Made by a program: the position numbers and the translations under genes
Notes under the pieces: generated by a model
What the model was told of the DNA's origin: nothing
The model's database searches: none
What the model saw: only the letters and a program-made list of their open reading frames with translations
Assembly (NCBI GenBank): GCA_038317375.1
Contig: JBBQBM010000001.1
Coordinates: 1,447-65,446 of the forward strand
DNA length: 64,000 nt
Source: Candidatus Saccharimonadales bacterium
Lineage (GTDB): Bacteria; Patescibacteriota; Saccharimonadia; Saccharimonadales; JAGQMS01
Reading direction: 5' to 3'
Shown here: positions 1 to 64,000 of the stretch, piece by piece
Layout of the letters: each line of letters starts with the position of its first letter
How positions within the stretch are numbered: the stretch's first letter is position 1

Positions 1-52
1 GGAAGAAGGTATCAAGCAGACCTTCAACAAGCTAGCGAGCGTGATTGAATAG
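1..52 (+). CDS. 3' end of an upstream CDS (partial, product unknown)
   Basis: Open frame from position 2 (..EEGIKQTFNKLASVIE) ending at TAG 50-52 and followed by a terminator hairpin. Confidence 0.3.
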   Translation, partial: EEGIKQTFNKLASVIE

Positions 53-121
53 AGTCAAACTATAGCTAAATCTTGCTTAATCACGGTTATAACTTCCTCT
101 ATCGTTGTGAGCCATAAAAAT

Positions 122-150
122 GCCCTCGTCTTATGACGGGGGAATTTTTA
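122..150 (+). terminator. intrinsic terminator hairpin
   Basis: CCCTCGTC-TTAT-GACGGGG stem-loop followed by a T-rich tract. Confidence 0.6.
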
Positions 151-279
151 TTGTTCCAGAGCGACGGGCGAGAACGGTGAGCCCAGTGGGCTCGGCCGCC
201 TAAAACCCCTAGAATTGTGAAACAATTCGTGGGGTGAGCGAAGCGAAGGTCAGAGCCCGGCCTCCGGAGCCATGAAAAA
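151..279 (+). ncRNA. candidate small structured RNA or tRNA-3'-end-like remnant between two terminators
   Basis: Non-coding 130 nt with hairpins (GAGCCC-AGT-GGGCTC; CCCC..GAATTG-TGAAA-CAATTC..GGGG). It ends in ..CCTCCGGAGCCA then TGAAAA plus a terminator, the same tail layout as 20285-20354. Confidence 0.25.
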
Positions 280-306
280 TGACCGTCGCAAAAACGGTCA
301 TTTTTT
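280..306 (+). terminator. intrinsic terminator
   Basis: TGACCGT-CGCAAAA-ACGGTCA hairpin followed by TTTTTT. Confidence 0.75.
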
Positions 307-376
307 ATTTAATAGGACCATACCCAAAAACAGCAAGAGTATACTTAAGGTATTAACTTTTAAGCAAGGAGGCAGT

Positions 377-634
377 ATGGGAATTATAGCTTGGTTAATC
401 CTTGGGGCTCTTGCGGGCTGGATTGCGTCAAAAATCATGAACACAGATGCAGAACAGGGCGCTGTGGTTAATATTGTTGTTGGTATCGTAGGTGCTGTGG
501 TTGGTGGATTTGTCTTTCAACAATTCGGAGGCTCGAAAGTAACAGGGCTGAATCTTTATAGCATAATGGTATCTATCGTCGGTGCTGTGATACTGCTTGC
601 TATATTTAAAGTAATAACAGGGAGAAAAGTATAA
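377..634 (+). CDS. GlsB/YeaQ/YmgE family (transglycosylase-associated) small membrane protein
   Basis: ORF 272..634 trimmed to ATG 377, which follows AGGAGG. GIIAWLILGALAGWIASKI and glycine-zipper TM helices are typical of this family. Confidence 0.8.
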   Translation: MGIIAWLILGALAGWIASKIMNTDAEQGAVVNIVVGIVGAVVGGFVFQQFGGSKVTGLNLYSIMVSIVGAVILLAIFKVITGRKV

Positions 635-1044
635 TGTCAGACCAATTACGAAGAGTTGTACAAAAAGATAACACTACAGTAGATTCCGAAGGGGCTGTAG
701 TTAGAGAAAAAACTCAAGCAACAAGTACTAAAGTTGACTCAAAAGTTACGGTTGCGAATATCATTTGGTATATATATGGCGTAGTGGGTATATTGCTCGC
801 CTTAAGGTTTGTTTTAAAACTATCAGGAGCTAATCCTATAAACTCATTTGTCGACTTCATCTACTCCGTAAGTGGTGTTCTGAGTGGGCCTTTTGACAGT
901 ATTTTTGGGGTGGCGAAATCGACCAGCGGTACTGTAAATTCCGTCTTTGAACCATCAATACTAGTCGCAGTAGCTATATATGCGTTAGTTGCCTGGGGTA
1001 TCGCGAAACTCTTAACACTAAATGAACCGTCTGAGACTGTTTAA
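634..1044 (+). CDS. membrane protein, YggT-like (tentative)
   Basis: ATGA overlap with the previous gene. Two TM segments, and LALRFVLKLSGANP..FV.FIY..S..L..PF resembles the YggT repeat. Confidence 0.6.
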   Translation: MSDQLRRVVQKDNTTVDSEGAVVREKTQATSTKVDSKVTVANIIWYIYGVVGILLALRFVLKLSGANPINSFVDFIYSVSGVLSGPFDSIFGVAKSTSGTVNSVFEPSILVAVAIYALVAWGIAKLLTLNEPSETV

Positions 1045-1065
1045 GACTCTAAGATTCGATATTCT

Positions 1066-1374
1066 ATGGCTGAATCGTCAAAGAAGAAAGTCCAGGCAGA
1101 TAGACAGAGATCGATTCTCGACAAAATCTTCAGGGATAAAGATGGTGATATTGTCATATGGCAGTCGCCGAACATCCCACTCTATGGGTGGATAGTATTT
1201 AAGCTGCTATCTGTTGTATTCCATGGAAGTTTGCTAAAAACTGACTTTGGTCAATTAGGGAATGCTTTTCTGTTTATATGGTCATATCTTGAAGCTAAAG
1301 AAGGCGTGAATTACTTTCGAAAACTGCTAGGTCTAGCGATTTTGGCTTCAATCGCCATAAGCTTCTTTCGGTAA
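1066..1374 (+). CDS. hypothetical membrane protein
   Basis: 102-aa ORF with hydrophobic segments; no recognised motif. Confidence 0.55.
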   Translation: MAESSKKKVQADRQRSILDKIFRDKDGDIVIWQSPNIPLYGWIVFKLLSVVFHGSLLKTDFGQLGNAFLFIWSYLEAKEGVNYFRKLLGLAILASIAISFFR

Positions 1375-1449
1375 GTCTCTTTTTGGACAAAGCCTAGATC
1401 GCTATAAAGCGTGATTGAGTCGTATTGATTGCGCATGTAAAATATAGGT

Positions 1450-1704
1450 ATGAACAAAAAAGTCTCTAGTGGGGTCGTGCACAAACTACCAACTGATTTG
1501 AAAGACGCCCTTGTATCTGAGCCAACGGCGCTGATGGCGTGGGAGGACATTAGTCCGCTAGCTAGAAACGAATGGATCTGCTGGGTAACATCGGCAAAAC
1601 AAGAAGCTACTCGGGAGCGTCGTGTTAAAGTTGGCATCGATAAGCTCTTGTCTGGCATGCGCAGGCCGTGTTGCTGGGCTGGCTGTACGCACCGAGTTAA
1701 ATAA
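1450..1704 (+). CDS. YdeI/OmpD-associated family protein
   Basis: NEWICWVTSAKQEATRERRVKVGIDKLLSGMRRPCCWAGC matches the C-terminal pattern of the bacteriocin-protection YdeI/OmdA domain. Confidence 0.7.
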   Translation: MNKKVSSGVVHKLPTDLKDALVSEPTALMAWEDISPLARNEWICWVTSAKQEATRERRVKVGIDKLLSGMRRPCCWAGCTHRVK

Positions 1705-1758
1705 CTATATTTCTTAAGCCTATAGTTTATGATTAGAGTACTTACTTAGAGGGGGATT

Positions 1759-2483
1759 ATGACTAAGATTAATTTAAAACAAGGGTTCTTATTACAGGGT
1801 TTTCAGATCTTGCTGTTAATAGTTACGGTAGGCTGCTTATTTGGTCGACACCGTGGAATTCAACTAACGATACACGGAAGATAACTGTTAGCGGCGAGGG
1901 AACCGTAAAAGCAGCACCCGACTCGTATCAATTTACGCCGTCCTATGAAGAGACCGGCACCGAACCAGACGCCCTAATTGCCGCTATGACAACTAAGGCC
2001 AATGACGTAACAGCAAAACTGAAGGAACTTGGCGTGAAAGAAGACGACATTGCCTTGCAGTCAAACGCCTATAACCAAAGTTGGCTAAATACTGGCGAGA
2101 GCCAAGTTGTTAGCTTTTCACTGACGATTGAAGTGGCAGATAAAGCGCTGGCGCAAAAAGTGCAGGACTATCTTTTGACTACTTCGCCTCAAGGAGCAAT
2201 TAGTCCGTATTCAATCTTTAGTGGCACAAAACAAAAGGATCTAGAAAAACAGGCACGCGAAAAGGCAATTAGTGATGCACGCTCAAAGGCTGAAGAAATT
2301 GCCAAAGAAACAGGCGTTAAGGTCGGAAAAGTTATTGAGGTTAGCGATGGCTATTCCGGTGGTGGTGTTGTCGCCTTAGAAGATAAAGCTAGTAGTGCCA
2401 CTAGCGCAGCCTTGAGCTTGCCAATCCTGAGCGGCAAACAAGAGGTTGGCGTTAGCGTGACAGTCAGTTTTGCGATCAAATAA
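1759..2483 (+). pseudogene. SIMPL (DUF541) periplasmic protein gene interrupted by a frameshift
   Basis: ATG 1759 (RBS GAGGGGG) encodes signal/TM peptide MTKINLKQGFLLQGFQILLLIVTVGCLFG and hits TAA at 1882-1884. The SIMPL hallmark ITVSGEGTVKAAPD starts at 1881 in another frame that runs into ORF 1986..2483. Confidence 0.6.
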
Positions 2484-2504
2484 AATACAACACTTTCGCG
2501 AGCA

Positions 2505-2675
2505 ACATACCTGCTAAACTGTAGGTATTAACAATCTATGGTTGGAAGCAGGTGAGAATCCTGCACTGTGCCGCAACGGTGTGCTACTGAGTTAGTAGCG
2601 AGTCCGATACAACAGCAACTATTAACCCCGAGCAGGAGTACGTAGAAATCAATCGTCACCTCCCTGGTGATTTTT
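2505..2675 (+). promoter_or_regulatory. cobalamin (B12) riboswitch
   Basis: GGAAGCAGGTGAGAATCCTGCACTGTGCCGCAACGGT core plus B12-box-like GAGTCCGATACAACAGC. A weak terminator (GTCACC..GGTGAT TTTTT) lies just upstream of a DUF4430 gene. Confidence 0.75.
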
Positions 2676-2713
2676 TGTTTCTTACGCCTAGTTTCTTGGG
2701 AAGAAAGGGATCA

Positions 2714-3112
2714 ATGAAGAAGTACCTAAGTAGAATATTAACAGTAGTAGCAGCCGCAGCTTTGCTTGGTGGTGGTTTCATAGTATTAAGATCACGGGAC
2801 GCTACAGCTCCGGATAGTTCTCAGGCGGTAACAAAAAGCACCAAAGTAATCACATTCAGCACAGACAAAAAAACCGTTAGTTATGACGGCCAAGATGGGA
2901 AGACTGCGCTTGAGCTCCTTAAGGCTTTAGCAACTACCGAGACCGAATCTAGCGCCTATGGTGATTTCGTGACTTCAATTAATGGCTTAAAGGCCGAAAG
3001 TAACAAAGAATACTGGTCGTTTTACGTTAACGGAGCGTACGCCAGCGAAGGCGCGGGAACATATAAAACTAGTGATACGGAGAAAATACAATGGAAGCTC
3101 GAAAGTCTATAA
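2714..3112 (+). CDS. DUF4430 domain protein (transcobalamin-like B12-binding lipoprotein/secreted protein)
   Basis: Trimmed to MKKYLSRILTVVAAAALLGGG signal peptide. ELLKAL....YGDFVTSINGLKA...EYWSFYVNG matches DUF4430, and the gene is riboswitch-controlled. Confidence 0.75.
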   Translation: MKKYLSRILTVVAAAALLGGGFIVLRSRDATAPDSSQAVTKSTKVITFSTDKKTVSYDGQDGKTALELLKALATTETESSAYGDFVTSINGLKAESNKEYWSFYVNGAYASEGAGTYKTSDTEKIQWKLESL

Positions 3113-3114
3113 CT

Positions 3115-3651
3115 ATGAAAATAACTAACTCAAAAGACTGGACCGGTATAGCCATAGCAGTCGCACTAATTAGCTTCGCTGTAGTTAGCCGAGTTTTGCC
3201 ACACCCTGCAAACTTTGCGCCGATAGCTGCTGTAGCACTTTTTGGAGGTGCAATCCTACCGCGTAAGTGGGCGATTAGCTTGCCGTTAGTGGCGATGGTA
3301 ATAAGCGATCTATTTATTGGGCTACACCCGCTAGTTATTTTTACCTGGGGTAGTTTTGCGGCGATCGCACTAGTTAGTAGTTATCGTTTTGGGAAGCTAT
3401 CGGCCAGTAACGTTGTGTTTGGCAGTATTGGTGCTTCAATCTTGTTTTACGTTGTTTCTAATTTTGGCGTTTGGATCGAAGGACGTTTGTATGCTCGGAC
3501 GTTAGAAGGGCTAGCGCAGTGCTACGTCAACGCTCTACCTTTCTTTAGGAATACTCTTGCTGGCGATTTAGTTTATGCCGGGCTATTATTTGGCGCCTAC
3601 GCTCTAGCAACCCAGGCTATATATAAAACAAAAACTGCAAATAATACTTAA
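3115..3651 (+). CDS. membrane protein, putative B12-related transporter component (DUF6580/ECF-S-like)
   Basis: Starts 3 nt after the DUF4430 stop. Multi-TM protein with the PHPANFAPIAAVALFGGA motif; function inferred from riboswitch operon context. Confidence 0.6.
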   Translation: MKITNSKDWTGIAIAVALISFAVVSRVLPHPANFAPIAAVALFGGAILPRKWAISLPLVAMVISDLFIGLHPLVIFTWGSFAAIALVSSYRFGKLSASNVVFGSIGASILFYVVSNFGVWIEGRLYARTLEGLAQCYVNALPFFRNTLAGDLVYAGLLFGAYALATQAIYKTKTANNT

Positions 3652-3667
3652 CACGTCAAGTATTATT
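3640..3667. repeat. palindromic repeat copy 1 (AATAATACTTAACACGTCAAGTATTATT)
   Basis: Overlaps the stop codon at 3649-3651; same motif as 9888, 35990, 38472 and 59314. Confidence 0.8.
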
Positions 3668-3714
3668 CTTTTCAAGAAAACCCGCTTCTTAAATGTTGAT
3701 ATAATTAACATTGG

Positions 3715-4380
3715 ATGGGTAGTAAAATTCGAAAATCTATCAATGTGGGATATGCCTCGATTCCTAACAGGCGTCTACACCGACATATAAAACGGCAACT
3801 TCACCACATTCATATGCAGCAACTCGGCTGGCATCGCCAGTGGAAAAACTGGCGTTACAAGAACACCACATTATTACTTGTCAGCTTGTCGCTATTCTTC
3901 TTTTTATTATCAACTCGCTGGTTAGATGGCTCAATTAGCTCACTTGGTTCGAGCGGGTACGTTGGTGCGTTTATTGTCGGCATGTTATTTGTTTCTATAT
4001 TTACAGTTGCACCGGCCTCAGTTGTTTTATATCACCTAGCTGATTCGTTACATCCTCTAGAGATAGCAGTTATTGCCGGGGCAGGTGCGATGCTTAGTGA
4101 TTACCTAATCTTTAGGCAATTAAAAAACGGTTTGTTCGACGAGCTAACCCCGCTTTTTAACAAATTGACAACCCACAGAGTTACCAAACTATTTTACACA
4201 CCATATTTCTCGTGGCTGCTACCTTTTATCGGGGCGCTGATTATTGCATCGCCAGGACCTGACGAGATTGGTATAGGGTTAATGGGTGTATCAAAAATAA
4301 AACCTTGGCAATTTATGCTAATCACTTTTACCTTGAATTCTGTCGGGATATTTTTTGTAGTTTTGCTCGCTAGAACTTAA
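3715..4380 (+). CDS. hypothetical multi-pass membrane protein
   Basis: 221-aa ORF with a basic N-terminus and several TM helices; start uncertain. Confidence 0.6.
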   Translation: MGSKIRKSINVGYASIPNRRLHRHIKRQLHHIHMQQLGWHRQWKNWRYKNTTLLLVSLSLFFFLLSTRWLDGSISSLGSSGYVGAFIVGMLFVSIFTVAPASVVLYHLADSLHPLEIAVIAGAGAMLSDYLIFRQLKNGLFDELTPLFNKLTTHRVTKLFYTPYFSWLLPFIGALIIASPGPDEIGIGLMGVSKIKPWQFMLITFTLNSVGIFFVVLLART

Positions 4381-6083
4381 GATTCGGCGGAATCCTTCTC
4401 GTCTTCGTCAGACTTGGCTAAGAGCAAGTTCAAGTGTTTTTCGCGGTAGTTTTTGAACTCGGTTTTATTAAAACCATTGCGCTTTATGAAGGCGGTTATT
4501 TTTTCGGTGCCGATGTAGTGGGGCAAAATTACATACGAAGCTCCATCGCCGTAAAGATCAGCGGCTTGCTCGATACTATCAGCTGTGCAAATGAAGACAG
4601 CCTCGGGGTTATTAGTAGCCAGCCAGTGCCCTAAAAAGGTATTAGTTTTATTGTCGCTGATTGTTGATACTACCAATCTAACTTTGTCTAGATGCATCTC
4701 TTCAAGTAGCTCGGGATCGGTTGCGTCACCATACAAATAATGAATATGCTGCTTCTCAAGAATATCTATGATTTCGGGATCATAATCGACGACCACAAAA
4801 CGTTTTCCCATATCTTTAAAAGTCTTAATGAATTCAACCCCACCTTTTCGATAGCCAAATAGCGCAATAGAAAAATGATTAGCCATCTCTCGTTGTTCAA
4901 AGTTAGTGGTTTTACGTTCAAAAAATCGTAGTTGGCGCTCGAATTTAACATATAGCTCGTCGTCGTACTTCATAAAATATGTCGATACCGCAAAAGTTAT
5001 TAGTGCTACAAAAGTTAATGTGTCGGACGCTTTTTGGCTAACTAACCCGGCGCTAAGTGCGGCGAACATTAGAACCAAAGAAAATTCACTTATCTGGCTC
5101 ATCGAAATGGCAGATTTAAAACTTGCCCTTTTTGTGTAACCAATGATCCCCATGGTGATCATTACAACCAGAGGCTTTAAGAATAGCGCGACGGCGGCAA
5201 GAACTAGAGCCGTTGTGACTACGCCGGTTAATAGACTCGGCGTCATCGACTGGCCAAGTGCAATAAAGAAAATGACTATAAAGAAATCACGCAAAGGTTT
5301 TAATCTTGATGCCATCTCGCTACTGTAAGGCAGGCTAGCTAGGCTAACACCAGCAAATAGTGCACCGATCTCGATAGAGAATCCAACAGACTCAAATAGC
5401 GCTGCCAAACCAAGCCCCCAGCCAAGTCCAAAAAGGAGTAGCAACTCCTTAGAATTTTCTAGAGTACGAGTTAGCTTTGGTATTAGATAACGGCTCACAA
5501 AATAAACTACTCCTGTTAGGCTAATCCCTCGTAGTAGAAGTAGGATAATATTTAGGACGCTACCATCATTACCGCTACGAATAGCAATGATAATTTTAGC
5601 TGCTGTGGCGACAACGTCTTGAACTAGTAAAATACCGATTGTGATCTGAGCATAGAGTCGGGTTGTTTCTTTTTTGTCGTTCAGGAGTTTGACTATGATA
5701 ATAGTACTACTCATCGCAAGCGCTAGACCAATGATTCCAGACTCTAGCTTTCCGAAGCCAAGCAGACGGCTAATGAAGAAGCCGGTGATAGTCACCAGGC
5801 TAACTTGGACACTTGAGGTAATCAGAACGGTTTTACCAACCCGAGTGAAAATCTTGACACTAAGATCGAGGCCGATAATGAATAACAGAAGTGCGATGCC
5901 AATACTCGAGAAGACCTCAGTTGTTCCGGGTGTTTTTATAATGTTGAGAGCCGCTGGCCCGGCAATAATTCCGGTCAGGATATAACCGATTATTAACGGC
6001 TGGCGCAGGAGCTTCATAAGAAGTGCAACAATCGTGCCGATTCCAATGACTAATGCTAGTTCAGAGAAAATGTTCGTTTCCAT
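4377..6083 (-). CDS. monovalent cation:proton antiporter (CPA2/Kef-type) with C-terminal RCK/TrkA-N domain
   Basis: 568 aa. N-terminal Na+/H+ exchanger-like TM domain, then a FGYRKGG.. Rossmann-like RCK domain. Confidence 0.85.
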   Translation of the reverse strand: METNIFSELALVIGIGTIVALLMKLLRQPLIIGYILTGIIAGPAALNIIKTPGTTEVFSSIGIALLLFIIGLDLSVKIFTRVGKTVLITSSVQVSLVTITGFFISRLLGFGKLESGIIGLALAMSSTIIIVKLLNDKKETTRLYAQITIGILLVQDVVATAAKIIIAIRSGNDGSVLNIILLLLRGISLTGVVYFVSRYLIPKLTRTLENSKELLLLFGLGWGLGLAALFESVGFSIEIGALFAGVSLASLPYSSEMASRLKPLRDFFIVIFFIALGQSMTPSLLTGVVTTALVLAAVALFLKPLVVMITMGIIGYTKRASFKSAISMSQISEFSLVLMFAALSAGLVSQKASDTLTFVALITFAVSTYFMKYDDELYVKFERQLRFFERKTTNFEQREMANHFSIALFGYRKGGVEFIKTFKDMGKRFVVVDYDPEIIDILEKQHIHYLYGDATDPELLEEMHLDKVRLVVSTISDNKTNTFLGHWLATNNPEAVFICTADSIEQAADLYGDGASYVILPHYIGTEKITAFIKRNGFNKTEFKNYREKHLNLLLAKSDEDEKDSAES

Positions 6084-6125
6084 TTGTACCTAAGAAACAT
6101 TATACTGGTATAAGCTTAAACAATT

Positions 6126-6611
6126 ATGAAAACATTCTTTCATCGTATTTCTAGCAAGGTTTCGATGGCCATGGGATCGCCTTATTCGTTTATGCTCGCG
6201 GTCTTGGTGGTAATAATTTGGGCTGTGTCTGGACCTGTTTTCGCCTACTCTCAAACCTGGCAACTGGTTATTAACACTGGGACAACTATCGTTACGTTTT
6301 TGATGATCTTTTTAGTGCAGAACACTCAGAACCGTGACGGCAAGGCAGTACAACTAAAACTCGATGAGTTAATTCGTTCAACGACAGGAGCCAGAAATGA
6401 ATTTGTTACTTTGGGTCTTCTCAGCGATGAAGAATTAGAAGCTCTAGACAAAGACTTCCAATTAATCGGGGCGAAAAAGAATAGTCACCTACTTGCCGAC
6501 ATTCATGTTCATCTGGACGCCGAAAGGGCTCGCCGCCACAAATCGTTAGGCGATAGAATCAAAAACGTCGTTAATCATTCATCTATTCAGCAAGATCCTC
6601 CAGAAAATTGA
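6126..6611 (+). CDS. low-affinity iron permease family protein
   Basis: WQLVINTGTTIVTFLMIFLVQNTQNRDGKAVQLKLDELIR is the signature region of this family. Confidence 0.8.
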   Translation: MKTFFHRISSKVSMAMGSPYSFMLAVLVVIIWAVSGPVFAYSQTWQLVINTGTTIVTFLMIFLVQNTQNRDGKAVQLKLDELIRSTTGARNEFVTLGLLSDEELEALDKDFQLIGAKKNSHLLADIHVHLDAERARRHKSLGDRIKNVVNHSSIQQDPPEN

Positions 6612-6834
6612 CAAAGACCTTATGGTTATAGTAGGATAATACCCACGTGTCAAACTAGTGAGGAAAGTTGGGTCTTTCCGGAACAGAGGAAAATAAAAAC
6701 GGTAACTACCAAAATTTGTAGTTACTAAAAAAGACATCGGAGTGGAGGTTTTTATGAGTATTAAAGTACTCGTTGTACGTTCGAGGCGGAAGCGCATCAA
6801 TGTTCGCAAAATACGGCCTAACTGGCAAAAGTTT

Positions 6835-7476
6835 CTAGTTGTTTAAGGATGCAATGGCTGCGTCGATCTTTTTAGTAAACAGTTCTAGCGAGCCAACTTC
6901 GGCGCTATCGAGCTTTTGACCATTTAGTATAAAAGTCGGAGTACCATTAATGGCATATTTGTCTTCGCCTTCTTTTCTGTCGGCGTTAATAGTGTTATTG
7001 ACGGCTTCACTCGCGAAATCTTCTTTGAATTTTGTTAAGTCTAGGCTCAGGCTGGTAGCATAATTTTCGAATACGACTACGGGGCTAGTTAGTGACGACC
7101 ATGATGTTTGATTCTGGTAGAGTAGCTCGTACATTTCAAAAAACTTACCCTGTAAAGAAGCTGCTTCTGCGGCGCGATGTGCGGCGACGGCATTTCTATG
7201 TATTGTTGTTAACGGAAAGTTACGAAAAGTGAACTTCAACTTATCGCCGTAGTCAGTTCTGATTTGTTCAATTATCGGGAAGAAACTACCACATGCTGGA
7301 CACTGAAAATCCCCGTACTCCACTAGCTCAACTCCACTCGTTCCTGCACCAGACGAATGTTTACTAACAACGGCAGTTGTAGTGCTTTTCGTATCTGCTT
7401 TGTCTTTGGTGAAGAAAAATACCCCGCCAATTAAGGCTATAACTGCTAGTAATACTATGCCAAATTTCTTGTCCAT
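6835..7476 (-). CDS. DsbA-family thiol:disulfide oxidoreductase (membrane anchored)
   Basis: N-terminal TM anchor and a thioredoxin-fold CPAC active site (FQCPACGSF). Confidence 0.85.
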   Translation of the reverse strand: MDKKFGIVLLAVIALIGGVFFFTKDKADTKSTTTAVVSKHSSGAGTSGVELVEYGDFQCPACGSFFPIIEQIRTDYGDKLKFTFRNFPLTTIHRNAVAAHRAAEAASLQGKFFEMYELLYQNQTSWSSLTSPVVVFENYATSLSLDLTKFKEDFASEAVNNTINADRKEGEDKYAINGTPTFILNGQKLDSAEVGSLELFTKKIDAAIASLNN

Positions 7477-7548
7477 ATATCGTAACTATACGACAAATCA
7501 TGAGGTGTCGCTAGCATAAGATCCCCAAAAAGGTTTAATATAAGCAAT

Positions 7549-8559
7549 ATGAGAATTGTATTACTTATAGGATTTTTTATTATTTCGTGCTTCAACATCT
7601 TACTAATTCGTAGCTTCGAATATATGAGCGTGCGCGAGCTCAAGCGCCAAGCCCGGAGTGGGAATATTAAAGCCGCCAGAGTTTATAAGGTTCGAGGTGT
7701 TTACGGTATTCAAGTCTGGATTTTATTATGGGGGGCAGTTGGTATAAGCACTTCAGCCGTGGTCTTGATTCTTAATAGTTCAGTAGCGACGTGGCTGGCA
7801 ATTGTTCTTAGCATTCCAATACTCGTTTTTTTGCACGCTGTATTGCCACGTATAAAGAGGCCCAAGCCAAGCATTAATCTTGCCTCGTCTATTAGCCCGC
7901 AGTTGGAAGCTGTTTTACGCCTATTTCGACCCTTACTTTTAGTCGTGACCCGACTTGTCGGACGCTGGATAAAAGACGAACCATTCACCCGCATACACAG
8001 CAAGGAAGAGCTTCTAGAAGTCTTAAACCATTCTGAAATGGCAACACGCGTCAGTAAAGACGAAGTTTTAATAGCGACTTCAGCGCTAACATTTGGAGAT
8101 GAGAATATAGGCAAATTTATGACGCCAATCGGTGTAGTTAAAACGGTTGCAGAAAAGGACGTACTAACTCCAGTTATGCTCGACGAACTTCATGACAGTG
8201 GTTTCTCGCGCTTTCCGGTTAAAGGCAGTGGCAATACCTACGTTGGTACTCTCTATTTCAAAGACGCTGTCAATATGGAGACTAGTCATGCCGTTAAGAA
8301 TATTATGCGAAAAAGTGTTTTTTACGTGAACGAATCGGCCCTACTAGATCAAGCTTTGAAGGCTTTCTTGAAGACCCAGCACCATTTGTTTATGGTGGTG
8401 AATGAATATGAAGACGTCGTTGGTGTTATTACAATTGAAGATATTTTAGAACGAATAATCGGCAAAAAAATTGTTGATGAATTTGACCAGTACGATGATC
8501 TTCGTGTGGTAGCAAAATCCCTCGCAGAAAAGCAGGTGAGCCAAGCAGACCATGTCTGA
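7549..8559 (+). CDS. CNNM/HlyC-CorC-type transporter (DUF21 TM domain plus CBS pair)
   Basis: N-terminal TM region followed by two CBS-like repeats (..VVGVITIEDILERIIG..). Confidence 0.75.
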   Translation: MRIVLLIGFFIISCFNILLIRSFEYMSVRELKRQARSGNIKAARVYKVRGVYGIQVWILLWGAVGISTSAVVLILNSSVATWLAIVLSIPILVFLHAVLPRIKRPKPSINLASSISPQLEAVLRLFRPLLLVVTRLVGRWIKDEPFTRIHSKEELLEVLNHSEMATRVSKDEVLIATSALTFGDENIGKFMTPIGVVKTVAEKDVLTPVMLDELHDSGFSRFPVKGSGNTYVGTLYFKDAVNMETSHAVKNIMRKSVFYVNESALLDQALKAFLKTQHHLFMVVNEYEDVVGVITIEDILERIIGKKIVDEFDQYDDLRVVAKSLAEKQVSQADHV

Positions 8560-8572
8560 TGTATAATCTGTA

Positions 8573-9889
8573 GTGATTATGCAAAGAGTTTTATCAAATG
8601 AAGTTAAGTCACATGTCGGCAAGTCAGCTTTAGTTACTGGCTGGCTTCATAAAAAACGTCTTCTCGGCGGACTGACTTTTATAAATATCCGGGACCGCGG
8701 TGGCTTAATCCAAGTGCTTATCGAGGACAAAAAAGAAGTCGAGAAGTTGCGCGGTTTACAAATCGGCACCGTCTTATCGGCTGAAGGCGATGTCATTAAA
8801 GAGGGCCGAGCACCTGGTGGGGTTGAAATGCACAACCCAAAACTTACGATTTTAGTACCGGTGGAGCACGAATCACCGATCGAAATCGACAAGCCACTCG
8901 ATCATAAGTCAGAAAACTTAAATACGCTTTTAGATAATCGTGTTGTTGGACTGCGTAACATTAAAGAAACGGCAATCTTCAAAATTCAGGATCGAGTTTT
9001 AGAAGGTGCTAGGCGCTACTTCTACCAAAACGGTTTTACTGAAATGAAGACTCCGAAACTTCTCGCAAAGCCGACAGAAGGCGGTGCAGAGGTTTTTACT
9101 ATGGACTATTTTGGCAAGACCGCGAGCTTAGCGCAGAGTGCCCAATTTTATAAGCAGATAATGGTTGGGGTTTTTGAACGGGTCTTTGAAATGGGTGGCA
9201 CTTACCGCGCCGAACCAAGTTCGACTACTCGCCACATGACAGAATATGTAACCATCGACTGCGAGATGGGATTCATTACTTTTGATGAACTACGAGAATT
9301 TGCCCATGGGTTACTAAAATCTGTAGTCGATTTTGTTTGGAGTGAATGCCCGGACGAGTTGAAACTATGGAACGCAGAGAAGCCGGTTCTGTCTGATAAG
9401 GCGGCATCAATCACTATGGCCGAAGTTCACGAACTTTACGAAAAGGCGACAAAAGATATTGTCCAGGACAAAAAAGATCTAACCCCAGCCGAGGAAAAGT
9501 GGATCTGTGAGTATGCCAAGGAAAATCTAGGGACAGAAGCAGTTTTTGTAACGGAATGGCCATCAAGTTCGATGAAGTTTTATCACAGGAAGACTGAAGG
9601 CAATGAAGAGATGTGTGATCGCTCAGACTTTTTGTTCCGTGGTCTCGAGATCATGACAGCGCCAATGCGCGAGAACCGCTACGACATTCTGATTAAACAG
9701 ATGAAAGAGCAGGGTCTAGACGAAAAGGAAGAGGGCTATCAGGCTTATCTGAGTGCCTTTAAATATGGCCTGCCGCCTCACGGAGGCTTCGGGCTTGGGC
9801 TCGAGCGACTTACGCAGAAAATAGTCGGTCTTAACAACATTAAAGAAGCGACCCTATTCCCACGCGACATCAATCGCCTCGCGCCATAA
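8573..9889 (+). CDS. aspS: aspartate--tRNA ligase, archaeal/eukaryotic type (class IIb)
   Basis: 438 aa. OB-fold N-terminus, YRAEPSSTTRHMTEY motif 2 region, and C-terminal HGGFGLGLERL...FPRDINRLAP typical of type-2 AspRS. Confidence 0.85.
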   Translation: MIMQRVLSNEVKSHVGKSALVTGWLHKKRLLGGLTFINIRDRGGLIQVLIEDKKEVEKLRGLQIGTVLSAEGDVIKEGRAPGGVEMHNPKLTILVPVEHESPIEIDKPLDHKSENLNTLLDNRVVGLRNIKETAIFKIQDRVLEGARRYFYQNGFTEMKTPKLLAKPTEGGAEVFTMDYFGKTASLAQSAQFYKQIMVGVFERVFEMGGTYRAEPSSTTRHMTEYVTIDCEMGFITFDELREFAHGLLKSVVDFVWSECPDELKLWNAEKPVLSDKAASITMAEVHELYEKATKDIVQDKKDLTPAEEKWICEYAKENLGTEAVFVTEWPSSSMKFYHRKTEGNEEMCDRSDFLFRGLEIMTAPMRENRYDILIKQMKEQGLDEKEEGYQAYLSAFKYGLPPHGGFGLGLERLTQKIVGLNNIKEATLFPRDINRLAP

Positions 9890-9915
9890 TAATACTTAAC
9901 ATGTTAAGTATTATT
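9888..9915. repeat. palindromic repeat copy 2 (AATAATACTTAACATGTTAAGTATTATT)
   Basis: Perfect 28-bp palindrome overlapping the aspS stop codon. Confidence 0.85.
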
Positions 9916-9919
9916 TGAC

Positions 9920-10297
9920 ATGACAATATCAGATAAAGAATTCGACGACATCATATCGTCCGCCATGGATGAATTGCCTCAAAAGTACATAACCGGACTT
10001 AATAATGTCTCGGTTGTAATTGCAGATGATCCGGACGAAAATCAACGAACAAAACTCAAGCTTCGGTGCCACGAAACATTGTTTGGGTTGTATGAGGGGA
10101 TTCCGTTAACCAAACGCGGTAATGGCTATAATCTTGTTCTGCCAGATAAAATTACACTTTTTAAGAACCCGCTACTGAGAGCTAGCGCTGATATCCAAGC
10201 GTTCCGCGAAAACACTAAGCGAACTCTTTGGCACGAGATTGCACACCACTATGGGCTAGATCATGAACGAATTCACAAACTCGAAAACAGTAACTAA
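9920..10297 (+). CDS. zincin-like metallopeptidase family protein (DUF1025-type)
   Basis: 125 aa with a C-terminal HEIAHHYG zinc-binding motif. Confidence 0.7.
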   Translation: MTISDKEFDDIISSAMDELPQKYITGLNNVSVVIADDPDENQRTKLKLRCHETLFGLYEGIPLTKRGNGYNLVLPDKITLFKNPLLRASADIQAFRENTKRTLWHEIAHHYGLDHERIHKLENSN

Positions 10298-10312
10298 AGT
10301 TATAATATGGTT

Positions 10313-10708
10313 ATGAAATATTTTCTGGTCAAAACCGATCCTGGGACCTACAGTCTCGAAGACTTTGAGCGTGATGATGAGACTGAGTGGGATGGCGTTC
10401 ATAACTATGAGGCGATTAATTATATAAAGACTATGAGTCCAGGCGATAAGGTCTATATCTATTTATCGCAGACTGACAAAGCGATAGTCGGCATGGGTGA
10501 AGTAACAGGTGAACCGTACGAGAACAAAGATGACCCGCGGTTTTCTTGGGCGGTACGGTTGAAGTTTATAAAAAGAACAAAGCCGGTGACTCTCAAGCAA
10601 GTCAAAGCCGAACCAAAACTGGCGAAGTTTAAGCTAGTTACTCATTCACGGTTAAGTGTAATGTCTGTTGACGATAGTGTCGCAGCTTGGATTAACTCTC
10701 GTCTTTAG
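10313..10708 (+). CDS. EVE (PUA-like) domain protein
   Basis: MKYFLVKTDPGTYSLEDFERD..WDGVHNYEA.NYIK.M..GD is the EVE domain N-terminus. Start moved to the second ATG because TATAAT 10301-10306 abuts the first ATG. Confidence 0.75.
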   Translation: MKYFLVKTDPGTYSLEDFERDDETEWDGVHNYEAINYIKTMSPGDKVYIYLSQTDKAIVGMGEVTGEPYENKDDPRFSWAVRLKFIKRTKPVTLKQVKAEPKLAKFKLVTHSRLSVMSVDDSVAAWINSRL

Positions 10709-11309
10709 AGTCGAGCGAATGCCAGAGAGCGAGAGAAACAGCGCTGCGATGCGGCGACCACGAAGAGCTCAATTTTTTCAGTTTTTCTGGAGTTAGCTTT
10801 TTGCCTGCAAATTTGTCGGCAGCGTTTCTAAGGCCCAAGTCACCTGACGAGAAAACGTCTGGTCGAGCCAGCGTAAATAGTAAAAACATTTCAGCCGTCC
10901 AACGCCCCACGCCTTTTAGCTGAACTAGCTCAGCGATGATCGACTCGTCTTCAAGTTCGTCTAGATGATTGAGTCTAACTGTGCCATCGGTTACCCCATT
11001 AGCAATGTTTAAGATATAACTGGCTTTCTGATTCGACAGCCCGACAGACCTGAGTTGTTCGATTGTGAAAGTCTTAACTATTTCAGGATCTTCTGGTTTC
11101 TCAACGAGGCTTGCGAACCGGCTCCAGATGATATCTGCAACTTTAGTAGAAAGCTGTTGCGAAACGATACTAGCGAATAACTCTCGGGCATACATAGGCG
11201 GTGGGGATTTTTTGATAGTTCTCTTAGTAAGAGCATAGTGCTTTATCAGCTCACTAACTTTTGGATCTTTGGACTCAAAGTATTTTATTGCTGAGTTTAT
11301 GTCGATCAT
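10692..11309 (-). CDS. DNA-3-methyladenine glycosylase II-like (HhH-GPD family)
   Basis: 205 aa with the helix-hairpin-helix region LVQLKGVGRWTAEMFLLF and a downstream Asp. Confidence 0.8.
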   Translation of the reverse strand: MIDINSAIKYFESKDPKVSELIKHYALTKRTIKKSPPPMYARELFASIVSQQLSTKVADIIWSRFASLVEKPEDPEIVKTFTIEQLRSVGLSNQKASYILNIANGVTDGTVRLNHLDELEDESIIAELVQLKGVGRWTAEMFLLFTLARPDVFSSGDLGLRNAADKFAGKKLTPEKLKKLSSSWSPHRSAVSLALWHSLDSKDES

Positions 11310-11353
11310 TGTGTGAAGTCATCGTACGCCCGCGAGTACAATATATAAAGACC

Positions 11354-12181
11354 ATGCGCATAATATCGCTAGATATACCAGAAAAACGCAGAGTAAAAAA
11401 AGGCAATCGAGCCTTTCGGATAGTTTTTGTAGTTTTCGTTATAGGTCTTGTGATAATCGGGATGCGTGTTTATCGCTCTAATTATTTGATCGCTCAACCC
11501 GCAAGCGAGATAGAAGCAACTGTAGATAAGAACAAAACACTTCGTGTCTTTAGTGGTGAACAGTTTAAGGATCTTTACAATAACTTTCGCTACGCAAATA
11601 CCGATAAAATTGTCGATCCGCCAAATATAACTGGCAATACCACAGCTGACGCTAGGATTAGGTCGATAGCTGAATCACGCGGTTATAGACTTCGACGGCT
11701 GGCACGTGACGCCATCGGGGTTGCTGACGGACTTCCGCTACAATCCATTGCCGTTAAATCTTGGAATGATTTAAAGGAAGCAGCTGCCAAAGATGGGATT
11801 GTACTAACGGTGACTGCATCTTTCCGTACGTTTGAAGATCAAAGAATGATTTTCCTCGACGGACTTAGAGCTTATGGGGTCTCAACCCAAGATATTGCCG
11901 AAGGTCATGTCGACGCCTCAGTAGATAAAGTTTTGCAGACATATGCGCCACCAGGCTACTCTCGGCACCATACCGGCTTTACGATTGACCTAACCTGCGG
12001 TACCAACGGGCTAACTAATTTCGCAACGACCATCTGTTATCGGTGGTTGTCGGCAGATAATTATTTGCACGCCAAAACTTATGGCTGGGTACCAAGCTAT
12101 CCGGACGGAACTGATTTGCAAGGTCCCGAACCGGAGCCTTGGGAATATATTTGGGTAACAGTCGATGCCTTGCTCAAATAA
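11354..12181 (+). CDS. D-alanyl-D-alanine carboxypeptidase family protein (VanY/M15B)
   Basis: Trimmed to MRIISLD. TM anchor, and SFRTFEDQ...GYSRHHTGFTIDL zinc-ligand motifs. Confidence 0.8.
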   Translation: MRIISLDIPEKRRVKKGNRAFRIVFVVFVIGLVIIGMRVYRSNYLIAQPASEIEATVDKNKTLRVFSGEQFKDLYNNFRYANTDKIVDPPNITGNTTADARIRSIAESRGYRLRRLARDAIGVADGLPLQSIAVKSWNDLKEAAAKDGIVLTVTASFRTFEDQRMIFLDGLRAYGVSTQDIAEGHVDASVDKVLQTYAPPGYSRHHTGFTIDLTCGTNGLTNFATTICYRWLSADNYLHAKTYGWVPSYPDGTDLQGPEPEPWEYIWVTVDALLK

Positions 12182-12182
12182 A

Positions 12183-12821
12183 ATGAAGAAAGCGGCCTAT
12201 GCTACAATAAAACAGATGAAGAAGCTCAAGTTTATAGTAGTAATATTTGCTTTGTTTTTGATATTCCCAGCCATGGCTGGCGCCCATGAAGATGATCCCA
12301 CTGAAGCACCCGAGACAGTAGATGCGCGAATGCAACGGTTTGAAGAAGCTAAGAGGATTTTTACGATCCGACTAAGCGAAAAGGAGCAGGCCCGACTTGC
12401 TAGTCGTTGCGTCAGAGCTCAGGAGAAGTTATCTAAGATCAGTGACAGGTTAGATGTTCGGTCGCCAATAATTACCAAGAAATATGATTTGATTAACCTC
12501 CATCTATTAGCTGTTCAAAAACGTCTTGGCATTCAACAGGTCGACACATCTATCATCGATTTACTAATCACTAGTTTCCAGCAACTGGCAGATGATTACG
12601 ATACAGCTTTGGCGGATTATCATAATGCACTCGATGACGTCACTGTAGTCGGCTGTACATCTGACCCACAGACATTTAAGGCACTACTCGAAGACGTTCG
12701 AGCAAAACGACTGGTGTTTGTTGACTCATTGGAGGCTATCGGGAACTTTACTAAGACAGAACTTAAAACGGGATTCGACGACCTTCGTACTCGACTCAAC
12801 AGTAAGGGCTCAGAGCAATGA
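12183..12821 (+). CDS. hypothetical secreted coiled-coil protein
   Basis: Signal peptide KKLKFIVVIFALFLIFPAMAGA. Starts 2 nt after the vanY-like stop; alternative start at 12216. Confidence 0.6.
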   Translation: MKKAAYATIKQMKKLKFIVVIFALFLIFPAMAGAHEDDPTEAPETVDARMQRFEEAKRIFTIRLSEKEQARLASRCVRAQEKLSKISDRLDVRSPIITKKYDLINLHLLAVQKRLGIQQVDTSIIDLLITSFQQLADDYDTALADYHNALDDVTVVGCTSDPQTFKALLEDVRAKRLVFVDSLEAIGNFTKTELKTGFDDLRTRLNSKGSEQ

Positions 12822-13192
12822 ACCAAGACCCTAAGGATATAAATATCGCTGAAACTCCGACGAACCTACCGGATGAGACCGCTACCCCGGTAGTAAAAAA
12901 AGGAATTAATCTTGTTTTAGCGATTAGCATTGCCGTAGTCGTTGCTGCAATTCTTGCCGGCGGCAGCCTATTTATATTTATGCGTTCCGATACGAGAGAT
13001 ATGATTCGTACAAACGAGAGCGCTGAAAATGCTAAAACAGAGGAGAGTTTGTCGGACGCGCCAGATGAAACAAGTGCTCTGACTAGCGATGATCTTAATG
13101 GTATCGAACAAGATGTCGCCAGCTCGGCTGCGAGCATCAACAGTGGTGATTTTGGTTCATCAGAAGTGACCGACTCGGCACTAGGGCTATAG
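12818..13192 (+). CDS. hypothetical membrane-anchored acidic protein
   Basis: ATGA overlap with the upstream gene; one TM helix and an acidic Ser/Asp-rich tail. Confidence 0.55.
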   Translation: MNQDPKDINIAETPTNLPDETATPVVKKGINLVLAISIAVVVAAILAGGSLFIFMRSDTRDMIRTNESAENAKTEESLSDAPDETSALTSDDLNGIEQDVASSAASINSGDFGSSEVTDSALGL

Positions 13193-13783
13193 ATGGAAAG
13201 GGCAAAGTTAACGCTCCGAAGGGCGATAACTATTATTTTAGTACTGGCATTCTTGGCCTCGGCCGCACTAGGGGTGTATAGCTTACGCCAAAATAATCTT
13301 AGAATGCTCGAGCTTCGTGATGCGGTGTTCACAGCCGACAGAGACGATGGTGACACTGGTGCGGCGCTCTCTAGCTTGCAAATATATGTAGTCTCGCACA
13401 TGAATACGCGGCTACCGAAGCTGGGCAAAGAAAAGGCCATTCAGTTAAAATATACATACGAGCGCCGTCTGGCGGCCGATAAAGCCCGAGTATCTGCTGA
13501 AAGGGCCACAATCAGCGTTCAAGGTACAGATTATTGCAAAAGTACTTTCCCGGGAGCCAGTTTTGCAGTTAGATCACAGTGCGTAGAAGAGTATTACGCT
13601 GCGCATCCTGTAAAAAGCTTAGAAATTCCGGTCGAACTTTATTCATACGACTTCGTAACACCATTCTGGGTGCCAGACACGGCCGGACTTTCTCTATTAG
13701 CAACAACAGCACTATTTCTAGTGCTGTTGTTGAAGTTTACGAGTTGGTTAATCGTTAGACGTACGCTCAAGCCTACTGTGTAG
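13193..13783 (+). CDS. hypothetical membrane protein (N- and C-terminal TM helices)
   Basis: TAGATG junction with the upstream gene; 196 aa. Confidence 0.6.
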   Translation: MERAKLTLRRAITIILVLAFLASAALGVYSLRQNNLRMLELRDAVFTADRDDGDTGAALSSLQIYVVSHMNTRLPKLGKEKAIQLKYTYERRLAADKARVSAERATISVQGTDYCKSTFPGASFAVRSQCVEEYYAAHPVKSLEIPVELYSYDFVTPFWVPDTAGLSLLATTALFLVLLLKFTSWLIVRRTLKPTV

Positions 13784-14330
13784 TAGTTTTATCGGTACTG
13801 TCTGTTGTTGTAGCTTTACTTCCGTTTGCTTTGAAGTCAACAATTGCTTTGACGACCTTACCATCTTCTTTCAAGTTTTCCCAGAACAAGACTTTGTCTC
13901 TTGAGATGAACATTTCATCTTCTGGGCCGTGGAGTTCACTACCTAGTTTAGCTAAGCTGATGTTTTGGGCTGCTGTATCACCGGTGTCTGGCTGGACCTG
14001 CTCTACTCTAACGTAAAAGATATCCGTTAGTTGGTAGAACCTTGCGTTAACAACCGAGAGTTTCCCGAAATATACCTGACCGCTTTGGTCATTCAAAAAT
14101 ACCGCCTGATATTTATCAGTCTTAATTAGCTTTTCTTCGCCAGTACTTCGACCGAAGAAGACAAGCGCCATTACTGCGGAAATAAGTAGTGCCATAGACA
14201 CAACCATACCGACCATAACAACTTTCATGAGTCCCTTAGGCCCCTTGTGTTTTTTGCTTGTGCTTGAATCCCCAGCTCCACTTGTTTGGCTAGAAACTCT
14301 TCCCCGTGACATAAAATCGTTTGTGTCCAT
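13773..14330 (-). CDS. hypothetical membrane-anchored protein
   Basis: 185 aa. Basic N-terminus, single TM helix and an extracytoplasmic domain. Confidence 0.6.
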   Translation of the reverse strand: MDTNDFMSRGRVSSQTSGAGDSSTSKKHKGPKGLMKVVMVGMVVSMALLISAVMALVFFGRSTGEEKLIKTDKYQAVFLNDQSGQVYFGKLSVVNARFYQLTDIFYVRVEQVQPDTGDTAAQNISLAKLGSELHGPEDEMFISRDKVLFWENLKEDGKVVKAIVDFKANGSKATTTDSTDKTTTQ

Positions 14331-14541
14331 TATCTATAACCACCTTATTATTTAATCTGTAATGCCTATTAGTGTAGCGCAACAATGCTTATGTTCGCAA
14401 TGATAAAACGCTCAAGCTTTGATAGAAGTTACCGAGGGGATGTTTTTTCTACAGCGTCATCTGTTATAAAGATTGTTGACAAGGGTGAGCAAACCAGAGT
14501 ATGTTAGGGGTACTAACAGTGTTTAAGGAGGAGTAGAAAAA

Positions 14542-14745
14542 ATGGCAGGATACAAGCACACGAACTCAAAAGGGGTAACATATTTCCTAAATACAAAAAT
14601 GGTCACACTCCGCGGTGGCAAAGAACAGAGAATCTATTACTTCAGTAAAGACGAACGCCCAGAAGGTTGCGATCTTCCAAGCAACATGGCTGTCAACGAA
14701 AACCCACGAAACGGTTTCTTGACTGTCAAGCGCACAGACAAATAG
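14542..14745 (+). CDS. hypothetical small protein
   Basis: 67 aa with a strong RBS (AAGGAGGAG) and a TTGACA promoter-like box upstream; a hairpin follows. Confidence 0.6.
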   Translation: MAGYKHTNSKGVTYFLNTKMVTLRGGKEQRIYYFSKDERPEGCDLPSNMAVNENPRNGFLTVKRTDK

Positions 14746-14850
14746 TTCAACCAGAACTCCAAAACAGCCCTTCGGTAAAACCCGGGGGGCTTTTTGGTAG
14801 AGGGGCATTTTATAGTAGACACAAGCAGTATTTTGTGCTATAATAGCACT

Positions 14851-15543
14851 ATGCCTAAAAACAAAACAAACAACACCGGCGATACACTATTTGACCTCAA
14901 TGAGGGTAGTATTTCTGATCCCTCGGTTCAAGATGAGATAGTCGGCGGCCTAAAAACCTTTCGCGAAACAGGGCAGATTCCAGCTTTAACAGATGATCAA
15001 AGGCGCTTTCTGGGGATGACAGCTCCACCGCTATGGGAGAAGGATTGGTTTCCTCTTTCTGAGGCCGAACATAACCTAGCGCTACGAGGAATAACTCAAC
15101 ACCTTAGAAGTAGGCCGCGCTATGCAATCTACGAAGCCCCAAGGGCGCACGATATTGCTACTCGATCAATAACCTCTTCTACTCTCTTAAATGGACCGCT
15201 GGATAGCTACGAAGAGGGCACGCAGCCCAACGAACAAGATATCCGTCACGACCCTGAGGCTCTTCGGTCTATTGCCGAAGTGCTGGTTATCCAAGAAGTG
15301 TCGTCGGCTGGCGTTTGGCCACGAAGAGGGTCTAAGAAGTTTGCAGAGCTAGTGAAGAAAAAAGTAGCCGATCTAACAGAACGGGATCAAGAGACAGTCC
15401 TAGAGTTAGCTACCAAAGTAGCCCGCGCCAATCGTTTGCGTGCCGCTTTTTGGAGGGGCGAGATGAATGAGCTAGAAGATACAGCTGCCTGGAAGGCTAC
15501 AGTAACTGACGCACACCTGGCAAGACGCAATGACGGTCGCTAA
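14851..15543 (+). CDS. hypothetical protein
   Basis: Trimmed to MPKNKTNN. The extended -10 TGCTATAAT (14836-14844) lies 6 nt before the ATG, suggesting a leaderless mRNA. Confidence 0.6.
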   Translation: MPKNKTNNTGDTLFDLNEGSISDPSVQDEIVGGLKTFRETGQIPALTDDQRRFLGMTAPPLWEKDWFPLSEAEHNLALRGITQHLRSRPRYAIYEAPRAHDIATRSITSSTLLNGPLDSYEEGTQPNEQDIRHDPEALRSIAEVLVIQEVSSAGVWPRRGSKKFAELVKKKVADLTERDQETVLELATKVARANRLRAAFWRGEMNELEDTAAWKATVTDAHLARRNDGR

Positions 15544-16510
15544 ACAACCGATTTTTATACTGGCACCGATGGACGATGTCACAGACACTGTCTTTCGCCA
15601 GATTGTGGCGTCTTGCGCTGCACCGGATTTATTTTTTACGGAGTTTGTGAATGTCGATGGGCTGCAAAGTCCTGGCCGGCCGGCTTTAATGCCAAAAATA
15701 GCCAAAAAGGGAGAGAAATACCCAGTTGTTGCACAGGTTTGGGGTAAAAAGCCAGAAAATTTTGAAAAAACCGCTAGTGAACTAGTCGATATGGGCTTTG
15801 CGGGAGTCGACATCAACTTCGGCTGTCCTGTAAAAACTGTCGTCAAGAACAGTTGTTGCTCGGCAATGATACTGCCTGATAACAGGGATGCGGCAGTTGA
15901 GATTATCAAAGCCGTCCAAAAGGGCGTGAATGGACGTGTACCGGTTAGTGTCAAAACTCGTTTAGGCTTCAAGGAGATTGACCTCAGCTGGATCGAACTA
16001 CTTCTTAAACAAAAACTTAACATGTTAAGTATCCATGCTCGAACGTCCAAAGAGATGAGCAAGGTCGACCCGCATTGGGAGGTTATGCCAGAGATAATAG
16101 CAATGCGCGACAAACTGTCGCCCAAAACCCTGATTGTTGGTAATGGCGATATTATGAATCGAGAGGACGGGCTCAAGCTAGCCGAGGAGCACAACCTTGA
16201 CGGTATTATGATTGGCCGTGGAATCTTCACCGACCCTTATGTCTTTGCAGAAAGTTCGCCCTGGGCAAACAAAACAAAGAAGGAGAAGCTGGAACTATTT
16301 CAAAAACACGTCGAGTTGTTTGCAAGAACTTGGGCTAAGGGCGAGCGCCGTTTCGAAACGCTCAAGAAGTTCGTCAAAATCTATGTCAACGGTTTCGACG
16401 CTGCGGCCGAACTACGCGCCGAGGTGATGCTCACGAGTACGCCAGAAGAGCTAATAGCTCTAATCGTGGCAGCGATAAATGCCGATACTACCGCCAACCC
16501 GGTCGACTAG
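15530..16510 (+). CDS. dus: tRNA-dihydrouridine synthase
   Basis: LAPMDDVTDTVFRQ..., GVDINFGCP and SVKTRLG motifs of the Dus TIM barrel. Confidence 0.9.
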   Translation: MTVAKQPIFILAPMDDVTDTVFRQIVASCAAPDLFFTEFVNVDGLQSPGRPALMPKIAKKGEKYPVVAQVWGKKPENFEKTASELVDMGFAGVDINFGCPVKTVVKNSCCSAMILPDNRDAAVEIIKAVQKGVNGRVPVSVKTRLGFKEIDLSWIELLLKQKLNMLSIHARTSKEMSKVDPHWEVMPEIIAMRDKLSPKTLIVGNGDIMNREDGLKLAEEHNLDGIMIGRGIFTDPYVFAESSPWANKTKKEKLELFQKHVELFARTWAKGERRFETLKKFVKIYVNGFDAAAELRAEVMLTSTPEELIALIVAAINADTTANPVD

Positions 16511-18124
16511 GTCGAAGCCTTCGACCGCCCATTTATAAAACTCTTTGTTGCTGAGCCAAAGCGCCGTATCGCTGATTGCGAGAGTGCAGGGAAGTTTTGT
16601 GTCGTCGGTACACTCCGGAGTAAAGTTTTCGATTGTGCAAATAGACTCATCGCCAAGGACGTCGCCCATCTCACTGTTATGAAATAACGCCTCACCAAAA
16701 CGATTAATGTTTTTCTTTTCAAGATAGTCGTTTAGTCGGTATAAATCCTGGCCCCAATCACGACTCGAATCAACTAATACTGGTTGATGGCCAAAGTGCT
16801 CTAAAGTTCTGCCAATAGTGTTTTGGTACCCGATGGGGGTTCTAAGCGTCCCGATGAGTACTGGAGTGTACAGCAAAGCAAGTAAGAATATGATCAGATT
16901 CTTGAGTTTGTTATGAGTAAGTTTGGCGAGGACTATTGCTGCGGCAATATATAGAAATGGCCAAGCACCAAATACGTGCCGGATACCAATATTTATATGG
17001 CTGGTTATAGAAGTGATTACGAAGATGCTGGCAAAAGACAGCAGAATTAGCAGATTCTTACTCCGCCTATATTTGAAAATTACGAACCAAGCGGCGACGA
17101 GGTTTGCACCAATGATTACCTCGGGTAGCTTTATTGCCATACCTGTCGGAAAAAATAACAGATGCCCCTGCGTGTTGCGCATGCCATACAGATACGAGTC
17201 GTGACCCCATTGGTTGTGATGGACTAGGTTCACAAGCCCGCGGATATAGGCATAAGCCGGAACGGGCGAGTCGAAGGCCCAGGCTAGGCCGGGGTGACTT
17301 TGTTTAAAGCTTGCGGCTCCTTCAACTAGCGGATCGCTCTGAGGGGTTCTGCTTAATTCTTGGGCAAACGACGGAGCTCTGAACCCATATTGCAGCCAAA
17401 TTCCGAAGAATAATATAGCTGCGATGGCGACGAGGTGTTTTAGGATGCGTTTTTTGTTTGGCCAGTTCTTTTTTATGACAATAACCCCGGCAATCGGCAC
17501 TAGCAGTAGGCCGCTAAACTTAGCGCTAATTATTAGTAGTGTCGCTAGGGCAAAAAGCAGCAAATGTTTTCTGTCTGGTTTGGCCCAATAGTTCAAGGCG
17601 CCGAGCAAGAAGACGACTGCACCGAGGCCTAAGAATATGTCGTTGGTTATTAGATGCCCGTGCCCGTTTAGGGTTGGATCGAGAGACAGTAGCCCAGCAG
17701 CAAGTAGCCCAACCTTTTCGCTTGCTAGACGTCGACCAAGCAAAAATACGACATATATCAGTGTGACGGTGATAAGAATGCTTGGCAGGCGGCCGACTAA
17801 CAAAATCTTTCGGGCGCTAGTGCGACTGTTATAAATCAGATCTTTCCCGGCCGGCCACTGATTACCTTCGTCCCAGCCCTTAAGTTGTTTGGCCGGTTTA
17901 GTGTCGAGGGGCAAGATTGCCGTTCCGGCCAGCAGCTTAAATAGCGATGGGTGCTCTGGGTTTAGGCGGAAGTCGCCAGTTGTGACATATGTATAGCCGG
18001 AGGCTAGGTGTGCGCCTTCGTCAATTGTTTGCGAATCGCGAGTCGCCAGATAAAAGTTAATCGCAAATACAAAGGCTAAGATAACAAACAAAAGCTTCGG
18101 TATTTTTTTGATTTTGTTTTTCAT
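16460..18124 (-). CDS. glycosyltransferase family 39 (ArnT/PMT-like, lipid-carrier dependent)
   Basis: Trimmed to MKNKIKKIPKLL, because the longer ORF runs into the tRNA. Multi-TM protein with an early DEGAH..Y motif region. Confidence 0.75.
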   Translation of the reverse strand: MKNKIKKIPKLLFVILAFVFAINFYLATRDSQTIDEGAHLASGYTYVTTGDFRLNPEHPSLFKLLAGTAILPLDTKPAKQLKGWDEGNQWPAGKDLIYNSRTSARKILLVGRLPSILITVTLIYVVFLLGRRLASEKVGLLAAGLLSLDPTLNGHGHLITNDIFLGLGAVVFLLGALNYWAKPDRKHLLLFALATLLIISAKFSGLLLVPIAGVIVIKKNWPNKKRILKHLVAIAAILFFGIWLQYGFRAPSFAQELSRTPQSDPLVEGAASFKQSHPGLAWAFDSPVPAYAYIRGLVNLVHHNQWGHDSYLYGMRNTQGHLLFFPTGMAIKLPEVIIGANLVAAWFVIFKYRRSKNLLILLSFASIFVITSITSHINIGIRHVFGAWPFLYIAAAIVLAKLTHNKLKNLIIFLLALLYTPVLIGTLRTPIGYQNTIGRTLEHFGHQPVLVDSSRDWGQDLYRLNDYLEKKNINRFGEALFHNSEMGDVLGDESICTIENFTPECTDDTKLPCTLAISDTALWLSNKEFYKWAVEGFDLVDRVGGSIGIYRCHD

Positions 18125-18132
18125 TGATATTT

Positions 18133-18208
18133 TGGTGGGGGCGGTTGGATTTGAACCGACGGCCAAAGGATTATGAGTCCTCTGCTCTAACCACTGAGCT
18201 ACGCCCCC
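18133..18208 (-). tRNA. tRNA with CAU anticodon (elongator Met or Ile2-lysidine type)
   Basis: Reverse complement GGGGGCGTAGCTCAGTGGTTAGAGC..CTCATAA..GGTTCAAATCC..CGCCCCCACCA folds as a cloverleaf; CCA is encoded; C11-G24 elongator-type D stem. Confidence 0.9.
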
Positions 18209-18247
18209 GTAAAGAAAACCGATACTCGAACTTGTTCGAGTTGCTCT

Positions 18248-18338
18248 GGCAAGCTTCGCCTGCCCACAGAACTTTCATGTATGTAACAAGTTACATCCTG
18301 AAAGATTCTCTTGCGAACAGCCACGGGCTATTCTCACC
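18248..18338 (-). ncRNA. tRNA-linked multi-hairpin module, copy 3 (inverted orientation in this window)
   Basis: On the minus strand: GGTGAGAA, AGCC-CGT-GGCT, GAATCTTTC, ATGTAA-CTTG-TTACAT, GAAAGTTC, GGCAGG-CGAAG-CTTGCC. Collinear with the copies at 20111-20199 and 58675-58763. Confidence 0.45.
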
Positions 18339-18354
18339 ACTGAGCTATACCCCC
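18335..18354 (-). repeat. partial duplicate of the 5' end of tRNA 18133-18208
   Basis: Minus-strand GGGGGTATAGCTCAGTGGTG matches tRNA positions 1-20 (GGGGGCGTAGCTCAGTGGTT) at 17/20. Confidence 0.7.
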
Positions 18355-18529
18355 TCGTCGACGTGTGATGGTAAGATAACCAGTCTGCCGACAAAACAAG
18401 TTTGCTCGGACAGACTTAGTTATCTTACAAAGCCGTCTCCTCTCAAATTCGCCAATTCCCTCGCGAATTTGGTTGGGAAGTGCACGTAACAGATGAATTA
18501 TAACAGATGACGTATAATGAGATTAGGCT

Positions 18530-18973
18530 ATGCTCGATAAAATCAAAAATAATCTTGAGTCAAAAAAACTTCGCTCTTACTTTTCGCTTGGGGCGATGGG
18601 CATTTATCTAATCGCTATAGTTTCGCTCTCTGTGGCTTGGGCGAGTTCAAAGGCAATCCAACGGAACTATCAGCTCATGAAGCAGATTTCGGTGCTTGAG
18701 CAAGAGGCCGACATTGCCGAGCAAAAAGTAGCAAATCAAAAGCTCGAGAACGAATACTATAAGTCAGATGATTTTTTAGAGTTAGCCGCCAGGAGCCAAC
18801 TTAATAAAGCAGCACCCGGTGAGAAGTTGATGATTGTCCCGAAGAGTGTGGCTTTGTCAAAATTGCCGGCCGGTAGCGATCAAACAGTAGCGGTGGTTGA
18901 TTCTTCAAAAGAGAAGCTCCCGAATTGGCAAGCCTGGCTACAGTTCCTAACCGGCCGCGGCATAGAGGATTAA
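18530..18973 (+). CDS. septum formation initiator (FtsB/DivIC-like) protein
   Basis: N-terminal TM helix, coiled coil and the ..ELAARSQLNKAAPGEKLMIV motif. Confidence 0.7.
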   Translation: MLDKIKNNLESKKLRSYFSLGAMGIYLIAIVSLSVAWASSKAIQRNYQLMKQISVLEQEADIAEQKVANQKLENEYYKSDDFLELAARSQLNKAAPGEKLMIVPKSVALSKLPAGSDQTVAVVDSSKEKLPNWQAWLQFLTGRGIED

Positions 18974-19818
18974 CCTCGCTTTGCTCCATGGTTAGTTGCG
19001 TTTAAACCATTGCGCACGTGTTTTCTTAGTACTTCTATGTCGGCATGATGACTTAGCAGTTCACGTAAAACCACCGATGCCTGATGGGTGAACATGTCCC
19101 ACCCAGAAACAATCGTAAGTCCAGCTTGTTTGGCGAGTGTTATTAGATTTGTGTTTTCAGTCCCAAAGGTGACATCAGCAACTGCTTCGCACTTACTCAC
19201 GATCTCTTGTGTATAGAATGTATCATCTATGGTTGAGCCAATGCGGGATGCGTTTACTAACAAGTCTCCGGACGTATCGGCTAAATCTTCTAGCGAGCAT
19301 ACGGAAGTTACATTATCGAACTGCTCCTTAATAGCCTCTGCCGTGCTGTCCGTTCGATTGCATAAGATTATCTCACTTGGCCTATTAGTCGAGTTGGATA
19401 GGGCCATGACTAAAGTTTTAGCCACTGCGCCTGCGCCGACAATAACTACTCGCTTACCTGAAATATCGTATTTTTCAGTGATAGCCGCCAGTAAACCTTC
19501 ACCACCTTGATAGTGTGCTTGTAAGACTCCGTTTTGGTTTGTGATTATTCCTACTCTTCCGCTTACCCTTACCGTTTCTGAGCATTCGTCTACTAAGTCG
19601 GAGATATTGGAATCGTGCTCAAACCCTGCCGTGATGGCACCGCTGAGTTGTAAGTTTCGCAATCCTTCAACTAGTGGTTCTGCGGAGGCGTTGCGAAACA
19701 GCATGTACACTGCGTTTATTCCTACTTCTTCAAAGTAGGGGTTATATATGTCCAGCCCAGTGCCGTTCTTATCAGTATGCATCCTCGCGATGAGCTTAGT
19801 ATCGGTATTAATCTTCAT
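18970..19818 (-). CDS. shikimate/quinate dehydrogenase family protein (AroE-like)
   Basis: 282 aa with the Rossmann motif VVIVGAGAVAKTLV and an AroE-like N-terminal substrate domain; specificity unknown. Confidence 0.6.
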   Translation of the reverse strand: MKINTDTKLIARMHTDKNGTGLDIYNPYFEEVGINAVYMLFRNASAEPLVEGLRNLQLSGAITAGFEHDSNISDLVDECSETVRVSGRVGIITNQNGVLQAHYQGGEGLLAAITEKYDISGKRVVIVGAGAVAKTLVMALSNSTNRPSEIILCNRTDSTAEAIKEQFDNVTSVCSLEDLADTSGDLLVNASRIGSTIDDTFYTQEIVSKCEAVADVTFGTENTNLITLAKQAGLTIVSGWDMFTHQASVVLRELLSHHADIEVLRKHVRNGLNATNHGAKRG

Positions 19819-19882
19819 AATAACAGCATAACAAAGACGGGCTTCTCAAGTGTTATCAAAAAGTAATCGGTTTGCCGGTGGA

Positions 19883-19911
19883 TTGACATTTATCTCTGTT
19901 AGAGCTATAAT
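19883..19911 (+). promoter_or_regulatory. sigma70-like promoter for the initiator tRNA
   Basis: TTGACA, 17-nt spacer, TATAAT; all read directly. Confidence 0.7.
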
Positions 19912-19953
19912 TCGAGCCTACATTTGCGCCTTATTGCCTAGCAATTGTTGACG

Positions 19954-20028
19954 TGCGGGGTGGAGCAGTGGCAGCTCGCGTGGCTCATAACCACGAGGTC
20001 GCAGGTTCGAGTCCTGTCCCCGCAACCA
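19954..20028 (+). tRNA. tRNA-fMet (initiator-type, CAU)
   Basis: TGCGGGGTGGAGCAGTGGCAGCTCGCGTGGCTCATAACCACG..GGTTCGAGTCC..CCCCGCAACCA. A11-U24 in the D stem and a weak U1-A72 end pair are initiator features. Confidence 0.85.
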
Positions 20029-20037
20029 AAGAAAATC

Positions 20038-20066
20038 ACTCACCCCCGTGGTGGGTGTTTTTCTTT
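20038..20066 (+). terminator. intrinsic terminator after tRNA-fMet
   Basis: CACCCCCGTGGTGGGTG hairpin followed by TTTTTCTTT. Confidence 0.7.
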
Positions 20067-20199
20067 GGTACGGAACCAAGATTTGAAACTGCGACCGAGT
20101 AGAGGTCGTAGGTGAAAACTGCCTGCGGCAGTTTGTAAACGAATCTTCTCTTGCAAACTGGTTTGCAAAGATGAAGTTCGGGGGTCGCCGGAGGTGACC
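20067..20199 (+). ncRNA. tRNA-linked multi-hairpin module, copy 1
   Basis: GATTTGAA, CGACC-GAGTAGA-GGTCG, GGTGAAAA, CTGCC-TGC-GGCAG, AAACGAATCTTC, TTGCAAA-CTGG-TTTGCAA, GAAGTTCGGGGG, GGTCGC-CGGAG-GTGACC. Confidence 0.45.
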
Positions 20200-20209
20200 G
20201 AGTCCTGTC
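20199..20209 (+). repeat. 11-nt duplicate of the tRNA-fMet T-loop/T-stem segment
   Basis: CGAGTCCTGTC is identical to 20008-20018. Confidence 0.6.
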
Positions 20210-20302
20210 ACAGATATTTTACTGCGTAAAATTCCGCGACCCCGCCTCAACTCGGCGACATTCGTCATCCGGGCTTCCGGCCTTGCGAAAGTCCACAGGA
20301 CT

Positions 20303-20319
20303 TCCTCACCCCGCAACCA
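20303..20319 (+). repeat. 17-nt duplicate of the tRNA-fMet 3' end
   Basis: TCCTCACCCCGCAACCA versus tRNA 20012-20028 TCCTGTCCCCGCAACCA (15/17, the last 11 identical including CCA). Confidence 0.7.
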
Positions 20320-20327
20320 TGAAAAGT

Positions 20328-20354
20328 GCCCGTCCTCATGACGGGCTTTATCTT
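20328..20354 (+). terminator. intrinsic terminator
   Basis: GCCCGTC-CTCAT-GACGGGC followed by TTTATCTT. Confidence 0.7.
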
Positions 20355-20494
20355 GGTTATGCTTGCATCACAGCCTAGTTTCTATAAAACTGATAAGGTG
20401 GAAAAATCACTAACTAACCATTCGGGGTGTGTTAATGCCTCAATGGACAGAGTTGAACCTCGATCTATAAGAGATTCGCCAGCCTTACTTAATA

Positions 20495-21922
20495 ATGCCT
20501 AAACATAATTTACTAGGTGGGACTGACGGCTTCCGTGGTCATGCAACGACCGATCTGGGGCCTGGTTTAATTAACGAAGAAACCTTTGCTTTGGCAACAT
20601 ATGCCCTTGTTGAGCGGCAGCTAGAGCTAGGCCTGACCGGCCCGGTTATTATTGGTCAAGACACTCGAAAATCTGGCGATCGACTTCGTAGAGCTTCTAT
20701 TGCCGGGGCGTTGATGCACGACGTTAAGGTTTTGGATCTTCGAGTTGCTCCGACGCCTGTTCTGCAGAAAGTAGCGCTGGAGTTGGGTGCTATGGCAACG
20801 GTTGCAGTCACGGCAAGTCACAACCACCACAACGACAATGGCTGGAAGGGAATGGTCGGCAGCGACAAACCGTCCAAAGAGATAGTTAGCGATATAAGTA
20901 ATCACTATTGGAACCATGTTGAGAGTGGACTAACCGTCCCAACCGATAGCTTATATAGCGATAATCTACAATGGCCCGAACTCTTAACCTGGTACGCCGA
21001 CGAAGTAATAGCGGATATCCAAAAACAGTTTGGTGACAAGCCGTTGGCGGGTAGGTTGTTTGTGATTGACGGAGCATATGGCGCTGGTCAAACAATTACA
21101 CCAGCTATATTTAGGCGACTAGGCGCTGAGGTTGAAGAATTTTGTTGTGATGAATCGGGGAGTATAAACGACGGTTGTGGTGCTGCCGATCTCTCAGGTC
21201 TTGCGAGTTTTTTGAAGAATCGACCAGACATTACTTCGAATTCCAATTTTATCGGCGCACTTGCAAATGATGGCGATGCAGATAGAGTAATGTCGATAGG
21301 ATTCCTGAGCACAGCTAGCGGTGCTCAACTTGTTGAAGTTAACGGTAATCATGCGATGGGGCTGCACGCAATGGGCGAACCGGGCATAGTTGGAACAGAA
21401 TATACAAATAGCGGGCTTGTAAGGATGCTTGAACTGGAGGGAATAGGTTTCGAGTATTGTAAGAATGGGGATATATTCGTCACCCAGGCCCTAAGAGAGA
21501 AGCAAAGTCAGGGTGAGCCTTGGCGGAGGGGTGGCGAGTTCACGGGGCACCACGTTGACACCGATTGGCTATCAAGTGGTGACGGAGTGAGAATGGCAGC
21601 ATGGCTAGCGGCTTATGCGTCCAGCAAGGAGCTAACATTCGGTTCTATACATCAAGATATCCCACTATGGTCAGAGAGAATGGCAAAAGTTAAACTTCCA
21701 GTACCTTCTAGTCAATATGATCTAGGCGAAGATCAAATGCTTCAAAAACTTATACTCCAAACAGAGCAAGAACTCGGAGACGAAGGCCGGCTAATCATTC
21801 GTCCGTCCGGAACAGAACCACTAGTGCGAGTTTGGGGCGAAGGTAAGCAACAACATGCTATCGACAAAGCCGTACGCCGCATTGAAGAAACCATAAAGCA
21901 TAATATTGAGTCTGGGCAATGA
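20495..21922 (+). CDS. phosphohexomutase family protein (phosphoglucosamine/phosphomanno-mutase-like)
   Basis: Active-site loop TASHNHHNDNGWK (divergent from SASHNP..DNG) and metal loop NDGDADRV. Confidence 0.75.
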   Translation: MPKHNLLGGTDGFRGHATTDLGPGLINEETFALATYALVERQLELGLTGPVIIGQDTRKSGDRLRRASIAGALMHDVKVLDLRVAPTPVLQKVALELGAMATVAVTASHNHHNDNGWKGMVGSDKPSKEIVSDISNHYWNHVESGLTVPTDSLYSDNLQWPELLTWYADEVIADIQKQFGDKPLAGRLFVIDGAYGAGQTITPAIFRRLGAEVEEFCCDESGSINDGCGAADLSGLASFLKNRPDITSNSNFIGALANDGDADRVMSIGFLSTASGAQLVEVNGNHAMGLHAMGEPGIVGTEYTNSGLVRMLELEGIGFEYCKNGDIFVTQALREKQSQGEPWRRGGEFTGHHVDTDWLSSGDGVRMAAWLAAYASSKELTFGSIHQDIPLWSERMAKVKLPVPSSQYDLGEDQMLQKLILQTEQELGDEGRLIIRPSGTEPLVRVWGEGKQQHAIDKAVRRIEETIKHNIESGQ

Positions 21923-21949
21923 TATATATTCGCGTAAATAGGAGACATT

Positions 21950-22246
21950 ATGGAAATAATTAAACACGGTAATTCGGGAGTCGTAGAAGACTGGCGTGCC
22001 GACGTCACGTGTGAGCAGTTCGACCAATACGATAGAGAAGGGTGTGGAGCTGTACTTAGTATCAACGCCGAAGATTTGGTGTTGCGGTACTTCAAGGGTA
22101 CACACTTCCGCCATGACTATACGGCCATACAATGCCCAGAGTGCGATAAACATACTAGGGTCAGAGGTGTGCCCCGAAGTGTTTTGAAATTGGTCCGCAC
22201 CGAAGAGGCAATTGCAGCTGCTACATTCGACGGCTTCCAAGACTAG
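21950..22246 (+). CDS. hypothetical protein with a CPEC zinc-ribbon-like motif
   Basis: 98-aa ORF; C..C pairs (CEQF..GCG, CPECDKH); no family recognised. Confidence 0.5.
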   Translation: MEIIKHGNSGVVEDWRADVTCEQFDQYDREGCGAVLSINAEDLVLRYFKGTHFRHDYTAIQCPECDKHTRVRGVPRSVLKLVRTEEAIAAATFDGFQD

Positions 22247-22409
22247 GCTATGCAAATATGCCCAATAGTTGTATTATATTAAGGTAGTAGGTTCAGCGGG
22301 AATGGAAACATTCCGTCCAATGCGGTTGCTACATAAAGACTAAATAATTACAGAGGTCTTTGTGTAACAAGCGCATTTTTTGTTATTCAAGATTTCTAGA
22401 AAGGTAAGT

Positions 22410-22739
22410 ATGAAAAAGCAAATAGAAACAGGACCAAACACTGCTGTATGCCAGAAGTGGGAGGAGTCGGAGCAGGGGTGGGGAACGCGTCCGGATGGCT
22501 TCTCGCTACATCTTTCACTCGACGGTCTCGCAAAATTCTTAGAGAAGTATCGGGATAGAATGCCCAAAGCAGTTCCATACGAGTATTCACGTCCTTGTGG
22601 AACACCATACGAAGTTGAGGTAAGCGACAAGGTCATCGCTGAGATAGAAGCTTCAAAAAACGGCACGCAATTCTATGACGACTATGACTACCCCGGATCT
22701 GGCGGCGTTGATGGTTGGCTACCAATGAAGCGGGACTAA
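22410..22739 (+). CDS. hypothetical protein
   Basis: Trimmed to MKKQIETG after an AAAGG RBS; no family recognised. Confidence 0.5.
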   Translation: MKKQIETGPNTAVCQKWEESEQGWGTRPDGFSLHLSLDGLAKFLEKYRDRMPKAVPYEYSRPCGTPYEVEVSDKVIAEIEASKNGTQFYDDYDYPGSGGVDGWLPMKRD

Positions 22740-23302
22740 GCTGGCGCCGGGCAGGCCGCATCGGGGGAAGTAAAGTCTCTGCCGTGCCGCCATAAAAGGA
22801 CGAACTCGACATCACTATCTTCGGTCGGCCTGCCTGCTTCCCAGCAAGTTAACTCATATTCTTCATATGCATGAGGCGCATAGCCAACTGCTTCACGATG
22901 CTCAGGGCTACTGGTAGCCCTGAGGGCATCTTCTTCACTCTCCCATAAGCAAATTGACAATCCTTCCTCGAAGGCCTTGTAAAGTATAAGTCCGCCAGAA
23001 TCTCCGGCTGCGAGCAGGGCCCTACTGTCGAATGTTAATAAGGTTTTCATATCGACATTTGGGTTTCTTCTAGAGCGAAAAAAATAAGCAATAACCTTTT
23101 TCCCGATGGGTATATTAAGGTTCTCGAATTCACTAGACCAGTCAAAGCTAGTCATTGTTCGACGGTCTCTATCCTCTGGTTTTTCGTCGAACTCAGCATA
23201 GTCCTCACGCAAGGGTCTTAGTACTTCTGGGGTCGTGTGATAATTCTCGTGTGGGGTCATGATTACATCATATACCTGTCTACAGTCTTTAGTTATAAGC
23301 AA
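22736..23302 (-). CDS. hypothetical protein, ABM/DUF3291-like C-terminal fold (tentative)
   Basis: ..GLSICLWESEEDALRATSSPEHREAV.. resembles the antibiotic-biosynthesis-monooxygenase-like superfamily; start uncertain (alternative Met at 23260). Confidence 0.5.
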   Translation of the reverse strand: MLITKDCRQVYDVIMTPHENYHTTPEVLRPLREDYAEFDEKPEDRDRRTMTSFDWSSEFENLNIPIGKKVIAYFFRSRRNPNVDMKTLLTFDSRALLAAGDSGGLILYKAFEEGLSICLWESEEDALRATSSPEHREAVGYAPHAYEEYELTCWEAGRPTEDSDVEFVLLWRHGRDFTSPDAACPAPA

Positions 23303-23306
23303 AAGT

Positions 23307-24506
23307 CTATCTATTGTTCTCTAGGTGCGAGGCACTGTGTGCGATTTCATAGGCCTCATCGCAAGGGACAACTAAGACCTCTGCCGGGTGATTCTTGCGG
23401 CCGATATTTGCAACCTCGTCTTTAATTATTCCCGCATGGTTTTCTTTAGAGTCTAAGGTTAACCCTAAATAGAGTAGCTTTGAGGCTACTCGTTTCCGTA
23501 ACTCTGGGGAGCGCACACCAATGGTTCCCGTAAATACAAGGGAGTCAACACCACCTAGTGCGGCAACCATCTGGCCTATGCCTTGCTGGGCGCGGTCTAT
23601 GTACATTTCTAGTGCTAGTTTTGCGTCAATATTGTTGCTCTTCTCAAGTTCTAATAACTCCCTAACATCATCTGATAAGCCACTAACACCGAGTAGCCCG
23701 CTTCTTGTGTTTAAGAGTATCTGAAGTTTATCTTCGGTAATATTTAATCCGTTTCTGATAGCTTCAGTTGCTGCAGGATCAATATTTCCTGTCCGGGTCG
23801 ACATCATTAAGCCCTCAAGAGGTGAGTATCCCATGGTGGTGTTATAGCTTTTTCCGTCTAGGACCGCTGTTACGCTAGCGCCGCTTCCTAGGTGACAAAC
23901 AATCAGGCGTTTCGGTAATTTATCCGCGGCCTTAAGCTTCTTTACAACCGAGCCAACAGAAAGTCCGTGATAACCAAAACGCCAAATATCATGTTCCTCT
24001 GCGATGCGTTGAGAAATCGCATAACTATGAGAAATTAGTGGTTTTGTAGAATGGAAAGCACTGTCCGAGATTCCCCATATCGGTACCCCCGGAAAAGCAT
24101 CTCTTAACAGTTCTGTTTCTTGCAGAGTACCGCTTATATGAAGCGACGCCCTAGGCTCAAGCTCTTTTAAGTGGTCCATCGACGTCTTATTTAATAGCCG
24201 ATGTGTTTGGAAAAACGTTGAAGGGGCAACTATTCTGAGCCCAATGCACCCAACTTTATCACCATCACTAAATAGACCATTTGTTCTTAAAATATTAACG
24301 ACTTTTGTAGCAGCAAACGCCAGGTTACTTAATTCGGCATCGTTCGTAATGTCGCTATTATCCGAAACAGATACGGTATATATTATGCGCCCGTCACGAT
24401 GTTCAAAATGTAGGCCAGCTACTAAAGCATCATTTTCATAAAGCGCATACTTTCGACTTGCACTACCAGGGTTAGACACGAGTACTAGCTTTTTTGCCAT
24501 TGCCAA
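23307..24506 (-). CDS. ackA: acetate kinase
   Basis: 399 aa with N-terminal LVLVSNPGSASRKY, plus HLGSGASV and ..GYHGLS.. motifs of the acetate/propionate kinase family. Confidence 0.9.
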   Translation of the reverse strand: MAMAKKLVLVSNPGSASRKYALYENDALVAGLHFEHRDGRIIYTVSVSDNSDITNDAELSNLAFAATKVVNILRTNGLFSDGDKVGCIGLRIVAPSTFFQTHRLLNKTSMDHLKELEPRASLHISGTLQETELLRDAFPGVPIWGISDSAFHSTKPLISHSYAISQRIAEEHDIWRFGYHGLSVGSVVKKLKAADKLPKRLIVCHLGSGASVTAVLDGKSYNTTMGYSPLEGLMMSTRTGNIDPAATEAIRNGLNITEDKLQILLNTRSGLLGVSGLSDDVRELLELEKSNNIDAKLALEMYIDRAQQGIGQMVAALGGVDSLVFTGTIGVRSPELRKRVASKLLYLGLTLDSKENHAGIIKDEVANIGRKNHPAEVLVVPCDEAYEIAHSASHLENNR

Positions 24507-26821
24507 TCCTCTATAAAAGCCATGTCGACGCCATTCTCTTTGATATATGCAGTATTGTCATCGATACATTTCTGATATTTTGCAATCGTGTGCCGAGCTT
24601 CTTCGTATGGGATTTTATCTAAGGACGCTAACCGCTCCAACGTCTCAATTGCAAGATGATAGCGGTCGGTATTGTTGCGAACATGCATATCAAAAGGCGT
24701 AGTGGTTGATCCGTTCTCTATATAGCCGTTTATCGTAAACCTTTGGGGCGAGGTGTTGATGTAGTCGAAAATGATAGACTTCAAAGTTTCTGGGTAGCCG
24801 TGGAAGTTACAGATAACAGGCTTATCAGTTGTGAACAAAGCGTCAAAACCTTGTTTTGTCAGGCAAGTGCCTCCTTGACCGAAGCCGCAATTCGTTAAGG
24901 TCATTATGTTCACGAAGCGTAACTTTGTATTAGGGTGGTCTGATTTAACCAAACTAATTGCCGCTAAGGACTCTTTTGTTAGATAGTCTCCAACAGACGC
25001 TAAAACTACATCGGGTTCGTCGTCGCTGGCAAATTCCCAGATAGATACTCCAGTTTTTAGTGATTCACGAGCCTGCTCCGGTGTTAGCCAGCGAGGTTCT
25101 AGAGTTTTCCCGGCGACAATTACGTTAATCTGTCGGGTTGTTGATAGGCAGTGCTCTAAGACAACTAGAGTGCTATTACCGTCGGGCGGGAAATAGATAT
25201 TCACAAAGTCACCCTGTCTTTGCAATACGTCGTCGATAAAACCTGGGTTCTGGTGCGAAAAACCATTATGTTCTTGACGCCAGCCGGAGGAGGTTAAGAT
25301 GTAGTTTAGCGACGGAAAGGCTCCTCGCCATGGCACTTCTATGGCGTGACGCAAAAACTTAGCATATTGGTCCATCATACTCACCACTACTTGAACAAAC
25401 GCTTCATACGAAGCAAAAACAGCATGCCGCCCAGTCAATATGTAACCCTGCGCCAAGCCTTGTAGATTGTGTTCGCTAAGCATTTCCATGACTCTGCCTT
25501 CTTGGCTCAGATCTTTGTCCCAGCTTTCTATCGGTAGCATCCATGCTCTCTTGGTTGTTTTGAAAACCTCGTCAAGTTTATTGGAATATGTTTCGTCGGG
25601 TGACATCATTCTAAAATTACGGTTTTCTTGGTTGAGCTTAAAGACTTCGTTAAGGAAAAGTCCTGCTCGTCGCATACTACTCGATCCGATCGTGCCCGGA
25701 GCGGGGGTGGGCTCAGAGAATTCTTCGGCGGTCGGTAATAATAAAGGTTTATAAGTAGGCTCGCCACCAAAAGCATGTTTATTAACACCCATTCGCATTG
25801 CTGGTTCTGGCATAACCGAGTTAACAAATTCACCGGCGCCAGAATCTTTATCAAATAATTCACCAATTTTGTACGACTTCAGCCAATTACTAAGTAGCTC
25901 AAGCTGTTCTGGTTTGGTTTTAGCTTCGGTCAACACAACCTGGTGAGACAAACAGTTACCTTCAATTTTCTGGCCATCAAGCTCTTTAACACCTGTCCAA
26001 CCTTTCAAGGTTCGCATTACAATCATCGGCATTCTCGGGAAGTCCGTACCGGTCGACGATTTTATTTGTTTGATAGTGTCGTGCGCCCAGGCCAGCGTAT
26101 CTTGCATTTGTTGGTGCGGGTCGTCGCCACTAACGATTCGGGGTTGATAGCCGTAGCCCGTAAATAGCGCCATCAGCTCATCGTCAGTCATTCGTCCATA
26201 TATTGTCGGGGCTGATATCTTATAGCCGTTTAAATGTAGTATCGGTAAGACCGCACCATTTAACCGGGGGTTCACAAGTTTATTAAGATGCCAAGCGCCA
26301 GCTGTCGGTCCGGTCTCGGCCTCACCGTCACCAACCAGACAGGCGACGAGAAGGTCGGGGTTGTCCATTGCGGCGCCGTATGAGGTTGATAGAGAATATC
26401 CCAATTCCCCGCCTTCAAGAATTACACCAGGAGTGCCGGGATTGCTGTGGCTAGGGAAGCCATACGGCCAACTAAAATTACGACAAATATACTCTATTCC
26501 TTTGTAGTTATTGGTTGCTTCCGGATAATATTTTTCTAGCGTACCCTCCAGGAATAAGTTAGCTTGAAGAGCAGGGAAGGCATGCCCAGGCCCTAAAACA
26601 AACAAGATCTCCTGTTGTTTATTCTTGGCAAGTTGGCTTAGGTGAGCATATGCAAAGTTAACCCCGGGGCCAGAACCCCAGTGGCCTAAAAGCCTCGGCT
26701 TAATGTCGTCAAAAGTAAGTTCTCTTTCTAGAAGGAAATTGTCCTGTAAGAAAATTTGAGCAGCGGTCAAGTAATTTGCTGCTCTTAAATACTGCCCAAT
26801 TGCCTCACTACCTGTATTCAT
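24485..26821 (-). CDS. xfp: xylulose-5-phosphate/fructose-6-phosphate phosphoketolase
   Basis: 778 aa. LLGHWGSGPG, GPGH and EGGELGYS TPP-binding motifs; overlaps the ackA start. Confidence 0.92.
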   Translation of the reverse strand: MNTGSEAIGQYLRAANYLTAAQIFLQDNFLLERELTFDDIKPRLLGHWGSGPGVNFAYAHLSQLAKNKQQEILFVLGPGHAFPALQANLFLEGTLEKYYPEATNNYKGIEYICRNFSWPYGFPSHSNPGTPGVILEGGELGYSLSTSYGAAMDNPDLLVACLVGDGEAETGPTAGAWHLNKLVNPRLNGAVLPILHLNGYKISAPTIYGRMTDDELMALFTGYGYQPRIVSGDDPHQQMQDTLAWAHDTIKQIKSSTGTDFPRMPMIVMRTLKGWTGVKELDGQKIEGNCLSHQVVLTEAKTKPEQLELLSNWLKSYKIGELFDKDSGAGEFVNSVMPEPAMRMGVNKHAFGGEPTYKPLLLPTAEEFSEPTPAPGTIGSSSMRRAGLFLNEVFKLNQENRNFRMMSPDETYSNKLDEVFKTTKRAWMLPIESWDKDLSQEGRVMEMLSEHNLQGLAQGYILTGRHAVFASYEAFVQVVVSMMDQYAKFLRHAIEVPWRGAFPSLNYILTSSGWRQEHNGFSHQNPGFIDDVLQRQGDFVNIYFPPDGNSTLVVLEHCLSTTRQINVIVAGKTLEPRWLTPEQARESLKTGVSIWEFASDDEPDVVLASVGDYLTKESLAAISLVKSDHPNTKLRFVNIMTLTNCGFGQGGTCLTKQGFDALFTTDKPVICNFHGYPETLKSIIFDYINTSPQRFTINGYIENGSTTTPFDMHVRNNTDRYHLAIETLERLASLDKIPYEEARHTIAKYQKCIDDNTAYIKENGVDMAFIEDWQWQKS

Positions 26822-26929
26822 GCTTACGTTTATTGTAGTCGCTTATCTGTTAAATACGAAATTATTTTAACCATAGGCAATTTGAGTATTAGTTTGGTAC
26901 ACTGTTAATCAACTAAAGGGTGTGATCAA

Positions 26930-27796
26930 ATGAATCCAGACGAGCCGCAAAACCTAACCAGTGTTCCTGATGTGTTTCATCCGACCCAACCGGTTGAACA
27001 AAATACCGTAGCTGCGCCATCGGTTCAAGAGACTCCGGCGCCAGTCGAACAGCCAACTGAACCATTGTCGATGAATATGGACTTTGTAGCGCCGCCACCA
27101 GAAACACCTACATCCGTCGAACAACCAATCCAAATGCCTCCTTTCGCACCAACCCAACCACCTTCTTCAGAACCGGCCATGCCCGCTCAGCAAACCGACC
27201 AACCCACGCAGACAGCTCATCATAAAACCGATATTTTGGGTATCTTGAGTATCGTCAGTATCTTATTTGGCGTTTTACCAGTTGGTTTGATACTTGGGTT
27301 AGTCGGTGCGTCGCATGCTAAGAAGTCACATTCCTCTGCAGTATTGTCGCGCGTCGGATGGATACTCAATCTAATTCTGATGGTTGTACTCATACCCATC
27401 CTCGCTATTTGGTTTACTAATAACTTTCAAAAAGCACAGACTACGGCAAGAGACACCGAGCGCATACACGACACAGGAATAATAGAGGCTAAGTTAGAGA
27501 GTTTCTTCGAGACCAACTTCGGTTACCCTAACAACCTAAACGACATTGGTCTGACTGACAAGCAGGTACTGAAGGGGCCGAGCGGAACGACCATAAAGAT
27601 AAATGACGTTGTAGCCGACGAGGCAGCAGCTAAGGCCACCAGCAAGCCTACCCTCTCGCAGGAGTATACATATACGCCATACGGCAAGCCCGCCTGTCTA
27701 GCAACTTGCGATGGTTACGTTCTAAAATCAGTTATCGAGAGTCCAGCCAAGGGTGTTACTAACCCCTTAGTCAAAACCGGTCTAGAGAACCTCTAA
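26930..27796 (+). CDS. hypothetical membrane protein (Pro/Gln-rich N-terminus, DUF4190-like TM pair, pilin-like ectodomain)
   Basis: 288 aa. PTQP/EQP repeats, two TM helices, then ..AQTTARDTERIHD..IEAKLESFF.. resembling the post-helix region of type IV pilins. Confidence 0.6.
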   Translation: MNPDEPQNLTSVPDVFHPTQPVEQNTVAAPSVQETPAPVEQPTEPLSMNMDFVAPPPETPTSVEQPIQMPPFAPTQPPSSEPAMPAQQTDQPTQTAHHKTDILGILSIVSILFGVLPVGLILGLVGASHAKKSHSSAVLSRVGWILNLILMVVLIPILAIWFTNNFQKAQTTARDTERIHDTGIIEAKLESFFETNFGYPNNLNDIGLTDKQVLKGPSGTTIKINDVVADEAAAKATSKPTLSQEYTYTPYGKPACLATCDGYVLKSVIESPAKGVTNPLVKTGLENL

Positions 27797-29184
27797 GTAT
27801 TTTTCACTTTGGAGCAAGCAATGCGTACAGCTTCACTCCAGGTGGGGAAGGCGTGAAGAGTTTCAACAATGTCACGGGCCTTCAAACCCTTATGAACGGC
27901 TAGTGTTAACTCGTGGATCATTTCGCCAGCCCTAGGCGAGACAATACTTGCACCAAGCAGTACGCCAGTGTGCGAAGCTATTACCTTTACGAAACCGGTC
28001 GATTCGTTGCTTGTGTTCGAGCGGCCAATAATTGATATTTCGGCCGTTCCTATTTGTAGTTTAATTCCCTTGTCTCGAAGTTCTTGTTCGCCCGGGCCGA
28101 CCGATGCGATCTCTGGGTCTACGAAAATACAGCGAGGAATAGCACGATAGTCGGCCGATACCTTCTTCCGTTGATACATATTGTGGGCGGCTATCCGGCT
28201 TTGGTATGTAGCCGTGTGGGTAAACATATATGGCCCGACGACATCCCCAGCTGCATAAATATGTTTGACGCTTGTCTGCATGTGGCGGTTAACTTTTAAC
28301 CCTCTGCGGTCATATTCGACGCCGGCGTTATCAAGCCCTAGGTCAAGGTTTGGAGCTTTTCCGGCAGCTAACAAAACTTCTTCCACAACCACACTATGCC
28401 GCTTCCCGTTTGTCTCAAGGGTCACGGTCTTATTACCCTTAGTTCCGCTAACATTCAAAACCTTTGAGCTTACATGAACGCCAATTCCGCGTTGTTCGAA
28501 TAATGCGCCGAGTAGTTCGCCAACTTCTGCGTCTTCTCTGGCTAGCAAGTGTTTGTCGAAATCGGCAATGTGTACCTTAGACTCAAACGACCAAAAGAGT
28601 TGAGCAAATTCGCAACCAATTGCTCCGCCTCCAATTATAAAAATAGATTTTGGCGGTGATTTTAATGCAATCGCTTCGCGGAAAGTGATAAAGCCGGTTT
28701 CTTTTAGTCCCTCTATTGGCGGCACGACATTTCGTGTGCCTGTAGCGATTAGAAAGTTTCGTGCAGTGTAGCGCTTGTCACTAAGAGAAATCTGCCACGG
28801 ACTCAAAAAATGAGCATGCCCTCGTAGCACCGTGATGCCATCACTCTTATAAGCCTCGCGTCCGTCTTCGACGCCTGTTCTAAAAACGACTTTTACTCGC
28901 CAAGTGTTAATAGCCGAATAATTGAAAGTAAGCGAAGAAGTCTTGACCCCAAATTGCCCGGCATGCTTTGCTGTTTGATAAGCCTCAGCTGCTTGCAATA
29001 ACGCTTTGGTTGGCACGCAGCCGTAGTTTGGGCATTCGCCACCGATCGTGTCGGCTTCAATGATTGCCACTTTTTTGTGTTGACCAGCTAAAATATGCGC
29101 TGCTACGCCACCACCCGCACCGCTTCCGATGATGATTAGATCAAAATCAAAATGAGTCGGTCTCTTAGATCTTAGTTTATACAT
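27793..29184 (-). CDS. class I pyridine nucleotide-disulfide oxidoreductase (dihydrolipoyl dehydrogenase/glutathione reductase family)
   Basis: GSGAGG FAD motif, redox CxxxxC (GGECPNYGCVPTK) and a C-terminal dimerisation domain with HAFPTWSE. Confidence 0.85.
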   Translation of the reverse strand: MYKLRSKRPTHFDFDLIIIGSGAGGGVAAHILAGQHKKVAIIEADTIGGECPNYGCVPTKALLQAAEAYQTAKHAGQFGVKTSSLTFNYSAINTWRVKVVFRTGVEDGREAYKSDGITVLRGHAHFLSPWQISLSDKRYTARNFLIATGTRNVVPPIEGLKETGFITFREAIALKSPPKSIFIIGGGAIGCEFAQLFWSFESKVHIADFDKHLLAREDAEVGELLGALFEQRGIGVHVSSKVLNVSGTKGNKTVTLETNGKRHSVVVEEVLLAAGKAPNLDLGLDNAGVEYDRRGLKVNRHMQTSVKHIYAAGDVVGPYMFTHTATYQSRIAAHNMYQRKKVSADYRAIPRCIFVDPEIASVGPGEQELRDKGIKLQIGTAEISIIGRSNTSNESTGFVKVIASHTGVLLGASIVSPRAGEMIHELTLAVHKGLKARDIVETLHAFPTWSEAVRIACSKVKNT

Positions 29185-29200
29185 TTCCCACCTACTCCTT

Positions 29201-29470
29201 TTACCAGACTATCCGATGATGCATATAGGCATAGGCCGCATCGGGGTTATAAGCATATAAATATTTGGCCGCCACACGACGGATGTCGTTGCTCAAGACT
29301 TCGCTTTTTTTGACAATCCAGGCCTCGACATCACCGGCGACTTTTTCGGCGATAACCTCGGCAGTACCAACCGGTTCTCGCATGGCAAGGCAGGCAGCAA
29401 AAATACTAGCGTATAGTTTTTTAGCGTCGAATGGTTCGGTATGACCAGCTCGCTTTACGATATGTTTCAT
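29201..29470 (-). CDS. stand-alone ATP-cone domain protein
   Basis: Trimmed to MKHIVKRAGHTEPFDAKKLYASI (GGAG 9 nt upstream), which is the ATP-cone N-terminus. Confidence 0.7.
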   Translation of the reverse strand: MKHIVKRAGHTEPFDAKKLYASIFAACLAMREPVGTAEVIAEKVAGDVEAWIVKKSEVLSNDIRRVAAKYLYAYNPDAAYAYMHHRIVW

Positions 29471-29644
29471 CGCAAACTCCATACCGCAACGCCTAAATCG
29501 GCGGCAAAGCCACCGTTTTGGTCGTTGCTTTTGATACATAACTGCGTCACCGTCTCCGCTACTCTTTCGCAGTGTTCTCGACACAGCTCAATCCGTTGCT
29601 CGCCGCTTCCTTGTTCTGTTATCAAATATGAAGTTTGCATAGTG

Positions 29645-30346
29645 CTAGCCGAAGTTTACCGTGCCGTTGGCAATTAAGATTAATATCCAGCCTAAGCTGA
29701 CTAATAGCAGCCCCATGAATAGTCGCATAGTGCCTTTGCTGTCTTCCTTCCATTTTGCGACAGCACTGATCTTTGCGCCTCCAGCCACCATGAACAAAAT
29801 CACAATTAGTGGCAAGACAAATATGAAGTTATAAAGCACCATCATCATCAGTGCCGTGAAATCGAAGTTAATTCGTAGAATCGTAATGATGGCTAGGTAC
29901 GGCGCGCCGGTGCAGGGCAGCTCAACAGCCGCTACAAAAGCACCTAAAAACATCACGCCCATAATGCTCGTTTTTGACGTCGAATAATCATGAATCTTAT
30001 TTGCAAACTTAGTTGGGATCTGTAGGCTAAAGCCCTTGCCGTACCAGAAGTAATCTTTGACTTCCAAAATTCCACCAAGTACCACAAGAGAACCAACTGC
30101 CAGCGACAAATACTCGGCAATTACAATTGGGATAGAGGTGAAGAAATACACCAGGCCTAGTCCGGCAGCCAAATAGGTAACATAAATCGCAAAGATATAA
30201 GCCATTCCGGTGACGATGAGTTTTTTGGTGCCCTTACCGCTTCCTAAGATTACCGAAACCATCAAAATAAGGACACCGATTGCGCATGGGTTGATTGAGT
30301 CTATCGCCGCCGAGCCGATGACTAAGCCTAGTGTTGGCAAATCCAT
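29645..30346 (-). CDS. CcdA/DsbD-family thiol:disulfide transfer membrane protein
   Basis: Six TM helices with SINPCAIGVL and ELPCTGAPY cysteine motifs. Confidence 0.8.
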   Translation of the reverse strand: MDLPTLGLVIGSAAIDSINPCAIGVLILMVSVILGSGKGTKKLIVTGMAYIFAIYVTYLAAGLGLVYFFTSIPIVIAEYLSLAVGSLVVLGGILEVKDYFWYGKGFSLQIPTKFANKIHDYSTSKTSIMGVMFLGAFVAAVELPCTGAPYLAIITILRINFDFTALMMMVLYNFIFVLPLIVILFMVAGGAKISAVAKWKEDSKGTMRLFMGLLLVSLGWILILIANGTVNFG

Positions 30347-31263
30347 TAATCTACCTTCCTGTTTAGATAGTAGGCACCGGTCTCTTCAAGAGTACATTCT
30401 TTAAGTCCCTCGCCGGTTACTCCAAATTCTGGACAACGTGTTTTGTCACGGATCCCGTACTGTTCGCAGAGCCGGCTAGTCTTAAGCTTCGTAGGCGCGA
30501 ACTCCATAATTATGCAGTCCCCGGGAGGCACTAAACTCTCGTTACGGATGACATAGCTGCTAGGTGTATCTAGTTTAGTCTGAATGTAAGTATCGATGTC
30601 CTTATTGAACTGATACACAAAAACTTGAGGTTCAGCTTCTTGTCCGTCGCAAGTTTGGCCCTTATTCCCCACGAAAGACTTCATTCCCACGGCGTCAGAA
30701 GTTATTAAGCCGTCAATAGCGGCGTGACCAGAAGAATCTGGTTTATCGCCGTCAACTTGGTCTTCGATAATACTGTTAGCGAGTGGGTAACTCATCATTT
30801 CGTTCGAAATCGAACCACCGACTACGTTCATAAAATGCCCTAGTGTCGCGTCGGTGCTTGTATCTACAACCACGCCTTCTAGGTGAATGCGTTGATCGTT
30901 GTGTTCATGGAGAATGGGCGTACCAATTTTGTTAGACAAAAAGCCCGACGGGTTTCTAAGTTCCAACTGGACGCCACAGGCCCAAGCCTCAAAATCAGCA
31001 TGCCAATGTACCGGGCCACCCGAGTCGGAATGAGTGTTCAAATAAATCGTGCTACCAAACAGTGTCCCAGTCGACGCGATAATCGTAAAAGCAATAAGTA
31101 AAAATAACGGTAACCGAAGATGAGGCTTATTATTTTTGCTCATCCCGGCAACCAGAACCAAGATTAGAAGCGCCACAGTAGAAACCAAAACGACTCGTAC
31201 CCCGAGTGTTCTAACGTCTGCCTCTAGGTTGTTTGCGCTAGCAATTAACGGAAATCCACCCAT
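30346..31263 (-). CDS. hypothetical membrane-anchored extracytoplasmic His/Cys-rich protein
   Basis: 305 aa. TM helices, HWHADFEAWACG and LHEHNDQRIHLEG motifs. Its stop overlaps the ccdA-like start (TAATG). Confidence 0.65.
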   Translation of the reverse strand: MGGFPLIASANNLEADVRTLGVRVVLVSTVALLILVLVAGMSKNNKPHLRLPLFLLIAFTIIASTGTLFGSTIYLNTHSDSGGPVHWHADFEAWACGVQLELRNPSGFLSNKIGTPILHEHNDQRIHLEGVVVDTSTDATLGHFMNVVGGSISNEMMSYPLANSIIEDQVDGDKPDSSGHAAIDGLITSDAVGMKSFVGNKGQTCDGQEAEPQVFVYQFNKDIDTYIQTKLDTPSSYVIRNESLVPPGDCIIMEFAPTKLKTSRLCEQYGIRDKTRCPEFGVTGEGLKECTLEETGAYYLNRKVD

Positions 31264-31343
31264 TGTCTATATATAGCTCCTAGATGGTACTATACCATAA
31301 GCATAAGCGAATATTAACGCTACAAAAGGGAGGGAAAAGTAGG

Positions 31344-34025
31344 TTGGGTGAGTGGTTTAAAGAACCAAGCGAAAAAGTTCAAACCAAACTTGGTGTCTCG
31401 CCAGAAAGTGGGTTGAGTCTAGCCGAAGCCACGCTGCGGCTCAAAAAATACGGGCCAAACCATCTCAAGCCTGCAAAAAAGATCAATCCCTTCGCCTTGT
31501 TTTTCTCGCAGTTTAAAGATGTTTTGGTCATCGTTTTAATAATCTCGGCAACGGTGTCGTTAGCACTTAGTTTTATCGACGACGCTGGTAGCATCCGCGA
31601 GTCGCTACTTATCTTTGCAATAGTTATCGCCATTGCCATAATTGGTTTCTTTAATGAATACAAAGCCGAAAAGACGGTTGAAGCGCTAAGTAGGCTTGTC
31701 GGCCAAAACGCTGAGGTCCGTCGTGGCGGTCAGACCATTAGTATCAGCGCCGACCAGTTAGTTCCGGGCGACATAGTTATTCTCGCCGAAGGCCAAAAGA
31801 TCCCAGCCGATCTGCGGCTTATCAAAGTCAAAAACTTGCTGATAAACGAAGCTAGCTTAACTGGCGAATCTTTGTCGGTGTCTAAGAACGCTTTGACGAT
31901 TCCTGGCACTGTGCCTCTTGGCGACCAAAAAAATATGGCCTTTGCGGGGACATTTGTCTCGGCCGGAATAGGCGAGGGTATAGTCGTAGAAACAGCTAGT
32001 AATACCGAGCTCGGCAAAATTGCTACATTAGTTAATAGCATCGAAGTCGACGAGACGCCAATGCAACGTAAGCTTGATGATCTTGGCAAAAAGCTAGGTC
32101 TATTTATTATGCTAATTTGCGCCGTCGTCTTCGTTATCATCTTCTTTTTCGTTAGCGAAGCCGTCGATAAATCGCTCGTCCAGCGCCTAATCTTTGCCTT
32201 CACAGCAGCGGTGGCATTGGCTGTAGCCGCAATCCCTGAGGGCTTAGCATTTGTTGTTCGTATTAGTTTGGCACTCGGGGCGCGGCGCATGGCTACAAAG
32301 CACGCACTGGTACGCAAGCTCTCGGCGGTTGAGGCGCTGGGTAGTACAGATGTTATTTGTGCCGACAAAACCGGTACGCTCACAAAGGGCGAGATGACGG
32401 TTCGCGAAATACACGCCATTGGTAGCCGTTTCGATGTTTCTGGCAGTGGCTATCAACTAGAAGGTGCTATCTCCGGAAAACCCAACAAAGCCCTCGAACT
32501 AATTTTGCGTATTGGGGTCCTCTGCAACAGAGCCCACCTGCATAGTGGTACTGTGCTTGGTGACGGGACAGAGGGTGCTCTGCTCGTCTCAGCCGCCAAG
32601 AACAAGCAAGCATACGAGGCGGTTCGCAAGGACTTTACGTTAATTGATGAGGTGCCTTTCACCAGCGAGCGAAAGGTCATGAGCACAGTGCACAAAATCG
32701 ACAGTGGTTATTTCGTAGCGCACAAAGGCGCCGTCGAGTTGATGCTTCAAAACTGCAAGTCTTATGTTTCCGAATCAGGCCAGGTCAAGAAGCTAACTGA
32801 AGAAGTCCGCACAGATATAACTAAACTCAACTCAAGTCTGTCGCAAAAAGCTATGCGTGTTCTGGCCTTTGCCTACAAACAGGTCGACACAAAACCAAAA
32901 GATGATAAAAATATAGAATCCGATCTAATATACGTTGGCCTGCAAGCCATGATGGACCCTCCCCGCGAAGAGGTTATCGAAGTTATTCATAGGGCCCAGG
33001 CCGAAAGCGGCATTCGGGTCATTATGATCACCGGCGACTATGTCGAAACAGCCATAGCCGTCGCCCGCGAGATTGGCATCACTGGCGACGCTTTAACCGG
33101 TGTCGAGCTCGATGCCATGACTCAGGCCGAGTTCGAGAAAAAGGTTGAAAGTATCTCGGTTTATGCGCGCGTTAACCCCGAGCACAAAATCCGCATCGTC
33201 CAGGCTCTCAAAAAACACGGCCACCAAGTTGCCATGACAGGCGACGGCGTCAATGACGCCCCAGCCATCAAAGCCGCTGATATCGGCATTGCTATGGGTA
33301 TTACAGGCACAGATGCCGCCAAAGAAGCCGCCGACTTAATCTTGCTCGACGATCGGTTCCTGACAATTATCAGCGCCATCGAAGAAGGCCGGGGAATCTT
33401 CGACAATGTCCGCAAATTCGTCAACTTCCTAATATCCTGTAACATTGCCGAGGTTTTGGCTGTGCTGTTTGGAATAGTTTTCTTCCATAACCTCATCCTA
33501 ACCGCCGCCCAACTGTTGTTTATTAATATCGTCACCGACGGCTTGCCAGCCGTAGCGCTCGGTAGCGACCCCGCTCAGCGCGATGTCCTACGCGCCAAGC
33601 CACAGCGCTTCCAGGAGGCAATTCTAAATCGCCGTGTCTGGATCGAAATCTTCGTTTTCGGGAGCCTAATGACAATCGCCTTACTAATCCAGTTTTGGTA
33701 TAACCACACCCACGAAGGAGCGCTAGCGGCTGTTTCGGCGGCCTTCACAGCCATGGTCGTCTACGAGCTTGTTAGGCTAATCGACATCCGCACAGATTAC
33801 AAAATTCGTTGGTTCTCTAACCCCTGGCTAAGCGTCGCCATTGCCTCGTCGTTCATCCTGCAGTTTGCGGTGCTTTACGTTCCGTTTATGGCTACATATT
33901 TCGTGGTTGGTCCTCTAAGTAGCCATGACTGGGTGTTTATGATAGTCGGCAGCATTACCTTGTTCGTAATAATGAAAGTTCTAAATCCATTCTTCGACCG
34001 ATTCGGCCCTGAAACCGTAACATAG
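31344..34025 (+). CDS. P-type ATPase, Ca2+/cation-transporting (P2 type)
   Basis: DKTGTLT phosphorylation site, TGDGVNDAPA hinge, 10-TM architecture. Start placed at TTG 31344, 8 nt after AAGGGAGGGA; the ORF track's ATG 31284 is possible. Confidence 0.9.
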   Translation: MGEWFKEPSEKVQTKLGVSPESGLSLAEATLRLKKYGPNHLKPAKKINPFALFFSQFKDVLVIVLIISATVSLALSFIDDAGSIRESLLIFAIVIAIAIIGFFNEYKAEKTVEALSRLVGQNAEVRRGGQTISISADQLVPGDIVILAEGQKIPADLRLIKVKNLLINEASLTGESLSVSKNALTIPGTVPLGDQKNMAFAGTFVSAGIGEGIVVETASNTELGKIATLVNSIEVDETPMQRKLDDLGKKLGLFIMLICAVVFVIIFFFVSEAVDKSLVQRLIFAFTAAVALAVAAIPEGLAFVVRISLALGARRMATKHALVRKLSAVEALGSTDVICADKTGTLTKGEMTVREIHAIGSRFDVSGSGYQLEGAISGKPNKALELILRIGVLCNRAHLHSGTVLGDGTEGALLVSAAKNKQAYEAVRKDFTLIDEVPFTSERKVMSTVHKIDSGYFVAHKGAVELMLQNCKSYVSESGQVKKLTEEVRTDITKLNSSLSQKAMRVLAFAYKQVDTKPKDDKNIESDLIYVGLQAMMDPPREEVIEVIHRAQAESGIRVIMITGDYVETAIAVAREIGITGDALTGVELDAMTQAEFEKKVESISVYARVNPEHKIRIVQALKKHGHQVAMTGDGVNDAPAIKAADIGIAMGITGTDAAKEAADLILLDDRFLTIISAIEEGRGIFDNVRKFVNFLISCNIAEVLAVLFGIVFFHNLILTAAQLLFINIVTDGLPAVALGSDPAQRDVLRAKPQRFQEAILNRRVWIEIFVFGSLMTIALLIQFWYNHTHEGALAAVSAAFTAMVVYELVRLIDIRTDYKIRWFSNPWLSVAIASSFILQFAVLYVPFMATYFVVGPLSSHDWVFMIVGSITLFVIMKVLNPFFDRFGPETVT

Positions 34026-34040
34026 AGCATTAAAAGAATA

Positions 34041-34069
34041 TTGACATAAGTACTATTGTATGCTAATAT
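34041..34069 (+). promoter_or_regulatory. sigma70-like promoter
   Basis: TTGACA, 17 nt, TAATAT upstream of the small ORF at 34125. Confidence 0.55.
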
Positions 34070-34124
34070 GTAGTTACTGTCTTGAAATAAAGACAAAAAC
34101 CAATACAAAACTAAAAAGGTAAAA

Positions 34125-34283
34125 ATGCTTGGACTAAACAAAAAACCAAACAAGTCGAAAAAACTAAGTACCAAAAGTGCTAAGTCGACTAAAAAGTCTA
34201 GTAGAGCCAGCGAAGCCAAAGCCATGTTAAAAGCCATGAAGGCTCGCAAAAAAGCTCGTCCAGACGACTGCGTTTTCTGCTAA
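34125..34283 (+). CDS. unannotated 52-aa Lys/Ser-rich basic peptide ending in DDCVFC
   Basis: ATG after AAAAGG. MLGLNKKPNKSKKLSTKSAKSTKKSSRASEAKAMLKAMKARKKARPDDCVFC. Below the ORF-track cutoff; followed by a long stem-loop at 34301-34343. Confidence 0.4.
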   Translation: MLGLNKKPNKSKKLSTKSAKSTKKSSRASEAKAMLKAMKARKKARPDDCVFC

Positions 34284-34468
34284 GTATTTAGCCGTGACTT
34301 TAAGAAGATTCTTGGCAGTCAACACGACTGCCAAGCCTTCTTAAACGTACTAAAAAACGAAAGGGTATAACAAAATGGAAGCACTCTCACAACTCGGCTA
34401 CGAACTCATCGACACCACTCATTTAGATATTTTGGCTGTTGACCAAGAACTAAAAGCTGAAGAACCAG

Positions 34469-35116
34469 TTAATTAATTAAATCTGCGATTCCTGGGACAC
34501 TAACAGCTCCTGCTTCAGAGAATTGTTCAGCAGTTGTTAGCCCGGTCTCGACACCTACGAAATTAAAGCCTGCTCCAGTGGCCGCTTTCATATCTAACAG
34601 ACCGTCACCGACATAAGTTACTTCTTCAGGACTAATATGCACACCATGCAACCAAGCTAAAGTTGGTTTAAAAACTCTTGGGTCTGGCTTATGATGTGGG
34701 GTATCGTCACAAGTTTGAACATAATCAATAAATACTCTAGGAAATGCGGTTCTTACTAAGTCGTGCGACAGGCTAGCTATTGTGGTTGCAGTGATAATGC
34801 CCATTAACTTCCCAGCTACTCTCAGGTGCCTAAGGGTAGGAACTGTACCCGGGAATATATCTTTTGGATATTCGTCGTGACAGGTCCAATTATTAACAAT
34901 AGCTTGTTCAGCGTCGTCGGTTTCGTATAGATTGCTTACTATCACCGGAAAAGGCTCGCCCCAATGTTTTGCAATTTTTTCATCAGTTAGGGTTATTCCA
35001 TAAAATTCTAAAGCGACACGCTTATGTTGAGCCCACTTGGCCTGTATGGTTGCAACAAGGGTGTCGTCGAAATCAAACAATACCGCCTTAGTATCTTCGC
35101 CAATGTATTCGCTCAT
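34469..35116 (-). CDS. HAD-superfamily hydrolase
   Basis: Motif I VLFDFDDTLV and motif IV-like YVGDGLLDM. Confidence 0.8.
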   Translation of the reverse strand: MSEYIGEDTKAVLFDFDDTLVATIQAKWAQHKRVALEFYGITLTDEKIAKHWGEPFPVIVSNLYETDDAEQAIVNNWTCHDEYPKDIFPGTVPTLRHLRVAGKLMGIITATTIASLSHDLVRTAFPRVFIDYVQTCDDTPHHKPDPRVFKPTLAWLHGVHISPEEVTYVGDGLLDMKAATGAGFNFVGVETGLTTAEQFSEAGAVSVPGIADLIN

Positions 35117-35191
35117 TCGGGCATTATCTTGATGTGGCCAACTTTATGCAAGCACTAGCGATTTAAAATAACATCTGTTTTGAGGTTACTT

Positions 35192-35944
35192 TTAGCCCCA
35201 ACGCCAACCCTTAGGAAACTTGTCTAGCTCTGCTAAACGCAATTCTCTAAGTTCTTTCTGTTTTTGACCAGATCCTTGATACCAATAGCCAATAATAAGT
35301 GCTTGGGTCTCCCACGCTGAGTAAGAAGCGTGTGGTGCTGGAAACGGATGATTCTTAAAAACAACAAGGTCGCCAGTTTCTTGCTGAATGTTTACAGTTG
35401 ATGGCATAAGGGGAAAATAATAGTGACCTAACTTCCTAGTAGCCCAAGTACGGCACGGCTCTATGTGGATAAAACTACCGTCGTTAATACACGAAATAGA
35501 ACCATCAGGACTCCCGGGCCATGGCTGTACGCTAAGGCGACGAGGCGCATCATTATAATCCAGGCGAAGACTCCCGGTTATCGGGCCATAAAGCCTATAA
35601 GTCTCATCGATTTCGTCATACACACCGTCTATATGAGCATCGACACACTCCGACTTCAAATCTGCGTGGGCTAGGCCAGATAACGCTACGAAACCTTCGG
35701 GGCAGTCATGCTTATTGTATTCATCAACAAGCTTATCTAGATATTTAAGCTCCGGAATGTGTTCATAAGTAGTAGTGATGTTGGCATCATCCACTTCCTC
35801 CTCCTGAGTACTTAGATTATCAAGAAGCTCGAGTGCTTCGTCTGGTGTCAAGAATCCTCGCAAGGCTACTGATGACACTTCGGGATCGCTATAGAGTAAA
35901 TCTCCTACGCATTCTTCTATCAGGTGCTTTCGACGTCGTTGCAT
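35192..35944 (-). CDS. hypothetical protein (possible HxD...H metal site)
   Basis: 250 aa. AHIDG and a later ..FPAPHAS..; no family recognised. Confidence 0.55.
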   Translation of the reverse strand: MQRRRKHLIEECVGDLLYSDPEVSSVALRGFLTPDEALELLDNLSTQEEEVDDANITTTYEHIPELKYLDKLVDEYNKHDCPEGFVALSGLAHADLKSECVDAHIDGVYDEIDETYRLYGPITGSLRLDYNDAPRRLSVQPWPGSPDGSISCINDGSFIHIEPCRTWATRKLGHYYFPLMPSTVNIQQETGDLVVFKNHPFPAPHASYSAWETQALIIGYWYQGSGQKQKELRELRLAELDKFPKGWRWG

Positions 35945-35989
35945 CGGGGCATTATTTTACACAAAAGGCACTATTGCAAGCATGAGCGG

Positions 35990-36017
35990 AATAATACTTA
36001 ACACGACAAGTATTATT
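35990..36017. repeat. palindromic repeat copy 3 (AATAATACTTAACACGACAAGTATTATT)
   Basis: Intergenic, between two minus-strand genes. Confidence 0.8.
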
Positions 36018-36031
36018 TAGCTGACCTTTGT

Positions 36032-36700
36032 CTACGGATTCTTTATTTCTTCGGTTATGGCTATGATGCGGTGGTCGTAGGTTTTGTCTTTTGCTAGATA
36101 ATTCCCGCCGCATGTAATGAGGTTCAGTTGGTTGTCTATGCTGGGATCTTGCGAGAACAAAACATTTAGCGCATCTTCGAGATTAACTGTTTGTACTTCT
36201 TTGACGCGGTAGCTGAGAGTTTTGCCACTACCTAGTTCTAGCGAGAATCTGTCGCCAGGAAGTAGAGCAGACAGCTTGGCGAATATCCCGTCATTGATGT
36301 GACCGTTGATATGCCCATCAATAATGCTGAGTCCCTTGTCGCCAGGGCGAGCAGACCCGACATACCATCCAGCCATATGGACATTATTAGGCACAGCGAT
36401 CTGGTTGTGCTGATCTAAACCAACTTTTTGCAAGTAGCCGTCTATGCCGATGCTTGGGGCGACAATGCGTTTCGGGTCGTTATTGTTGCCTTGCCAGACA
36501 AAACCAGACTTTTCCGGAGGAGTTTCGTCTGGAGTGTCGGTCGAGATGGTGATGACGCGGTCTGCCGCCGAGACCGGAGCATCAAGGACGTCTGTCGAAT
36601 TAAGACGCAAGGCTATTACGATACCAATGATAATAACGAGGCTGATTACGATATGTGCAGTCGGCTTTTTTAAGAATTTTTGCAACAATGCACGATTCAT
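36032..36700 (-). CDS. sortase family transpeptidase
   Basis: N-terminal TM anchor, catalytic His region (IDGHINGH), LITCGG cysteine motif and a C-terminal Arg. Confidence 0.85.
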   Translation of the reverse strand: MNRALLQKFLKKPTAHIVISLVIIIGIVIALRLNSTDVLDAPVSAADRVITISTDTPDETPPEKSGFVWQGNNNDPKRIVAPSIGIDGYLQKVGLDQHNQIAVPNNVHMAGWYVGSARPGDKGLSIIDGHINGHINDGIFAKLSALLPGDRFSLELGSGKTLSYRVKEVQTVNLEDALNVLFSQDPSIDNQLNLITCGGNYLAKDKTYDHRIIAITEEIKNP

Positions 36701-36710
36701 AAAGCCGCAG

Positions 36711-38387
36711 CTAGTTTAGCCGCTTGAAACCAGTGTTAGGAGCGCCGATTGTTGCCGATGCCACACCTGATGGGTCGACAATAATGCCGTTTGCAGTGCC
36801 GTCTTGGTCTAAGGCTCCACCGTCGGTTATGTTATATATAACTTTAATTGCGGTCTGCCCGCCGATTGTGACTTGTTCGATGGTTGCGCCCGTAATTGCT
36901 TGGTAGGTGTTGGCAACGCTATTGTATTTCCGAACTACCAATCCCGAAGGACTGACGCTCGTGAAGAAATATTGAGTAACTGTTGCGGTCTCGCCGCTTG
37001 TGAGACAGTGCAAGGTAAAATTCATTAGGCCTAATGGATAGGCGAAGGCACTGTCGGCTGTTGAATTGGCCGATTCTGCGCCAATGTTAACACCAGAGTT
37101 GCTATCGCAAGTGGAGGACAAAACTGCGTAACCGCCAGTGACACTATTTACAAGACCAGTTACGTTGGACTGTGCGTTATCCGGGGTGCCGTCGTTATTA
37201 GCATCGCCGCTGTTTGGAGCTGCTGCTTCAACGGAATTGGTGGCGCCGTCGCTATCACCGTCAGTTAGTGCTGCGCCAGCCACGAGGGTAGGGTAGGCGC
37301 CGCTATTGACCTGCCAAATAGTCGTGAAGTTCCAGGCGCTAAGCGGAACATTGGTGCTGTTGCCCTTGAAATAATTAGGCGTGGCGTTGCCAACATTAAC
37401 ACCAGTTGCGCTACCGCTGCCGCCAGGAGTTGCACCAATGCCAGTTGAGCAGTTGCAAAGAGTGGCGTCATAATATGCCCCAGAAATAGTCGCACCACCT
37501 TCGCGGCTACCCGCAACGCCGCCCTTGCTTGGAGCTGATGCTCCTGTTACAGAACCCGCAAAAAAGACATTAGAAGCTGTTGTAGGGTCGCCGACGCCGT
37601 CGATCGAACCGAAGAGTCCTCCGACATCAAAGATATTACCGCCAAAAGTTACAGTTGCATCGCTGTAGGCGTTACTAATCGAAGTACCCGTACCAATAAC
37701 GCCAGCTATACCCCCACGGGCACCGATTGTACCGCTGGAATAAACATTATTCACTGTCGTGTTAATAGTGAGGGCAAACAAACCGCCGGTATAGCGACTC
37801 CCAGTCGAGGCCATAGTGCCGTTATACCAGCAATTACTTAATGAGCCACCAGATAGCAGGCCGACGATGCCGCCTCCTGTATCAGTAGTAAAGGACGTCG
37901 TTGACGAGCAATTCGAAATGGTGCTGCCAGACGCACTTGCAACTAATGAGCCGTTATAAGTAGTAGAAGTCGTAGTGATCGAGCCGCCCCGCAAATGAAT
38001 ATTTGTAATAGTCGCACCGTTAACACTTCCGAACAACCCAGCCCCGGTGTTATCGGCTCGATTAATATACAAAGAATTTATTACAAAGTTTTGCCCGTCG
38101 TAGTTGCCGGTGAACGTTCCGATAGGGATGAAACCAAGACCACTGTTCCAACCACTTGTAGCGGAACAGTCTATATCGCCAGTCTGTTTGTAGTAAGCTG
38201 CAAGGCTGTCATTGATTTCCTGAAGTTGCGTACAGTTAGCGACTCGGTATGGGTTGCTCAATGTACCGGCACCGGTGCCAGAGTAAGCCGACGCCCTTGA
38301 GGCTAGACCGAACACTGTCACTAGGACAGCCGAAAGAATATACAGGCTGCATCTACTTTGTTTTATAACTTTGGATATTGAGAACAC
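36711..38387 (-). CDS. secreted GLUG-repeat surface protein with a C-terminal APNTG motif
   Basis: Signal peptide, repeated G..GG(L/I)(F/V/A)G GLUG-type motifs, DQDGTANGIIVDPSG. Ends ..IGAPNTGFKRLN, 10 nt upstream of the sortase start. Confidence 0.8.
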   Translation of the reverse strand: MFSISKVIKQSRCSLYILSAVLVTVFGLASRASAYSGTGAGTLSNPYRVANCTQLQEINDSLAAYYKQTGDIDCSATSGWNSGLGFIPIGTFTGNYDGQNFVINSLYINRADNTGAGLFGSVNGATITNIHLRGGSITTTSTTYNGSLVASASGSTISNCSSTTSFTTDTGGGIVGLLSGGSLSNCWYNGTMASTGSRYTGGLFALTINTTVNNVYSSGTIGARGGIAGVIGTGTSISNAYSDATVTFGGNIFDVGGLFGSIDGVGDPTTASNVFFAGSVTGASAPSKGGVAGSREGGATISGAYYDATLCNCSTGIGATPGGSGSATGVNVGNATPNYFKGNSTNVPLSAWNFTTIWQVNSGAYPTLVAGAALTDGDSDGATNSVEAAAPNSGDANNDGTPDNAQSNVTGLVNSVTGGYAVLSSTCDSNSGVNIGAESANSTADSAFAYPLGLMNFTLHCLTSGETATVTQYFFTSVSPSGLVVRKYNSVANTYQAITGATIEQVTIGGQTAIKVIYNITDGGALDQDGTANGIIVDPSGVASATIGAPNTGFKRLN

Positions 38388-38471
38388 TTGCTACCTCTAT
38401 TTATGCTTATGCATATAGTACCTTCGTGTCGAGGCGCATGCAATATGAATATTGAAGGTGCGGTATTAAAC

Positions 38472-38493
38472 AATACTTGACGTGTTAAGTATT
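38472..38493. repeat. palindromic repeat copy 4 (AATACTTGACGTGTTAAGTATT)
   Basis: Reverse complement of the copy-1 core; intergenic. Confidence 0.75.
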
Positions 38494-38545
38494 ACCCTTG
38501 ACCGTATCGGTTATAAAAATACCTCAGACATGCTGAGGTGTTTTT

Positions 38546-38596
38546 TGGTAGCGGCGACAAGAATTGAACTTGTGCCCTTAGGCTTATGAGTCCTGC
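38546..38596 (-). repeat. 51-nt copy of the 3' half of tRNA 39928-40004, inverted
   Basis: Reverse complement GCAGGACTCATAAGCCTAAGGGCACAAGTTCAATTCTTGTCGCCGCTACCA matches 39954-40004 at 49/51. A bidirectional hairpin at 38521-38546 flanks it. Confidence 0.85.
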
Positions 38597-38603
38597 TTTT
38601 TAT

Positions 38604-39548
38604 CTACTTGATATTTAAGCGGGTCTTGGTGCGTCCTTCGAGGACGCTGAATGTAGTGGCACGCACTAGCTTTTCGACATTCTCAATAGTGCAGATTCTC
38701 TGTAGACCTTTTTTGCCAATTATCTGACCGGTGATGCCGCCCATGGTCGCGTCTCCGAAGTAGAATTGTTCTTCTTGGATGTAATGATCTTTCAAAGTTT
38801 GCACGAATCGAGCCAGGTTTTCCTTACTGGTGAGCCTGCCGACAATACTCACAAATGAGGTAGTTATTTGTTCGCTAGTGTCGTTTGATGTTTTTAGCCT
38901 GCCCAGTGCGTATTGATACGAAATATAAGGCTTGCTGTCGCTCCAGTCATCTCCGAGGTCATAACTAACGTATTTTTCATTAAGCTGCGGCACGACACCG
39001 AGAACTATGTATGAATAAAGGACGGTCACTAGTGGCAATATCTCTTGGTTGTCGCGGCAGAAGTCATTATCGAGCCTATGCTCAAAGATCGATAGTTTAT
39101 TCGATCGCGGTGAATAATCGCCATACGATATAAACTTAGCCTTAAAAGAACCGCGTCCTTTTGCTGAATTTACAAAATCTGCTTGGCCGACCCACGCTTC
39201 TGAGTGAAACTTATTAAGTAGCTCGGTAAGCTGATCGTAGTCTGTTTTAGAGCTAACGATCGGTCTGCAATATTCGATTGCACATTCTTGTGCCGCGCGC
39301 ATACATTCTTCTTTCGAAATAGCTTCTTGTGAAAGTAGAAGATTGTCAAAGGATCTCTCTGCGAGGGGTGATATCAGTTCTGTCTCGAGCATTGCAGTGC
39401 CCGCCTCTGTATAGCCACGTAGCGTAAAATCCACAAACTGCAGAAGGCCAGAACTATTCATTTTTTCGTGGATACGTCGAACAATCACATGCTCATAAAT
39501 GTGTGCATGCAAAGTGTGCTCGAATGATTTGTATAGTTTTTTTCTCAT
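38604..39548 (-). CDS. hypothetical protein with an N-terminal HxxEH motif (M16-like?)
   Basis: Trimmed from ORF 38604..39791 to MRKKLYKSFEHTLHAHIYEHV. The longer N-terminus overlaps a hairpin and the small ORF in another frame. HIYEH plus acidic residues about 60-70 aa later. Confidence 0.6.
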   Translation of the reverse strand: MRKKLYKSFEHTLHAHIYEHVIVRRIHEKMNSSGLLQFVDFTLRGYTEAGTAMLETELISPLAERSFDNLLLSQEAISKEECMRAAQECAIEYCRPIVSSKTDYDQLTELLNKFHSEAWVGQADFVNSAKGRGSFKAKFISYGDYSPRSNKLSIFEHRLDNDFCRDNQEILPLVTVLYSYIVLGVVPQLNEKYVSYDLGDDWSDSKPYISYQYALGRLKTSNDTSEQITTSFVSIVGRLTSKENLARFVQTLKDHYIQEEQFYFGDATMGGITGQIIGKKGLQRICTIENVEKLVRATTFSVLEGRTKTRLNIK

Positions 39549-39564
39549 ACCTGTGATGGTAATC

Positions 39565-39597
39565 GTCCCCCTCTCGCACGATGTGCGAGAGGGGGAC
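39565..39597 (-). other. 15-bp GC-rich stem-loop between the small ORF and the downstream gene
   Basis: GTCCCCCTCTCGCAC-ATC-GTGCGAGAGGGGGAC on the minus strand, with no U tract after it; 17 nt before ATG 39548. Confidence 0.7.
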
Positions 39598-39612
39598 TTG
39601 TGGTAATGATGC

Positions 39613-39759
39613 CTACCGGCGCTTCGATTGGCCGCTCTGGCCACGGGATCCGCCGTTATGCACGTTAGATCCCTTCGTGAAGTTCTTCGAAGGCTTCGGC
39701 TTTGCTCGTGCAGCACTCTTGGCTTTGCTTTGAGCACTCTTACCGCTTGGCGTACCCAT
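39613..39759 (-). CDS. unannotated 48-aa highly basic peptide
   Basis: GAGGAGG 4 nt upstream of the ATG. MGTPSGKSAQSKAKSAARAKPKPSKNFTKGSNVHNGGSRGQSGQSKRR, TAG stop. Below the ORF-track cutoff. Confidence 0.5.
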   Translation of the reverse strand: MGTPSGKSAQSKAKSAARAKPKPSKNFTKGSNVHNGGSRGQSGQSKRR

Positions 39760-39927
39760 AAGTCCTCCTCAGGATCTCGGGAATGGTACATTCATACCAT
39801 AATATATTAGGATAGATATATCAAGATGCGCTCAAATAATTAATGCAAAATTTTTATCGGAAGATAATACAGACTTGAAAGCTAGAAAACAGATACGATA
39901 CGTGGTATATTCACATCTGTTAATCAC

Positions 39928-40004
39928 GGCGGCGTAGCTCAGTTGGTTAGAGCGCAGGACTCATAAGCCTGAGGTCACAAGTTCAATTCTTGTCGCCGCT
40001 ACCA
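39928..40004 (+). tRNA. tRNA with CAU anticodon (candidate tRNA-Ile2, the TilS substrate, or elongator Met)
   Basis: GGCGGCGTAGCTCAGTTGGTTAGAGC..CTCATAA..AGTTCAATTCT..CGCCGCTACCA. Lies 8 nt upstream of tilS. Confidence 0.85.
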
Positions 40005-40012
40005 AGTTATCA

Positions 40013-40936
40013 ATGAATATTTCTCCGGGTAAATATATAGTGGCAGTTAGCGGTGGAGTTGATTCCGTCGTTCTTTTGGATATGCTCGTCGCTCAGAGTA
40101 AGGAAACAGTTTTGCCGAACCTTGAGCTGATCGTTGCCCACTTCGACCACGGCATGCGTGAAGATTCTTCGGACGACGCCAAGTTTGTTAGTGACATAGC
40201 CAAGAAATATGGGCTTCAATATGAAACTGAAAGAGTTGAGCTTGGTACGGACGCCAGCGAGGCCGATGCCAGAACAGCCAGATACGACTTCTTAAAACGT
40301 ACTCAACAAAAGCATAGTGCAACAGCAATTATTACGGCGCATCATGAGGACGATGTTCTGGAAACAGCAGTTATTAATATGCTCCGCGGTACTGGCCACC
40401 GTGGGTTACATTCACTCAAGAGTCGGTCGGATATCTCACGCCCACTACTGCATCTAAAAAAGACCGATATTCATACTTACGCCAAAGAACATGAGCTTAA
40501 ATGGCGCGAGGATGGCACCAACCAAGACACTAAATTCTTGCGTAACAAAATTCGGCTCGACGTTATCCCAAAAGGCGGAGCGGAGTGGCGAACAAAGATG
40601 CTTGAGCATATCGACAAAGCCGGCCAGCTCGGCGAAAAGCTAGACAGAGAGATCGACACACTTCTGGGCCAAGCCTTGCGTAGCGGCCAAGCCAGAATTT
40701 CGCGAAGTTGGTTTGTGAAGTTGCCGCACGATCTAGCCGGTGAGGTGATTGTAGCTTTACTTCGTCGGCTTAAAGTCGTCGATATTGATAAGCATTTGGT
40801 CGAACGGTTAACCTTGCAAATAAAAACCGCTAAGCCCGGCAAAAAGCTGGATATCGATAAAGACCATTACGTTTTAATGACCAAACGTTCTGCCAGAATA
40901 ACTAACCGAGCGACACATAAGACTGTCCGTGTATAA
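40013..40936 (+). CDS. tilS: tRNA(Ile)-lysidine synthetase
   Basis: PP-loop VAVSGGVDSVVLL and HFDHGMRE..; 307 aa. Confidence 0.85.
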   Translation: MNISPGKYIVAVSGGVDSVVLLDMLVAQSKETVLPNLELIVAHFDHGMREDSSDDAKFVSDIAKKYGLQYETERVELGTDASEADARTARYDFLKRTQQKHSATAIITAHHEDDVLETAVINMLRGTGHRGLHSLKSRSDISRPLLHLKKTDIHTYAKEHELKWREDGTNQDTKFLRNKIRLDVIPKGGAEWRTKMLEHIDKAGQLGEKLDREIDTLLGQALRSGQARISRSWFVKLPHDLAGEVIVALLRRLKVVDIDKHLVERLTLQIKTAKPGKKLDIDKDHYVLMTKRSARITNRATHKTVRV

Positions 40937-40945
40937 TGTTTATCT

Positions 40946-42808
40946 ATGGATAAAGGAGTAATGAAAAACGGCGGTAGCCGCAAACGGCAAATGAAGAATG
41001 CCGGCTTTTTCTCGATACTTATTTTAATCGGCCTGATCGTCTATGCGGTTTATGCCAACCCCAAGACCTTAACTAGTGTTGCACTCAGCGATGTGGTGGC
41101 TCAGGCCAACTCCGGCAAAATAGAAAAACTAGAAATCACCGGTAGTACTGTCGAAGTCACCAAAAAAGGCGACAAAGAACCGACCGAAAAAGCCTTCAAA
41201 GAAGCTGGCTCGAGTATCTATGAGCAAGGCCTCAACAAAGACGCGCCTGTAACGGTCGACCCTAAAGCCGATTCAAGCGGCGGCGATATTTGGGCAGTAG
41301 TTCTTCAAACACTTATCCCGGTTCTAATATTCGGCTTCTTTCTTATGATGATTTTCCGAGCTAGCCAAGGGCAGGGCAACCAAGCCCTCAGTTTCGGCAA
41401 AAGTAAAGCACGACTTTATGGCAACGAAAAAACCAAGGTCACATTTTCTGAAGTGGCTGGTAACAACGAAGCCAAAGAAGATTTGAATGAAGTTGTTGAA
41501 TTTCTAAAGTTCCCTAAAAAATTCGAAGCCACCGGTGCTCGAATTCCTAAGGGAGTTCTACTCGTTGGTGCGCCTGGAACAGGAAAGACTCTTTTAGCCC
41601 GCGCTGTAGCCGGCGAAGCAGACGTGCCTTTCTTTAGTATCTCTGGTTCAGAGTTTGTCGAAATGTTCGTTGGTGTCGGTGCTAGCCGAGTCCGCGACCT
41701 ATTCGCAAAAGCCAAGAAGAATGCGCCGTGCATAATATTCGTCGACGAGATCGATGCTGTCGGCCGCCGCCGTGGCAGTGGTATGGGTGGAGGCCACGAC
41801 GAGCGCGAGCAAACCCTCAATCAGATCCTAGTCGAGATGGATGGTTTCGAACAGGGCGAGAACGTCATAGTTTTGGCCGCCACTAACCGCGCCGATGTGC
41901 TCGACCCGGCACTGCTTCGTCCGGGCCGTTTTGACCGCCGAGTTATTATCGACTTGCCCGACCGTAAAGATAGAAAAGCAATCTTAGATATTCATTTTGC
42001 CAAGAAGCCGACGAATAAGGACGTTAATATTGAAGATTTAGCTGCAAAAACTGCTGGCTCATCAGGCGCCGACCTTGCAAACATGGCCAACGAATCGGCC
42101 ATCATTGCTGCTCGGCATAACCGCAAAGAAATTATTAATTCTGACGTTACAGAAGCACTAGAAAAAGTTGCAATCGGCCCCGAACGCAAGACAAAAGTCA
42201 TGAGCGAAAAAGACAAAGAGATGACGGCTTACCACGAAGGTGGCCACGCTATTGTTGGTCATGTTTTACCGGACAGCGATATGGTCCACAAAGTCACCAT
42301 CATTCCACGTGGCGGTACGGGTGGAGTGACTTGGTTTATTCCACCTGAAGATAAGTCTTATCATTCGATCCTAGAATATAAAGATATCTTGGCGCGGATG
42401 CTCGGTGGACGAATTGCCGAAGAGGTGATTTATGGTTCAGAGCGCGTTACTACTGGTGCTGGTAGCGATCTTCAAAAAGCCGCTGAACTGGCCCGTGACA
42501 TGGTTGCCTCGCAGGGCATGGGCGGTAAGAAGCTGCGCAACCAAGTCTTCCATACCGACGACGGCCTTGTCTTCGACAAAATGATGCACGAACGCCAATA
42601 CTCTGACGAAACCGCCAAGCTAATTGACGACGAAATCGAAAGCCTAGTTACAGAAGCCGCAAACCGCGCCCGCGCCGTAATTAAAGCTAACCTCAAGCAC
42701 CTCGAAGCACTAAAAGATGCGTTGCTCAAAAAAGAAACTGTCGAAGCCGAAGAAGTCCTTGAGATTTTGAAAGGCAGTAAGTTGCCAAAAGAAGCTGCGT
42801 TGTATTAA
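40946..42808 (+). CDS. ftsH: ATP-dependent zinc metalloprotease FtsH
   Basis: Walker [12 protein letters not shown] region and the HEGGHA zinc motif. Confidence 0.95.
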
Positions 42809-42860
42809 CAACCAAAATTGTTTTTCTTTTTGCTTATGATTGCAGATATAATGTCGGTAA

Positions 42861-44435
42861 ATGGGTAAATTTCTAAACAGAGCAAACGGACGACTAACTC
42901 TCAGTAGTGCGGCTTTTCTTTTAGCCGGATCATCGTTGGTTGGTACGGTGCTAGGCATCGTACGGACGTCGCTTATTAACTCAAACTTTAGCCCTTCGTC
43001 GGCCAGCTCTTATTTCGCAGCCTTTAAAATTCCAGATCTGATTTTCTTTACACTTGCAACTGGTGCGCTTGGCGTCGCCTTCATGCCAGTACTGTCGGAC
43101 AAGCTATCCAAAGGCGGTCGCAAACCAGCGTGGGAGTTAACATCGAGCATTTTAAACATGCTAGCACTTGTGACTCTAGTGTTTTCTATAATCTCAATAA
43201 TTTTCGCAAGACCGCTACTCGAACATATCGTGGCACCGGGCTTTACCCCAGACCAAATAGACCTAGCCGTAGCGGTTATGCGAATAGTTTCGATCAACCC
43301 ATTCCTGTTTGCCATCTCAACCGTACTAACCAGCGCTCAGCAAAGTATCGGCCGGTTCTTTTTCTTCGCAGTTGCGCCGCTTTTTTATAACACCATGATA
43401 ATTACGGGCATTGTTTTCTTTGGCGATAGTCTAGGAATCGTGTCTGCGGCAGTCGGTGTAGCTATCGGGGCTATGCTCCAACTTCTTGTCGTTAGCTTCG
43501 GCATGATAGGCACTAACTTTCGTTATAGGTGGGGAATTAACTTTAAAGATGCAGGTTTCCGGCAGGTAATGACTACTTTGCCAGCCCGTTCGGTCGATCA
43601 GGGCATTGATTATATAAACAGTATTGTCGAAACTCGCTTTGCGTCTGGTATTAGCCGGATAGCTGTCGCTAACTACGAGAACGCTCTCCAGCTTCACAAT
43701 GCTCCAGTTATGCTAATTGGCATCGCTATTTCTACAGCCGCCTTCCCGAGGTTTACGGAAAGAATTTCTCAGGGCCGACCAGATCTTTTCAGAAAAGAAT
43801 TTCTACAAGTTCTTCGTGCCATGATTTGGATCGCCCTGCCGGTCGTTGTTATATCGTATTTTGGGCGTGAATACTTCGCACGCCTTATATTCAAGCGAGA
43901 GAACTTAGAAATCGCTGTGATATTTGGGTCGCTCGGAGTGAGCATATTCTTCAGAACACTTTATACGATTATTTCGCGTTTCTTTTACGCCCAGAAAGAC
44001 ACCAAGACTCCACTGTTTGTGTCGATCTTCAGTATCGGGCTTAACATCTATTTGGCCTATACGCTTTCGCGCCCTGGTTCCTACGGGATTGTGGGATTAG
44101 CAATTGCGCAGTCGATTGTGGCGGTTGTTGAGGTAACGATTTTGCTTCTCATCATGATCATCAAGGACAAAAAACTATTTAATGCTCGATTTGTCGGCGC
44201 TATTGGTCAAATCTTATCGGTTTCTGGTTTCACGGTTTTGGCCACCTACCTTACTGTCAAAGCTTTGCCTCTTCATTCCGGAGACTTCGGTATAACGATT
44301 TTCGCCAAACTTGGCATCATCGCCGTAACTAGTTTGCTTGTGCACCTAATTTTCTCTGGCGTCTTCAAGCTTGAAGAATCCGCACCGGTTATTCAGCGAA
44401 TACGCAAAATTATATTGCGACCAGTCAAAATCTAA
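42861..44435 (+). CDS. murJ: lipid II flippase MurJ
   Basis: 524 aa, 14-TM MviN/MurJ pattern (..FKIPDLIF.., ..PRFTE..). Confidence 0.85.
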   Translation: MGKFLNRANGRLTLSSAAFLLAGSSLVGTVLGIVRTSLINSNFSPSSASSYFAAFKIPDLIFFTLATGALGVAFMPVLSDKLSKGGRKPAWELTSSILNMLALVTLVFSIISIIFARPLLEHIVAPGFTPDQIDLAVAVMRIVSINPFLFAISTVLTSAQQSIGRFFFFAVAPLFYNTMIITGIVFFGDSLGIVSAAVGVAIGAMLQLLVVSFGMIGTNFRYRWGINFKDAGFRQVMTTLPARSVDQGIDYINSIVETRFASGISRIAVANYENALQLHNAPVMLIGIAISTAAFPRFTERISQGRPDLFRKEFLQVLRAMIWIALPVVVISYFGREYFARLIFKRENLEIAVIFGSLGVSIFFRTLYTIISRFFYAQKDTKTPLFVSIFSIGLNIYLAYTLSRPGSYGIVGLAIAQSIVAVVEVTILLLIMIIKDKKLFNARFVGAIGQILSVSGFTVLATYLTVKALPLHSGDFGITIFAKLGIIAVTSLLVHLIFSGVFKLEESAPVIQRIRKIILRPVKI

Positions 44436-44461
44436 GCCACCTCTGTTATACTGTGCACTAA

Positions 44462-46240
44462 ATGCATCAGGATAAAATTCGGAATTTCTGCATAATTGCA
44501 CACATCGATCATGGTAAGAGCACGCTCGCCGACCGTCTATTAGAGCTAACTGGAACAATCGACAAGCGTCAGATGAAAGAACAGGTTCTCGACAAGATGG
44601 ATCTTGAGCGAGAGCGAGGAATTACTATCAAACTCGCTCCGGTACGGATGAACTATAAAGGGTATCAGCTGAACCTAATTGACACACCAGGGCACGTTGA
44701 CTTTAGTTACGAAGTTTCGCGTAGCTTAGAAGCCTGTGAAGGCGCACTACTTGTTGTAGACGCCTCGCAGGGCATCCAGGCCCAAACTCTAGCCAACGTT
44801 TATTTAGCACTTGGGGCCGACCTAACGATTATCCCAGTTCTTAACAAGATTGATCTGCCGGCTGCTGAAGTTGTAAGAGTTACGAGTGAAATTGTATCGT
44901 TACTCGGCTGCAAGCCCGAAGAGGTCTTAGCAATTTCTGCGAAGACTGGAGTTGGGGTTCTAGAAGTCCTAGACTCTGTGATCGATAAAGTACCAACGCC
45001 GACTGGCGACGAATCATCTAACCCTCGGGCATTAGTATTTGATAGTTTTTATGACGAATATCGTGGCGTCATTTTGTATGTCCGCGCAACAGACGGCAGT
45101 ATCAAAAAGAATGCTCGCATTACTATGGCCGCTACAAAAGCTAGTGGAATCGCGTTAGAGGTTGGTTTTCTCTCGCCAGGAATGACACCAGCTGCTGACC
45201 TGAAGGCAGGCGAGATTGGCTATGTCGTAACAAACTTTAAGAGCACGTCCGAAGCTCGCGTTGGCGACACGGTTCTACTAGAAGATCGGCCGGCCGAAGC
45301 TTTGCCTGGCTACAAAGAAGTTCGTCCTTTTGTTTACGCCGGGTTCTTTCCTAGTAGTAACGAGTTTTATCCAGCCCTAAAAGATGCTGTCGACAAATTA
45401 AAACTTAGCGATTCAGCGTTAGTCTACGAGCCCGAGAATTCTCCAGTTTTAGGACATGGCTTCCGCGTTGGTTTCCTTGGGCTTTTACACCTCGACATTG
45501 TCCGTGAACGGATTATTCGCGAGTTTGACATTGATTTGATTGTCACCAACCCATCGACCGACTACAAAGTTGAACTAACGGGTGGTGAAGAGCTAGACAT
45601 CAAATCGGCCAGCAGTATGCCAGACAACACTCTAGTTAAAGAGGTCAAAGAACCCTGGATTAAGGGCGAAATTGTTTGCCCAAAGAAATATGTAGGTGCA
45701 GTGATTCAGCTTATCTCTGAAGCTCGGGGTTTACAAAAAAATCTATCGTTTGTTGATGAACATTTGAGCATCGTGTCGTTCGAAGCGCCACTTGCGAACC
45801 TACTAACAGATTTTTATGACAACCTAAAAAGCCAAACCTCTGGTTACGGTAGCTTTAACTACGAACTCGATAATTATCGGGTCGAAGATCTAGTACGGCT
45901 AGATTTTTATATTGCCGGAGACATAGTTGAGGCGCTAAGTATTATGTGTCACCGCAGTGAGGCCGAAGCATTGGGCCGGTCGACGACAGAAAAGCTTAAA
46001 GACATTATTCCACGCCAGAACTTTAAGGTTGCCGTTCAGGCGGCAATTGGCGGAAAATTCATTGCCCGTGAGGACATCAGCGCTTTTCGTAAGGACGTAA
46101 CGACCGGACTGTATGGTGGCGACGTCTCGCGAAAGAAAAAGGTTCTGGCCAAACAGAAAAAGGGCAAGGAACGAATGAAGCGCTTTGGGAAAGTTGATTT
46201 ACCTGCCGAAGCTTTTACAGTACTATTGAAGCGAGATTAA
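44462..46240 (+). CDS. lepA: elongation factor 4 (LepA)
   Basis: IRNFCIIAHIDHGKSTLADR, DTPGHVDF, NKID and the LepA C-terminal domain. Confidence 0.95.
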   Translation: MHQDKIRNFCIIAHIDHGKSTLADRLLELTGTIDKRQMKEQVLDKMDLERERGITIKLAPVRMNYKGYQLNLIDTPGHVDFSYEVSRSLEACEGALLVVDASQGIQAQTLANVYLALGADLTIIPVLNKIDLPAAEVVRVTSEIVSLLGCKPEEVLAISAKTGVGVLEVLDSVIDKVPTPTGDESSNPRALVFDSFYDEYRGVILYVRATDGSIKKNARITMAATKASGIALEVGFLSPGMTPAADLKAGEIGYVVTNFKSTSEARVGDTVLLEDRPAEALPGYKEVRPFVYAGFFPSSNEFYPALKDAVDKLKLSDSALVYEPENSPVLGHGFRVGFLGLLHLDIVRERIIREFDIDLIVTNPSTDYKVELTGGEELDIKSASSMPDNTLVKEVKEPWIKGEIVCPKKYVGAVIQLISEARGLQKNLSFVDEHLSIVSFEAPLANLLTDFYDNLKSQTSGYGSFNYELDNYRVEDLVRLDFYIAGDIVEALSIMCHRSEAEALGRSTTEKLKDIIPRQNFKVAVQAAIGGKFIAREDISAFRKDVTTGLYGGDVSRKKKVLAKQKKGKERMKRFGKVDLPAEAFTVLLKRD

Positions 46241-46242
46241 TC

Positions 46243-46509
46243 ATGAGCGATAAATACAAACACAGCCATCTTCCCTTTACCGAGCTAGAAGAAAAACTGG
46301 TTAAGGAACTTGAGAAAAAACGAGATCGTGTTAATAAAAAATTCCCATTATGGACAGCTCTTGCAGCAACCTTTGGTGTTGTGGTAATCTGGTATGGCAC
46401 CACAAAACTAATCGACCAACTACCATTTTTTGTAAATAACCCCTGGACTCTGATTTTTATTGGCGTATTTGTTCTAGTAGCTACTGGCAGCACCTACAAA
46501 AAACTCTAG
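46243..46509 (+). CDS. hypothetical small membrane protein
   Basis: 88 aa, two TM helices, starts 3 nt after lepA. Confidence 0.55.
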   Translation: MSDKYKHSHLPFTELEEKLVKELEKKRDRVNKKFPLWTALAATFGVVVIWYGTTKLIDQLPFFVNNPWTLIFIGVFVLVATGSTYKKL

Positions 46510-46955
46510 ACCATAGAGTTTAGGTCTTCATAGACTTCTGTAAAGTTCTTTAATGGGTTCACGCCTTCATATTTCTTCACAATCTCGCCTTTGGGGTTGA
46601 TCAAATATGTATCTCGGTTGATTCCCATATATTCTCGGCCCATAAATTTTTTCAGTTTCCATGAACCAAATGCTTTGATTGTATTGGTTGATGGGTCGCT
46701 AAGTAGCGTGAAGTTCAAATTGTGTTTAGTGACAAACTTAGCGTGGCTAGCAACAGAGTCCTTGCTAATACCAACAACTTCGGCTCCGAGCGACCTCAGC
46801 ATGTCGCGCCCGTCACGAAAACTGCAGGCCTCTTTAGTGCATCCGGGAGTACTGTCCTTAGGGTAGAAATAGACAACTAGCCACTTGCCAGCATAGTCTT
46901 TTAGCGAATGTTCTTTATTATTTTGATCAGGAAGCGTGAAATCTGGTGCTATCAT
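46506..46955 (-). CDS. bcp: thioredoxin-dependent peroxiredoxin (Bcp type)
   Basis: FYPKDSTPGCTKEAC active-site motif. Confidence 0.9.
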   Translation of the reverse strand: MIAPDFTLPDQNNKEHSLKDYAGKWLVVYFYPKDSTPGCTKEACSFRDGRDMLRSLGAEVVGISKDSVASHAKFVTKHNLNFTLLSDPSTNTIKAFGSWKLKKFMGREYMGINRDTYLINPKGEIVKKYEGVNPLKNFTEVYEDLNSMV

Positions 46956-46982
46956 AGGGTAACTCCATTTAACATATCTAGT

Positions 46983-47714
46983 ATGTCAGAGAATTATCTA
47001 AAACATCTGGTCGAATTTCAAAAGTTACTGACGGGCTATACGCCTAGAGTTGAGTTCATTGATGCGCTTAAAGATATGAAGCTTGTATTACTAACTTCAC
47101 CCGCGGCAACCGGCAAGAACACTATCATTAACCAGTTATTGTTGACTGGCAGATATCAACATCTCGTGTCGGACACAACCAGGCACCCGCGTATAAATAA
47201 TGACGTGCCAGAGGTTAACGGCAAAGAATACTGGTTCCGTAGTGAGCTAGAGTTTTTAGATGGCCTAAAACATGGAGACTACATAACGGCCGAGATTATT
47301 CATGAGCAGCAGGTGTCAGCTATAAATCTATCAGAAATTATTAATGCTAAGAGCCAGAACAAAGTCGCGCTTGCAGAGGTTAATATCCACGGCGCTGCGC
47401 ATATAAATGATTATTCTGACAACATACTCCCAATTTTTTTACTGCCACCAAACTACGAAGAATGGATGCGCCGGCTGGAAAGTCGCGGACAGGTTAGTGA
47501 TGACGAGAAGATGAGAAGAGTGCGCAGTGCGCGTGATGAGATTCGATACGCACTAACCGCCAACTTCTTTACATTCATGATAAATAGCGACATACGAATT
47601 ACCTCGCAGAAAATTGACGAACTAGCTGTGACGGGAAAGCCGAATGAAGAACACGAATCGGTCAAGAAACACGCCGAGGCTTTTTTGGCGCGATTAATCA
47701 AACAGTTAGGTTAG
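46983..47714 (+). CDS. guanylate kinase-like protein (degenerate P-loop)
   Basis: Trimmed to MSENYLK. SPAATGKNT P-loop-like and SDTTRHPR..E.NGKEYWF guanylate-kinase motifs. Confidence 0.65.
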   Translation: MSENYLKHLVEFQKLLTGYTPRVEFIDALKDMKLVLLTSPAATGKNTIINQLLLTGRYQHLVSDTTRHPRINNDVPEVNGKEYWFRSELEFLDGLKHGDYITAEIIHEQQVSAINLSEIINAKSQNKVALAEVNIHGAAHINDYSDNILPIFLLPPNYEEWMRRLESRGQVSDDEKMRRVRSARDEIRYALTANFFTFMINSDIRITSQKIDELAVTGKPNEEHESVKKHAEAFLARLIKQLG

Positions 47715-47895
47715 CACTCTTGACTGGCGTCAAGATTGCTAAGTAGTTTCATTGCCTGAATATTGTCTTACTGCGCCCTAGACTAGCTAGTTTCTCCTGC
47801 GATTCTACTTTCGGTAGCTACGGCTACAGAAAGTTCTGATTCGCAGAAACTAGCGTCTATTGCATCAGCAATCCAATACCCAAACACCCAAACTA

Positions 47896-47922
47896 TTAGC
47901 ACTCTTGACGCTTGAGTGCTGA
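47896..47922 (+). promoter_or_regulatory. CIRCE operator overlapping the hrcA promoter
   Basis: TTAGCACTC-TTGACGCTT-GAGTGCTGA. The embedded TTGACG and TATAAT at 47929-47934 lie 8 nt before the hrcA ATG. Confidence 0.85.
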
Positions 47923-47942
47923 AAATCGTATAATTAGGCTAA

Positions 47943-48647
47943 ATGACAGAGCGTCAATACAAGATTTTATCGGCGATAGTTGAACAATACGCCGAAGTTG
48001 CTAGCCCAGTTGGCTCGCAACTCTTAGCGCGAGCTTTTAATGTTAGTAGTGCCACTATTCGCGCTGATATGGCTGAGCTTGAAAACCTGGGCTTTATTCA
48101 CCAACCACACACCAGTGCGGGGCGCGTCCCAACGGATCGAGGTTATAGATGGTATGTTAATAATTTGCAGGCGGCCGAACCATATACTGCGATTGAACGT
48201 AATGCGAGAACGTTTAATACAAGAGTTATTGGTGCCGGCGAGCCAACTCAGGCTATTAAGTCAGCGGTCGACAGTCTTGTTGATATGACCGGCAACCTTG
48301 GTATTGGTACGATAGGCAGCCAACTCTATATGAGCGGGCTTTCAAATCTATTCGCCCAACCAGAGTTTGCCACTGGAGATATGCTCAAAGGCGTAACTTA
48401 CTTGCTAGATAATCTCGAGCCGTGGCTGCGCGAAACAGCGCCGAACCAACCCCTAAATGTCTATATTGGTAAGGAGAATCCAATAGGTAAAGCTAGTGGT
48501 TGTAGCCTTATTATTAGTCGTTTTCGTAGCCCGTATTCTGATAAAAGTTACATCGGAGTAGTTGGTCCAACCCGCCAAAGCTATAGAAACGTAATGGGGC
48601 TAGTGTCACACGCCGGCCAAATGCTAGAGGAACAACTTTATGCCTAA
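47943..48647 (+). CDS. hrcA: heat-inducible transcription repressor HrcA (short form)
   Basis: N-terminal winged helix ..ILSAIVEQY....PVGS..LA......SSATIR.DMAELE..G; 234 aa. Confidence 0.85.
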   Translation: MTERQYKILSAIVEQYAEVASPVGSQLLARAFNVSSATIRADMAELENLGFIHQPHTSAGRVPTDRGYRWYVNNLQAAEPYTAIERNARTFNTRVIGAGEPTQAIKSAVDSLVDMTGNLGIGTIGSQLYMSGLSNLFAQPEFATGDMLKGVTYLLDNLEPWLRETAPNQPLNVYIGKENPIGKASGCSLIISRFRSPYSDKSYIGVVGPTRQSYRNVMGLVSHAGQMLEEQLYA

Positions 48648-49086
48648 GAAACCAATCAAAGAGAACACCCAAGTCAGTGAGTTAACTGCTAGTCTTCAGA
48701 GATTGCAGGCCGATTTTATCAACTTCAAAACTCGCTCCGAAAAAGAGCGAGGCGAAACTTTGAGATTAGGCCGAGAAATGGCCGTCTCAGAATTGTTGCC
48801 GGTATTTGACAATCTTGAGCGAGCATTTGCGCATACACCAGAAGAACTAAAGGAGAACACATGGGTTAAGGGTGTTAATGCTCTCGAGAAACAATTACTT
48901 GACGTGTTAAGTAATTTGGGACTACAAAAGATTGGAACAATCGGTAAGCCTTTCGACCCGCGACTCATGGAGGCGGTTAGTGTCGAAGACGGCCCCGGCG
49001 AAGAAGTCGTGGTCGAAGAGATACAAGCAGGATACATGCTTGGAGACAAGGTTTTGAGACCAGCATTGGTTAAAGTTAAAAAATGA
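48640..49086 (+). CDS. grpE: nucleotide exchange factor GrpE
   Basis: ..LQRLQADFINFKTRSEKE.. and C-terminal ..GYMLGDKVLRPALVKV. Confidence 0.9.
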   Translation: MPKKPIKENTQVSELTASLQRLQADFINFKTRSEKERGETLRLGREMAVSELLPVFDNLERAFAHTPEELKENTWVKGVNALEKQLLDVLSNLGLQKIGTIGKPFDPRLMEAVSVEDGPGEEVVVEEIQAGYMLGDKVLRPALVKVKK

Positions 49087-49436
49087 CAAAAAACGTCGAG
49101 ATTGGAAAGTATACGGTTAAGCCTCAATGTGCCGGTGAGTGTGCTTTGGAGATTCAATGTCAGTCAAGTCATGGTAGAGCCGTAATAGGCGAACAGATAT
49201 TAAAGGCTGTAGAGCAGGACGACATACGACTTCTACCTACGGAAGTTCTCATTGGAAAAAAGTTAGGTAAACGACCAGTTGAAGGTAAGGTTTGTCTGCA
49301 CCTAGGTCGGCTTATTGGCGCTACATTGCCAGCTGATGATTCTGCAGAATCTATCGAAAGAGCCGAACAGGCATTAGAGTGGGCCGTAGAAAGAGGGTTT
49401 GGCTACCCGGCATCCATAAACCAAGCGAGGGGATAA
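49083..49436 (+). CDS. hypothetical protein inserted between grpE and dnaK
   Basis: 117 aa with ATGA overlap to grpE; Cys-rich N-terminus (CAGECALEIQC); no family recognised. Confidence 0.55.
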   Translation: MTKNVEIGKYTVKPQCAGECALEIQCQSSHGRAVIGEQILKAVEQDDIRLLPTEVLIGKKLGKRPVEGKVCLHLGRLIGATLPADDSAESIERAEQALEWAVERGFGYPASINQARG

Positions 49437-49463
49437 TTAGCACTCTTGACATGAGAGTGCTAA
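49437..49463 (+). promoter_or_regulatory. CIRCE operator overlapping the dnaK promoter
   Basis: Perfect TTAGCACTC-N9-GAGTGCTAA with an embedded TTGACA; TATCAT follows 17 nt later. Confidence 0.9.
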
Positions 49464-49527
49464 TTCGATATCATTAGGGGTAGAAACAGACCAAATAGCT
49501 ATAAATTAGTTAACGAAAGGCAAAAAA

Positions 49528-51459
49528 ATGGGCAAAATTATAGGAATCGACTTAGGAACAACTAACAGCGCAATGGCCGTCATGCAGGGGGGCAGTGCCG
49601 ATATTATATCTAACTCAGAGGGTGATCGAACTACGCCAAGTGTTGTAGCTATCAACAAGAACGACGAACGATTGGTTGGTAAGCTAGCTCGCCGTCAATC
49701 TTTAACGAATGCTAAAAACACTGTTTATGAAGTAAAGCGCCTCATTGGTCGCAAGTGGGAAGACAAAGAGGTTCAAAAGGACATCAAACTAATGTCTTAC
49801 GAGATGGTAAAAGCTGGTAATGGAGTCAAGGTTAAGATGGGCGACAAAGACTACAGCCCGGAAGAAGTTAGCGCCATGATTCTATCAAAGCTAAAAGCCG
49901 ACGCCGAGGCCTACTTGGGTGAGCCAGTTACTGAAGCGGTTATTACCGTTCCGGCTTATTTTGACGATTCTCAGCGTCAAGCAACTAAAGATGCAGGCAA
50001 AATAGCTGGCTTGGAAGTAAAACGCATCATTAATGAACCAACAGCGGCAGCTCTTGCTTATGGTCTAGACAAAAAGTCTAAAAAAGACGAAAAGATTGCT
50101 GTCTATGACCTTGGTGGTGGCACATTCGATGTTTCTATTTTGGAGCTTGGCGATGGAGTTTTCGAAGTTAAGAGTACGAATGGCGATACGCACCTTGGTG
50201 GCGCCGACTTCGACCGAGTTATTGTTAATCACCTAATCGAACAATTCAAGAAAGACAGTGGTATCGACACTTCAGACGACAAAGCTGTCATGCAACGTCT
50301 TCGTGACGAAGCCGAAAAAGCCAAGATTGAGCTTTCGACAGCTCAAGAAGTGAATATTAACCTACCGTTCTTAACAGCGACGGCCGACGGTCCGGTGCAC
50401 TTCGAATACAAGATGACCCGCGCAAAACTTGAGGAGCTGGTTGGCGACCTCGTTGATCGTACCGCCGAGCCTTGCAAGAAAGCCCTAAAAGATGCCGGTG
50501 TTGATATTAAGGATATCGACGCTATCGTATTGGTTGGTGGAATGACTCGAATGCCCGCAGTTCAAGCTAAGGTTAAAGAAATTTTCGGCAAGGAACCTAT
50601 GAAGGGTGTTAACCCAGATGAGGTCGTAGCACTTGGTGCCGCTATTCAAGGTGGTGTTTTGGCTGGGGACGTCAAAGACGTGCTTCTACTTGATGTCACG
50701 CCGCTTAGCCTTGGTATCGAAACGCTTGGTAGCGTTACTACTAAGTTAATAGAACGCAATACGACTATTCCGTCTAGCAAAAGCGAGACTTTCTCGACAG
50801 CTGCCGACAACCAGGCGCAAGTCGAGATTCATGTTCTGCAGGGTGAGCGAGATATGGCCGCCGACAACAAGTCGCTCGGTCGGTTCATCCTTGATGGAAT
50901 CCCATCAGCACCACGCGGTGTGCCTCAAATTGAAGTGACTTTTAACATCGATGCAAACGGTATTTTGAACGTTGCTGCGAAGGATAAGGGTTCTGGCAAA
51001 GAACAGAGCATTACTATCCAGGGTAGTTCTGGTCTCAGCAAAGACGAAGTCGAGAAAATGGCCAAAGACGCCGAGGCTCATGCTGAAGAAGACAAGAAAA
51101 AGCGTGAAGCGATTGAAAACAAGAACCTACTTGAGAACGCCATCTACCAAGCCGAGAAGATGAAGACAGACAACAAAGACAAGATTTCTGAGGAAGATGC
51201 TAAAACTATCGACGAAGCAGTCGAAGTCGCCAAGAAAGTTATTGCCGACGAAAAGGCCGACAAGGATGCTCTCGAATCCGCCGCAAAAGAACTAAGCGAA
51301 AAGATCATGCCAATTGGCGCAAAAATGTACGAATCCGCCGCAAAAGAGGACGAAAAGAAAGAAGAGGCCGACAAAGATGGCGACAAAAAAGACAAGAAAT
51401 CTAAAAAAGACGAGCCAATAGAAGGCGAAGTAGTCGACGATAAAAAAGACGAAAAATAA
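49528..51459 (+). CDS. dnaK: molecular chaperone DnaK
   Basis: GIDLGTTNS and DLGGGTFD motifs; 643 aa with a Lys/Glu/Asp-rich tail. Confidence 0.97.
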
Positions 51460-51462
51460 ACC

Positions 51463-51714
51463 ATGAGTGATTCCAATTTTGGTCACATAAACCCAGCGCA
51501 TAGTGATTATGGTCAATGGGAGTCTGAAGTTTTGGCGTGGAATAACCGGAATGCTGAGAACGATCCCTACGAACCATATCAAGGAATACCAACCATTTGG
51601 AATGCCGACTTGCATGCACGAGGCTTAAGAGACAGGGAGGCTTGGTTGGTCGATAGCGCGCATAAACTAAGCAGGCCATCTGAAGAAATACTTATTGAGC
51701 TAGGATTAGACTAA
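51463..51714 (+). CDS. hypothetical protein co-transcribed with dnaK
   Basis: 83 aa, starts 4 nt after the dnaK stop; no family recognised. Confidence 0.5.
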   Translation: MSDSNFGHINPAHSDYGQWESEVLAWNNRNAENDPYEPYQGIPTIWNADLHARGLRDREAWLVDSAHKLSRPSEEILIELGLD

Positions 51715-51758
51715 TCGGTAAACTAAAGAAGAGCTCAATAGGCGTATAATCAAAGTGT

Positions 51759-52352
51759 ATGTTGAATAAATCAATAGATAAAAGCTGGTTTCAAAAATGG
51801 TATCCCTGGCTATTAACTTGTTTATCGGGGATCGCTTTGATAGCTTCATTTTGGCAGGCGGTTGAACGTATTAACATGCTTAAAAACCCGGCAATGGCGC
51901 TCGGCTGCAATATTAATCCGGTAGTTGATTGTAGTGGAGTTCTAGGTAATCGTTTGGCTGCATTATTTGGCTTTCCTAATGCCTTTATTGGCATCGTAAT
52001 GTTTAGTCTGCTCTTTATGTCAGGCCTTGCGCTGCTAGTAGGAGTAAAGCCGACAAAAGGCTTCCGGAATATTGTCGGTATTCTATCTAAGGTTGCTGTC
52101 TTGTTTAGCGCTTGGTTCTTTTTAGTTAGTTTATATACTATCGGCAAAGTATGTATATTTTGCATGTTCATTTGGCCTGCTAGCGTAGCACTATACTGGT
52201 TCGGGGTTCAGTTTTGGTTAGAAGGTCAGGCAAAACCTTGGAAGTGGTTAGAAAGATTCGCCAATAAGTTTAGAATCGAGCCGATCCTAACAGTTTATTT
52301 GTTAATGGTAGTGCTATTTTTATCTCGTTTTCGTGATTTCTACTTCAACTAG
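51759..52352 (+). CDS. vitamin K epoxide reductase (VKOR) family protein
   Basis: Loop cysteines (CNINPVVDCSGVL) and a CIFC redox motif in the last TM helix region. Confidence 0.8.
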   Translation: MLNKSIDKSWFQKWYPWLLTCLSGIALIASFWQAVERINMLKNPAMALGCNINPVVDCSGVLGNRLAALFGFPNAFIGIVMFSLLFMSGLALLVGVKPTKGFRNIVGILSKVAVLFSAWFFLVSLYTIGKVCIFCMFIWPASVALYWFGVQFWLEGQAKPWKWLERFANKFRIEPILTVYLLMVVLFLSRFRDFYFN

Positions 52353-52375
52353 CACTCGGGGTGCTCAAGTGCTAA
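52349..52375 (+). promoter_or_regulatory. CIRCE-like operator upstream of dnaJ
   Basis: CTAGCACTC-GGGGTGCTC-AAGTGCTAA; overlaps a TAAAAT -10-like box. Confidence 0.7.
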
Positions 52376-52385
52376 AATATACAAA

Positions 52386-53474
52386 ATGGCAAAACGAGAT
52401 TACTACGAAGTTTTAGGTGTCGGTAAGCAAGCATCGGCCGACGAGATAAAGAAAGCCTATCGCAAGGCTGCTATTGAACATCACCCCGATAAAGGAGGTG
52501 ACGAGGCCAAGTTCAAAGAAGTTGGCGAAGCCTACGAAGTTTTGAGTAATTCCGACAAAAGAAAACGTTACGACCAATTTGGTCATGCTGGGCTTGGCGG
52601 TGCCTCATCTGGCGGCACTGGAGGTTTCGGTGGTCAAGGTCAGGATACGCACTTTGACTTTGGTGATTTAGGCCTCGGCGATATCTTCTCGAGCTTTTTT
52701 GGGGGTGGTGCCCAGCATCAATCTAACCGCCAAACTAGGGGTCGTGATGTCGAAACATCTGTGGAGCTCGATTTTGACAAAGCAGTTTTTGGGACAGATA
52801 TCGACTTACGCCTTGAGCTCGAGGACAACTGTTCGCACTGCAAAGGCACGACTGCTGAACCTGGCCACGACCTAAAAACCTGCGAAACTTGCAAAGGTGC
52901 AGGCCAAGTAATGAATGTCACTCGAACTGTTTTTGGCAATATCCAACAAGCCAGTGTTTGCCCAACCTGTCATGGTAAAGGCAAAGTGCCAGAGAAGGTT
53001 TGCTCTGTCTGTCACGGTAGGGGTACTCAGCGTAAAGAGCAAAAGGTATCACTAAAAATTCCAGCTGGCATCGATGACGGGGCTACTATTCGCTTGCGTG
53101 AACATGGCGAGGCGATTGCTAACGGCCCAAAAGGCGACTTGTTCGTGAATATACGAGTCAAACCACACAAAAAGTTCATAAGAGAAGGCGATCTTATTCT
53201 AAGCGAACAGAATATCGACATGGTTGATGCCGCGTTAGGTACAGAAATTGAGGTCGAAACCGTCGACGGTATGGTCAAAATGAAGATTCCCGCCGGCACC
53301 CAGAGCGGTAGTGACTTTAAATTGTCTGGCCACGGTGTGCCACATATAAAGGGTGATTCTCGTGGCGCACACATAGTAGCGATTACTGTCGACACACCAG
53401 CAAAACTGTCTAAACATCAGCAGGAACTTCTTAAAGACTTCAAGAATGAAAAAAGCAGAGGCATTTTCGGTTAA
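52386..53474 (+). CDS. dnaJ: molecular chaperone DnaJ
   Basis: J domain with HPD, G/F region and four CxxCxGxG zinc-finger repeats. Confidence 0.95.
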
Positions 53475-53495
53475 AAAGCGCTAGAATATCTCTAA

Positions 53496-53606
53496 ATGCA
53501 TAAAAATAAAAAACAAGAAGGCTTTGTTACTTTGATATTGGTGCTAGCGGTTGTCTTGGTAGGAGCTGTAGCTGTAGCGTTTGTCCGCGTAAAGGCCCGT
53601 CAATAG
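53496..53606 (+). CDS. possible 36-aa single-TM peptide
   Basis: MHKNKKQEGFVTLILVLAVVLVGAVAVAFVRVKARQ; no obvious RBS; below the ORF-track cutoff. Confidence 0.3.
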   Translation: MHKNKKQEGFVTLILVLAVVLVGAVAVAFVRVKARQ

Positions 53607-53607
53607 A

Positions 53608-53636
53608 TTGACAATAACAGATTAATTTGGTATAAT
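53608..53636 (+). promoter_or_regulatory. consensus sigma70 promoter driving a leaderless mRNA
   Basis: TTGACA, 17 nt, TATAAT; the ATG at 53644 is 7 nt after the -10 box. Confidence 0.75.
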
Positions 53637-53643
53637 ACTACGC

Positions 53644-54258
53644 ATGAATACGCCTAACCACCCAAGTAATATTTCATCAGACCGACCAGTTGACCCAGGT
53701 GATTTAAAAATCATGCCCGAAACAATGCTTTCACCTGGTGAGATGCTCAATTTATCAGTAGAATTGCTGGCTAACTTTGAGGAAAAGTACCCTGAGATTG
53801 GTGCCATCCCTGTAGAAATCTACCCTGAGGCGGAAGGCTTTAACTCACAGTTAGAGGGACTAAGAATTTATACCCCAGGTGTCGGCGATCGACCATTATT
53901 TGATCCAACCAAAAGACCGGCTACCAAAGATCAGACACCAGAAAACACACCGCCAAAGGATTTTGCTACTTGGTTTGTTCAGTGTTTCGGAAAGACAGTC
54001 ACTATGCGTGCGCGTGCGCTACATGAACTACCCGAACCAGAAGATCTTCAACACAAGAAAGTACCTAGGTTGGTGAGAGAATTTTTAACCGCCAAAGATA
54101 GTGATGCTAAAACGTACGCTATGCTTAATTTAAGCAAGGTAATTGCGCACAATACCGGTCTTGAGATTGACGACGAAAGAACAGTTCAGGTAATAAGTGC
54201 CCATATCTGGCTGATTAATAAACTAAGTGCAGTTATCGCACAAGTCGAGGCAAGATAA
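53644..54258 (+). CDS. hypothetical protein
   Basis: 204 aa with a Pro-rich middle; no family recognised. Own promoter and terminator. Confidence 0.6.
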   Translation: MNTPNHPSNISSDRPVDPGDLKIMPETMLSPGEMLNLSVELLANFEEKYPEIGAIPVEIYPEAEGFNSQLEGLRIYTPGVGDRPLFDPTKRPATKDQTPENTPPKDFATWFVQCFGKTVTMRARALHELPEPEDLQHKKVPRLVREFLTAKDSDAKTYAMLNLSKVIAHNTGLEIDDERTVQVISAHIWLINKLSAVIAQVEAR

Positions 54259-54261
54259 TAG

Positions 54262-54297
54262 ATTTTTAGGCTTCTGCCTAAAAATGTTTGTTTATTT
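54262..54297 (+). terminator. intrinsic terminator
   Basis: ATTTTTAGGC-TTCT-GCCTAAAAAT followed by GTTTGTTTATTT. Confidence 0.7.
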
Positions 54298-54312
54298 AAG
54301 GAGGGACAGACG

Positions 54313-55230
54313 ATGAAAGACGTACTGGTATTCTTTAGTTTTAGGAAGCACAAGACTGGCTATTACCGGACTTTGTTCAAGCTGCTAAGCGCCGAGGCGT
54401 CAAAGCACGACCTAAAACTCTCTCAGGGATCTTTAAAAGACCTGCATATCCAGATTATTGAAAATCAAATGACGGTAACCGAGTCTATGACCGGACGGCG
54501 ATTAGATGACTTTGACGCGACTTATTTCGAATTATGGTACAAGGCACAGCAACAGGCGCTAGCGGCTGCACTTTATCTGACACGTAAGAATAAACAATTC
54601 ATCGGCCGCGAACTACTAGTTTCTATGCCAATCACAAAGATAGGCGAGATGGCTAAGATGGCCGATAATGATATTCCGCTTCCAAACACCTTTATGTCTA
54701 GTTCAAGAGAAATACTTAAAGTGTTTGAGAAGAATCCACCAATCGATTTCCCGATTATAGTTAAGTCTGCTGAAGGCTATGGAGGAAATGATAATTATTT
54801 AGTTAAGGATTACGCCACATTAAAGAAGACATTAGAAGAAAATAAAGGCATTGATTTTGTTGTTCAGGAGTTCATTCCTAACGATAGAGATTATCGGTGT
54901 TTAGTATTCGGCGGTGAGGTAAAACTTGTTTTAGAACGCAAGCGTTCGCCTGAGAATAGTACTCACTTGAACAATACGTCTCAGGGCGCCGAAGGAACTA
55001 TCGTCCCACTCTCAACATTGTCCGCGGAGTCAATTCAGAGTGTTTTAAGTGCTGCGAAGGTTCTAGGGCGAGATGAGTTCTGTGGGGCTGACTTAATGTT
55101 CGATATGAAGACCGGAGAGCACTATATCCTTGAGGTTAACCAGACGCCGCAAATCGAGATTGGGGCTTCTACAGACCAAAAGATGGCAGCGCTTTTAAAC
55201 TACCTAAAGAAGCTAGCGGGAGAGCAGTAA
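54313..55230 (+). CDS. RimK-like ATP-grasp ligase, paralog 1
   Basis: RBS AAGGAGGG. ..PIIVKSAEGYGG.., VVQEFIP..RDYRCLVFGG, ..THLNNTSQGAEG.., GADLMFD...HYILEVNQTP. Confidence 0.8.
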   Translation: MKDVLVFFSFRKHKTGYYRTLFKLLSAEASKHDLKLSQGSLKDLHIQIIENQMTVTESMTGRRLDDFDATYFELWYKAQQQALAAALYLTRKNKQFIGRELLVSMPITKIGEMAKMADNDIPLPNTFMSSSREILKVFEKNPPIDFPIIVKSAEGYGGNDNYLVKDYATLKKTLEENKGIDFVVQEFIPNDRDYRCLVFGGEVKLVLERKRSPENSTHLNNTSQGAEGTIVPLSTLSAESIQSVLSAAKVLGRDEFCGADLMFDMKTGEHYILEVNQTPQIEIGASTDQKMAALLNYLKKLAGEQ

Positions 55231-56609
55231 TGAAAAAAACCACACCAAAAGTTTTAGTTGTTTTTTCTGAACGACGTAGCGAGAACAGTACTTGGTTTGG
55301 CGGGTTTGTAAAGAGGCTTCAGAAGCGGCCGGGACTTGAGGGTGTTGACATTGATTATGTTGCGCTTGAGGATTTGATATTTGAGATAAAAGATAATAAG
55401 CCAAGCATTTTCGACATTCGGACAGAGAAATACATCAAAGATTATACTTGGGCATATTTCAAGCGTTGGATGAGTATGCCGGTCGAGGCGGCATCGCTAG
55501 CTATATTTCTGCAAGCGAACGGAGTACCATTTGCTGATAACTTAGTACTGACTGGCGTAAATGACGGCAAGCTTGCTTCTCAGTTTTTGTTTTGGGAAAA
55601 AGGAGTGCCGGTTCCTAACTCATATTACTGCGCATCGAAACACATAGGACTTATCTTAAAGCGGACCAAGCTTCCCTTTCCGGTGGTAGTTAAAGACATT
55701 GAGGGCCAAAAGGGCAGAATGAACTTCCTGGCTCGCAATAATAAGGAAGTCCTAAAGATTTATAGTGAAAATCCAGAGATTAAATTTATAATCCAAGAAT
55801 TCATTCCAAACAAATTTGACTGGCGGATACAGGTGTATGGTGGCCAGGCAGTTGTGGGCTATAAAAGGGTCGGCAAGAAGGGTAGCCACCTTAATAATGA
55901 ATCAACTGGCGGTACGTCATACCTAGTACCGCTGAATAAAATACCAACAAAAGTTTTGGAGCTTGCAGAGTTAGCGGCTGATGCGGTCGGACTTCAAGTT
56001 TCTGGAGTCGACGTACTCCCAAATCTTAAAAGCACTAAACACGTCGTCCTGGAGGCAAACCAAGGTTCACAAATTGTGACAGGCGATATTTCTGGTGAGA
56101 ATGTAGTTTGCATAGATGAATTTAATAAATATGTAACTCGAATGGCAAAGTCGCGAATCAAAGAAAATAAATATCTGCCTCGCAACAAGCTTCAAATAGT
56201 TGGATTGCACGAAGTTGTCGACCTAATAGAGCTTGGAATGTTTAATGCTCATGCTAAGGTTGATACAGGGGCTTATCGTTGCTCTATTCACGCTACAAAT
56301 ATTAAGGTCATAAAACGGGGCGGTAAAGAAGTACTACAATTTAGCGTTCCAGAGATAGCCAGGAAGGGCGTGTCTGAGGGCGAGCTAAGGCACGAGACAG
56401 AAGAGTTTTATGCTATGCCTGTTCGGAAGTCTGCAACCCACATCGAAAATAGGTACATAATCAAGACTAGGCTACGTATGGGAGGTCGAACATTTATAGC
56501 CTCCTTCAATCTTACGAATCGGGGGTCGATGAGATTTCCGATTCTGATTGGGCGTCGAGTCTTGAGTGGAAGGTTTTTAGTTAACACAGCATTAAGTACA
56601 AAGGAATAA
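55230..56609 (+). CDS. RimK-like ATP-grasp ligase, paralog 2, fused to a C-terminal retropepsin-like (DUF785 / putative ATP-dependent zinc protease family) domain
   Basis: TAATG overlap with paralog 1. ATP-grasp motifs (VVVKDIEGQKG, IIQEFIP..FDWRIQVYGG, SHLNNESTGG, GVDVLP...VVLEANQGS). C-terminal ..AKVDTGAYRCSIHA...FPILIGRRVL. Confidence 0.8.
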   Translation: MKKTTPKVLVVFSERRSENSTWFGGFVKRLQKRPGLEGVDIDYVALEDLIFEIKDNKPSIFDIRTEKYIKDYTWAYFKRWMSMPVEAASLAIFLQANGVPFADNLVLTGVNDGKLASQFLFWEKGVPVPNSYYCASKHIGLILKRTKLPFPVVVKDIEGQKGRMNFLARNNKEVLKIYSENPEIKFIIQEFIPNKFDWRIQVYGGQAVVGYKRVGKKGSHLNNESTGGTSYLVPLNKIPTKVLELAELAADAVGLQVSGVDVLPNLKSTKHVVLEANQGSQIVTGDISGENVVCIDEFNKYVTRMAKSRIKENKYLPRNKLQIVGLHEVVDLIELGMFNAHAKVDTGAYRCSIHATNIKVIKRGGKEVLQFSVPEIARKGVSEGELRHETEEFYAMPVRKSATHIENRYIIKTRLRMGGRTFIASFNLTNRGSMRFPILIGRRVLSGRFLVNTALSTKE

Positions 56610-56610
56610 T

Positions 56611-57516
56611 ATGAATATAGTAATTTTATCTAAAGGTTCGGGTAACTACACAACCAAGAGGCTAAAAGAGGTAGCACAACTTCGCGGACATAAGGTTCGG
56701 GTTATTAACTATGCCAAATGTTATATGACGGTCGAGAAGGGCAATCCGGTAGTTATGTATAAGGGTCAGCCGATCGAAGACATTGATGCGATCATACCTA
56801 GAATCGCACAGAGCCTTACAAAATATGGTACGGCAGTAGTCCGTCAATTTGAAATGAAGGGTGTCTTCACAACCGCGAGCTCAATTGCTATTAATAGGAC
56901 GCGCGATAAACTTCGCGCCTATCAACTTCTTGCGAAATACGGTATTGGAGTCCCGAAGACGGTGTTTGCCCGTGAGACTGCCGATTTTGATGATGTTTTA
57001 GAACTTGCCGGAGGTGCACCGGTAATTATCAAAGTCGCTCGTGGAACACACGGTAATGGTGTAGTGCTTGCTGAAACGCGCAAAGCCGCCAAAGCTGTAA
57101 TGCAGGCATTCTTTGTAGAGAGTGTGAGCTTTGTTGTGCAGGAATATATTGCAGAATCGGCCGGCAGCGACATCCGGGCACTAGTTGTTGGTGGACGCGT
57201 CGTAGCAAGCGTTAAACGACAGAGTCTTGACGACGACTTTAGGTCGAATACTCACCAAGGTGGAGTCGGTCAAAAGGTTCAGTTGACGCCAGAAGAAGAA
57301 AAGGTAGCAGTTCGGGCAGCCAAAGCTATGGGACTCCCTATTTGTGGCGTTGATATGATGCGATCTGAACGCGGTCCTCTAGTGCTTGAGGTTAACTCGT
57401 CTGCTAGTCTAAAGACACCAGAAAGAATAACTAAGCGTGATGTTGCTACGCAAATAATTGAATATGTCGAAAGAAATGCTAAACAAAAAAATCGTAAGGA
57501 CAAGATCGGCGCCTAG
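56611..57516 (+). CDS. rimK: RimK family alpha-L-glutamate ligase (ribosomal protein S6 modification type)
   Basis: Canonical RimK pattern: VIIKVARGTHGNGVVLAE, VVQEYI....DIRALVVGGRV, FRSNTHQGG, CGVDMM....PLVLEVNSS. Confidence 0.88.
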   Translation: MNIVILSKGSGNYTTKRLKEVAQLRGHKVRVINYAKCYMTVEKGNPVVMYKGQPIEDIDAIIPRIAQSLTKYGTAVVRQFEMKGVFTTASSIAINRTRDKLRAYQLLAKYGIGVPKTVFARETADFDDVLELAGGAPVIIKVARGTHGNGVVLAETRKAAKAVMQAFFVESVSFVVQEYIAESAGSDIRALVVGGRVVASVKRQSLDDDFRSNTHQGGVGQKVQLTPEEEKVAVRAAKAMGLPICGVDMMRSERGPLVLEVNSSASLKTPERITKRDVATQIIEYVERNAKQKNRKDKIGA

Positions 57517-57943
57517 ACTTGTTCTCGCAGTTGGTATGGTCTTGGTTGGGGTAGGGCTTGTGGCGTTTGGTTTGGGTGGAGTTTTAGAAAAGAAAGTCTA
57601 TATCCGTACGCCTAAAATGCTTATTAGAGCCGAGGTTTCTGATGACCAAACAGAACGAACCTTAGGACTGTCGGGGAGGGATAACTTGAGTGGTGGCAGG
57701 GCGATGCTGTTCGTATTTGACGAACCTGGCACGCACGGTATTTGGATGAAAGGTATGAAGTTTCCGATTGATATTGTTTGGCTGGATAAGAATAAAAGGG
57801 TAGTAACAATCGTGCCTAATGTTCAGGCAGCAAGTTACCCCAAGGTATTTGAGCCAAGCGAGCCCTCGCTTTATGTGATTGAATTTGCTTCTGGAAGATC
57901 TTCGGAGTTAGGGATAAAAACCAATCAAATACTTCATTGGTAG
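57458..57943 (+). CDS. DUF192 domain protein (membrane anchored)
   Basis: GLSGRDNL..GRAMLFVFDEPG..GIWMKGMKFPIDIVWLD is the DUF192 signature. Overlaps the rimK end; the real start may be 57464 or 57476. Confidence 0.75.
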   Translation: MNMSKEMLNKKIVRTRSAPRLVLAVGMVLVGVGLVAFGLGGVLEKKVYIRTPKMLIRAEVSDDQTERTLGLSGRDNLSGGRAMLFVFDEPGTHGIWMKGMKFPIDIVWLDKNKRVVTIVPNVQAASYPKVFEPSEPSLYVIEFASGRSSELGIKTNQILHW

Positions 57944-58453
57944 GTGTATCATAAGTTCATGAATGCTTACGTTTTAATTGCCATAATTGGTGGAGTGATT
58001 GGTATCTTGCCAATTGTTTGGCGCTCTAAAGGCACCTACGTCTTCCTGTTATTGTGTGCTGGAAGTTTGTTGAGTGCTTCGGTCAGTGGGTCGCTTGTCA
58101 GCGAGATACGTAGCGCTGCGTCAACCGAAAACATCCCTGTTCAAAACATCGTGCAAGGAGTTTTATTACTCCTGCCGGCGGTGCTGGCAATACTTATAAG
58201 CCGGGGCTCTGTTAAGAAAAAGAAGGCGCCCTTTCATCTACTGCCTTCGCTAGCGGCTGGAGTATTAGCCTATCTATGGTTTATTAGAGTTTTACCGTTC
58301 GATCAATTCTCGAGATTCGAAAACGCCGAGGTCACCCAACAACTTATGCGAATACGTGATACCGCCCTAGTGGCTGGGATTTTAAGTAGTATCGCGTTGG
58401 TATTTGTTGAGAAACCAAAACCCGACGAACTTGATTCAAAGAAAAAGAAATAG
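57944..58453 (+). CDS. hypothetical multi-pass membrane protein
   Basis: GTG start abutting the DUF192 stop (alternative ATG at 57959); four or five TM helices. Confidence 0.55.
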   Translation: MYHKFMNAYVLIAIIGGVIGILPIVWRSKGTYVFLLLCAGSLLSASVSGSLVSEIRSAASTENIPVQNIVQGVLLLLPAVLAILISRGSVKKKKAPFHLLPSLAAGVLAYLWFIRVLPFDQFSRFENAEVTQQLMRIRDTALVAGILSSIALVFVEKPKPDELDSKKKK

Positions 58454-58511
58454 CCCGAGACTAGTGTTGGTTGACTTTTGTTGTCAAAAATAAGATAATC
58501 ACCTCTGTTCC

Positions 58512-58588
58512 GGGTCCGTAGCTCAGCTGGTTAGAGCACCTGCCTTTTAAGCAGGGTGTCATGGGTTCAAGTCCCATCGGACCCTCCA
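58512..58588 (+). tRNA. tRNA-Lys (UUU)
   Basis: GGGTCCGTAGCTCAGCTGGTTAGAGC..CTTTTAA..GGTTCAAGTCCCAT CGGACCC T CCA. Confidence 0.92.
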
Positions 58589-58596
58589 AAACTAAC

Positions 58597-58625
58597 GCCC
58601 CACTCAAATGTGGGGCTTTTGTTTT
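58597..58625 (+). terminator. intrinsic terminator after tRNA-Lys
   Basis: GCCCCA-CTCAAATG-TGGGGC followed by TTTTGTTTT. Confidence 0.75.
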
Positions 58626-58626
58626 G

Positions 58627-58763
58627 GTCGTTCCAATGGATTTGAATTTATGACACGCCAGAAAGGGTGTCGTGGGTGAGAAATGCCTGTGGCATTTAGG
58701 AAACGAATCTTCCGATGCCAACTTGTTGGCAATCGAGAAGTTCGGGGGTCGCGGAACGTGACC
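58627..58763 (+). ncRNA. tRNA-linked multi-hairpin module, copy 2
   Basis: GATTTGAA, GACAC-GCCAGAAAGG-GTGTC, GGTGAGAA, ATGCC-TGT-GGCAT, AAACGAATCTTC, TGCCAA-CTTG-TTGGCA, GAAGTTCGGGGG, GGTCGC-GGAAC-GTGACC. Confidence 0.45.
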
Positions 58764-58783
58764 AAGTCCCATCGGACCCTCCA
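58763..58783 (+). repeat. exact 21-nt duplicate of the tRNA-Lys 3' end
   Basis: CAAGTCCCATCGGACCCTCCA is identical to 58568-58588. Confidence 0.9.
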
Positions 58784-58838
58784 CATTCCTATACGTTAGC
58801 CCTGAAGTCTATTTATTGGGCTATTGTATACTGCAATA

Positions 58839-59309
58839 ATGGATTCATCGCAAAAAGCTAAATACATTATCGAGAACACTGGCATTATGGTTATCGCAAC
58901 GGCCGACAGCACAGGAAAGCCGTGGATATCACCCGTAGGTTTTACGTACGACGATAATCACAATCTATATTGGGTATCGTATAAGAAAGCCCTACACTCC
59001 GAAAATATTGTCGGTAGACCAGAGGTTGCTATTACTATTTTTGGCAAGTTGCCTAGTGGCGATACAGATGGAGTTTATATAGACGCAACGGCTCATGAGT
59101 TAAGGAATGATCCTGAGATTCGACTGGCAATGTCTTTATTTGCCAAAAGACGCCCACAAATTTCTAAATTCACGGTGAATACGGTAAGAGACGTTACTTG
59201 CGATGCGGTATGGAGAATGTATAAAGCTGTCCCTGTGAGTATCTCAAAACGTGCAGACAAAGTAATCGACGGACAGTCGATTACTGTTCGCGAACCGGTG
59301 ACCCTATGA
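58839..59309 (+). CDS. pyridoxamine 5'-phosphate oxidase family (FMN-binding split barrel) protein
   Basis: Trimmed to MDSSQKAKY (TATACT 6 nt upstream). ..MVIATADSTGKPWISPVGF....LYWVS pattern. Confidence 0.7.
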   Translation: MDSSQKAKYIIENTGIMVIATADSTGKPWISPVGFTYDDNHNLYWVSYKKALHSENIVGRPEVAITIFGKLPSGDTDGVYIDATAHELRNDPEIRLAMSLFAKRRPQISKFTVNTVRDVTCDAVWRMYKAVPVSISKRADKVIDGQSITVREPVTL

Positions 59310-59313
59310 TTGA

Positions 59314-59341
59314 AATAATACTTAACATGTTAAGTATTATT
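59314..59341. repeat. palindromic repeat copy 5 (AATAATACTTAACATGTTAAGTATTATT)
   Basis: Identical to the copy at 9888-9915; lies 5 nt after the stop codon at 59307-59309. Confidence 0.85.
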
Positions 59342-59384
59342 TAGTAAGTTTAATTCATTCAGCCGAACTGATATATTTGGAGTA

Positions 59385-60827
59385 ATGCTATTTTCGAGGA
59401 TTATTACTATGATCTTCGATCATCGGTTTCGAAGAACAACCTTTCTAATATTCGGTAGCCTAGGCTTCTTGGGCGGATCGCTCTATGCGCTACAGGGTAG
59501 TGCTGGCTGGGCTTGGCTGATCCCAGCTTTCTTCTTTGCGCCGGCGCTAAAGGACCGTCGCTTTGTAGCGCTGGTAGTCGTTATGTATGGATGTTTCATC
59601 GGCGGAGTTATTAGAGGTAACCACGCGCTCGCAAAAGAGGACGTGCTACGCCAGTTCATGGGCCAGAAAGTGACGCTTGATGCTGTGATTACGGACGACG
59701 GCTATTATGACTACAAAAGGAGGGTGACCTTCACGGCCAACGTGTTTGAGATTTTGTCGCCAGAACGAGTCAAGGTTGACGTGCCGCTACGGATAAATAC
59801 CTTTGTACTATCATCTGCTACTCGCGGAGAAGTAGTGAGAGTAACAGGAAAGATTTTCCCTACGCTTGGTAATGTGGCTGGGTCGATTGGCTATGCTGAG
59901 GTCGAGACTTTAGGTACGACCGTAAATTTTTTGGACCTGGCGAGACAAAAGTTCACAGCTGGGCTACGAAACAGTTTGCCGGAACCAACGGCATCTTTTG
60001 CGGCCGGTATTTTAATTGGTCAAAGATCGTCATTGACTAGCAAGTGGCAAGATATTATTCGTGATGCCGGAATAACACATATTATCGCTGTGTCGGGCTA
60101 TAACCTGACCATCTTAGTAAGATTTACGCGAAGACTATTCAAGAGAAAGTCTCGCTATCAGGTATTAGTTAGTAGCGCACTGCTCGTTACTGCTTTCGTT
60201 ATGATTACTGGTCTTAGCCCTTCGATCTTACGGGCGATAATCGTGGTGATCCTATTACAGCTGAGCTGGTTCTATGGCCGGAAGATCCATCCGATTGTAC
60301 TACTCAGCTTATCGGCAGCGATCTCAGTACTTATTGACCCGTTCCAGCTTTGGAGAAGCGTTGGTTGGTATTTATCGTTCGCGGCTTTTTTTGGAGTAAT
60401 TGTTATGGCGCCGCTTCTTGTGTCTAAAAAACGCGAAAAATCTATCCTTGCCTTACTCATCACGGAGAGTTTATCTGCCGGTCTTATGACATTGCCGATC
60501 ATTGCTACGGTTTTTGGTAGAGTCTCAGTTGTTAGTATTTTTGCGAACTTGCTCGTGACCCCACTAGTTCCCCTGGCAATGTTGCTCAGTTTCATAGCCG
60601 GATTAGCTGGATGGATACTTCCGGCTATGTCTGGGTGGTTCGCGTTACCGGCACGGTTCTTATTAACCTATATGCTCGACATCGCCAATATCGTGTCGCG
60701 TTTGCCAGGCGCACGACTTGGCCTGAGTGTTAATGCATTAGTACTAGCAATATTTTATGCGTTACTCTGTGGTGGAATTTGGATTTTGCATCGACACAGA
60801 AAACCTAAACTATTAGTTCTAGACTGA
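59385..60827 (+). CDS. comEC: ComEC/Rec2 family competence channel protein (no metallo-beta-lactamase domain)
   Basis: ..GITHIIAVSGYNLTIL.. and the multi-TM competence domain; 480 aa. Confidence 0.8.
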   Translation: MLFSRIITMIFDHRFRRTTFLIFGSLGFLGGSLYALQGSAGWAWLIPAFFFAPALKDRRFVALVVVMYGCFIGGVIRGNHALAKEDVLRQFMGQKVTLDAVITDDGYYDYKRRVTFTANVFEILSPERVKVDVPLRINTFVLSSATRGEVVRVTGKIFPTLGNVAGSIGYAEVETLGTTVNFLDLARQKFTAGLRNSLPEPTASFAAGILIGQRSSLTSKWQDIIRDAGITHIIAVSGYNLTILVRFTRRLFKRKSRYQVLVSSALLVTAFVMITGLSPSILRAIIVVILLQLSWFYGRKIHPIVLLSLSAAISVLIDPFQLWRSVGWYLSFAAFFGVIVMAPLLVSKKREKSILALLITESLSAGLMTLPIIATVFGRVSVVSIFANLLVTPLVPLAMLLSFIAGLAGWILPAMSGWFALPARFLLTYMLDIANIVSRLPGARLGLSVNALVLAIFYALLCGGIWILHRHRKPKLLVLD

Positions 60828-60862
60828 CAAAAGTCTGATTTATTGAGACAATAAGAGTAATT

Positions 60863-61564
60863 ATGAGCGGACATAGCAAATGGTCGACAATCAAACGCGC
60901 AAAAGGAGCTACGGATGCTAAGCGTAGCGCCGTTTTTACTAAACTCGGAAATCAATTAGCTATAGCTGCAAGAAGCGGAGTCGACCCTAGCCTAAACTCA
61001 ACACTTGCAATGGCTATTGAAAAAGCTAAGGCAGCTAACATGCCAATGTCTAATATTGATAGGGCGATTGACCGAGTTAAGGACAAGGACGCTGCTCAAC
61101 TTCTTGAGGTAATGTATGAAGGTTATGGCCCAGGCGGGGTCGCTATTTTGATAGAATGCGCAACCGACAACATCAACCGCACATATCCAGAAGTTAAGAA
61201 TGCATTTTCAAAACACGGCGGTAATATTGCTGAAAAAAACTCGGTAGCCTTTCAGTTCACCAGGAAGGGAATTATTCGAGTGAAAGCATCGGGTGAAGAA
61301 GCACTACTTGCAGTCCTTGACGCTGGTGCCGACGATGCAATCGAAGAGGCTGGAGAAATGATCGTCTACACAAACCCATCACAACTAGCGAGTGTCCGCG
61401 ATAAGTTGAAGAGCTCCAGTCTCGAAGTGATTGAGGCGGAACTAACCTATGAGCCAAATTCTAGTGTAGAAGTCGATGAGGAAACGGGCGGCAAAGTTAT
61501 GCGGGTCATGGAAGCTCTAGAAGATTTGGACGATGTAGTGAACACCTACACCAACTTAGCATGA
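60863..61564 (+). CDS. YebC/PmpR family DNA-binding transcriptional regulator
   Basis: MSGHSKWSTIKRAKGATDAKRSAVFTKL N-terminus. Confidence 0.92.
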   Translation: MSGHSKWSTIKRAKGATDAKRSAVFTKLGNQLAIAARSGVDPSLNSTLAMAIEKAKAANMPMSNIDRAIDRVKDKDAAQLLEVMYEGYGPGGVAILIECATDNINRTYPEVKNAFSKHGGNIAEKNSVAFQFTRKGIIRVKASGEEALLAVLDAGADDAIEEAGEMIVYTNPSQLASVRDKLKSSSLEVIEAELTYEPNSSVEVDEETGGKVMRVMEALEDLDDVVNTYTNLA

Positions 61565-62028
61565 GAATTATTGGGATCGACCCGGGGACTGGACGCCTTG
61601 GGTTTGGGGTTATTGATGTTGAGAGCCGGGAAGTAAGGCTGGTTGATGCTGGTGTAATAACTACGCCCTCTACAGACACTACTGAAAAAAGACTAAAGAC
61701 TATACATGATGACCTAACTAGCATAATAATCGAAACCAAACCGACGGTAATGTCAGTAGAAAAGCTGTTTTTTGCAAAGAATGTCACGACAGCCATGACT
61801 GTTAGCCAAGCTAGGGGGGTGGTGTTATTGCTTGCCCAAAGTCACAATCTAGAGCTGCATGAATTCACGCCATTACAGATCAAACAATCTTTAACAGGTT
61901 ATGGTCGGGCTGATAAAAAGCAGGTCCAGGAGATGGTTAAGGTCGTATTGAAATTAAAGACGATACCTCAACCAGATGATTGTGCAGATGCTTTAGCGGC
62001 AGCGCTTATGTGCGCCAAAGGTCTGTAG
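61561..62028 (+). CDS. ruvC: crossover junction endodeoxyribonuclease RuvC
   Basis: MRIIGIDPGTGRLGFGVI.. and a C-terminal DDCADALAAAL. Confidence 0.92.
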   Translation: MRIIGIDPGTGRLGFGVIDVESREVRLVDAGVITTPSTDTTEKRLKTIHDDLTSIIIETKPTVMSVEKLFFAKNVTTAMTVSQARGVVLLLAQSHNLELHEFTPLQIKQSLTGYGRADKKQVQEMVKVVLKLKTIPQPDDCADALAAALMCAKGL

Positions 62029-62085
62029 TTTATAGGGGTGATACCTCTTATGATTGTGCTATAGTTTTAGTATGGAAGTACGAAC

Positions 62086-62499
62086 GTGAGGTTGGGTCAA
62101 AAGGGCTATTCATTTATCGAGTTAATGATTACGCTCGCCGTCTTGAGCATTGTTACTCTAAGTATTTTTTCTTTTATGATTCAGATTAACGGTACAATCG
62201 ACCGGAATGGTGAGCGCATATTAGCCACAACTTCGGCTTACGAAAAATATCAAGAATACGAGACTAAGTCATTCGCTAATCTAGTACAAGGTGTGAGCGC
62301 AAGTAGTTACCAAGTTGAGGATTTTACTAGTTCTTTACCGGCAGATTTAAAACCGCCCCGTTCAGCGAAAGTTTATATTCGGGATATTACGCCGACGCTC
62401 AAAAAACTGGATGTCCGTCTAACCTATCAAGATTCTAAAAATACATCAAAAACTATTAACATCTCAACTGGCATCCAAGAAAGTGGAGTGGGTAGATGA
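62086..62499 (+). CDS. type IV pilin-like protein (prepilin N-terminal cleavage/methylation domain)
   Basis: GTG start; leader MRLGQKG followed by YSFIELMITLAVLSIV. Confidence 0.8.
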   Translation: MRLGQKGYSFIELMITLAVLSIVTLSIFSFMIQINGTIDRNGERILATTSAYEKYQEYETKSFANLVQGVSASSYQVEDFTSSLPADLKPPRSAKVYIRDITPTLKKLDVRLTYQDSKNTSKTINISTGIQESGVGR

Positions 62500-63197
62500 A
62501 AGATACCCGTGGATTCACACTTGTAGAAATGCTTGTCGTCGTGCCTATTACATTAATTGTTTGTGTATTTATGGTTTCACTACTTATAACAAAGAATGGT
62601 GAGCTTTATGAAAGGAATGCCCGGATTGGACTACGAATCGAGGGTCTTACAGTGCTAGAGAAACTCCAAGATGAATTGTCCTTTGCAAGTAGATACAATA
62701 ACGACATTCGGGCACCACTAAGTGACCCGTATGCTCCAAGTGGAGGTTGGGTTTATAACTCGACACCCCCCACGCTCATCATTGATTTACCGGCTGTTGA
62801 TAAGCCGCGGAGCGACCCTTCAAGACAATTTATCTATTACACGTCGGGTAGTTATTCTGGGCAAATTGCCGTAAACAATATTATCTACTATGTTAGTGGG
62901 ACGAAATTATTACGTCGGGTAGTCATACCAACAGCATCACAGGTTTCGCCGACTAACTATTATAAGAAAACCTGCCCTCCCGCCAATTCATCAGCTACCT
63001 GCCAAGCGGATTTGACCCTGTCCTACCATATAAGTTCGATGGTAATACATTACTTTGACACCGATAACGTTGCAGTCGATACCAACCCGACAGTCGCAGA
63101 TAAAATAAAGGTAACGCTTAATATGCGCGACATTGTTAATGGTAATCAATTAGATGAGTCGATTAGCATTACTATAAAGAAATACAATGACTTTTAA
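62496..63197 (+). CDS. type IV minor pilin-like protein
   Basis: MKDTRG-FTLVEMLVVVPI prepilin motif; ATGA overlap with the upstream gene. Confidence 0.8.
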   Translation: MKDTRGFTLVEMLVVVPITLIVCVFMVSLLITKNGELYERNARIGLRIEGLTVLEKLQDELSFASRYNNDIRAPLSDPYAPSGGWVYNSTPPTLIIDLPAVDKPRSDPSRQFIYYTSGSYSGQIAVNNIIYYVSGTKLLRRVVIPTASQVSPTNYYKKTCPPANSSATCQADLTLSYHISSMVIHYFDTDNVAVDTNPTVADKIKVTLNMRDIVNGNQLDESISITIKKYNDF

Positions 63198-64000
63198 ATT
63201 CAGGCAACCCAATAAGAGCTCGGATGCATTTGTCATGCCGATGGTTTTGATCATTATGAGCACCATAATGCTAGTGATCTTACTTATCAGCCAATCTATT
63301 GTGATTAATCAGGCTCAGATTACCAGGCACGGCTATAACTTGATTGCGCGGGCGGCTGCGAAGGCTGCGACTGATTATGCTAAAGAAGAACTCGATAGTA
63401 ACTTGACGTACTGTGGAACCACCGAGAACCGAAATGATCCATCAACCGATAGCGCCTCGACCGTTTTGTATAATAGCACCGCCTATAAAGTGACTTACCA
63501 GGTAGAGGTTTATGACGGAGTTTGCACCGGAACCGGACGGAATATTCGTGCTATTGGTAGGGTTTATATACCAGAACTTTCTATAACGGCTGCATATGTT
63601 CAAGACATTCGCGTGCGCCTGGTGCGCAGCGGTTTATATACAGGATCTCCAGGCGACTTTTCGCCGATCGCTTGGTTTAAATCTAATGTTACAGCTTCAT
63701 TACAAAAAGATGTAGCTAGTAGCTACGGCAATAGTTTTAACGCAATCTCAAGCCACGAAGAAAAGGTCGACGGCACTGCCTCAAGCAATGTCTGCGCAAG
63801 TAATAATAAAGACCTCGAGATGCCATATGGTAGCGAGAACGGCACTACTCTAAATCAAAACATCGGGCTCGTGTTTTCGAATTTAAATATTCCTCAAGGA
63901 GCTACAATTACCAACGCTTATATTCAGTTTCGTTCGCTAGGGACCAGTGGTACGGACTTTACGAGCGCTATGCTGAGCCTTCCGTTAACCATGCGACTGA
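63187..64000 (+). CDS. PilX-like/large pilus-associated protein (5' part, runs off the window)
   Basis: ATG 63187 overlaps the previous stop. MTFKFRQPNKSSDAFVMPMVLIIMSTIMLVILL hydrophobic N-terminus; open to the window end, so not in the ORF track. Confidence 0.65.
   Translation, partial: MTFKFRQPNKSSDAFVMPMVLIIMSTIMLVILLISQSIVINQAQITRHGYNLIARAAAKAATDYAKEELDSNLTYCGTTENRNDPSTDSASTVLYNSTAYKVTYQVEVYDGVCTGTGRNIRAIGRVYIPELSITAAYVQDIRVRLVRSGLYTGSPGDFSPIAWFKSNVTASLQKDVASSYGNSFNAISSHEEKVDGTASSNVCASNNKDLEMPYGSENGTTLNQNIGLVFSNLNIPQGATITNAYIQFRSLGTSGTDFTSAMLSLPLTMRL

Follow-up and report, generated by a model that had tools for sequence, protein, structure and literature searches.

How can one folded sequence stand upstream of one tRNA gene, joined to a copy of its 5' end, and downstream of others, joined to copies of their 3' end? 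In 64,000 nt of DNA from a Candidatus Saccharimonadales bacterium (the window), such a module, here called M, occurs in both arrangements. A preliminary description had taken this as a sign that the link between the module and tRNA ends may be functional, as a plain integrase scar does not easily predict the two arrangements together. We analyzed the upstream copy, which lies in the spacer before a tRNA-Met(CAU) gene, together with its relatives in other genomes.

The spacer upstream of tRNA-Met(CAU)

On the minus strand, the locus reads in the order promoter-like box, leader B, tRNA-Met stub, M, AGAGCA, terminator-like hairpin and intact tRNA-Met (Table 1). Every element of the preliminary description was recovered at its position or at most 2 nt from it, including the long hairpins (18444-18471 and within 18355-18444), which correspond to leader B. 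Folding of the 292-nt spacer was far above that of shuffled sequences (z = -5.2, with 0 of 200 shuffles equally good). No ORF was found in the 146-nt insert (18209-18354), and the 121-aa plus-strand ORF at 18124-18489, which had been dismissed before, exists only mechanically: it lies antisense to the tRNA, M and leader B, and is not credible. Units made of a stub and M account for spurious ORFs of this kind and for contig breaks inside tRNA genes.

The 20-mer reported to match the 5' end of the adjoining tRNA does so at 17 of 20 positions, and it takes in the first 2 nt of M. The stub covers the acceptor 5' strand, the D-stem 5' strand and the 5' part of the D-loop. On the other side of M, AGAGCA is identical to positions 21-26 of the tRNA-Met of two genomes of the same genus (G001 and G002) and closes the D-stem around M; nothing beyond position 26 is present. 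Because M has tRNA sequence on either side, with positions 1-18 to its left and the D-stem 3' strand to its right, it lies inside the D-loop of a tRNA fragment. It is an insertion in the D-loop of a partial tRNA-Met copy, in place of TT. The copy of the tRNA 5' end that had been seen next to the module is thus present, but M lies within the fragment and does not merely abut it. The remaining tRNA positions (1-18 and 21-26) sit 44 nt upstream of the intact tRNA-Met.

The promoter-like box recurs in the form TCTGTTATAAT before many tRNA genes of the same genome, and it went unscored in a strict sigma-70 scan. It is likely to be the start of a transcript that comprises leader B, the stub and M, with or without the tRNA. 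The hairpin in the spacer between AGAGCA and the intact gene, ACTCGAAC-AA-GTTCGAGT, has arms that resemble the T-loop and its inverse, and together with the T run it was classed as terminator-like by a consensus scan. Since this spacer has a terminator-like hairpin and no -10 box before the intact tRNA-Met, the latter is probably made by read-through from the upstream promoter.

Table 1. Features of the tRNA-Met spacer and the two other M copies of the window (positions in the window).
Feature	Position	Strand	Basis or detail
Intact tRNA-Met(CAU), working gene	18133..18208	-	ARAGORN; Rfam tRNA 70.9 bits
Spacer	18209..18241	-	hairpin 18241-18224, then T-rich ATCGGTTTTCTTTAC 18223-18209 (15-mer)
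AGAGCA, D-stem 3' strand of broken tRNA-Met copy (tRNA positions 21-26)	18242..18247	-	sequence comparison
Module M, 89 nt, D-loop subfamily	18248..18336	-	cmsearch 80.1 bits, E = 1.2e-21 (family covariance model)
M hairpin H1, triloop, GCCnGnGGC	18334-18315	-	
M hairpin H2, long, apex AACTTGTT	18310-18268	-	
M hairpin H3, 7-bp stem, GAA triloop, G.T wobble	18264-18248	-	
tRNA-Met stub GGGGGTATAGCTCAGTGG, tRNA positions 1-18	18337..18354	-	18/18 vs G001/G002 orthologous tRNA-Met
Leader B	18355..18471	-	5' hairpin 18471-18444; conserved 90-nt segment 18444-18355; GAGAGGAGACGG; long hairpin, apex GAGCAAACTTGTTTTGTC; ...CACACGTCGACGA ending at stub +1
Promoter-like extended -10 box TCTGTTATAAT	18497..18507	-	sequence
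Sister M copy, downstream type, in T-loop of partial 3' copy of initiator-type tRNA-Met	20113..20199	+	93.5 bits; junction mapped
Sister M copy, downstream type, in T-loop of partial 3' copy of tRNA-Lys(UUU)	58677..58763	+	96.9 bits

The orthologous locus was located in other genomes through its flanking genes, which encode an FtsB-like protein and, at the opposite flank, a family-39-like glycosyltransferase. In the same-genus genomes (G002:C8 and G001:C104) a promoter is followed by an AT-rich palindrome and by tRNA-Met (GGGGGTATAGCTCAGTGGTTAGAGCA... / GGGGGTATAGCTCAGTGGTTAGAGCAGTCGG...), and both M and leader B are missing. The AT-rich palindrome before these tRNA-Met genes is a common element in the genome of the window. 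Two genomes from other genera of the family (G003 and G004) have a plain promoter and tRNA-Met at the locus, with no insertion. A comparison of orthologous loci had been proposed as a check on the stub; the stub sequence is indeed found there, as part of an uninterrupted tRNA-Met, but the module is missing entirely in the same-genus genomes. This pair of an empty and a filled site argues for insertion or replacement and against a conserved leader.

The stub and AGAGCA together match the first 26 nt of the G001/G002 tRNA-Met at 24/24 positions. Unlike the stub, the intact tRNA-Met of the window has a GGGGGCG acceptor and a GAGGA/TCCTT anticodon stem; it agrees with the G001/G002 allele at 60 of 76 positions (79%) and is closest to the tRNA-Met of G003:C6 (89%). 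Two different tRNA-Met alleles thus stand side by side at the window locus. As to which of them is the incomer, the stub is the allele of the genus, yet leader B before it is missing in the sister genomes. The G001 tRNA-Met carries a group I intron in its anticodon loop (Rfam RF00028, 72 bits). The acceptor stems of tRNA-Thr, too, differ between sister genomes.

Leader B has relatives of its own, which consist of a 5' hairpin, GAGAGGAGAYGG, a long hairpin with the apex GAGCAAACTTGTTTTGTC, and ...CACAYRTCGACGA ending exactly at tRNA +1. They precede Met, Trp, Ile, Lys and Leu tRNA genes in 10 of 41 relatives, at 1-5 copies each, naturally adjoin tRNA-Met genes in G040 and G009, and adjoin the +1 of tRNA-Trp at G000:C38. 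Leader B had no Rfam match, and it represents a second conserved family of tRNA 5' leaders.

Fold, distribution and tRNA linkage of M

Compensatory changes across 116 copies of M went beyond the controls: 96.3% of the cells were paired, versus 71.2% in shuffles and at most 47% when the partners were slid, and double changes were seen in all 23 pairs. With only the 12 copies aligned from this genome, 17 of the 23 predicted pairs already had compensatory changes. Hairpin H3, which is outside the structure of the covariance model, forms a perfect stem of 7 bp, capped by an RRA triloop, in 82 of the 116 copies; the fifth pair is G.T in 71 of these 82, and the adjacent pairs covary. At the level of covariation, these comparisons show that M is a strand-specific three-hairpin structure under selection. 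The fold matters on the tRNA-sense strand, either as RNA or as sense single-stranded DNA, because the conserved G.T would be an A.C mismatch on the other strand and because the orientation of M is biased 137:3 toward that of the tRNA. With the D- or T-stem of the host fragment as its closing stem, M makes a four-way junction. GGTCGC, with a 5-bp shift, resembles the attP/attB half-sites of large serine recombinases (LSR), but we rejected this comparison because H3 covaries. For compensatory pairing between the short arm a' and the T-stem, a 1-nt register shift in the GTT class confounds the comparison.

The covariance model found 20 copies of M in the 615-kb assembly that contains the window. 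M was present in 27 of 41 relatives of the order, at 2-16 copies each, and missing from the other 14. A degenerate motif scan of one genome per species gave more than 118 loci, nearly all of them labeled Saccharibacteria or Saccharimonadales, and a viral contig collection gave 0 matches. Over positions 18100-20400, only tRNA reached the gathering score in Rfam 15, with nothing relevant up to E = 10. No description of the family was found in the literature searched, and the family is apparently both undescribed and large. M is a well-supported new structured element with at least 116 diverse copies, and offers a target for finding new recombination or RNA-processing activity.

The distance between M and tRNA genes was surveyed for 165 copies located over 214 records, with ARAGORN tRNA calls and a limit of 400 nt. 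A same-strand tRNA was near 137 of them, with M downstream in 83 and upstream in 54, and an opposite-strand tRNA was near 3; 18 copies were too near a record end to be assessed and 7 internal ones had no called tRNA. The association between module and tRNA that had been noted in the window is therefore real and far from chance (137 of the 147 assessable copies), and both arrangements recur throughout the family in this covariance-model tabulation. Spacing is tight, most upstream copies being 40-77 nt and most downstream copies 64-92 nt from the tRNA. The tRNAs that flank M are of at least 16 identities, and every M-bearing copy has an intact gene for that same tRNA next to it. The downstream sister at 58677..58763 is followed by an exact 20-21-nt tRNA 3' end.

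Junction mapping indicated that M replaces 3 nt (in model coordinates) and that its left-hand neighbor is G in every case. Of the sites used, namely the D-loop (17/18|21), 24/25|28, 38|42, 46|50 (variable loop) and the T-loop, the last is the most frequent. At the tRNA-Pro locus, M is at 18|21 in G000 and G001 and at 25|28 in G002, which we take for independent events. The nearest relative of an M copy was found at a tRNA of another amino acid in 119 cases, versus 17 for the same amino acid. D-loop copies tend to be each other's nearest relatives and so make up a subfamily, with 86-94% identity between genomes whose coding DNA is about 74% identical. The copy closest to that of the tRNA-Met spacer is upstream of tRNA-Phe in G001 (93-94% identical, versus 71-76% for the flanking and coding DNA of the two genomes). 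One M copy lies outside tRNA sequence, in a duplicated terminator hairpin whose loop it occupies (G000:C11). There are also tRNA fragments that lack M, at 38543-38594 of the window and as tRNA-Lys and tRNA-Met tails in G001; nearly every tRNA fragment met carries some loop insertion.

Copies of M also decay: one is truncated at the tRNA-Pro of G000, and degenerate units are found in G010 and at the tRNA-His of G001. At orthologous loci, some copies are truncated, degenerate or exchanged for another subtype. Because of such copies, these comparisons argue for selection on propagation rather than in place.

We considered the possibility that tRNA precursors contain M, alone or together with leader B, as a functional RNA domain (acting in processing, stability or attenuation), or that M is a stable sRNA; the host would retain it as useful, and the stub would be kept only as a closing stem. 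The strong covariation, the conserved G.U wobble, the sequence conservation of the D-loop subfamily relative to coding DNA and the co-orientation with tRNA genes would fit a host-useful RNA. The M copy of the tRNA-Met spacer would furthermore be transcribable from the tRNA promoter via leader B, with a terminator-like hairpin after it, and the apex of its hairpin H2 has AACTTGTT in common with the apex of leader B, which is certainly part of tRNA leaders. Yet M is missing at the orthologous locus of both sister genomes and in 14 of the 41 relatives, its copy number ranges from 0 to 16, the copies at orthologous loci are those that are truncated, degenerate or of another subtype, and downstream copies sit behind terminators. 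A role of this kind seems to us rather improbable.

Candidate mobilizing enzymes and a proposed cassette model

If M propagates, an enzyme might be expected to accompany it. We compared the presence of M with that of enzyme families across the 41 relatives, and none of six families (recombinases, transposases, reverse transcriptase) tracked M. LSR genes were found in 32 of 41 genomes and were uncorrelated with M (M and LSR 20, M only 7, LSR only 12, neither 2), and the same was true of the LSR subfamily that abuts tRNA genes. The tyrosine recombinases (a generic PF00589 count) amounted mostly to one Xer-like gene per genome and were likewise uncorrelated with M. The Y1 HUH family (PF01797), present in 12 of 41, was missing from G010, G015, G003, G005, G034 and G039, which have 11-15 M copies each; the IS110 DEDD recombinase (PF02371) was found in 1 of 41, reverse transcriptase (PF00078) in 6 of 41 and none of G000-G005, and TnpB (PF07282) in 1 of 41, a genome without M. 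These last four families were all missing from the M-richest genomes. Clustering of the neighbor genes of 118 loci gave no recurrent mobile-element gene except LSR, at 4 loci. Because none of the six families tracks M, its propagation depends on a host-general activity, on an unrecognized protein, or on cell-to-cell transfer with recombination.

LSR genes are unusually common in this order and are often found right next to the 3' end of genes for tRNA-Pro, Gly, Leu, Ala and Ser. They raise the possibility that the units are ordinary decayed att scars of large integrase-bearing islands or prophages, here LSR elements at tRNA 3' ends, with M as the terminal sequence of the island. Islands at tRNA genes classically build up in tandem and show partial tRNA repeats (10.1101/2020.12.28.424599), and at G010:C16 a 4.1-kb LSR element ends beside an M unit and is tandemly duplicated together with it, the two looking stacked. 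We rejected, however, the idea that this element owns the M at its right end, as it ends in its own vestigial ...CGACCA before the pre-existing M unit. In the tRNA-Pro LSR elements, no long tRNA tail repeat was found within 6 kb at the far end. The lack of correlation between LSR and M, the lack of matches in viral contigs and the use of five tRNA positions also speak against an island terminus. Furthermore, 5'-side units are always free of genes. That a plain scar of one integrase at one tRNA would fail, as had been anticipated from the window, is borne out by the occurrence of the same M beside at least 16 tRNA identities. We consider a decayed island scar very unlikely.

We put the chances at about even that the stretch 18209-18354 (146 nt) belongs, as an upstream-type unit, to a family of miniature integrative cassettes that occur in Saccharibacteria and contain no gene. 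At its core, such a cassette would have a tRNA copy that is interrupted by the structured M and whose arms are of variable length. A small DNA of the form [tRNA 5' arm]-M-[tRNA 3' arm] would recombine with a chromosomal gene of matching tRNA identity. If the crossover fell in the 3' arm, the product would be intact tRNA, terminator, fold-back and a'-M-3' end, the form seen at the two other loci of the window; a crossover in the 5' arm would give promoter, 5' stub, M, spacer and intact tRNA, the form seen here. The working tRNA gene would always be regenerated and given the missing signal, and only the spare copy would bear M. Selection for propagation would act on the fold of M, in the form either of RNA or of sense single-stranded DNA that a host or trans-acting factor recognizes, and old copies would decay in place.

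Several units outside the tRNA-Met spacer fit this scheme. At G023:C2, a mini unit and 3.4 kb of cargo come after an intact tRNA-Lys, and beyond them stands a second, complete tRNA-Lys whose T-loop is interrupted by an identical M. A TAnAwT box lies 12-20 nt before the tRNA in 29 of the 48 other upstream-type spacers, and those of the T-loop subtype have TTGAACC-N14-17-TATAAT, of which the -35 part is an inverted T-loop. In downstream units, a'-M-3' end comes after a terminator and a diverged copy, in inverted orientation, of the 3' half of the tRNA. Since both polarities could arise from one architecture, the objection to an att-type origin falls away without any host function. The two arrangements had been read as a hint of such a function for the link between module and tRNA ends, which is not needed: one M-interrupted tRNA cassette, complete at G023:C2, would give both.

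Other features of the window locus count against the cassette. Its 5' arm would be only 18 nt long; the stub and the intact tRNA differ along their whole length, and a simple crossover in the 5' arm does not reproduce the locus; the stub is preceded by leader B, which is missing in the sister genomes; and where other units have a promoter, the spacer has a terminator-like hairpin. For the family as a whole, it counts against the cassette that none of the enzyme families compared tracks M, that no excised circle was seen, and that upstream-type units with an insert above 233 nt were never met in the survey of 165 copies.

An alternative is that M alone is the mobile entity, a MITE-like non-autonomous transposon inserted by a trans-acting enzyme into exposed loops of tRNA-derived DNA. 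Hits in single-copy working genes would be lethal, and M would survive only in tRNA fragments that were already there; these would have arisen separately, for instance through island integration or errors of fold-back replication. In favor of such a transposon are the precise boundaries, with 3 nt replaced at five tRNA positions and always after G, the different sites in the same tRNA-Pro stub of sister genomes, the copy in the terminator hairpin loop, the fragments that lack M and the existence of a D-loop-specific subfamily. Against it, fragment and loop insertion look coupled, and the units come with their own promoter or terminator. Moreover, M has neither terminal inverted repeats nor a target duplication, and no tested transposase family tracks it. 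We regard this transposon as unlikely.

Returning to the cassette, a broader and only tentative proposal is a cassette system that has no protein of its own and can land at any tRNA gene, with M, folded and strand-specific (as RNA or as sense single-stranded DNA), serving for recognition. The target would be programmed by the arms derived from tRNA, and the reaction would be carried out by a factor that is encoded by the host or acts in trans, with frequent tRNA allele replacement and cargo insertion at tRNA genes as by-products. If the cassette reading is true, Saccharibacteria have widespread gene-less integrative units of about 200 nt that rebuild the tRNA gene they enter, on either side of it. 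This would help explain the divergence of tRNA alleles between sister genomes, such as that of tRNA-Met, and the units would mark cargo entry points in these tiny genomes.

Comparison with known systems

Elements that integrate at tRNA genes are known for tandem build-up and partial tRNA repeats (10.1101/2020.12.28.424599; PMC4383910). The closest known systems are tRNA-integrating islands with tandem build-up, of the Islander type or the tycheposons of Prochlorococcus. Like these, M units use tRNA landing sites, regenerate an intact tRNA and leave a displaced partial one (found for 137 of 165 copies; for the window locus, related genomes also have the empty site), and M units and cargo stack at one tRNA, where degenerate remnants pile up. 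Unlike these, M units are gene-less and about 150-200 nt long, and no integrase family tracks them; one conserved structured module serves at least 16 tRNA identities, and it lies inside a loop of the displaced fragment, with both 5'-side and 3'-side forms.

With REP/REPIN-RAYT and the miniature elements of IS200/IS605 (PATEs), M shares its small size, multiple copies, lack of protein, dependence on hairpins and bias of strand or orientation, and its kept fold suggests single-strand recognition. We do not count M among these systems, in view of the lack of a co-occurring Y1 HUH protein (12 of 41 genomes, not the M-richest) and of a fixed target motif: M has no conserved tetra- or pentanucleotide target, only the G at the left junction being constant. 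TnpB is lacking as well, and M is embedded in tRNA-derived sequence, whereas these elements are scattered in intergenic DNA. The distribution of the protein families also speaks against a TnpB/IscB omega-RNA, an IS110 bridge RNA and a retroelement (retron, group II intron derivative or SINE-like).

M resembles integron attC cassettes in being folded, strand-specific, conserved in structure, similar to a recombination site and stacked at a fixed platform. In contrast with attC, it is conserved in sequence besides structure, its platform is any tRNA gene, its units have no ORF, and nothing of the IntI type was found beyond the single Xer-like gene of the generic PF00589 count.

Non-canonical tRNA introns of archaea occupy D-loop, 25/26, variable loop and T-loop positions, which the insertion positions of M resemble. 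M shares with the introns and split tRNAs of Thermoproteales and Nanoarchaeum that a single element family occupies different tRNAs at several positions outside the anticodon. On this reading, which is close to refuted, M would be the counterpart of an intron in a functional tRNA that is split or interrupted. M-bearing copies are incomplete in about 162 of 165 cases: after deletion of M and refolding, ARAGORN called a tRNA in only 3 of the 165 flanks, all three dubious, and one complete copy is found, at G023:C2. The hosts are bacteria with CCA-encoding tRNA genes, the host fragments always have an intact gene of the same identity adjoining them, and the window stub lacks everything after position 26.

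A last likeness is to the group I intron of the orthologous tRNA-Met in G001, as M is a selfish-type insertion in the same tRNA-Met lineage. That intron, however, occupies the anticodon loop of a complete and presumably spliced gene, whereas M is 89 nt long, has no Rfam family and resides in a dead stub.

Leader B and the orthologous tRNA-Met locus

Leader B, the hairpin-rich segment 5' of the partial tRNA-Met stub, is a tRNA 5' leader that is both conserved and structured; it spans ~90-130 nt, and its 3' end coincides exactly with tRNA +1. Among the 41 relatives of the order examined, 10 carry it ahead of genes for tRNA-Met, Trp, Ile, Lys and Leu, and its comparison with Rfam gave no match. 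The apical loop of leader B, AAACTTGTTT, recurs in hairpin H2 of M, the 89-nt three-hairpin module. In the same-genus genomes G001 and G002, the AT-rich palindrome AATAATACTTAACAYGTYAAGTATTATT lies immediately 5' of the orthologous tRNA-Met, at the place held by leader B in the present genome (G000). The anticodon loop of the G001 gene is broken by a ~585-nt insert, within which a group I intron was identified (RF00028, 72 bits); an ARAGORN run made no call for this intron-split tRNA.

Features at the tRNA loci (window coordinates, or genome:contig; L numbers are locus records)
Feature	Location	Strand	Remark
Leader B	window 18355-18471	-	other copies G000:C38:715-845, records L177-L187
AT-rich palindrome	window 3636-3663, 9884-9911, 16005-16032, 35982-36020, 38465-38492, 59306-59344		repeated at gene ends
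Interrupted tRNA-Met	L025 (G001:C104) 2060-2245	-	ortholog of window tRNA-Met
tRNA-Lys array	L174 (G023:C2) 5958-9790		intact tRNA-Lys(UUU), mini M unit, 3.4-kb cargo, complete tRNA-Lys copy
M-variant module	window 20225-20308	-	
M-variant module	G000:C32:3806-3884, 4135-4214; C43:5408-5491; C18:12585-12655		
Short T-loop insert	G000:C13, C42, C46		unlike M; 3' of tRNA-Pro (4308-4383), tRNA-Arg(cct) and tRNA-Asn, respectively
M copy outside tRNA	G000:C11:972-1056		in loop of duplicated 5' half, non-tRNA terminator hairpin
LSR genes	L169 (G010:C16), L170 (G015:C1), L171 (G002:C4), L137, L006, L115; G000:C14:668-1465		convergent to tRNA genes
M-less tRNA(CAU) 3'-half copy	window 38543-38594	-	inverted relative to tRNA-Met 39928-40004 (+)

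A complete interrupted tRNA and other insertion sites

The far tRNA-Lys copy of the G023 array is full length, and its T-loop holds an M identical to that of the mini unit; it is the sole convincing full-length M-interrupted tRNA among the copies examined. The cargo between them encodes a response regulator and a probable sensor kinase, among others.

M-variant modules begin as M does (TGAGAA-H1-TTyGCAAG) and then diverge to GCCGGAAGCC...GAGCTGAGGC. One of them is inverted and nested within the downstream unit (M in a partial 3' tRNA copy) of the initiator-type tRNA-Met. A short insert, GTCATCCGCnnnnGCGGATGTGCA..., occupies M's T-loop position in fold-back partial tRNA copies; several module families are therefore accepted at this site. 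At the terminator hairpin, M and a 50-nt spacer are bracketed by a 19-nt repeat (ACAAAGAACCTCCAGAGG...).

Serine recombinases and tRNA alleles

Large serine recombinase (LSR; PF07508) genes face tRNA genes for Pro, Gly, Leu, Ala and Ser, overlapping their last few bases. PF07508 was found in 32 of the 41 relatives versus 2 of 14 control genomes, and the 4.1-kb LSR element of G010:C16 is duplicated in tandem.

Same-genus genomes have strongly differing tRNA alleles. The tRNA-Thr(CGU) acceptor reads GCCACCT in G000 (C32) versus GCCGGAG in G001 (L032, G001:C10), where the stub has GCCGATA; such differences suggest that tRNA alleles are often replaced. The M-less fragment of the third tRNA(CAU) extends from the anticodon loop to CCA and lies 1.3 kb from its parent gene.

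Follow-up and report, generated by a model that had tools for sequence, protein, structure and literature searches.

Short structured elements that replace two nucleotides in partial tRNA copies beside tRNA genes of Saccharibacteria

REP and REPIN elements are mobilised by RAYT transposases of the Y1 HUH type, and PATE are miniature elements derived from IS200/IS605; their insertion 3′ of a conserved tetra- or pentanucleotide neither adds nor removes target bases, and the replication strand sets their orientation. Rickettsia palindromic elements (RPE) lie in frame within protein genes and also in some RNA genes, and they are retained in the gene products. For the non-canonical tRNA introns of the archaeal Thermoproteales, transposition between tRNA genes has been proposed. 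R2, a protein-coding retrotransposon of 3–5 kb in animal rDNA, inserts by a target-primed mechanism with a 2-bp deletion of its target. Saccharibacteria have genomes that are among the smallest and most streamlined of all bacteria. Here, we describe a family of short elements associated with their tRNA genes, starting from a 64-kb stretch of DNA of a Candidatus Saccharimonadales bacterium (hereafter the window; coordinates are positions within it).

The block 20029–20354, located behind a tRNA-Met gene, represents one member of a family of units that accompany tRNA genes across Saccharibacteria. Its first terminator is followed by a hairpin-forming partial duplicate of the 3′ half of tRNA-fMet, consisting of an antisense arm, a loop and a sense arm, and the sense arm (a copy of nt 45–76) is interrupted twice by members of one family of short sequences, which we call cores. 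The features of the locus are:

19883–19911, plus strand: sigma-70-type promoter of the tRNA-fMet transcription unit (TTGACA-17-TATAAT, 12 of 12 consensus positions matched)
19954–20028, plus strand: intact tRNA-Met(CAT) (ARAGORN and Rfam, 65.8 bits)
20037–20066, plus strand: terminator 1, an intrinsic-terminator-like hairpin (20037–20057) with a T-tract to about 20066
20066–20096, plus strand: decayed antisense (reverse-complement) copy of tRNA nt 76 to 45, TGGTACGGAACCAAGATTTGAAACTGCGACC
20104–20112, plus strand: sense copy of tRNA nt 45–53 (variable loop and 5′ strand of the T-stem), assigned by flank mapping and fold
20113–20198, plus strand: core copy 1, 86 nt, TGAAAAC...GGTGAC, with hairpins P2, P3 and P4 (104.3 bits, E 1e-23 against covariance model R1)
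20199–20206, plus strand: tail part 1, tRNA nt 56–63, CGAGTCCT
20207–20308, minus strand: inverted, diverged element of the core family, 102 nt, reading TGAGGAAGTCC...TATCTGTGAC on the minus strand (19.9 bits, E 0.0035 against R1)
20309–20319, plus strand: tail part 2, exact copy of tRNA nt 66–76 including CCA, CCCCGCAACCA
20328–20354, plus strand: terminator-like hairpin 2 (20328–20346) with a T-rich tail, bidirectional in form

The original prediction had placed the end of tRNA-fMet at 20028, one terminator behind it and a second one at the far end of the block, and all three assignments agree with our analysis. Judging from its sequence, the tRNA is probably the initiator (A11:U24 and a weak U1:A72 pair; the ortholog at locus L036 has C1xA72), and it is identical in 75 of 75 positions to the tRNA at locus L115 of a metagenome relative. 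A 132-aa ORF on the minus strand (19918–20316), dismissed at the outset as not credible, matched no protein family and overlaps the tRNA and the structured elements. Between tRNA-fMet and the module that follows it, no promoter-like site was found. Terminator 1 forms the apex of a long palindrome, because it is flanked by CCAAAGAAAA and TTTTCTTTGG. The antisense arm is complementary to the 3′ half of tRNA-fMet at 22 of 32 positions; in the predicted fold it pairs with the tail, and its end forms hairpin P1 with the sense copy, from which a loop separates it. This sense copy reads GGTCGTAGG vs GGTCGCAGG in tRNA-fMet and stops at nt 53, so that core copy 1, whose flanks map to 53|56, takes the place of T-loop nt 54–55 in the partial tRNA copy. 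The module at 20067–20199, proposed as one repeated piece, is indeed homologous to 58626–58762 downstream of a tRNA-Lys gene, but it is a composite of the antisense arm, the loop, sense nt 45–53 and the 86-nt core.

The tail behind the core had been read as two separate partial copies of the tRNA end with 93 nt of unrelated sequence between them. That intervening sequence belongs to the minus-strand core-family element, and the two ends are a single 21-nt tail, which the insertion of this element divides into 8 and 11 nt. Within CGAGTCCTGTC, taken previously as a tRNA copy, only CGAGTCCT derives from the tRNA, whereas the final GTC is the reverse complement of the ...GTGAC end of the inverted element; within TCCTCACCCCGCAACCA, taken as a tRNA 3′ end, only the last 11 nt are of tRNA origin, and TCCTCA corresponds to the start of the element, TGAGGA, in reverse complement. 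Exact matches of CCCCGCAACCA occur in the window at 20018 and 20309 only. The inverted element takes the place of tail nt 64–65 (63|66), i.e., it replaces two nucleotides just as core copy 1 does, and homologs occupy the same position at L028 (74.8 bits), L039 and L043.

L115 has the same tRNA-fMet, terminator, antisense arm and core, and its tail is intact, CGAGTCCTGTCCCCGCAACCA. L115 is the empty site of the second insertion: it reads CGAGTCCT-GT-CCCCGCAACCA, and in the window GT is replaced by 102 nt. A first core entered T-loop nt 54–55, and a core of a diverged subfamily entered nt 64–65 later and in the opposite orientation. Related tRNA-fMet loci differ in how many inserts they carry, as the original prediction had expected: L115, L036 and L107 have one core and a tail that is uninterrupted or merely decayed, at L028 and L039 the core is joined by the inverted element, and at L029 by a different module. 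The block is the product of more than one event, also as proposed, but the second event was not an insertion into the tRNA gene that regenerated it and pushed the older end downstream; it landed in the already displaced tail.

Two further tRNA genes of the window are accompanied by cores:

58512–58588, plus strand: intact tRNA-Lys(TTT), host of the second unit, with a terminator at 58597–58625
58625–58676, plus strand: 5′ part of the tRNA-Lys unit, with antisense arm (58625–58656), loop and sense tRNA nt 43–53 (58665–58676)
58677–58762, plus strand: core copy 2, 86 nt, replacing nt 54–55 with flanks 53|56 (107.1 bits against R1)
58763–58783, plus strand: tail, an uninterrupted exact 21-nt copy of tRNA-Lys nt 56–76
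18248–18336, minus strand: core copy 3, diverged, about 89 nt (62.2 bits, E 1.7e-13 against R1)

The 21-nt end of tRNA-Lys has two matches where none is expected by chance. Core copy 3 interrupts a partial 5′ copy of tRNA-Met in its D-loop (18337–18354 correspond to nt 1–19 and 18242–18247 to nt 22–27), directly upstream of an intact tRNA-Met (18133–18208, minus strand), and so represents an upstream configuration.

Altogether, the core occurs about 80 times in about 40 genomes of Saccharibacteria, and 34 times in metagenome contigs. A scan of one genome collection yielded 58 real loci, all from Saccharibacteria or Patescibacteria, and another 15 matches in other phyla, which are due to chance. 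The 58 loci contain 81 cores, 76 of them within 700 nt of a tRNA. Cores lie almost only in tRNA-derived sequence beside an intact copy of the same tRNA, and they adjoin at least 20 tRNA species. Relative to the tRNA strand, 54 were in the same and three in the opposite orientation; in the independent metagenome sample all 24 of 24 were co-oriented. A rule based on the replication strand was unsupported, with cores on both strands within 2 kb and no GC-skew switch. About two thirds of the tRNA genes at the sampled loci carry units, 20 of 69 tRNAs lack any core, and partial tRNA copies were found near 34 of the 49 tRNAs with cores vs 5 of the 20 without. For one and the same tRNA species, the core may be upstream, downstream, on both sides or absent in different genomes. 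An antisense arm is present in 27 downstream-type units of many tRNAs; in these arms the complement of the T-loop is uninterrupted and a reverse-complemented core is absent.

The boundaries of the core are exact (TGAGAA...GTGAC). With a length of about 86–100 nt, three hairpins and no protein, cores are discrete insertion elements, each of which takes the place of two nucleotides in a G-NN-Y context. The targets have only two features in common, namely G at −1 and, in most cases, a pyrimidine at +1. Exactly two tRNA nucleotides are missing in 33 mapped junction pairs (53|56, 24|27, 29|32, 52|55, 37|40, 18|21 and 14|17), and the same was seen in 10 of 16 metagenome junctions. Two loci of one genome, L040 (Arg) and L045 (Gly), are 98% identical over a stretch that ends exactly at the core ends, and L055 (Pro, upstream) and L050 (Leu, downstream), from different species, share 100% identity across the model columns. 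Terminal inverted repeats are absent from the core, whose ends are TGAGAA... and ...GTGAC, and there is no target-site duplication; two target nucleotides are lost instead.

Searches of the window and nine loci against the Rfam 15 families returned only tRNAs at gathering scores, and lowering the threshold to E up to 10 for positions 19800–20500 gave no credible match and no intron family. Viral contigs scanned with strict and loose core patterns yielded nothing or chance matches only, and annotated phage and plasmid records contained no core match. A literature search found no description of the family, which is apparently undescribed. Following synteny through the flanking PGM/PMM gene led to nearest relatives (55–62% identical) that have no tRNA upstream of it.

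These data bear on a more general form of the original prediction, according to which the units are remnants of elements integrated one after the other at tRNA 3′ ends by an integrase-type enzyme. The direct repeats of the tRNA 3′ end that follow each unit agree with it: as predicted, they recur at homologous elements, as exact 20–22-nt tails at many loci, and in the window an intact tRNA is joined by such a repeat, as is typical of integrative elements, at both tRNA-fMet (20199–20206 plus 20309–20319) and tRNA-Lys (58763–58783). The same is true of the unit arrays at L093 and L076, where each unit ends with tail and terminator, of the gene-sized cassettes bounded by tRNA-end copies at L058, of a 4.2-kb islet flanked by whole-unit repeats at L045, of the L036 tail, which resembles a tRNA allele other than the resident one, and of the two terminators at L047, which are duplicates. 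Nevertheless, we consider integrase-type integration improbable. The same core stands beside at least 20 tRNA species and therefore no single attP identity block can regenerate all of them; in the upstream configurations, the core interrupts 5′ fragments of tRNAs at nt 25–26, within the D-loop or within the anticodon loop; antisense arms do not follow from such a model; the second insert of the window entered a tail, not a tRNA gene; and an integrase was found neither in the window nor recurrently near units.

Scanning all window ORFs of at least 150 aa with Pfam, PHROGs and NCBIfam revealed no transposase, integrase, reverse transcriptase or homing endonuclease, and no neighbour gene, integrases and transposases included, recurs near the 58 loci. 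A RayT-like Y1 transposase beside the unit at L045 was the sole candidate with such a linkage, and this transposase has different, REP-like hairpins of its own. In Saccharimonadales, RayT-like genes are abundant, and within 3 kb of five other RayT loci (L094–L101) we found neither core nor tRNA, but other hairpins and ACAG. With cores at none of these five, RayT was rejected as the cognate enzyme, and the position of the unit near the L045 gene reflects its tRNA context. Adenine-specific mutagenesis resembling that of DGRs was dismissed as well, since by inspection the mismatches between tRNAs and their copies are not specific for A.

Cores evolve under a strand-specific constraint on secondary structure. 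Compensatory changes occur in 15 of 31 pairs, and 97.7% of cells are paired vs 86% in shuffles (none of 500 reached 97.7%) and 24–40% with slid partners. A conserved G.U pair, located on the tRNA-sense strand, was present in 57 of 61 sequences. The unpaired nucleotides are near-invariant, the base helix of P3 is invariant and contains a bulged U, and a conserved GGUGA head precedes hairpin P2. A likeness of the 5′ GUGAGAA and 3′ GUGAC to hammerhead or C/D-box motifs was dropped, because Rfam gave no match and these sequences are paired differently in the structure supported by covariation. For the unit as a whole, the predicted fold is a closed five-helix junction (z about −3.5). Between species whose proteins are only about 55–62% identical, the core sequence is 90–100% conserved, and the unit is conserved where the DNA outside it is unalignable.

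Taken with the covariation and the G.U pair, such conservation is no less compatible with an RNA useful to the host than with a selfish element. The core might accordingly be a functional RNA domain set in tRNA-like scaffolds, such as a module of tRNA transcripts that binds protein or serves in processing; it would have spread and been homogenised by duplication and gene conversion rather than transposition. The co-orientation with tRNAs (54:3 and 24:0), the near-invariant unpaired nucleotides and invariant P3 base helix, the five-helix fold and the conservation of units amid unalignable flanks would all be in line with this, as would the upstream-type units, which sit between promoter and tRNA and therefore must be transcribed. 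Expression of the downstream-type units is uncertain, because they lie behind strong terminators without a promoter of their own. This speaks against a host RNA, and so do the exact boundaries with constant two-nucleotide replacement at many tRNA positions and in both orientations, the element nested in the tail of another with its empty counterpart in L115, the polymorphism of presence and position at the same tRNA species, and the 20 of 69 tRNAs without a core; inverted copies, moreover, would be missing from the sense transcript. On balance, we regard a host-functional RNA as rather unlikely.

The insertion sites are mostly loops and junctions of the folded tRNA (T-loop, D-loop, nt 26 and anticodon loop), i.e., exposed positions, and every unit adjoins the gene of its cognate tRNA and contains fragments of that tRNA itself. 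Combined with the sense-strand bias and the RNA-like evolution of the core, this would suit a route at the RNA level, in which core RNA is ligated or reverse-spliced into a tRNA and the chimera is reverse-transcribed and recombined at the cognate gene by homology, leaving partial tRNA copies beside it. However, the inverted cores have antisense tRNA flanks, one site (nt 64–65) is inside the T-stem, and the antisense arms contain the T-loop complement without a reverse-complemented core. No reverse transcriptase linked to units was found, there was no match to a ribozyme or intron family of Rfam, and removal of the core restores a tRNA in only one of 66 cases. We consider the RNA route very improbable.

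We favour the explanation that the core is a non-autonomous insertion element that bears structure and has tRNA-like DNA as its target, and judge it reasonably likely. Cores would be mobile elements copied into tRNA-like DNA by a trans-acting enzyme not encoded nearby, which would recognise the hairpins of the element and cut the target with an offset of 2 nt. Insertions may survive only in redundant tRNA fragments, because such small genomes need every tRNA intact. The sense and antisense tRNA duplications could arise in the same events or be retained as carriers of cores. Several observations count against mobility: orthologous units are stably inherited between related species, L115 and the window are the only direct pair of empty and filled sites that was found, terminal inverted repeats and target-site duplications are absent, and no gene for a mobility enzyme was detected in the window or recurrently near the 58 loci. 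It is conceivable, although we hold this with some doubt, that cores constitute an unrecognised class of mobile elements specific to Saccharibacteria that homes to tRNA-shaped nucleic acid, removes 2 nt with two cuts and itself creates the sense/antisense duplications of tRNA halves; recognition might then be of the folded tRNA-sense strand or of the tRNA itself, and a catalytic RNA or a host enzyme may act.

The high share of tRNA genes with units suggests one of two things, a selfish element of unusual success whose target logic is new (tRNA-shaped DNA or RNA and two-nucleotide replacement) or a conserved RNA module with a role in tRNA biology, and both readings can be tested in oral strains that are amenable to cultivation. 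Breaks in assemblies and spurious ORFs near tRNA genes, as seen in genomes of the candidate phyla radiation (CPR), are likewise explained by the units. Covariance model R1, constructed here, allows cores to be annotated. Furthermore, the sense-antisense-sense architecture of tRNA halves is a clean natural example of an inverted triplication beside terminator palindromes.

Compared with known systems, R2 shares the fixed loss of two target nucleotides, which implies two cuts offset by 2 nt, but no reverse transcriptase or endonuclease is linked to cores. Integron cassette arrays were rejected: no recombinase gene lies beside the arrays, and attC boxes (RYYYAAC/GTTRRRY) were not found by inspection, the palindromes of tail, terminator and antisense arm resembling attC sites only in being imperfect palindromes. 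The missing terminal inverted repeats and target-site duplications exclude MITEs derived from DDE transposons. RPE are likewise small, palindromic or structured selfish elements of a bacterium with a reduced genome and are tolerated inside functional genes, whereas cores are confined to redundant tRNA fragments.

Archaeal tRNA introns offer a closer parallel, as related short insertions at many tRNA positions (D-loop, 25/26, anticodon region and T-loop). In the bacterial lineage studied here, however, the interrupted copies are truncated pseudo-tRNAs beside an intact gene, 2 nt are missing per core site, and core removal restores no tRNA; the one plausible restoration among the 66 computational removals concerned a copy adjoining an intact gene, and we rejected a tRNA intron. 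With 86 nt, the element is also too short for a group I catalytic core.

Islands at tRNA 3′ ends and their tandem accretion also show an intact tRNA followed by direct repeats of its 3′ end and successive arrays of units, and the gene-sized inserts at L058 and L045 are bounded by the same repeats. The units of Saccharibacteria differ in their size of 150–250 nt, the lack of an integrase, the range of at least 20 tRNA species, the upstream configurations with 5′ fragments, the antisense arms and the location of the core inside the repeat (T-loop), not between repeats. An integrative element specific for a single tRNA was rejected in view of the near-identical cores at Arg and Gly in one genome and at Pro and Leu in different species.

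REP/REPIN and PATE resemble the cores as short, protein-less, multi-copy hairpin elements with strand-specific structure that have neither terminal inverted repeats nor target-site duplications; mobilisation in trans, as proposed for the cores, would be a further common feature. REP/REPIN elements are dispersed in extragenic space, in contrast to cores, of which 76 of 81 are in tRNA contexts, and cores do not adjoin RayT genes (none of the five other loci). PATE differ by their conserved target tetranucleotide; cores have none, and two target nucleotides are lost on insertion, while their orientation follows the strand of the tRNA, not the direction of replication.

The tRNA-fMet locus of the window holds two nested insertions, and its inserts belong to a family of three-hairpin elements, here called cores, that sit in fragments of tRNA genes. 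The features on which the following description rests are:

19883-19911: perfect sigma-70-type promoter ahead of tRNA-Met(CAT)
19954-20028: tRNA-Met(CAT), called by ARAGORN and Rfam
20037-20057: terminator-like hairpin 1 with T-tract, after tRNA-Met(CAT)
20113-20198, plus strand: core of the Met unit
20207-20308, minus strand: second insert, an inverted and diverged core-family element
20328-20346: terminator-like hairpin 2
58677-58762, plus strand: core of the Lys unit
18248-18336, minus strand: core copy 3, diverged (covariance-model match 18246-18340, 62 bits)

The module originally delimited at 20067-20199 does recur in the window: a second copy lies at ~58626-58762, 3' of tRNA-Lys, and right behind it the last 21 nt of tRNA-Lys are repeated exactly (chance expectation, 0). 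The observation as a whole proved real, with corrected boundaries. Reading the related loci revealed a conserved unit smaller than the module, the core of ~86 nt (TGAGAA...GTGAC). Once the second insert is deleted in silico, the Met unit folds into the same closed five-helix junction as the Lys unit. The minus-strand ORF 19918-20316 matched no protein family. Neighbouring genes and homolog annotations place the source organism in the Saccharimonadales (Saccharibacteria/TM7); the closest relative of its PGM/PMM gene is just 62% identical.

Scanning 185,579 species-representative genomes with a two-block pattern drawn from the two window copies yielded 73 loci, 58 of them real and 15 obvious chance matches in other phyla. 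All 58 belong to Saccharibacteria or unclassified Patescibacteria, and several per genome are common. An alignment of 61 core sequences defines three hairpins: P2 (8 bp, triloop), P3 (invariant base helix CGAA-U-CUUC/GAAG-UUCG, covarying inner stem, conserved apex) and P4 (7 bp, triloop). The covariation statistics are strong, with compensatory double changes at 15 of the 31 pairs and 97.7% of cells paired; shuffling the columns gives 86%, none of 500 shuffles being as high, and sliding the partners drops paired cells to 24-40%. One G.U pair is kept in 57 of the 61 sequences. The covariation together with this conserved G.U indicates that selection acts on the structure formed by the tRNA-sense strand, whether as RNA or as single-stranded DNA. 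No family in Rfam 15 matches the core.

Cores are embedded in fragments of the adjacent tRNA, in two main configurations. A downstream unit, such as the Met unit of the window, starts with the intact tRNA and its terminator. Next come a partly decayed antisense copy covering tRNA nt 76 to ~44, a loop, sense nt ~44-53, the core and a tail, a sense copy of nt 56-76 with its CCA that is often exact over 20-22 nt. The antisense arm was seen in all 27 of the 27 downstream units examined, its mismatches being G.U-compatible in 61 cases vs 30 A.C. An upstream unit begins with a 5' tRNA fragment (nt 1-24, 1-19 or 1-53), the core and ~10 nt of further tRNA; then follow a brief antisense snap-back and, ahead of the intact tRNA, a spacer that contains a -10 box. 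Core copy 3 has this upstream configuration: it interrupts the D-loop of a partial 5' tRNA-Met copy (18242-18354, minus strand) and is followed by a hairpin with T-tract (18224-18241) and the intact tRNA-Met (18133-18208, minus strand).

The distribution of cores is almost wholly restricted to the surroundings of tRNAs. A count over the window and 454 kb of Saccharibacteria loci gave 81 cores and 81 tRNAs; 76 of the 81 cores lie at most 700 nt from a tRNA, 54 being co-oriented with it vs 3 that are not. Of the 69 tRNAs that could be evaluated, a core lies downstream of 25, upstream of 19 and on both sides of 5, and 20 lack one; placement for one anticodon species varies across genomes. Partial tRNA copies are tied to cores, occurring near 34 of 49 core-bearing vs 5 of 20 core-free tRNAs. 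An independent metagenome scan (25 contigs, 34 cores, 24/24 co-oriented) reproduced these results and brought in Ala, Trp, Ser(GCT) and Leu(CAA) as further hosts. Since the window has cores on both strands within 2 kb and no GC-skew switch, orientation follows the tRNA-sense strand, not replication direction.

Additionally, a conserved leader of ~110 nt stands ahead of some upstream-type units, at ~18355-18480 (minus strand) in the window and at the related loci L033, L037, L068 and L075. It consists of GAGAGGA..., a long covarying hairpin and then ...CATCACAC..CGACGA; the hairpin apex AAACTTGTTTT matches that of core P3, and the leader may be a further module of the core system. Sister units in core arrays, which can exceed 700 nt (L076), carry other small modules instead of the core (L093:1-600, L029:5000-5200, L085, L071, L050), for example one that includes GCGGGCGRCTGGATT, is ~35-50 nt long and is inserted behind the GGTTCG of the T-loop.

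The core is a discrete element with a strict junction rule. When 30 nt on either side of each core were mapped onto the adjacent intact tRNA, 33 junction pairs had a 5' flank stopping at N and a 3' flank restarting at N+3 (53/56, the commonest, 24/27, 29/32, 52/55, 37/40, 18/21 and 14/17), i.e., the core substitutes for exactly 2 tRNA nt. The rule holds in 10 of 16 mapped metagenome cases, and most exceptions are accounted for by a substitution adjoining the junction. Insertions have a G directly on their 5' side and usually a pyrimidine on their 3' side; cores lack terminal inverted repeats and show no target duplication. The tRNA-Arg and tRNA-Gly cores of one genome are 98% identical, a likeness that ends exactly at the core ends, and cores at different tRNAs in different species reach 100% identity over model columns. 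Core lineages track neither genome nor tRNA type: nearest neighbours came from a different genome and tRNA in 36 cases, the same genome and a different tRNA in 10, and a different genome and the same tRNA in 7. In-silico removal restored a tRNA in only one plausible case of 66, thus cores are not introns of working tRNA genes.

The second insert at tRNA-fMet follows the same rule in the opposite orientation. Run unfiltered over the entire window, the covariance model of the core scores the two known cores at 104 and 107 bits. It also matches, though weakly (19.9 bits, E 0.0035), the minus strand of the 93 nt that the original prediction took for unrelated sequence. In the same place at L028, the orthologous tRNA-fMet locus, the inverted core is unambiguous (74.8 bits), and further homologs occur in L039 and L043. 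The minus-strand junctions read TGGTTGCGGGG / TGAGGAAGTCC...TATCTGTGAC / AGGACTCGG, where a perfect antisense tRNA would read TGGTTGCGGGG-AC-AGGACTCG; thus the inverted element also swaps out exactly 2 nt, tRNA nt 64-65. What had been read as two separate partial tRNA ends is therefore a single tail cut in two: CGAGTCCTGTC is 8 tRNA nt plus GTC, the end of the inverted element, and TCCTCACCCCGCAACCA is TCCTCA, its start, plus 11 tRNA nt. The one-insert intermediate that the original prediction called for was found in metagenome contig L115, which shares promoter, 75/75-identical tRNA-fMet, terminator, antisense arm and first core with the window, and whose tail is uninterrupted (CGAGTCCTGTCCCCGCAACCA). 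This empty site for the second insertion is the decisive comparison. Other tRNA-fMet loci have one core with a decayed (L036) or intact tail (L107), or combine a core with a different small module (L029). The anatomy of the Met locus, its nesting and the order of its two events are thereby shown; successive nested events and a varying insert number stand as originally proposed, the mechanism of the second event and the reading of the 93 nt do not.

We infer that cores are non-autonomous mobile elements. A trans-acting activity would insert them via two cuts 2 nt apart, survival probably being limited to insertions in redundant tRNA fragments. The sense and antisense tRNA duplications may have been made in the same events, plausibly by template switching at the terminator palindrome, which would give a sense-antisense-sense triplication; alternatively, the core could stabilise duplications and hence make them persist. 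The extreme sequence conservation of cores speaks for the main rival, a host-useful RNA domain spread through duplication and gene conversion, but the 2-nt junction rule, the nested and inverted copies and the empty site weigh against it as the only explanation. Mobility and a host RNA function are not mutually exclusive.

Searching for an enzyme, we found that all window ORFs of at least 150 aa are ordinary chromosomal genes (e.g., AsnRS, Dus, acetate kinase, phosphoketolase, FtsH, MurJ, LepA, HrcA/DnaK/DnaJ, RimK-like proteins, YebC, RuvC, ComEC). Family-less window ORFs gave no integrase or transposase signal in PHROGs and NCBIfam, and ORF clustering across the 58 loci returned only syntenic housekeeping neighbours. 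Larger DNA is also bounded by the same tRNA-end repeats at two loci. In the array at tRNA-Lys(CTT) of L058 (L058:890-2800, JBLFWT010000014.1), two gene-sized cassettes, encoding an AAA_33/zeta-toxin-like kinase and a Peptidase_S51, each end in TTGCTACAGARTTAA plus ~13 nt of the tRNA-Lys 3' end and are flanked by two 100%-identical cores; upstream, a partial 5' copy of the tRNA carries a different small module. At tRNA-Gly(GCC) of L045 (L045:2950-7330, JAPUFB010000003.1), a 4.2-kb islet sits between direct repeats of a whole unit (terminator, antisense arm, different small module) and encodes a Peptidase_C39-like protein, a hydrolase and a RayT-like Y1 HUH transposase (HUH motif NHFHLLL, tyrosine motif RYIHLNP), with tandem GGGTTAGACCC hairpins upstream of the transposase gene. 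Integrase-type integration at tRNA 3' ends would account for the tail repeats and perhaps for the gene-sized cassettes, but it leaves the cores unexplained.

The RayT-like family is large in Saccharimonadales (>3,000 relatives). No core or tRNA lies within 3 kb of five further copies of the gene, which have different hairpins of their own on their flanks; by the usual REPIN criterion the transposase is therefore rejected as cognate partner of the cores. The hairpins at these RayT loci (L094-L101) are specific to the lineage and have ACAG after them; in some cases they form inverted pairs flanking the gene. These genomes thus appear to have a separate REP/RAYT system.

Several further features of the window were recorded. 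A third CAT-anticodon tRNA (39928-40004), directly followed by a PP-loop (TilS-like) gene (40013-40936), may be tRNA-Ile2 rather than a methionine tRNA. An inverted partial copy of it, from anticodon stem to CCA (38545-38595, minus strand, ~87% identical), lies 1.3 kb away without a core and adjoins a 395-aa ORF (38604-39791, minus strand) with no match in Pfam, PHROGs or NCBIfam. AATAATACTTAACATGTTAAGTATTATT, a near-perfect palindrome of 28 nt, recurs in intergenic positions, mostly right after gene ends (3636, 9884, 16005, 35982, 38465, 48887 and 59310), and could represent either a REP-like element or a site bound by a protein. Inverted repeats ATTAGCACTC-N9-GAGTGCT adjoining hrcA, dnaK and dnaJ (47895-47920, 49436-49461, 52348-52373) look like CIRCE operators of the HrcA regulon, a site type already known.

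No description of such elements was found in the literature searched, an absence there that is not proof of novelty. The cores, structured insertion elements that accompany tRNAs, make up a family that is widespread in a major candidate phyla radiation (CPR) lineage and apparently has not been described before. The nearest analogues are REP/REPIN-RAYT elements, miniature derivatives of IS200/IS605 and tRNA-targeted islands, and further archaeal mobile tRNA introns and Rickettsia palindromic elements; tested on the cores, every one of these misses at least one of its defining features.

Follow-up and report, generated by a model that had tools for sequence, protein, structure and literature searches.

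Why does a Candidatus Saccharimonadales bacterium encode three RimK-type ATP-grasp ligases side by side, and what do they act on? The genes lie in a 64,000-nucleotide stretch of DNA, referred to as a whole as the window. A first-pass annotation had placed them in tandem at 54313–55230, 55230–56609 and 56611–57516, and open reading frames (ORFs) were found at exactly these positions (g1, g2 and g3). The bacterium, a member of the Saccharibacteria (TM7), has a small genome, and its operon is an enlarged RimK–RimB system, in which a normal RimK is accompanied by two extra divergent ligases and the tail-trimming protease is fused onto one of them.

Gene order and junctions

The gene junctions were read directly from the sequence, in agreement with the first-pass annotation. 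The g1 stop TAA overlaps the g2 ATG (TAATG, 55228–55232), a 1-nt gap separates g2 from g3 (TAA, t, ATG at 56607–56613) and the start of the DUF192 ORF (g4) overlaps the g3 stop TAG (57514–57516), with the membrane protein gene following. The DUF192 ORF opens with TTG at 57458 and has in-frame ATG codons at 57464 and 57476. Because start and stop codons overlap or abut, the sequence suggests that translation is coupled across the junctions and that the products form a multi-enzyme complex.

Table 1 Features of the rim locus, numbered from the first letter of the window
Feature	Position	Strand	Remarks
Putative sigma-70-like promoter, TTGACA-17-TATAAT, extended -10 TG	53608..53636	+	5' of the 204-aa gene; only perfect (12/12) TTGACA/TATAAT match in 53300-59400
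g0, 204 aa, no assigned family	53644..54258	+	Variable slot 5' of the ligases
AT-rich hairpin, 10-bp stem, 3 GC pairs, then T-rich run	54262..54285	+	Between g0 and g1; may act as a weak terminator or attenuator
g1, divergent RimK-family ATP-grasp ligase, 305 aa	54313..55230	+	PF08443
g2N, second divergent RimK-family ATP-grasp ligase domain, about residues 1-312 of g2	55230..56165	+	PF08443
g2 C-terminal part, RimB-like retropepsin-type aspartic endopeptidase, residues 319-459	56184..56609	+	PF05618/NF052261
g3, canonical RimK	56611..57516	+	Rimk_N and RimK Pfam domains
g4, DUF192 protein, N-terminal hydrophobic anchor	57458..57943	+	PF02643, 1.3e-25
g5, multi-pass membrane protein, 169 aa	57944..58453	+	No significant Pfam match
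tRNA-Lys	58512-58588		5' of terminator-like hairpin
GC-rich intrinsic-terminator-like hairpin	58597..58616	+	3' of tRNA-Lys; probable end of the transcription unit

Profile searches of g0 against Pfam and NCBIfam returned no match, and no profile similarity was found to the genes filling the same slot in other loci. Homologues occupy this position in two related loci (L001 and L002), and g0 probably lies outside the conserved module. A DUF192 gene follows rimK in roughly two fifths of Saccharibacteria loci. The ties of g0 and DUF192 to the ligase module are, therefore, weak, the former being confined to two close relatives and the latter to that fraction of loci. Many relatives encode a membrane protein of the g5 kind (clusters c7/c9) 3' of their rim genes.

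A canonical RimK and a fused RimB domain

As the first-pass annotation had held, the third gene alone is a canonical RimK. Its product matched the Pfam domains PF08443 (1.5e-58) and Rimk_N (6.3e-37), scored 243 bits on TIGR00768 (cut-off 143) and reached 325 bits on NF007764, 'S6--L-glutamate ligase', 6 under the cut-off of 331. Residues 1–290 aligned with P. aeruginosa RimK (7qyr) at E = 7e-91, and the glutamate-chain contacts defined for RimK (PMC10092738), namely S7, K8, T14, R64, S68, R189 and N262, are all kept. g3 is predicted to be an α-L-glutamate ligase of the S6 C-terminus and a poly-α-Glu synthetase; it would use ATP to add α-linked glutamates onto an S6 ending in -EE and would also make the free polymer. 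In related genomes, the S6 C-terminus is -EE in 16 of 21 proteins; rpsF itself was sought in the 64-kb window and is absent from it.

The first-pass annotation did not notice that g2 (459 aa) carries a RimB-type domain, which spans residues 319–456 (PF05618, 5e-19). The domain also matched the RimB model NF052261 (2.4e-22) at 79 bits; as this is far under the equivalog cut-off of 200, poly-Glu specificity cannot be assumed. The catalytic motif D345-T-G-A is intact (codon 56262–56264), a LIGRR motif is also present, and D345, G347 and A348 are invariant in 15/15 fusion proteins. Structural counterparts were PDB 2pma and the RloA entries 9g59 and 9g58, with which the g2 C-terminus aligns with DTGA conserved. 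Across the linker (residues 312–319) the AF2 model is of low confidence. The RimB endopeptidase has no gene of its own here, being joined to the C-terminus of a divergent ligase.

A RimB domain next to a canonical RimK groups the operon with the characterised RimK–RimB system. In that system, the C-terminus of S6 is glutamylated and trimmed and poly-α-Glu is made (PMC11957791). Although no substrate was evident to the first-pass annotation, these two components and the -EE ends of S6 in the relatives make S6 a candidate. Among the closest known systems is Pseudomonas rimABK (Little 2016, Grenga 2020, Thompson 2022 and Little 2025; PMC4741518, PMC7343187, PMC10092738 and PMC11957791), in which the retropepsin-like endopeptidase RimB cleaves poly-Glu tails and stimulates RimK (PMC11957791). 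Both have a canonical RimK beside a DTG retropepsin-like domain and an S6 ending in -EE in the lineage. Unlike in rimABK, RimB here forms the C-terminal part of a divergent ligase rather than a free 150-aa protein, two RimK-family ligases with a remodelled substrate loop are added and the operon is without a RimA (EAL) gene. In some relatives a GGDEF gene adjoins the rim genes, which recalls the c-di-GMP control of Rim.

Covalent fusion of RimB with a RimK-family ligase is also a feature of the RimBK hybrids of Desulfotalea psychrophila (DP2392), Flavobacteriales and Rhodobacterales (PMC11957791). In g2, by contrast, the order is reversed, with the ligase N-terminal and RimB C-terminal, the fused ligase is of the divergent type and a separate, adjoining RimK gene is retained. 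The Desulfotalea hybrid gave no S6 glutamylation in vitro (PMC11957791), and Rim-type ligases need not act on S6. The P. aeruginosa RloABC operon (PMC12239564) likewise encodes a PF05618 retropepsin-like protease together with a divergent RimK-related ATP-grasp protein. However, RloA proteases are secreted by means of a signal peptide and the operon contains RloB, a 7TM inactive transglutaminase (PMC12239564), whereas the protease of g2 forms one protein with a cytoplasmic ligase and the locus lacks a RloB-like gene; the scores of g2 on NCBIfam RloA1-3 were well under the cut-offs.

Two divergent ligases with a remodelled substrate loop

Both g1 and g2N matched the RimK ATP-grasp family PF08443 (1.8e-16 and 4.8e-18), and g1 was related to the RimK family with an hhalign probability of 99.2%. 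The RimK motifs quoted in the first-pass annotation are present, except that its LEVN reads LEAN in g2. Its description of the first two genes as divergent paralogs is borne out: g1 and g2 share 28% identity (E 2e-40; hhalign of g1 with g2N, E 2.4e-63), are only about 30% identical to g3 over just 140–170 aa, scored 83 and 77 bits on TIGR00768 (cut-off 143) and fall into separate clades. g1 and g2N are paralogous to each other, the split being old, and neither is a recent copy of RimK. g1 is the more conserved of the pair, and its family comprises 315 clusters at 90% identity.

Seven residues are invariant in each protein, K109, K151, D193, R195, D260, E274 and N276 in 26 g1 orthologs and K114, K155, D197, R199, D261, E275 and N277 in 28 g2N orthologs. 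They correspond to the ATP-, Mg- and acyl-phosphate-site residues K100, K141, D187, R189, D248, E260 and N262 of RimK, the mapping being by profile alignment and not by structure superposition. Because these catalytic residues are kept, all three ligases are predicted to be active. At the position of the tail-binding R64 of RimK, g1 has E73 and g2N an invariant K78, and the substrate loop F-R-S-N-x-H of RimK is replaced in both by an invariant, family-specific H-L-N-N-T-S. From the altered loop and R64 position, combined with the kept catalytic residues, we infer that g1 and g2N ligate something other than RimK does. This may be a different amino acid or another acceptor state of the tail, for which initiation, capping and a mixed tail are candidates, and the two would act as physical partners of the RimB domain and of RimK.

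It is very unlikely that g1, g2N or both are degenerate, non-enzymatic RimK copies that scaffold or regulate RimK and RimB much as an accessory subunit would. Their scores under the RimK-family cut-off and the tight translational coupling, which hints at a complex, would suit such a role, and in Pseudomonas partner proteins modulate the activity of RimK (PMC7343187 and PMC11957791). The invariance of the catalytic sites, however, and of the remodelled loop is what an active enzyme acting on another substrate would show, rather than a decaying site.

Structural comparison placed both proteins near ligases of protein C-termini. The AF2 model of g1 (pLDDT 92.4) matched ArgX, RimK and LysX best in Foldseek (E 1e-15 to 1e-16), g2N had the same top matches and ArgX 3vpb ranked first for each. 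The predicted folds are thus akin to those of ligases that all act on protein C-termini, which fits a tailing role; LysX and ArgX, of the same fold subfamily, attach an amino acid to a protein's C-terminal Glu. The rank of ArgX, the graspetide ligase PsnB lower in the lists and weak partial matches to the LysX, MptN and CofF models (E 1e-7 to 1e-18) could also be taken to mean that the extra enzymes serve a LysW-carrier (LysX/ArgX), CofF/MptN cofactor or graspetide (microviridin-type) RiPP pathway. A gene at 58824–59309 weakly matches PPOX 'F420-dependent' families. We give this assignment hardly any credence. Equivalog scores were far under the cut-offs for LysX (52–66 versus 276), MptN (48–58 versus 350), CofF (28–34 versus 300) and MvdC, and relatives show no synteny for the PPOX-like gene (cluster size 1). 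No LysW, lysY/Z/J/K-type neighbour, downstream lysine or arginine pathway gene or precursor peptide was found in the window, nor LysW, such neighbours or a precursor in 80 related loci, where rimB and rimK are the constant neighbours of the g1 and g2N genes. In line with the first-pass annotation, the short intergenic spaces hold no LysW- or graspetide-precursor-like ORF; the sole small ORF (53496–53606) encodes a 36-aa membrane peptide. A multi-step ligation pathway, as proposed there, or a multi-writer one is reasonable, but the equal weight given there to the LysW, cofactor and graspetide analogies is not supported.

Conserved layouts and the product of the module

The order divergent ligase, divergent ligase fused to RimB, RimK was found in 27 loci including the window, the other 26 being from related Saccharibacteria. 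Three loci sampled independently via g1 (L082–L084) all had the same operon. Given this recurrence in 26 related and three independently sampled loci, the three-gene layout is far beyond chance. Other lineages have different layouts. In 21 loci the divergent ligase, RimB and RimK are unfused, which is the precursor state. In two loci RimB precedes the divergent ligase in a fusion of opposite domain order, confirmed by Pfam, that arose independently and is followed by RimK. Locus L014 combines a divergent ligase and a divergent ligase–RimB fusion with a true RimB–RimK hybrid (Pfam). The repeated, independent fusion of RimB to either ligase type argues for direct functional coupling. We consider it reasonably probable that the Saccharibacteria Rim module both adds C-terminal peptide tails and trims them, with several writers and a single eraser.

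Alternatively, the ligase trio could, together with the RimB domain, build and process a free poly- or oligo-amino-acid instead of protein tails. This could be poly-α-glutamate or a cyanophycin-like polymer, mixed or branched, or it could serve as an amino-acid reserve, an osmolyte or part of the envelope. Its handling would then fall to the exported DUF192 protein and the membrane protein encoded after rimK. Cyanophycin synthetase has a Mur-ligase-like domain as its second catalytic module, and a Mur-ligase-like gene lies between g2 and rimK in L028 and L083. In g2 and g3, the RimK-type domain partially matches the model TIGR02068 for cyanophycin synthetase (3e-9 and 5.6e-21), and the L049 and L054 clusters contain a Peptidase S51 (cyanophycinase/PepE family) and an L-amino-acid-ligase-like gene. 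RimK itself yields free poly-α-Glu, and RimB boosts this synthesis (PMC11957791). Even so, we judge this alternative unlikely: the Mur-ligase-like, S51 and L-amino-acid-ligase-like genes are sporadic among relatives and missing from the window, DUF192 is lacking from many loci that have the same three ligases, g1 and g2N are structurally nearest to ligases of protein tails and the -EE ends of S6 suit a protein tail.

The tailing system favoured here has an analog in the tubulin tail code, in which TTL/TTLL ATP-grasp ligases are paired with MATCAP, vasohibin or CCP peptidases. The likeness, several ATP-grasp 'writers' and peptidase 'erasers' on an acidic protein C-terminal tail, is one of analogy only: homology is no closer than the ATP-grasp superfamily, TTL matches were weak or faint, the window has no MATCAP-like gene and the target would be a ribosomal protein. 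Among the relatives, MATCAP-family (PF08014) peptidase genes lie immediately 5' of the rim genes in L052, L061 and L070.

Gene layout and the probable RimK–RimB pair

Three tandem RimK-type ATP-grasp genes (g1, g2 and g3) are preceded by a gene for a 204-aa protein (g0) and followed by a DUF192 gene (g4) and a small membrane protein gene (g5). The first-pass annotation had recognized the three ligase genes, an observation that we confirmed, and its ORF coordinates proved exact. As read from the sequence, g1 and g2 share a TAATG junction, g2 and g3 are joined by TAA, t, ATG, and the DUF192 ORF starts within the 3′ end of g3; such abutting or overlapping junctions are consistent with translational coupling and with a complex. 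In a scan of 53300-59400, the sole perfect sigma-70-like promoter lies upstream of g0; a weak, AT-rich hairpin is located between g0 and g1 and a GC-rich terminator follows tRNA-Lys. The premise that this operon belongs to a reduced genome was sound, as the nearest relatives are metagenome-assembled genomes (MAGs) labelled Candidatus Saccharibacteria or Saccharimonadales, some of them complete chromosomes of ~0.8 Mb, with genome sizes of ~0.8-1 Mb among the sampled relatives.

Coordinates of features in the window and in related loci (L numbers; positions are those of the sequence named)
Feature	Sequence	Position	Strand	Remarks
Small ORF	window	53496-53606	+	36 aa; between dnaJ and the g0 promoter
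Sigma-70-like promoter	window	53608-53636		upstream of g0
Hairpin	window	54262-54285		AT-rich, weak
g1, divergent ligase	window	54313-55230		305 aa
g2, divergent ligase fused to RimB-like domain	window	55230-56609		459 aa
g3, predicted RimK	window	56611-57516		301 aa
g4, DUF192	window	57458-57943		161 aa
g5, small membrane protein	window	57944-58453		169 aa
Terminator	window	58597-58616		GC-rich; after tRNA-Lys
PNPOx-like gene	window	58824-59309	+	PF01243, 7.9e-12
tRNA, CAT anticodon	window	18133-18208	-	
tRNA, CAT anticodon	window	19954-20028	+	
tRNA, CAT anticodon	window	39928-40004	+	
Two consecutive RimB-containing genes	L014	7986-10783		Saccharimonadales MAG
Split g1 ortholog	L016	7520-8420		Nanosynbacter MAG; 172 and 155 aa
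MATCAP-like gene	L052	6975-7886		PF08014, E 9.4e-18
MATCAP-like gene	L061	6561-7874		PF08014
MATCAP-like gene	L070	6506-7972		PF08014
GGDEF gene	L082	4840-5544	-	
GGDEF gene	L034	6749-7594	-	
GGDEF gene	L044	5888-6718	-	
GGDEF gene	L053	5676-6518	-	
Mur-ligase-like gene	L028	7264-8556	+	
Mur-ligase-like gene	L083	8318-9559	+	
Cluster with Peptidase S51 gene	L049, L054	~7000-11100		

Pfam and NCBIfam searches placed the RimK-type ATP-grasp domain (PF08443) in all three ligase genes, with very unequal strength. In g3 the domains span the full length (PF18030 Rimk_N, 6.3e-37, residues 1-94; PF08443, 1.5e-58, residues 97-286), and the protein scored 243 bits on TIGR00768 (cut-off 143). On the RimK equivalog NF007764 it scored 325.4 bits against a cut-off of 331, a marginal miss by 6 bits in a full-length alignment (1-294 of 300), and it matched the solved P. 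aeruginosa RimK with an E-value of 7e-91. Poly-Glu is contacted in that enzyme by S7, R8, S14, R64, S68, R189 and N262 (PMC10092738), where g3 has S7, K8, T14, R64, S68, R189 and N262, that is, five identical residues and two conservative substitutions.

The second gene had been described as a ligase, which is right for its N-terminal part (g2N, residues ~1-312); the description missed that residues 319-456 match PF05618, the RimB-like retropepsin-type aspartic endopeptidase family (5e-19; 69 bits versus a cut-off of 27). This domain, which ends 1 nt before the rimK start, matched the RimB equivalog NF052261 with an E-value of 2.4e-22 but with 79.3 bits against a cut-off of 200, and it is classified here as RimB-like rather than as the equivalog. 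Fifteen fusion proteins all share its D345-T-G-A motif, which lines up with the DTGA of solved PF05618 proteins (2pma, 9g59 and 9g58, RloA proteases included) and supplies a counterpart to the catalytic DTG of P. fluorescens RimB (D31). Overall, g3 is very probably RimK and g2 very probably carries a RimB-type protease.

The divergent ligases g1 and g2N

Neither g1 (83.1 bits) nor g2 (76.9 bits) reached the TIGR00768 cut-off of 143.4 bits. The two ligases are paralogs of each other, with 28% identity over the full length (E 2e-40; profile–profile E 2.4e-63), and share only ~30% identity with g3 over 140-170 residues; profile comparison by hhalign nonetheless related both to the RimK family with 99.2-99.4% probability. 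Saccharibacteria RimK clusters with Bacteroidota and Pseudomonas RimK in a neighbour-joining tree (175 ATP-grasp sequences of the retrieved loci), where g1 and g2N fall in clades of their own. They are therefore not recent RimK duplicates, and the earlier description of them as divergent paralogs stands. AlphaFold models were confident (pLDDT 92.4 for g1 and 84.3 for g2, with a floppy linker at 312-319) and showed a RimK-like fold, the top PDB matches being ArgX, RimK and LysX, enzymes of a sub-family that joins amino acids to the C-termini of proteins.

RimK residues were mapped onto family alignments of 72 RimK, 26 g1 and 28 g2N sequences. None of the three families varies at the ATP-binding lysines K100 and K141, at D187 and R189, or at the Mg ligands D248, E260 and N262. 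Where RimK always has the loop F210-R211-S212-N213-x-H215, g1 and g2N both have H-L-N-N-T-S, again without exception, and the tail-binding R64 (72/72 in RimK) is switched to glutamate in g1 (E73, 24/26) and to lysine in g2N (K78, 28/28). Invariant catalytic residues together with an invariant remodelled loop and the R64 switch make up the pattern expected if the two enzymes are active and have a conserved specificity of another kind, not if they are decaying copies. The same invariance contradicts a role for g1 and g2N as non-catalytic regulators, which we consider very unlikely, and led us to reject a pseudo-enzyme reading.

Could the extra ligases instead serve a graspetide, LysW or cofactor pathway? 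Model scores were far below the respective cut-offs: the MvdC model TIGR04185 matched only g3 (25.8 bits versus 425; no match for g1 or g2), and the LysX model TIGR02144 gave 52-66 bits against 276. No graspetide precursor-like ORF was seen in the window, and no LysW-like carrier gene in the window or the related loci. With low scores and missing partner genes, these readings were rejected as very improbable.

At E<=1e-30 a g1 profile collected 504 clusters (50% identity); among them are proteins of ~300 aa and others of ~440-470 aa in which the ligase lies at one end or the other. Their only public names are "ATP-grasp domain-containing protein" or "hypothetical protein". The two ligases thus define a sizeable uncharacterized enzyme family, amenable to a clear biochemical question: which amino acid is added, and to which C-terminus.

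The operon compared with relatives and known Rim systems

One genome per species was scanned, giving 480 stretches that encode a g2 relative, of which the best 80 loci were kept and their genes classified. In this set, the order in the window (divergent ligase, divergent ligase fused to RimB, RimK) occurs in 27 loci, the window included, and an unfused state with a free RimB at the same position beside rimK (divergent ligase, RimB, RimK) in 21; the latter is the obvious precursor of the fused architecture. Fourteen loci, from some Saccharibacteria and the Bacteroidota, contain RimB and RimK only. Rarer forms were a RimB–divergent ligase fusion of opposite order followed by RimK (two loci, Pfam-confirmed), a single ligase–RimB fusion followed by RimK (one locus) and a g2N–RimB fusion followed by a RimB–RimK hybrid (one locus, L014). 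The block lies between dnaK-dnaJ and comEC in most Saccharibacteria, and the same trio was present on three contigs retrieved independently through g1 homologs. RimK and RimB are kept in many of the sampled Saccharibacteria genomes, many of which have one or two extra ligases, and the protease is joined to a ligase in at least three different ways; this retention, addition and repeated fusion suggests that peptide tailing matters in Saccharibacteria. Two individual loci stand out: in L014 two RimB domains sit in consecutive genes, one per ligase, and in L016 two separate ORFs encode the g1 ortholog, either the result of a frameshift or assembly error or a sign of a pseudogene.

Saccharibacteria are obligate epibionts with few regulators. 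To our knowledge, few bacterial systems are known that, like RimK–RimB, edit a ribosomal protein reversibly and so reshape the proteome; RimK–RimB itself has been studied to date only in Proteobacteria. Our literature search found no paper dealing with RimK together with Saccharibacteria. RimK-plus-protease peptide-tagging systems were reportedly predicted by Iyer et al. in 2009, in work on amidoligases.

In Pseudomonas, RimK attaches alpha-linked Glu to the C-terminal end of ribosomal protein S6 (RpsF) and also makes free poly-alpha-Glu. RimB, a DTG retropepsin-like endopeptidase that acts as a homodimer, cuts Glu runs no shorter than 5-6 residues, binds to RimK and enhances poly-Glu synthesis (PMC11957791, PMC10092738); modelling has placed the RimB dimer at the entrances to the ligase active sites (PMC10092738). 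Some Flavobacteriales, Rhodobacterales and Desulfotalea have a RimBK hybrid in which RimB precedes a canonical RimK (PMC11957791, PMC10092738), and in the RloABC operon a divergent ATP-grasp protein accompanies a RimB-like protease that is secreted (PMC12239564). In contrast to the hybrid, g2 has the ligase–RimB order and a divergent ligase, and among the best 80 of the 480 stretches a true RimB–RimK fusion was found only in L014. The ligase–RimB architecture builds on the RimBK hybrid, reported in 2025, and may help explain how RimB and ligases are coupled. The strongest argument for such coupling is evolutionary: within one phylum, RimB has become joined to RimK and, in either order, to a divergent ligase.

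As the best overall explanation we moderately favour a RimK–RimB system that has been elaborated in this lineage into an expanded Rim module. In this module g3 would write poly-Glu; the RimB domain, tethered to g2N, would erase it and probably activate its ligase partners; and g1 and g2N would be additional writers that work with RimB. The idea of an orphan pathway with no evident substrate gives way to this reading, and the proposal of a ligase system survives in part, sharpened to an elaboration of RimK–RimB. What appears to be new within that known system is the ligase–RimB architecture and the large uncharacterized ligase family.

Candidate substrates and variable neighbours

Searches of the window and the 80 loci with E. 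coli S6 and with the S6 of L028 showed that the S6 gene rpsF is absent from the window, so S6 C-termini could be read only in relatives. The L028 protein ends in ...KKAKEE, and 16 of 21 close homologs end in -EE. RimK extends E. coli S6, which ends in ...SEE; because the relatives have the same kind of end, S6 is a credible substrate of g3 in this lineage, and for the present genome we infer it. Should the extra ligases write mixed tails on S6 or other proteins, interest in the system would rise.

A bolder proposal, which we regard as improbable, is that a C-terminal tail code operates in Saccharibacteria, on the ribosome or across the wider proteome, with several writers and an eraser. RimK would elongate poly-Glu on S6, g1 and g2N would use other residues to start, cap or diversify the tail, and the fused RimB domain would trim it; MATCAP-like, S51 and Mur-ligase-like enzymes would join in certain lineages. 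Hints in this direction are that RimB and ligases have fused repeatedly, that the remodelled loop is invariant, that the charge at the tail-binding position is switched, and that peptidases and ligases cluster at one locus. If true, a genome-reduced epibiont would retune translation post-translationally without transcription factors.

The composition of relatives also bears on whether the ligases and RimB make a free polymer or oligopeptide, as RimK and RimB already do in vitro. A Mur-ligase-like gene (Mur_ligase_M plus Mur_ligase_C) lies between the ligase–RimB gene and rimK in L028 and L083, a Peptidase S51 gene (cyanophycinase/PepE family) in the cluster of L049 and L054, and an L-amino-acid-ligase-like ATP-grasp_4 gene on the opposite strand in six loci, an ensemble that recalls cyanophycin-type chemistry; all three genes are absent from the window, and we consider free polymer synthesis unlikely. 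Cyanophycin synthetase combines ATP-grasp and Mur-ligase modules, and a system of that kind was rejected for the window, which has no Mur-ligase-like gene of this type. The extended clusters (L049, L054, L041, L045, L047 and L058) hold up to four ATP-grasp genes, and L041 holds five. A fourth, weakly RimK-like ATP-grasp protein of ~330 aa joins the cluster in some relatives.

The gene directly upstream of the ligases differs between lineages, marking a hot spot. It is a further, very divergent ATP-grasp gene (~350 aa; clusters c19, c50 and c58) in some relatives, a MATCAP/DUF1704-family metallocarboxypeptidase-like gene in three, and elsewhere a member of a 600-aa HExxH family (c13; nine ORFs in the cluster, tblastn matches in ten loci) whose resemblance to MATCAP was weak and not significant (hhalign E 0.018, probability 2.6%). 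In the window and two close relatives this slot is held by g0, which had no detectable relatives beyond those two and is unlikely to be a core component. It was rejected as a conserved module member, with hhalign probabilities all below 3% against slot genes elsewhere (c13, MATCAP-like, c19, c59 and c141). Several Saccharibacteria have a divergently transcribed GGDEF diguanylate cyclase gene between dnaJ and the ligase cluster, a position where none was found in the window. The gene is noteworthy because Pseudomonas RimK is under the control of c-di-GMP and the EAL protein RimA. Downstream of rimK, DUF192 occurs in about two fifths of the Saccharibacteria loci and a small multi-pass membrane protein in most, and their link to the ligases is putative.

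Three further features of the window were noted. The 36-aa ORF encodes a single-helix membrane peptide, MHKNKKQEGFVTLILVLAVVLVGAVAVAFVRVKARQ, and ORFs of 30-37 aa with the motif Q.GFI[TP][ML]I...RV occupy the same relative position in at least ten related loci (L002, L003, L024, L066, L054, L053/L057, L037, L039, L044 and L042); individual E-values are weak, and position and pattern are conserved. The PNPOx-like gene, which also gave sub-threshold matches to 'F420-dependent' PPOX-class families, is probably unrelated to the ligases, as it forms a singleton cluster and is not syntenic in relatives. The three tRNA genes with a CAT anticodon, all within 22 kb, presumably encode initiator Met, elongator Met and lysidine-modified Ile tRNAs.
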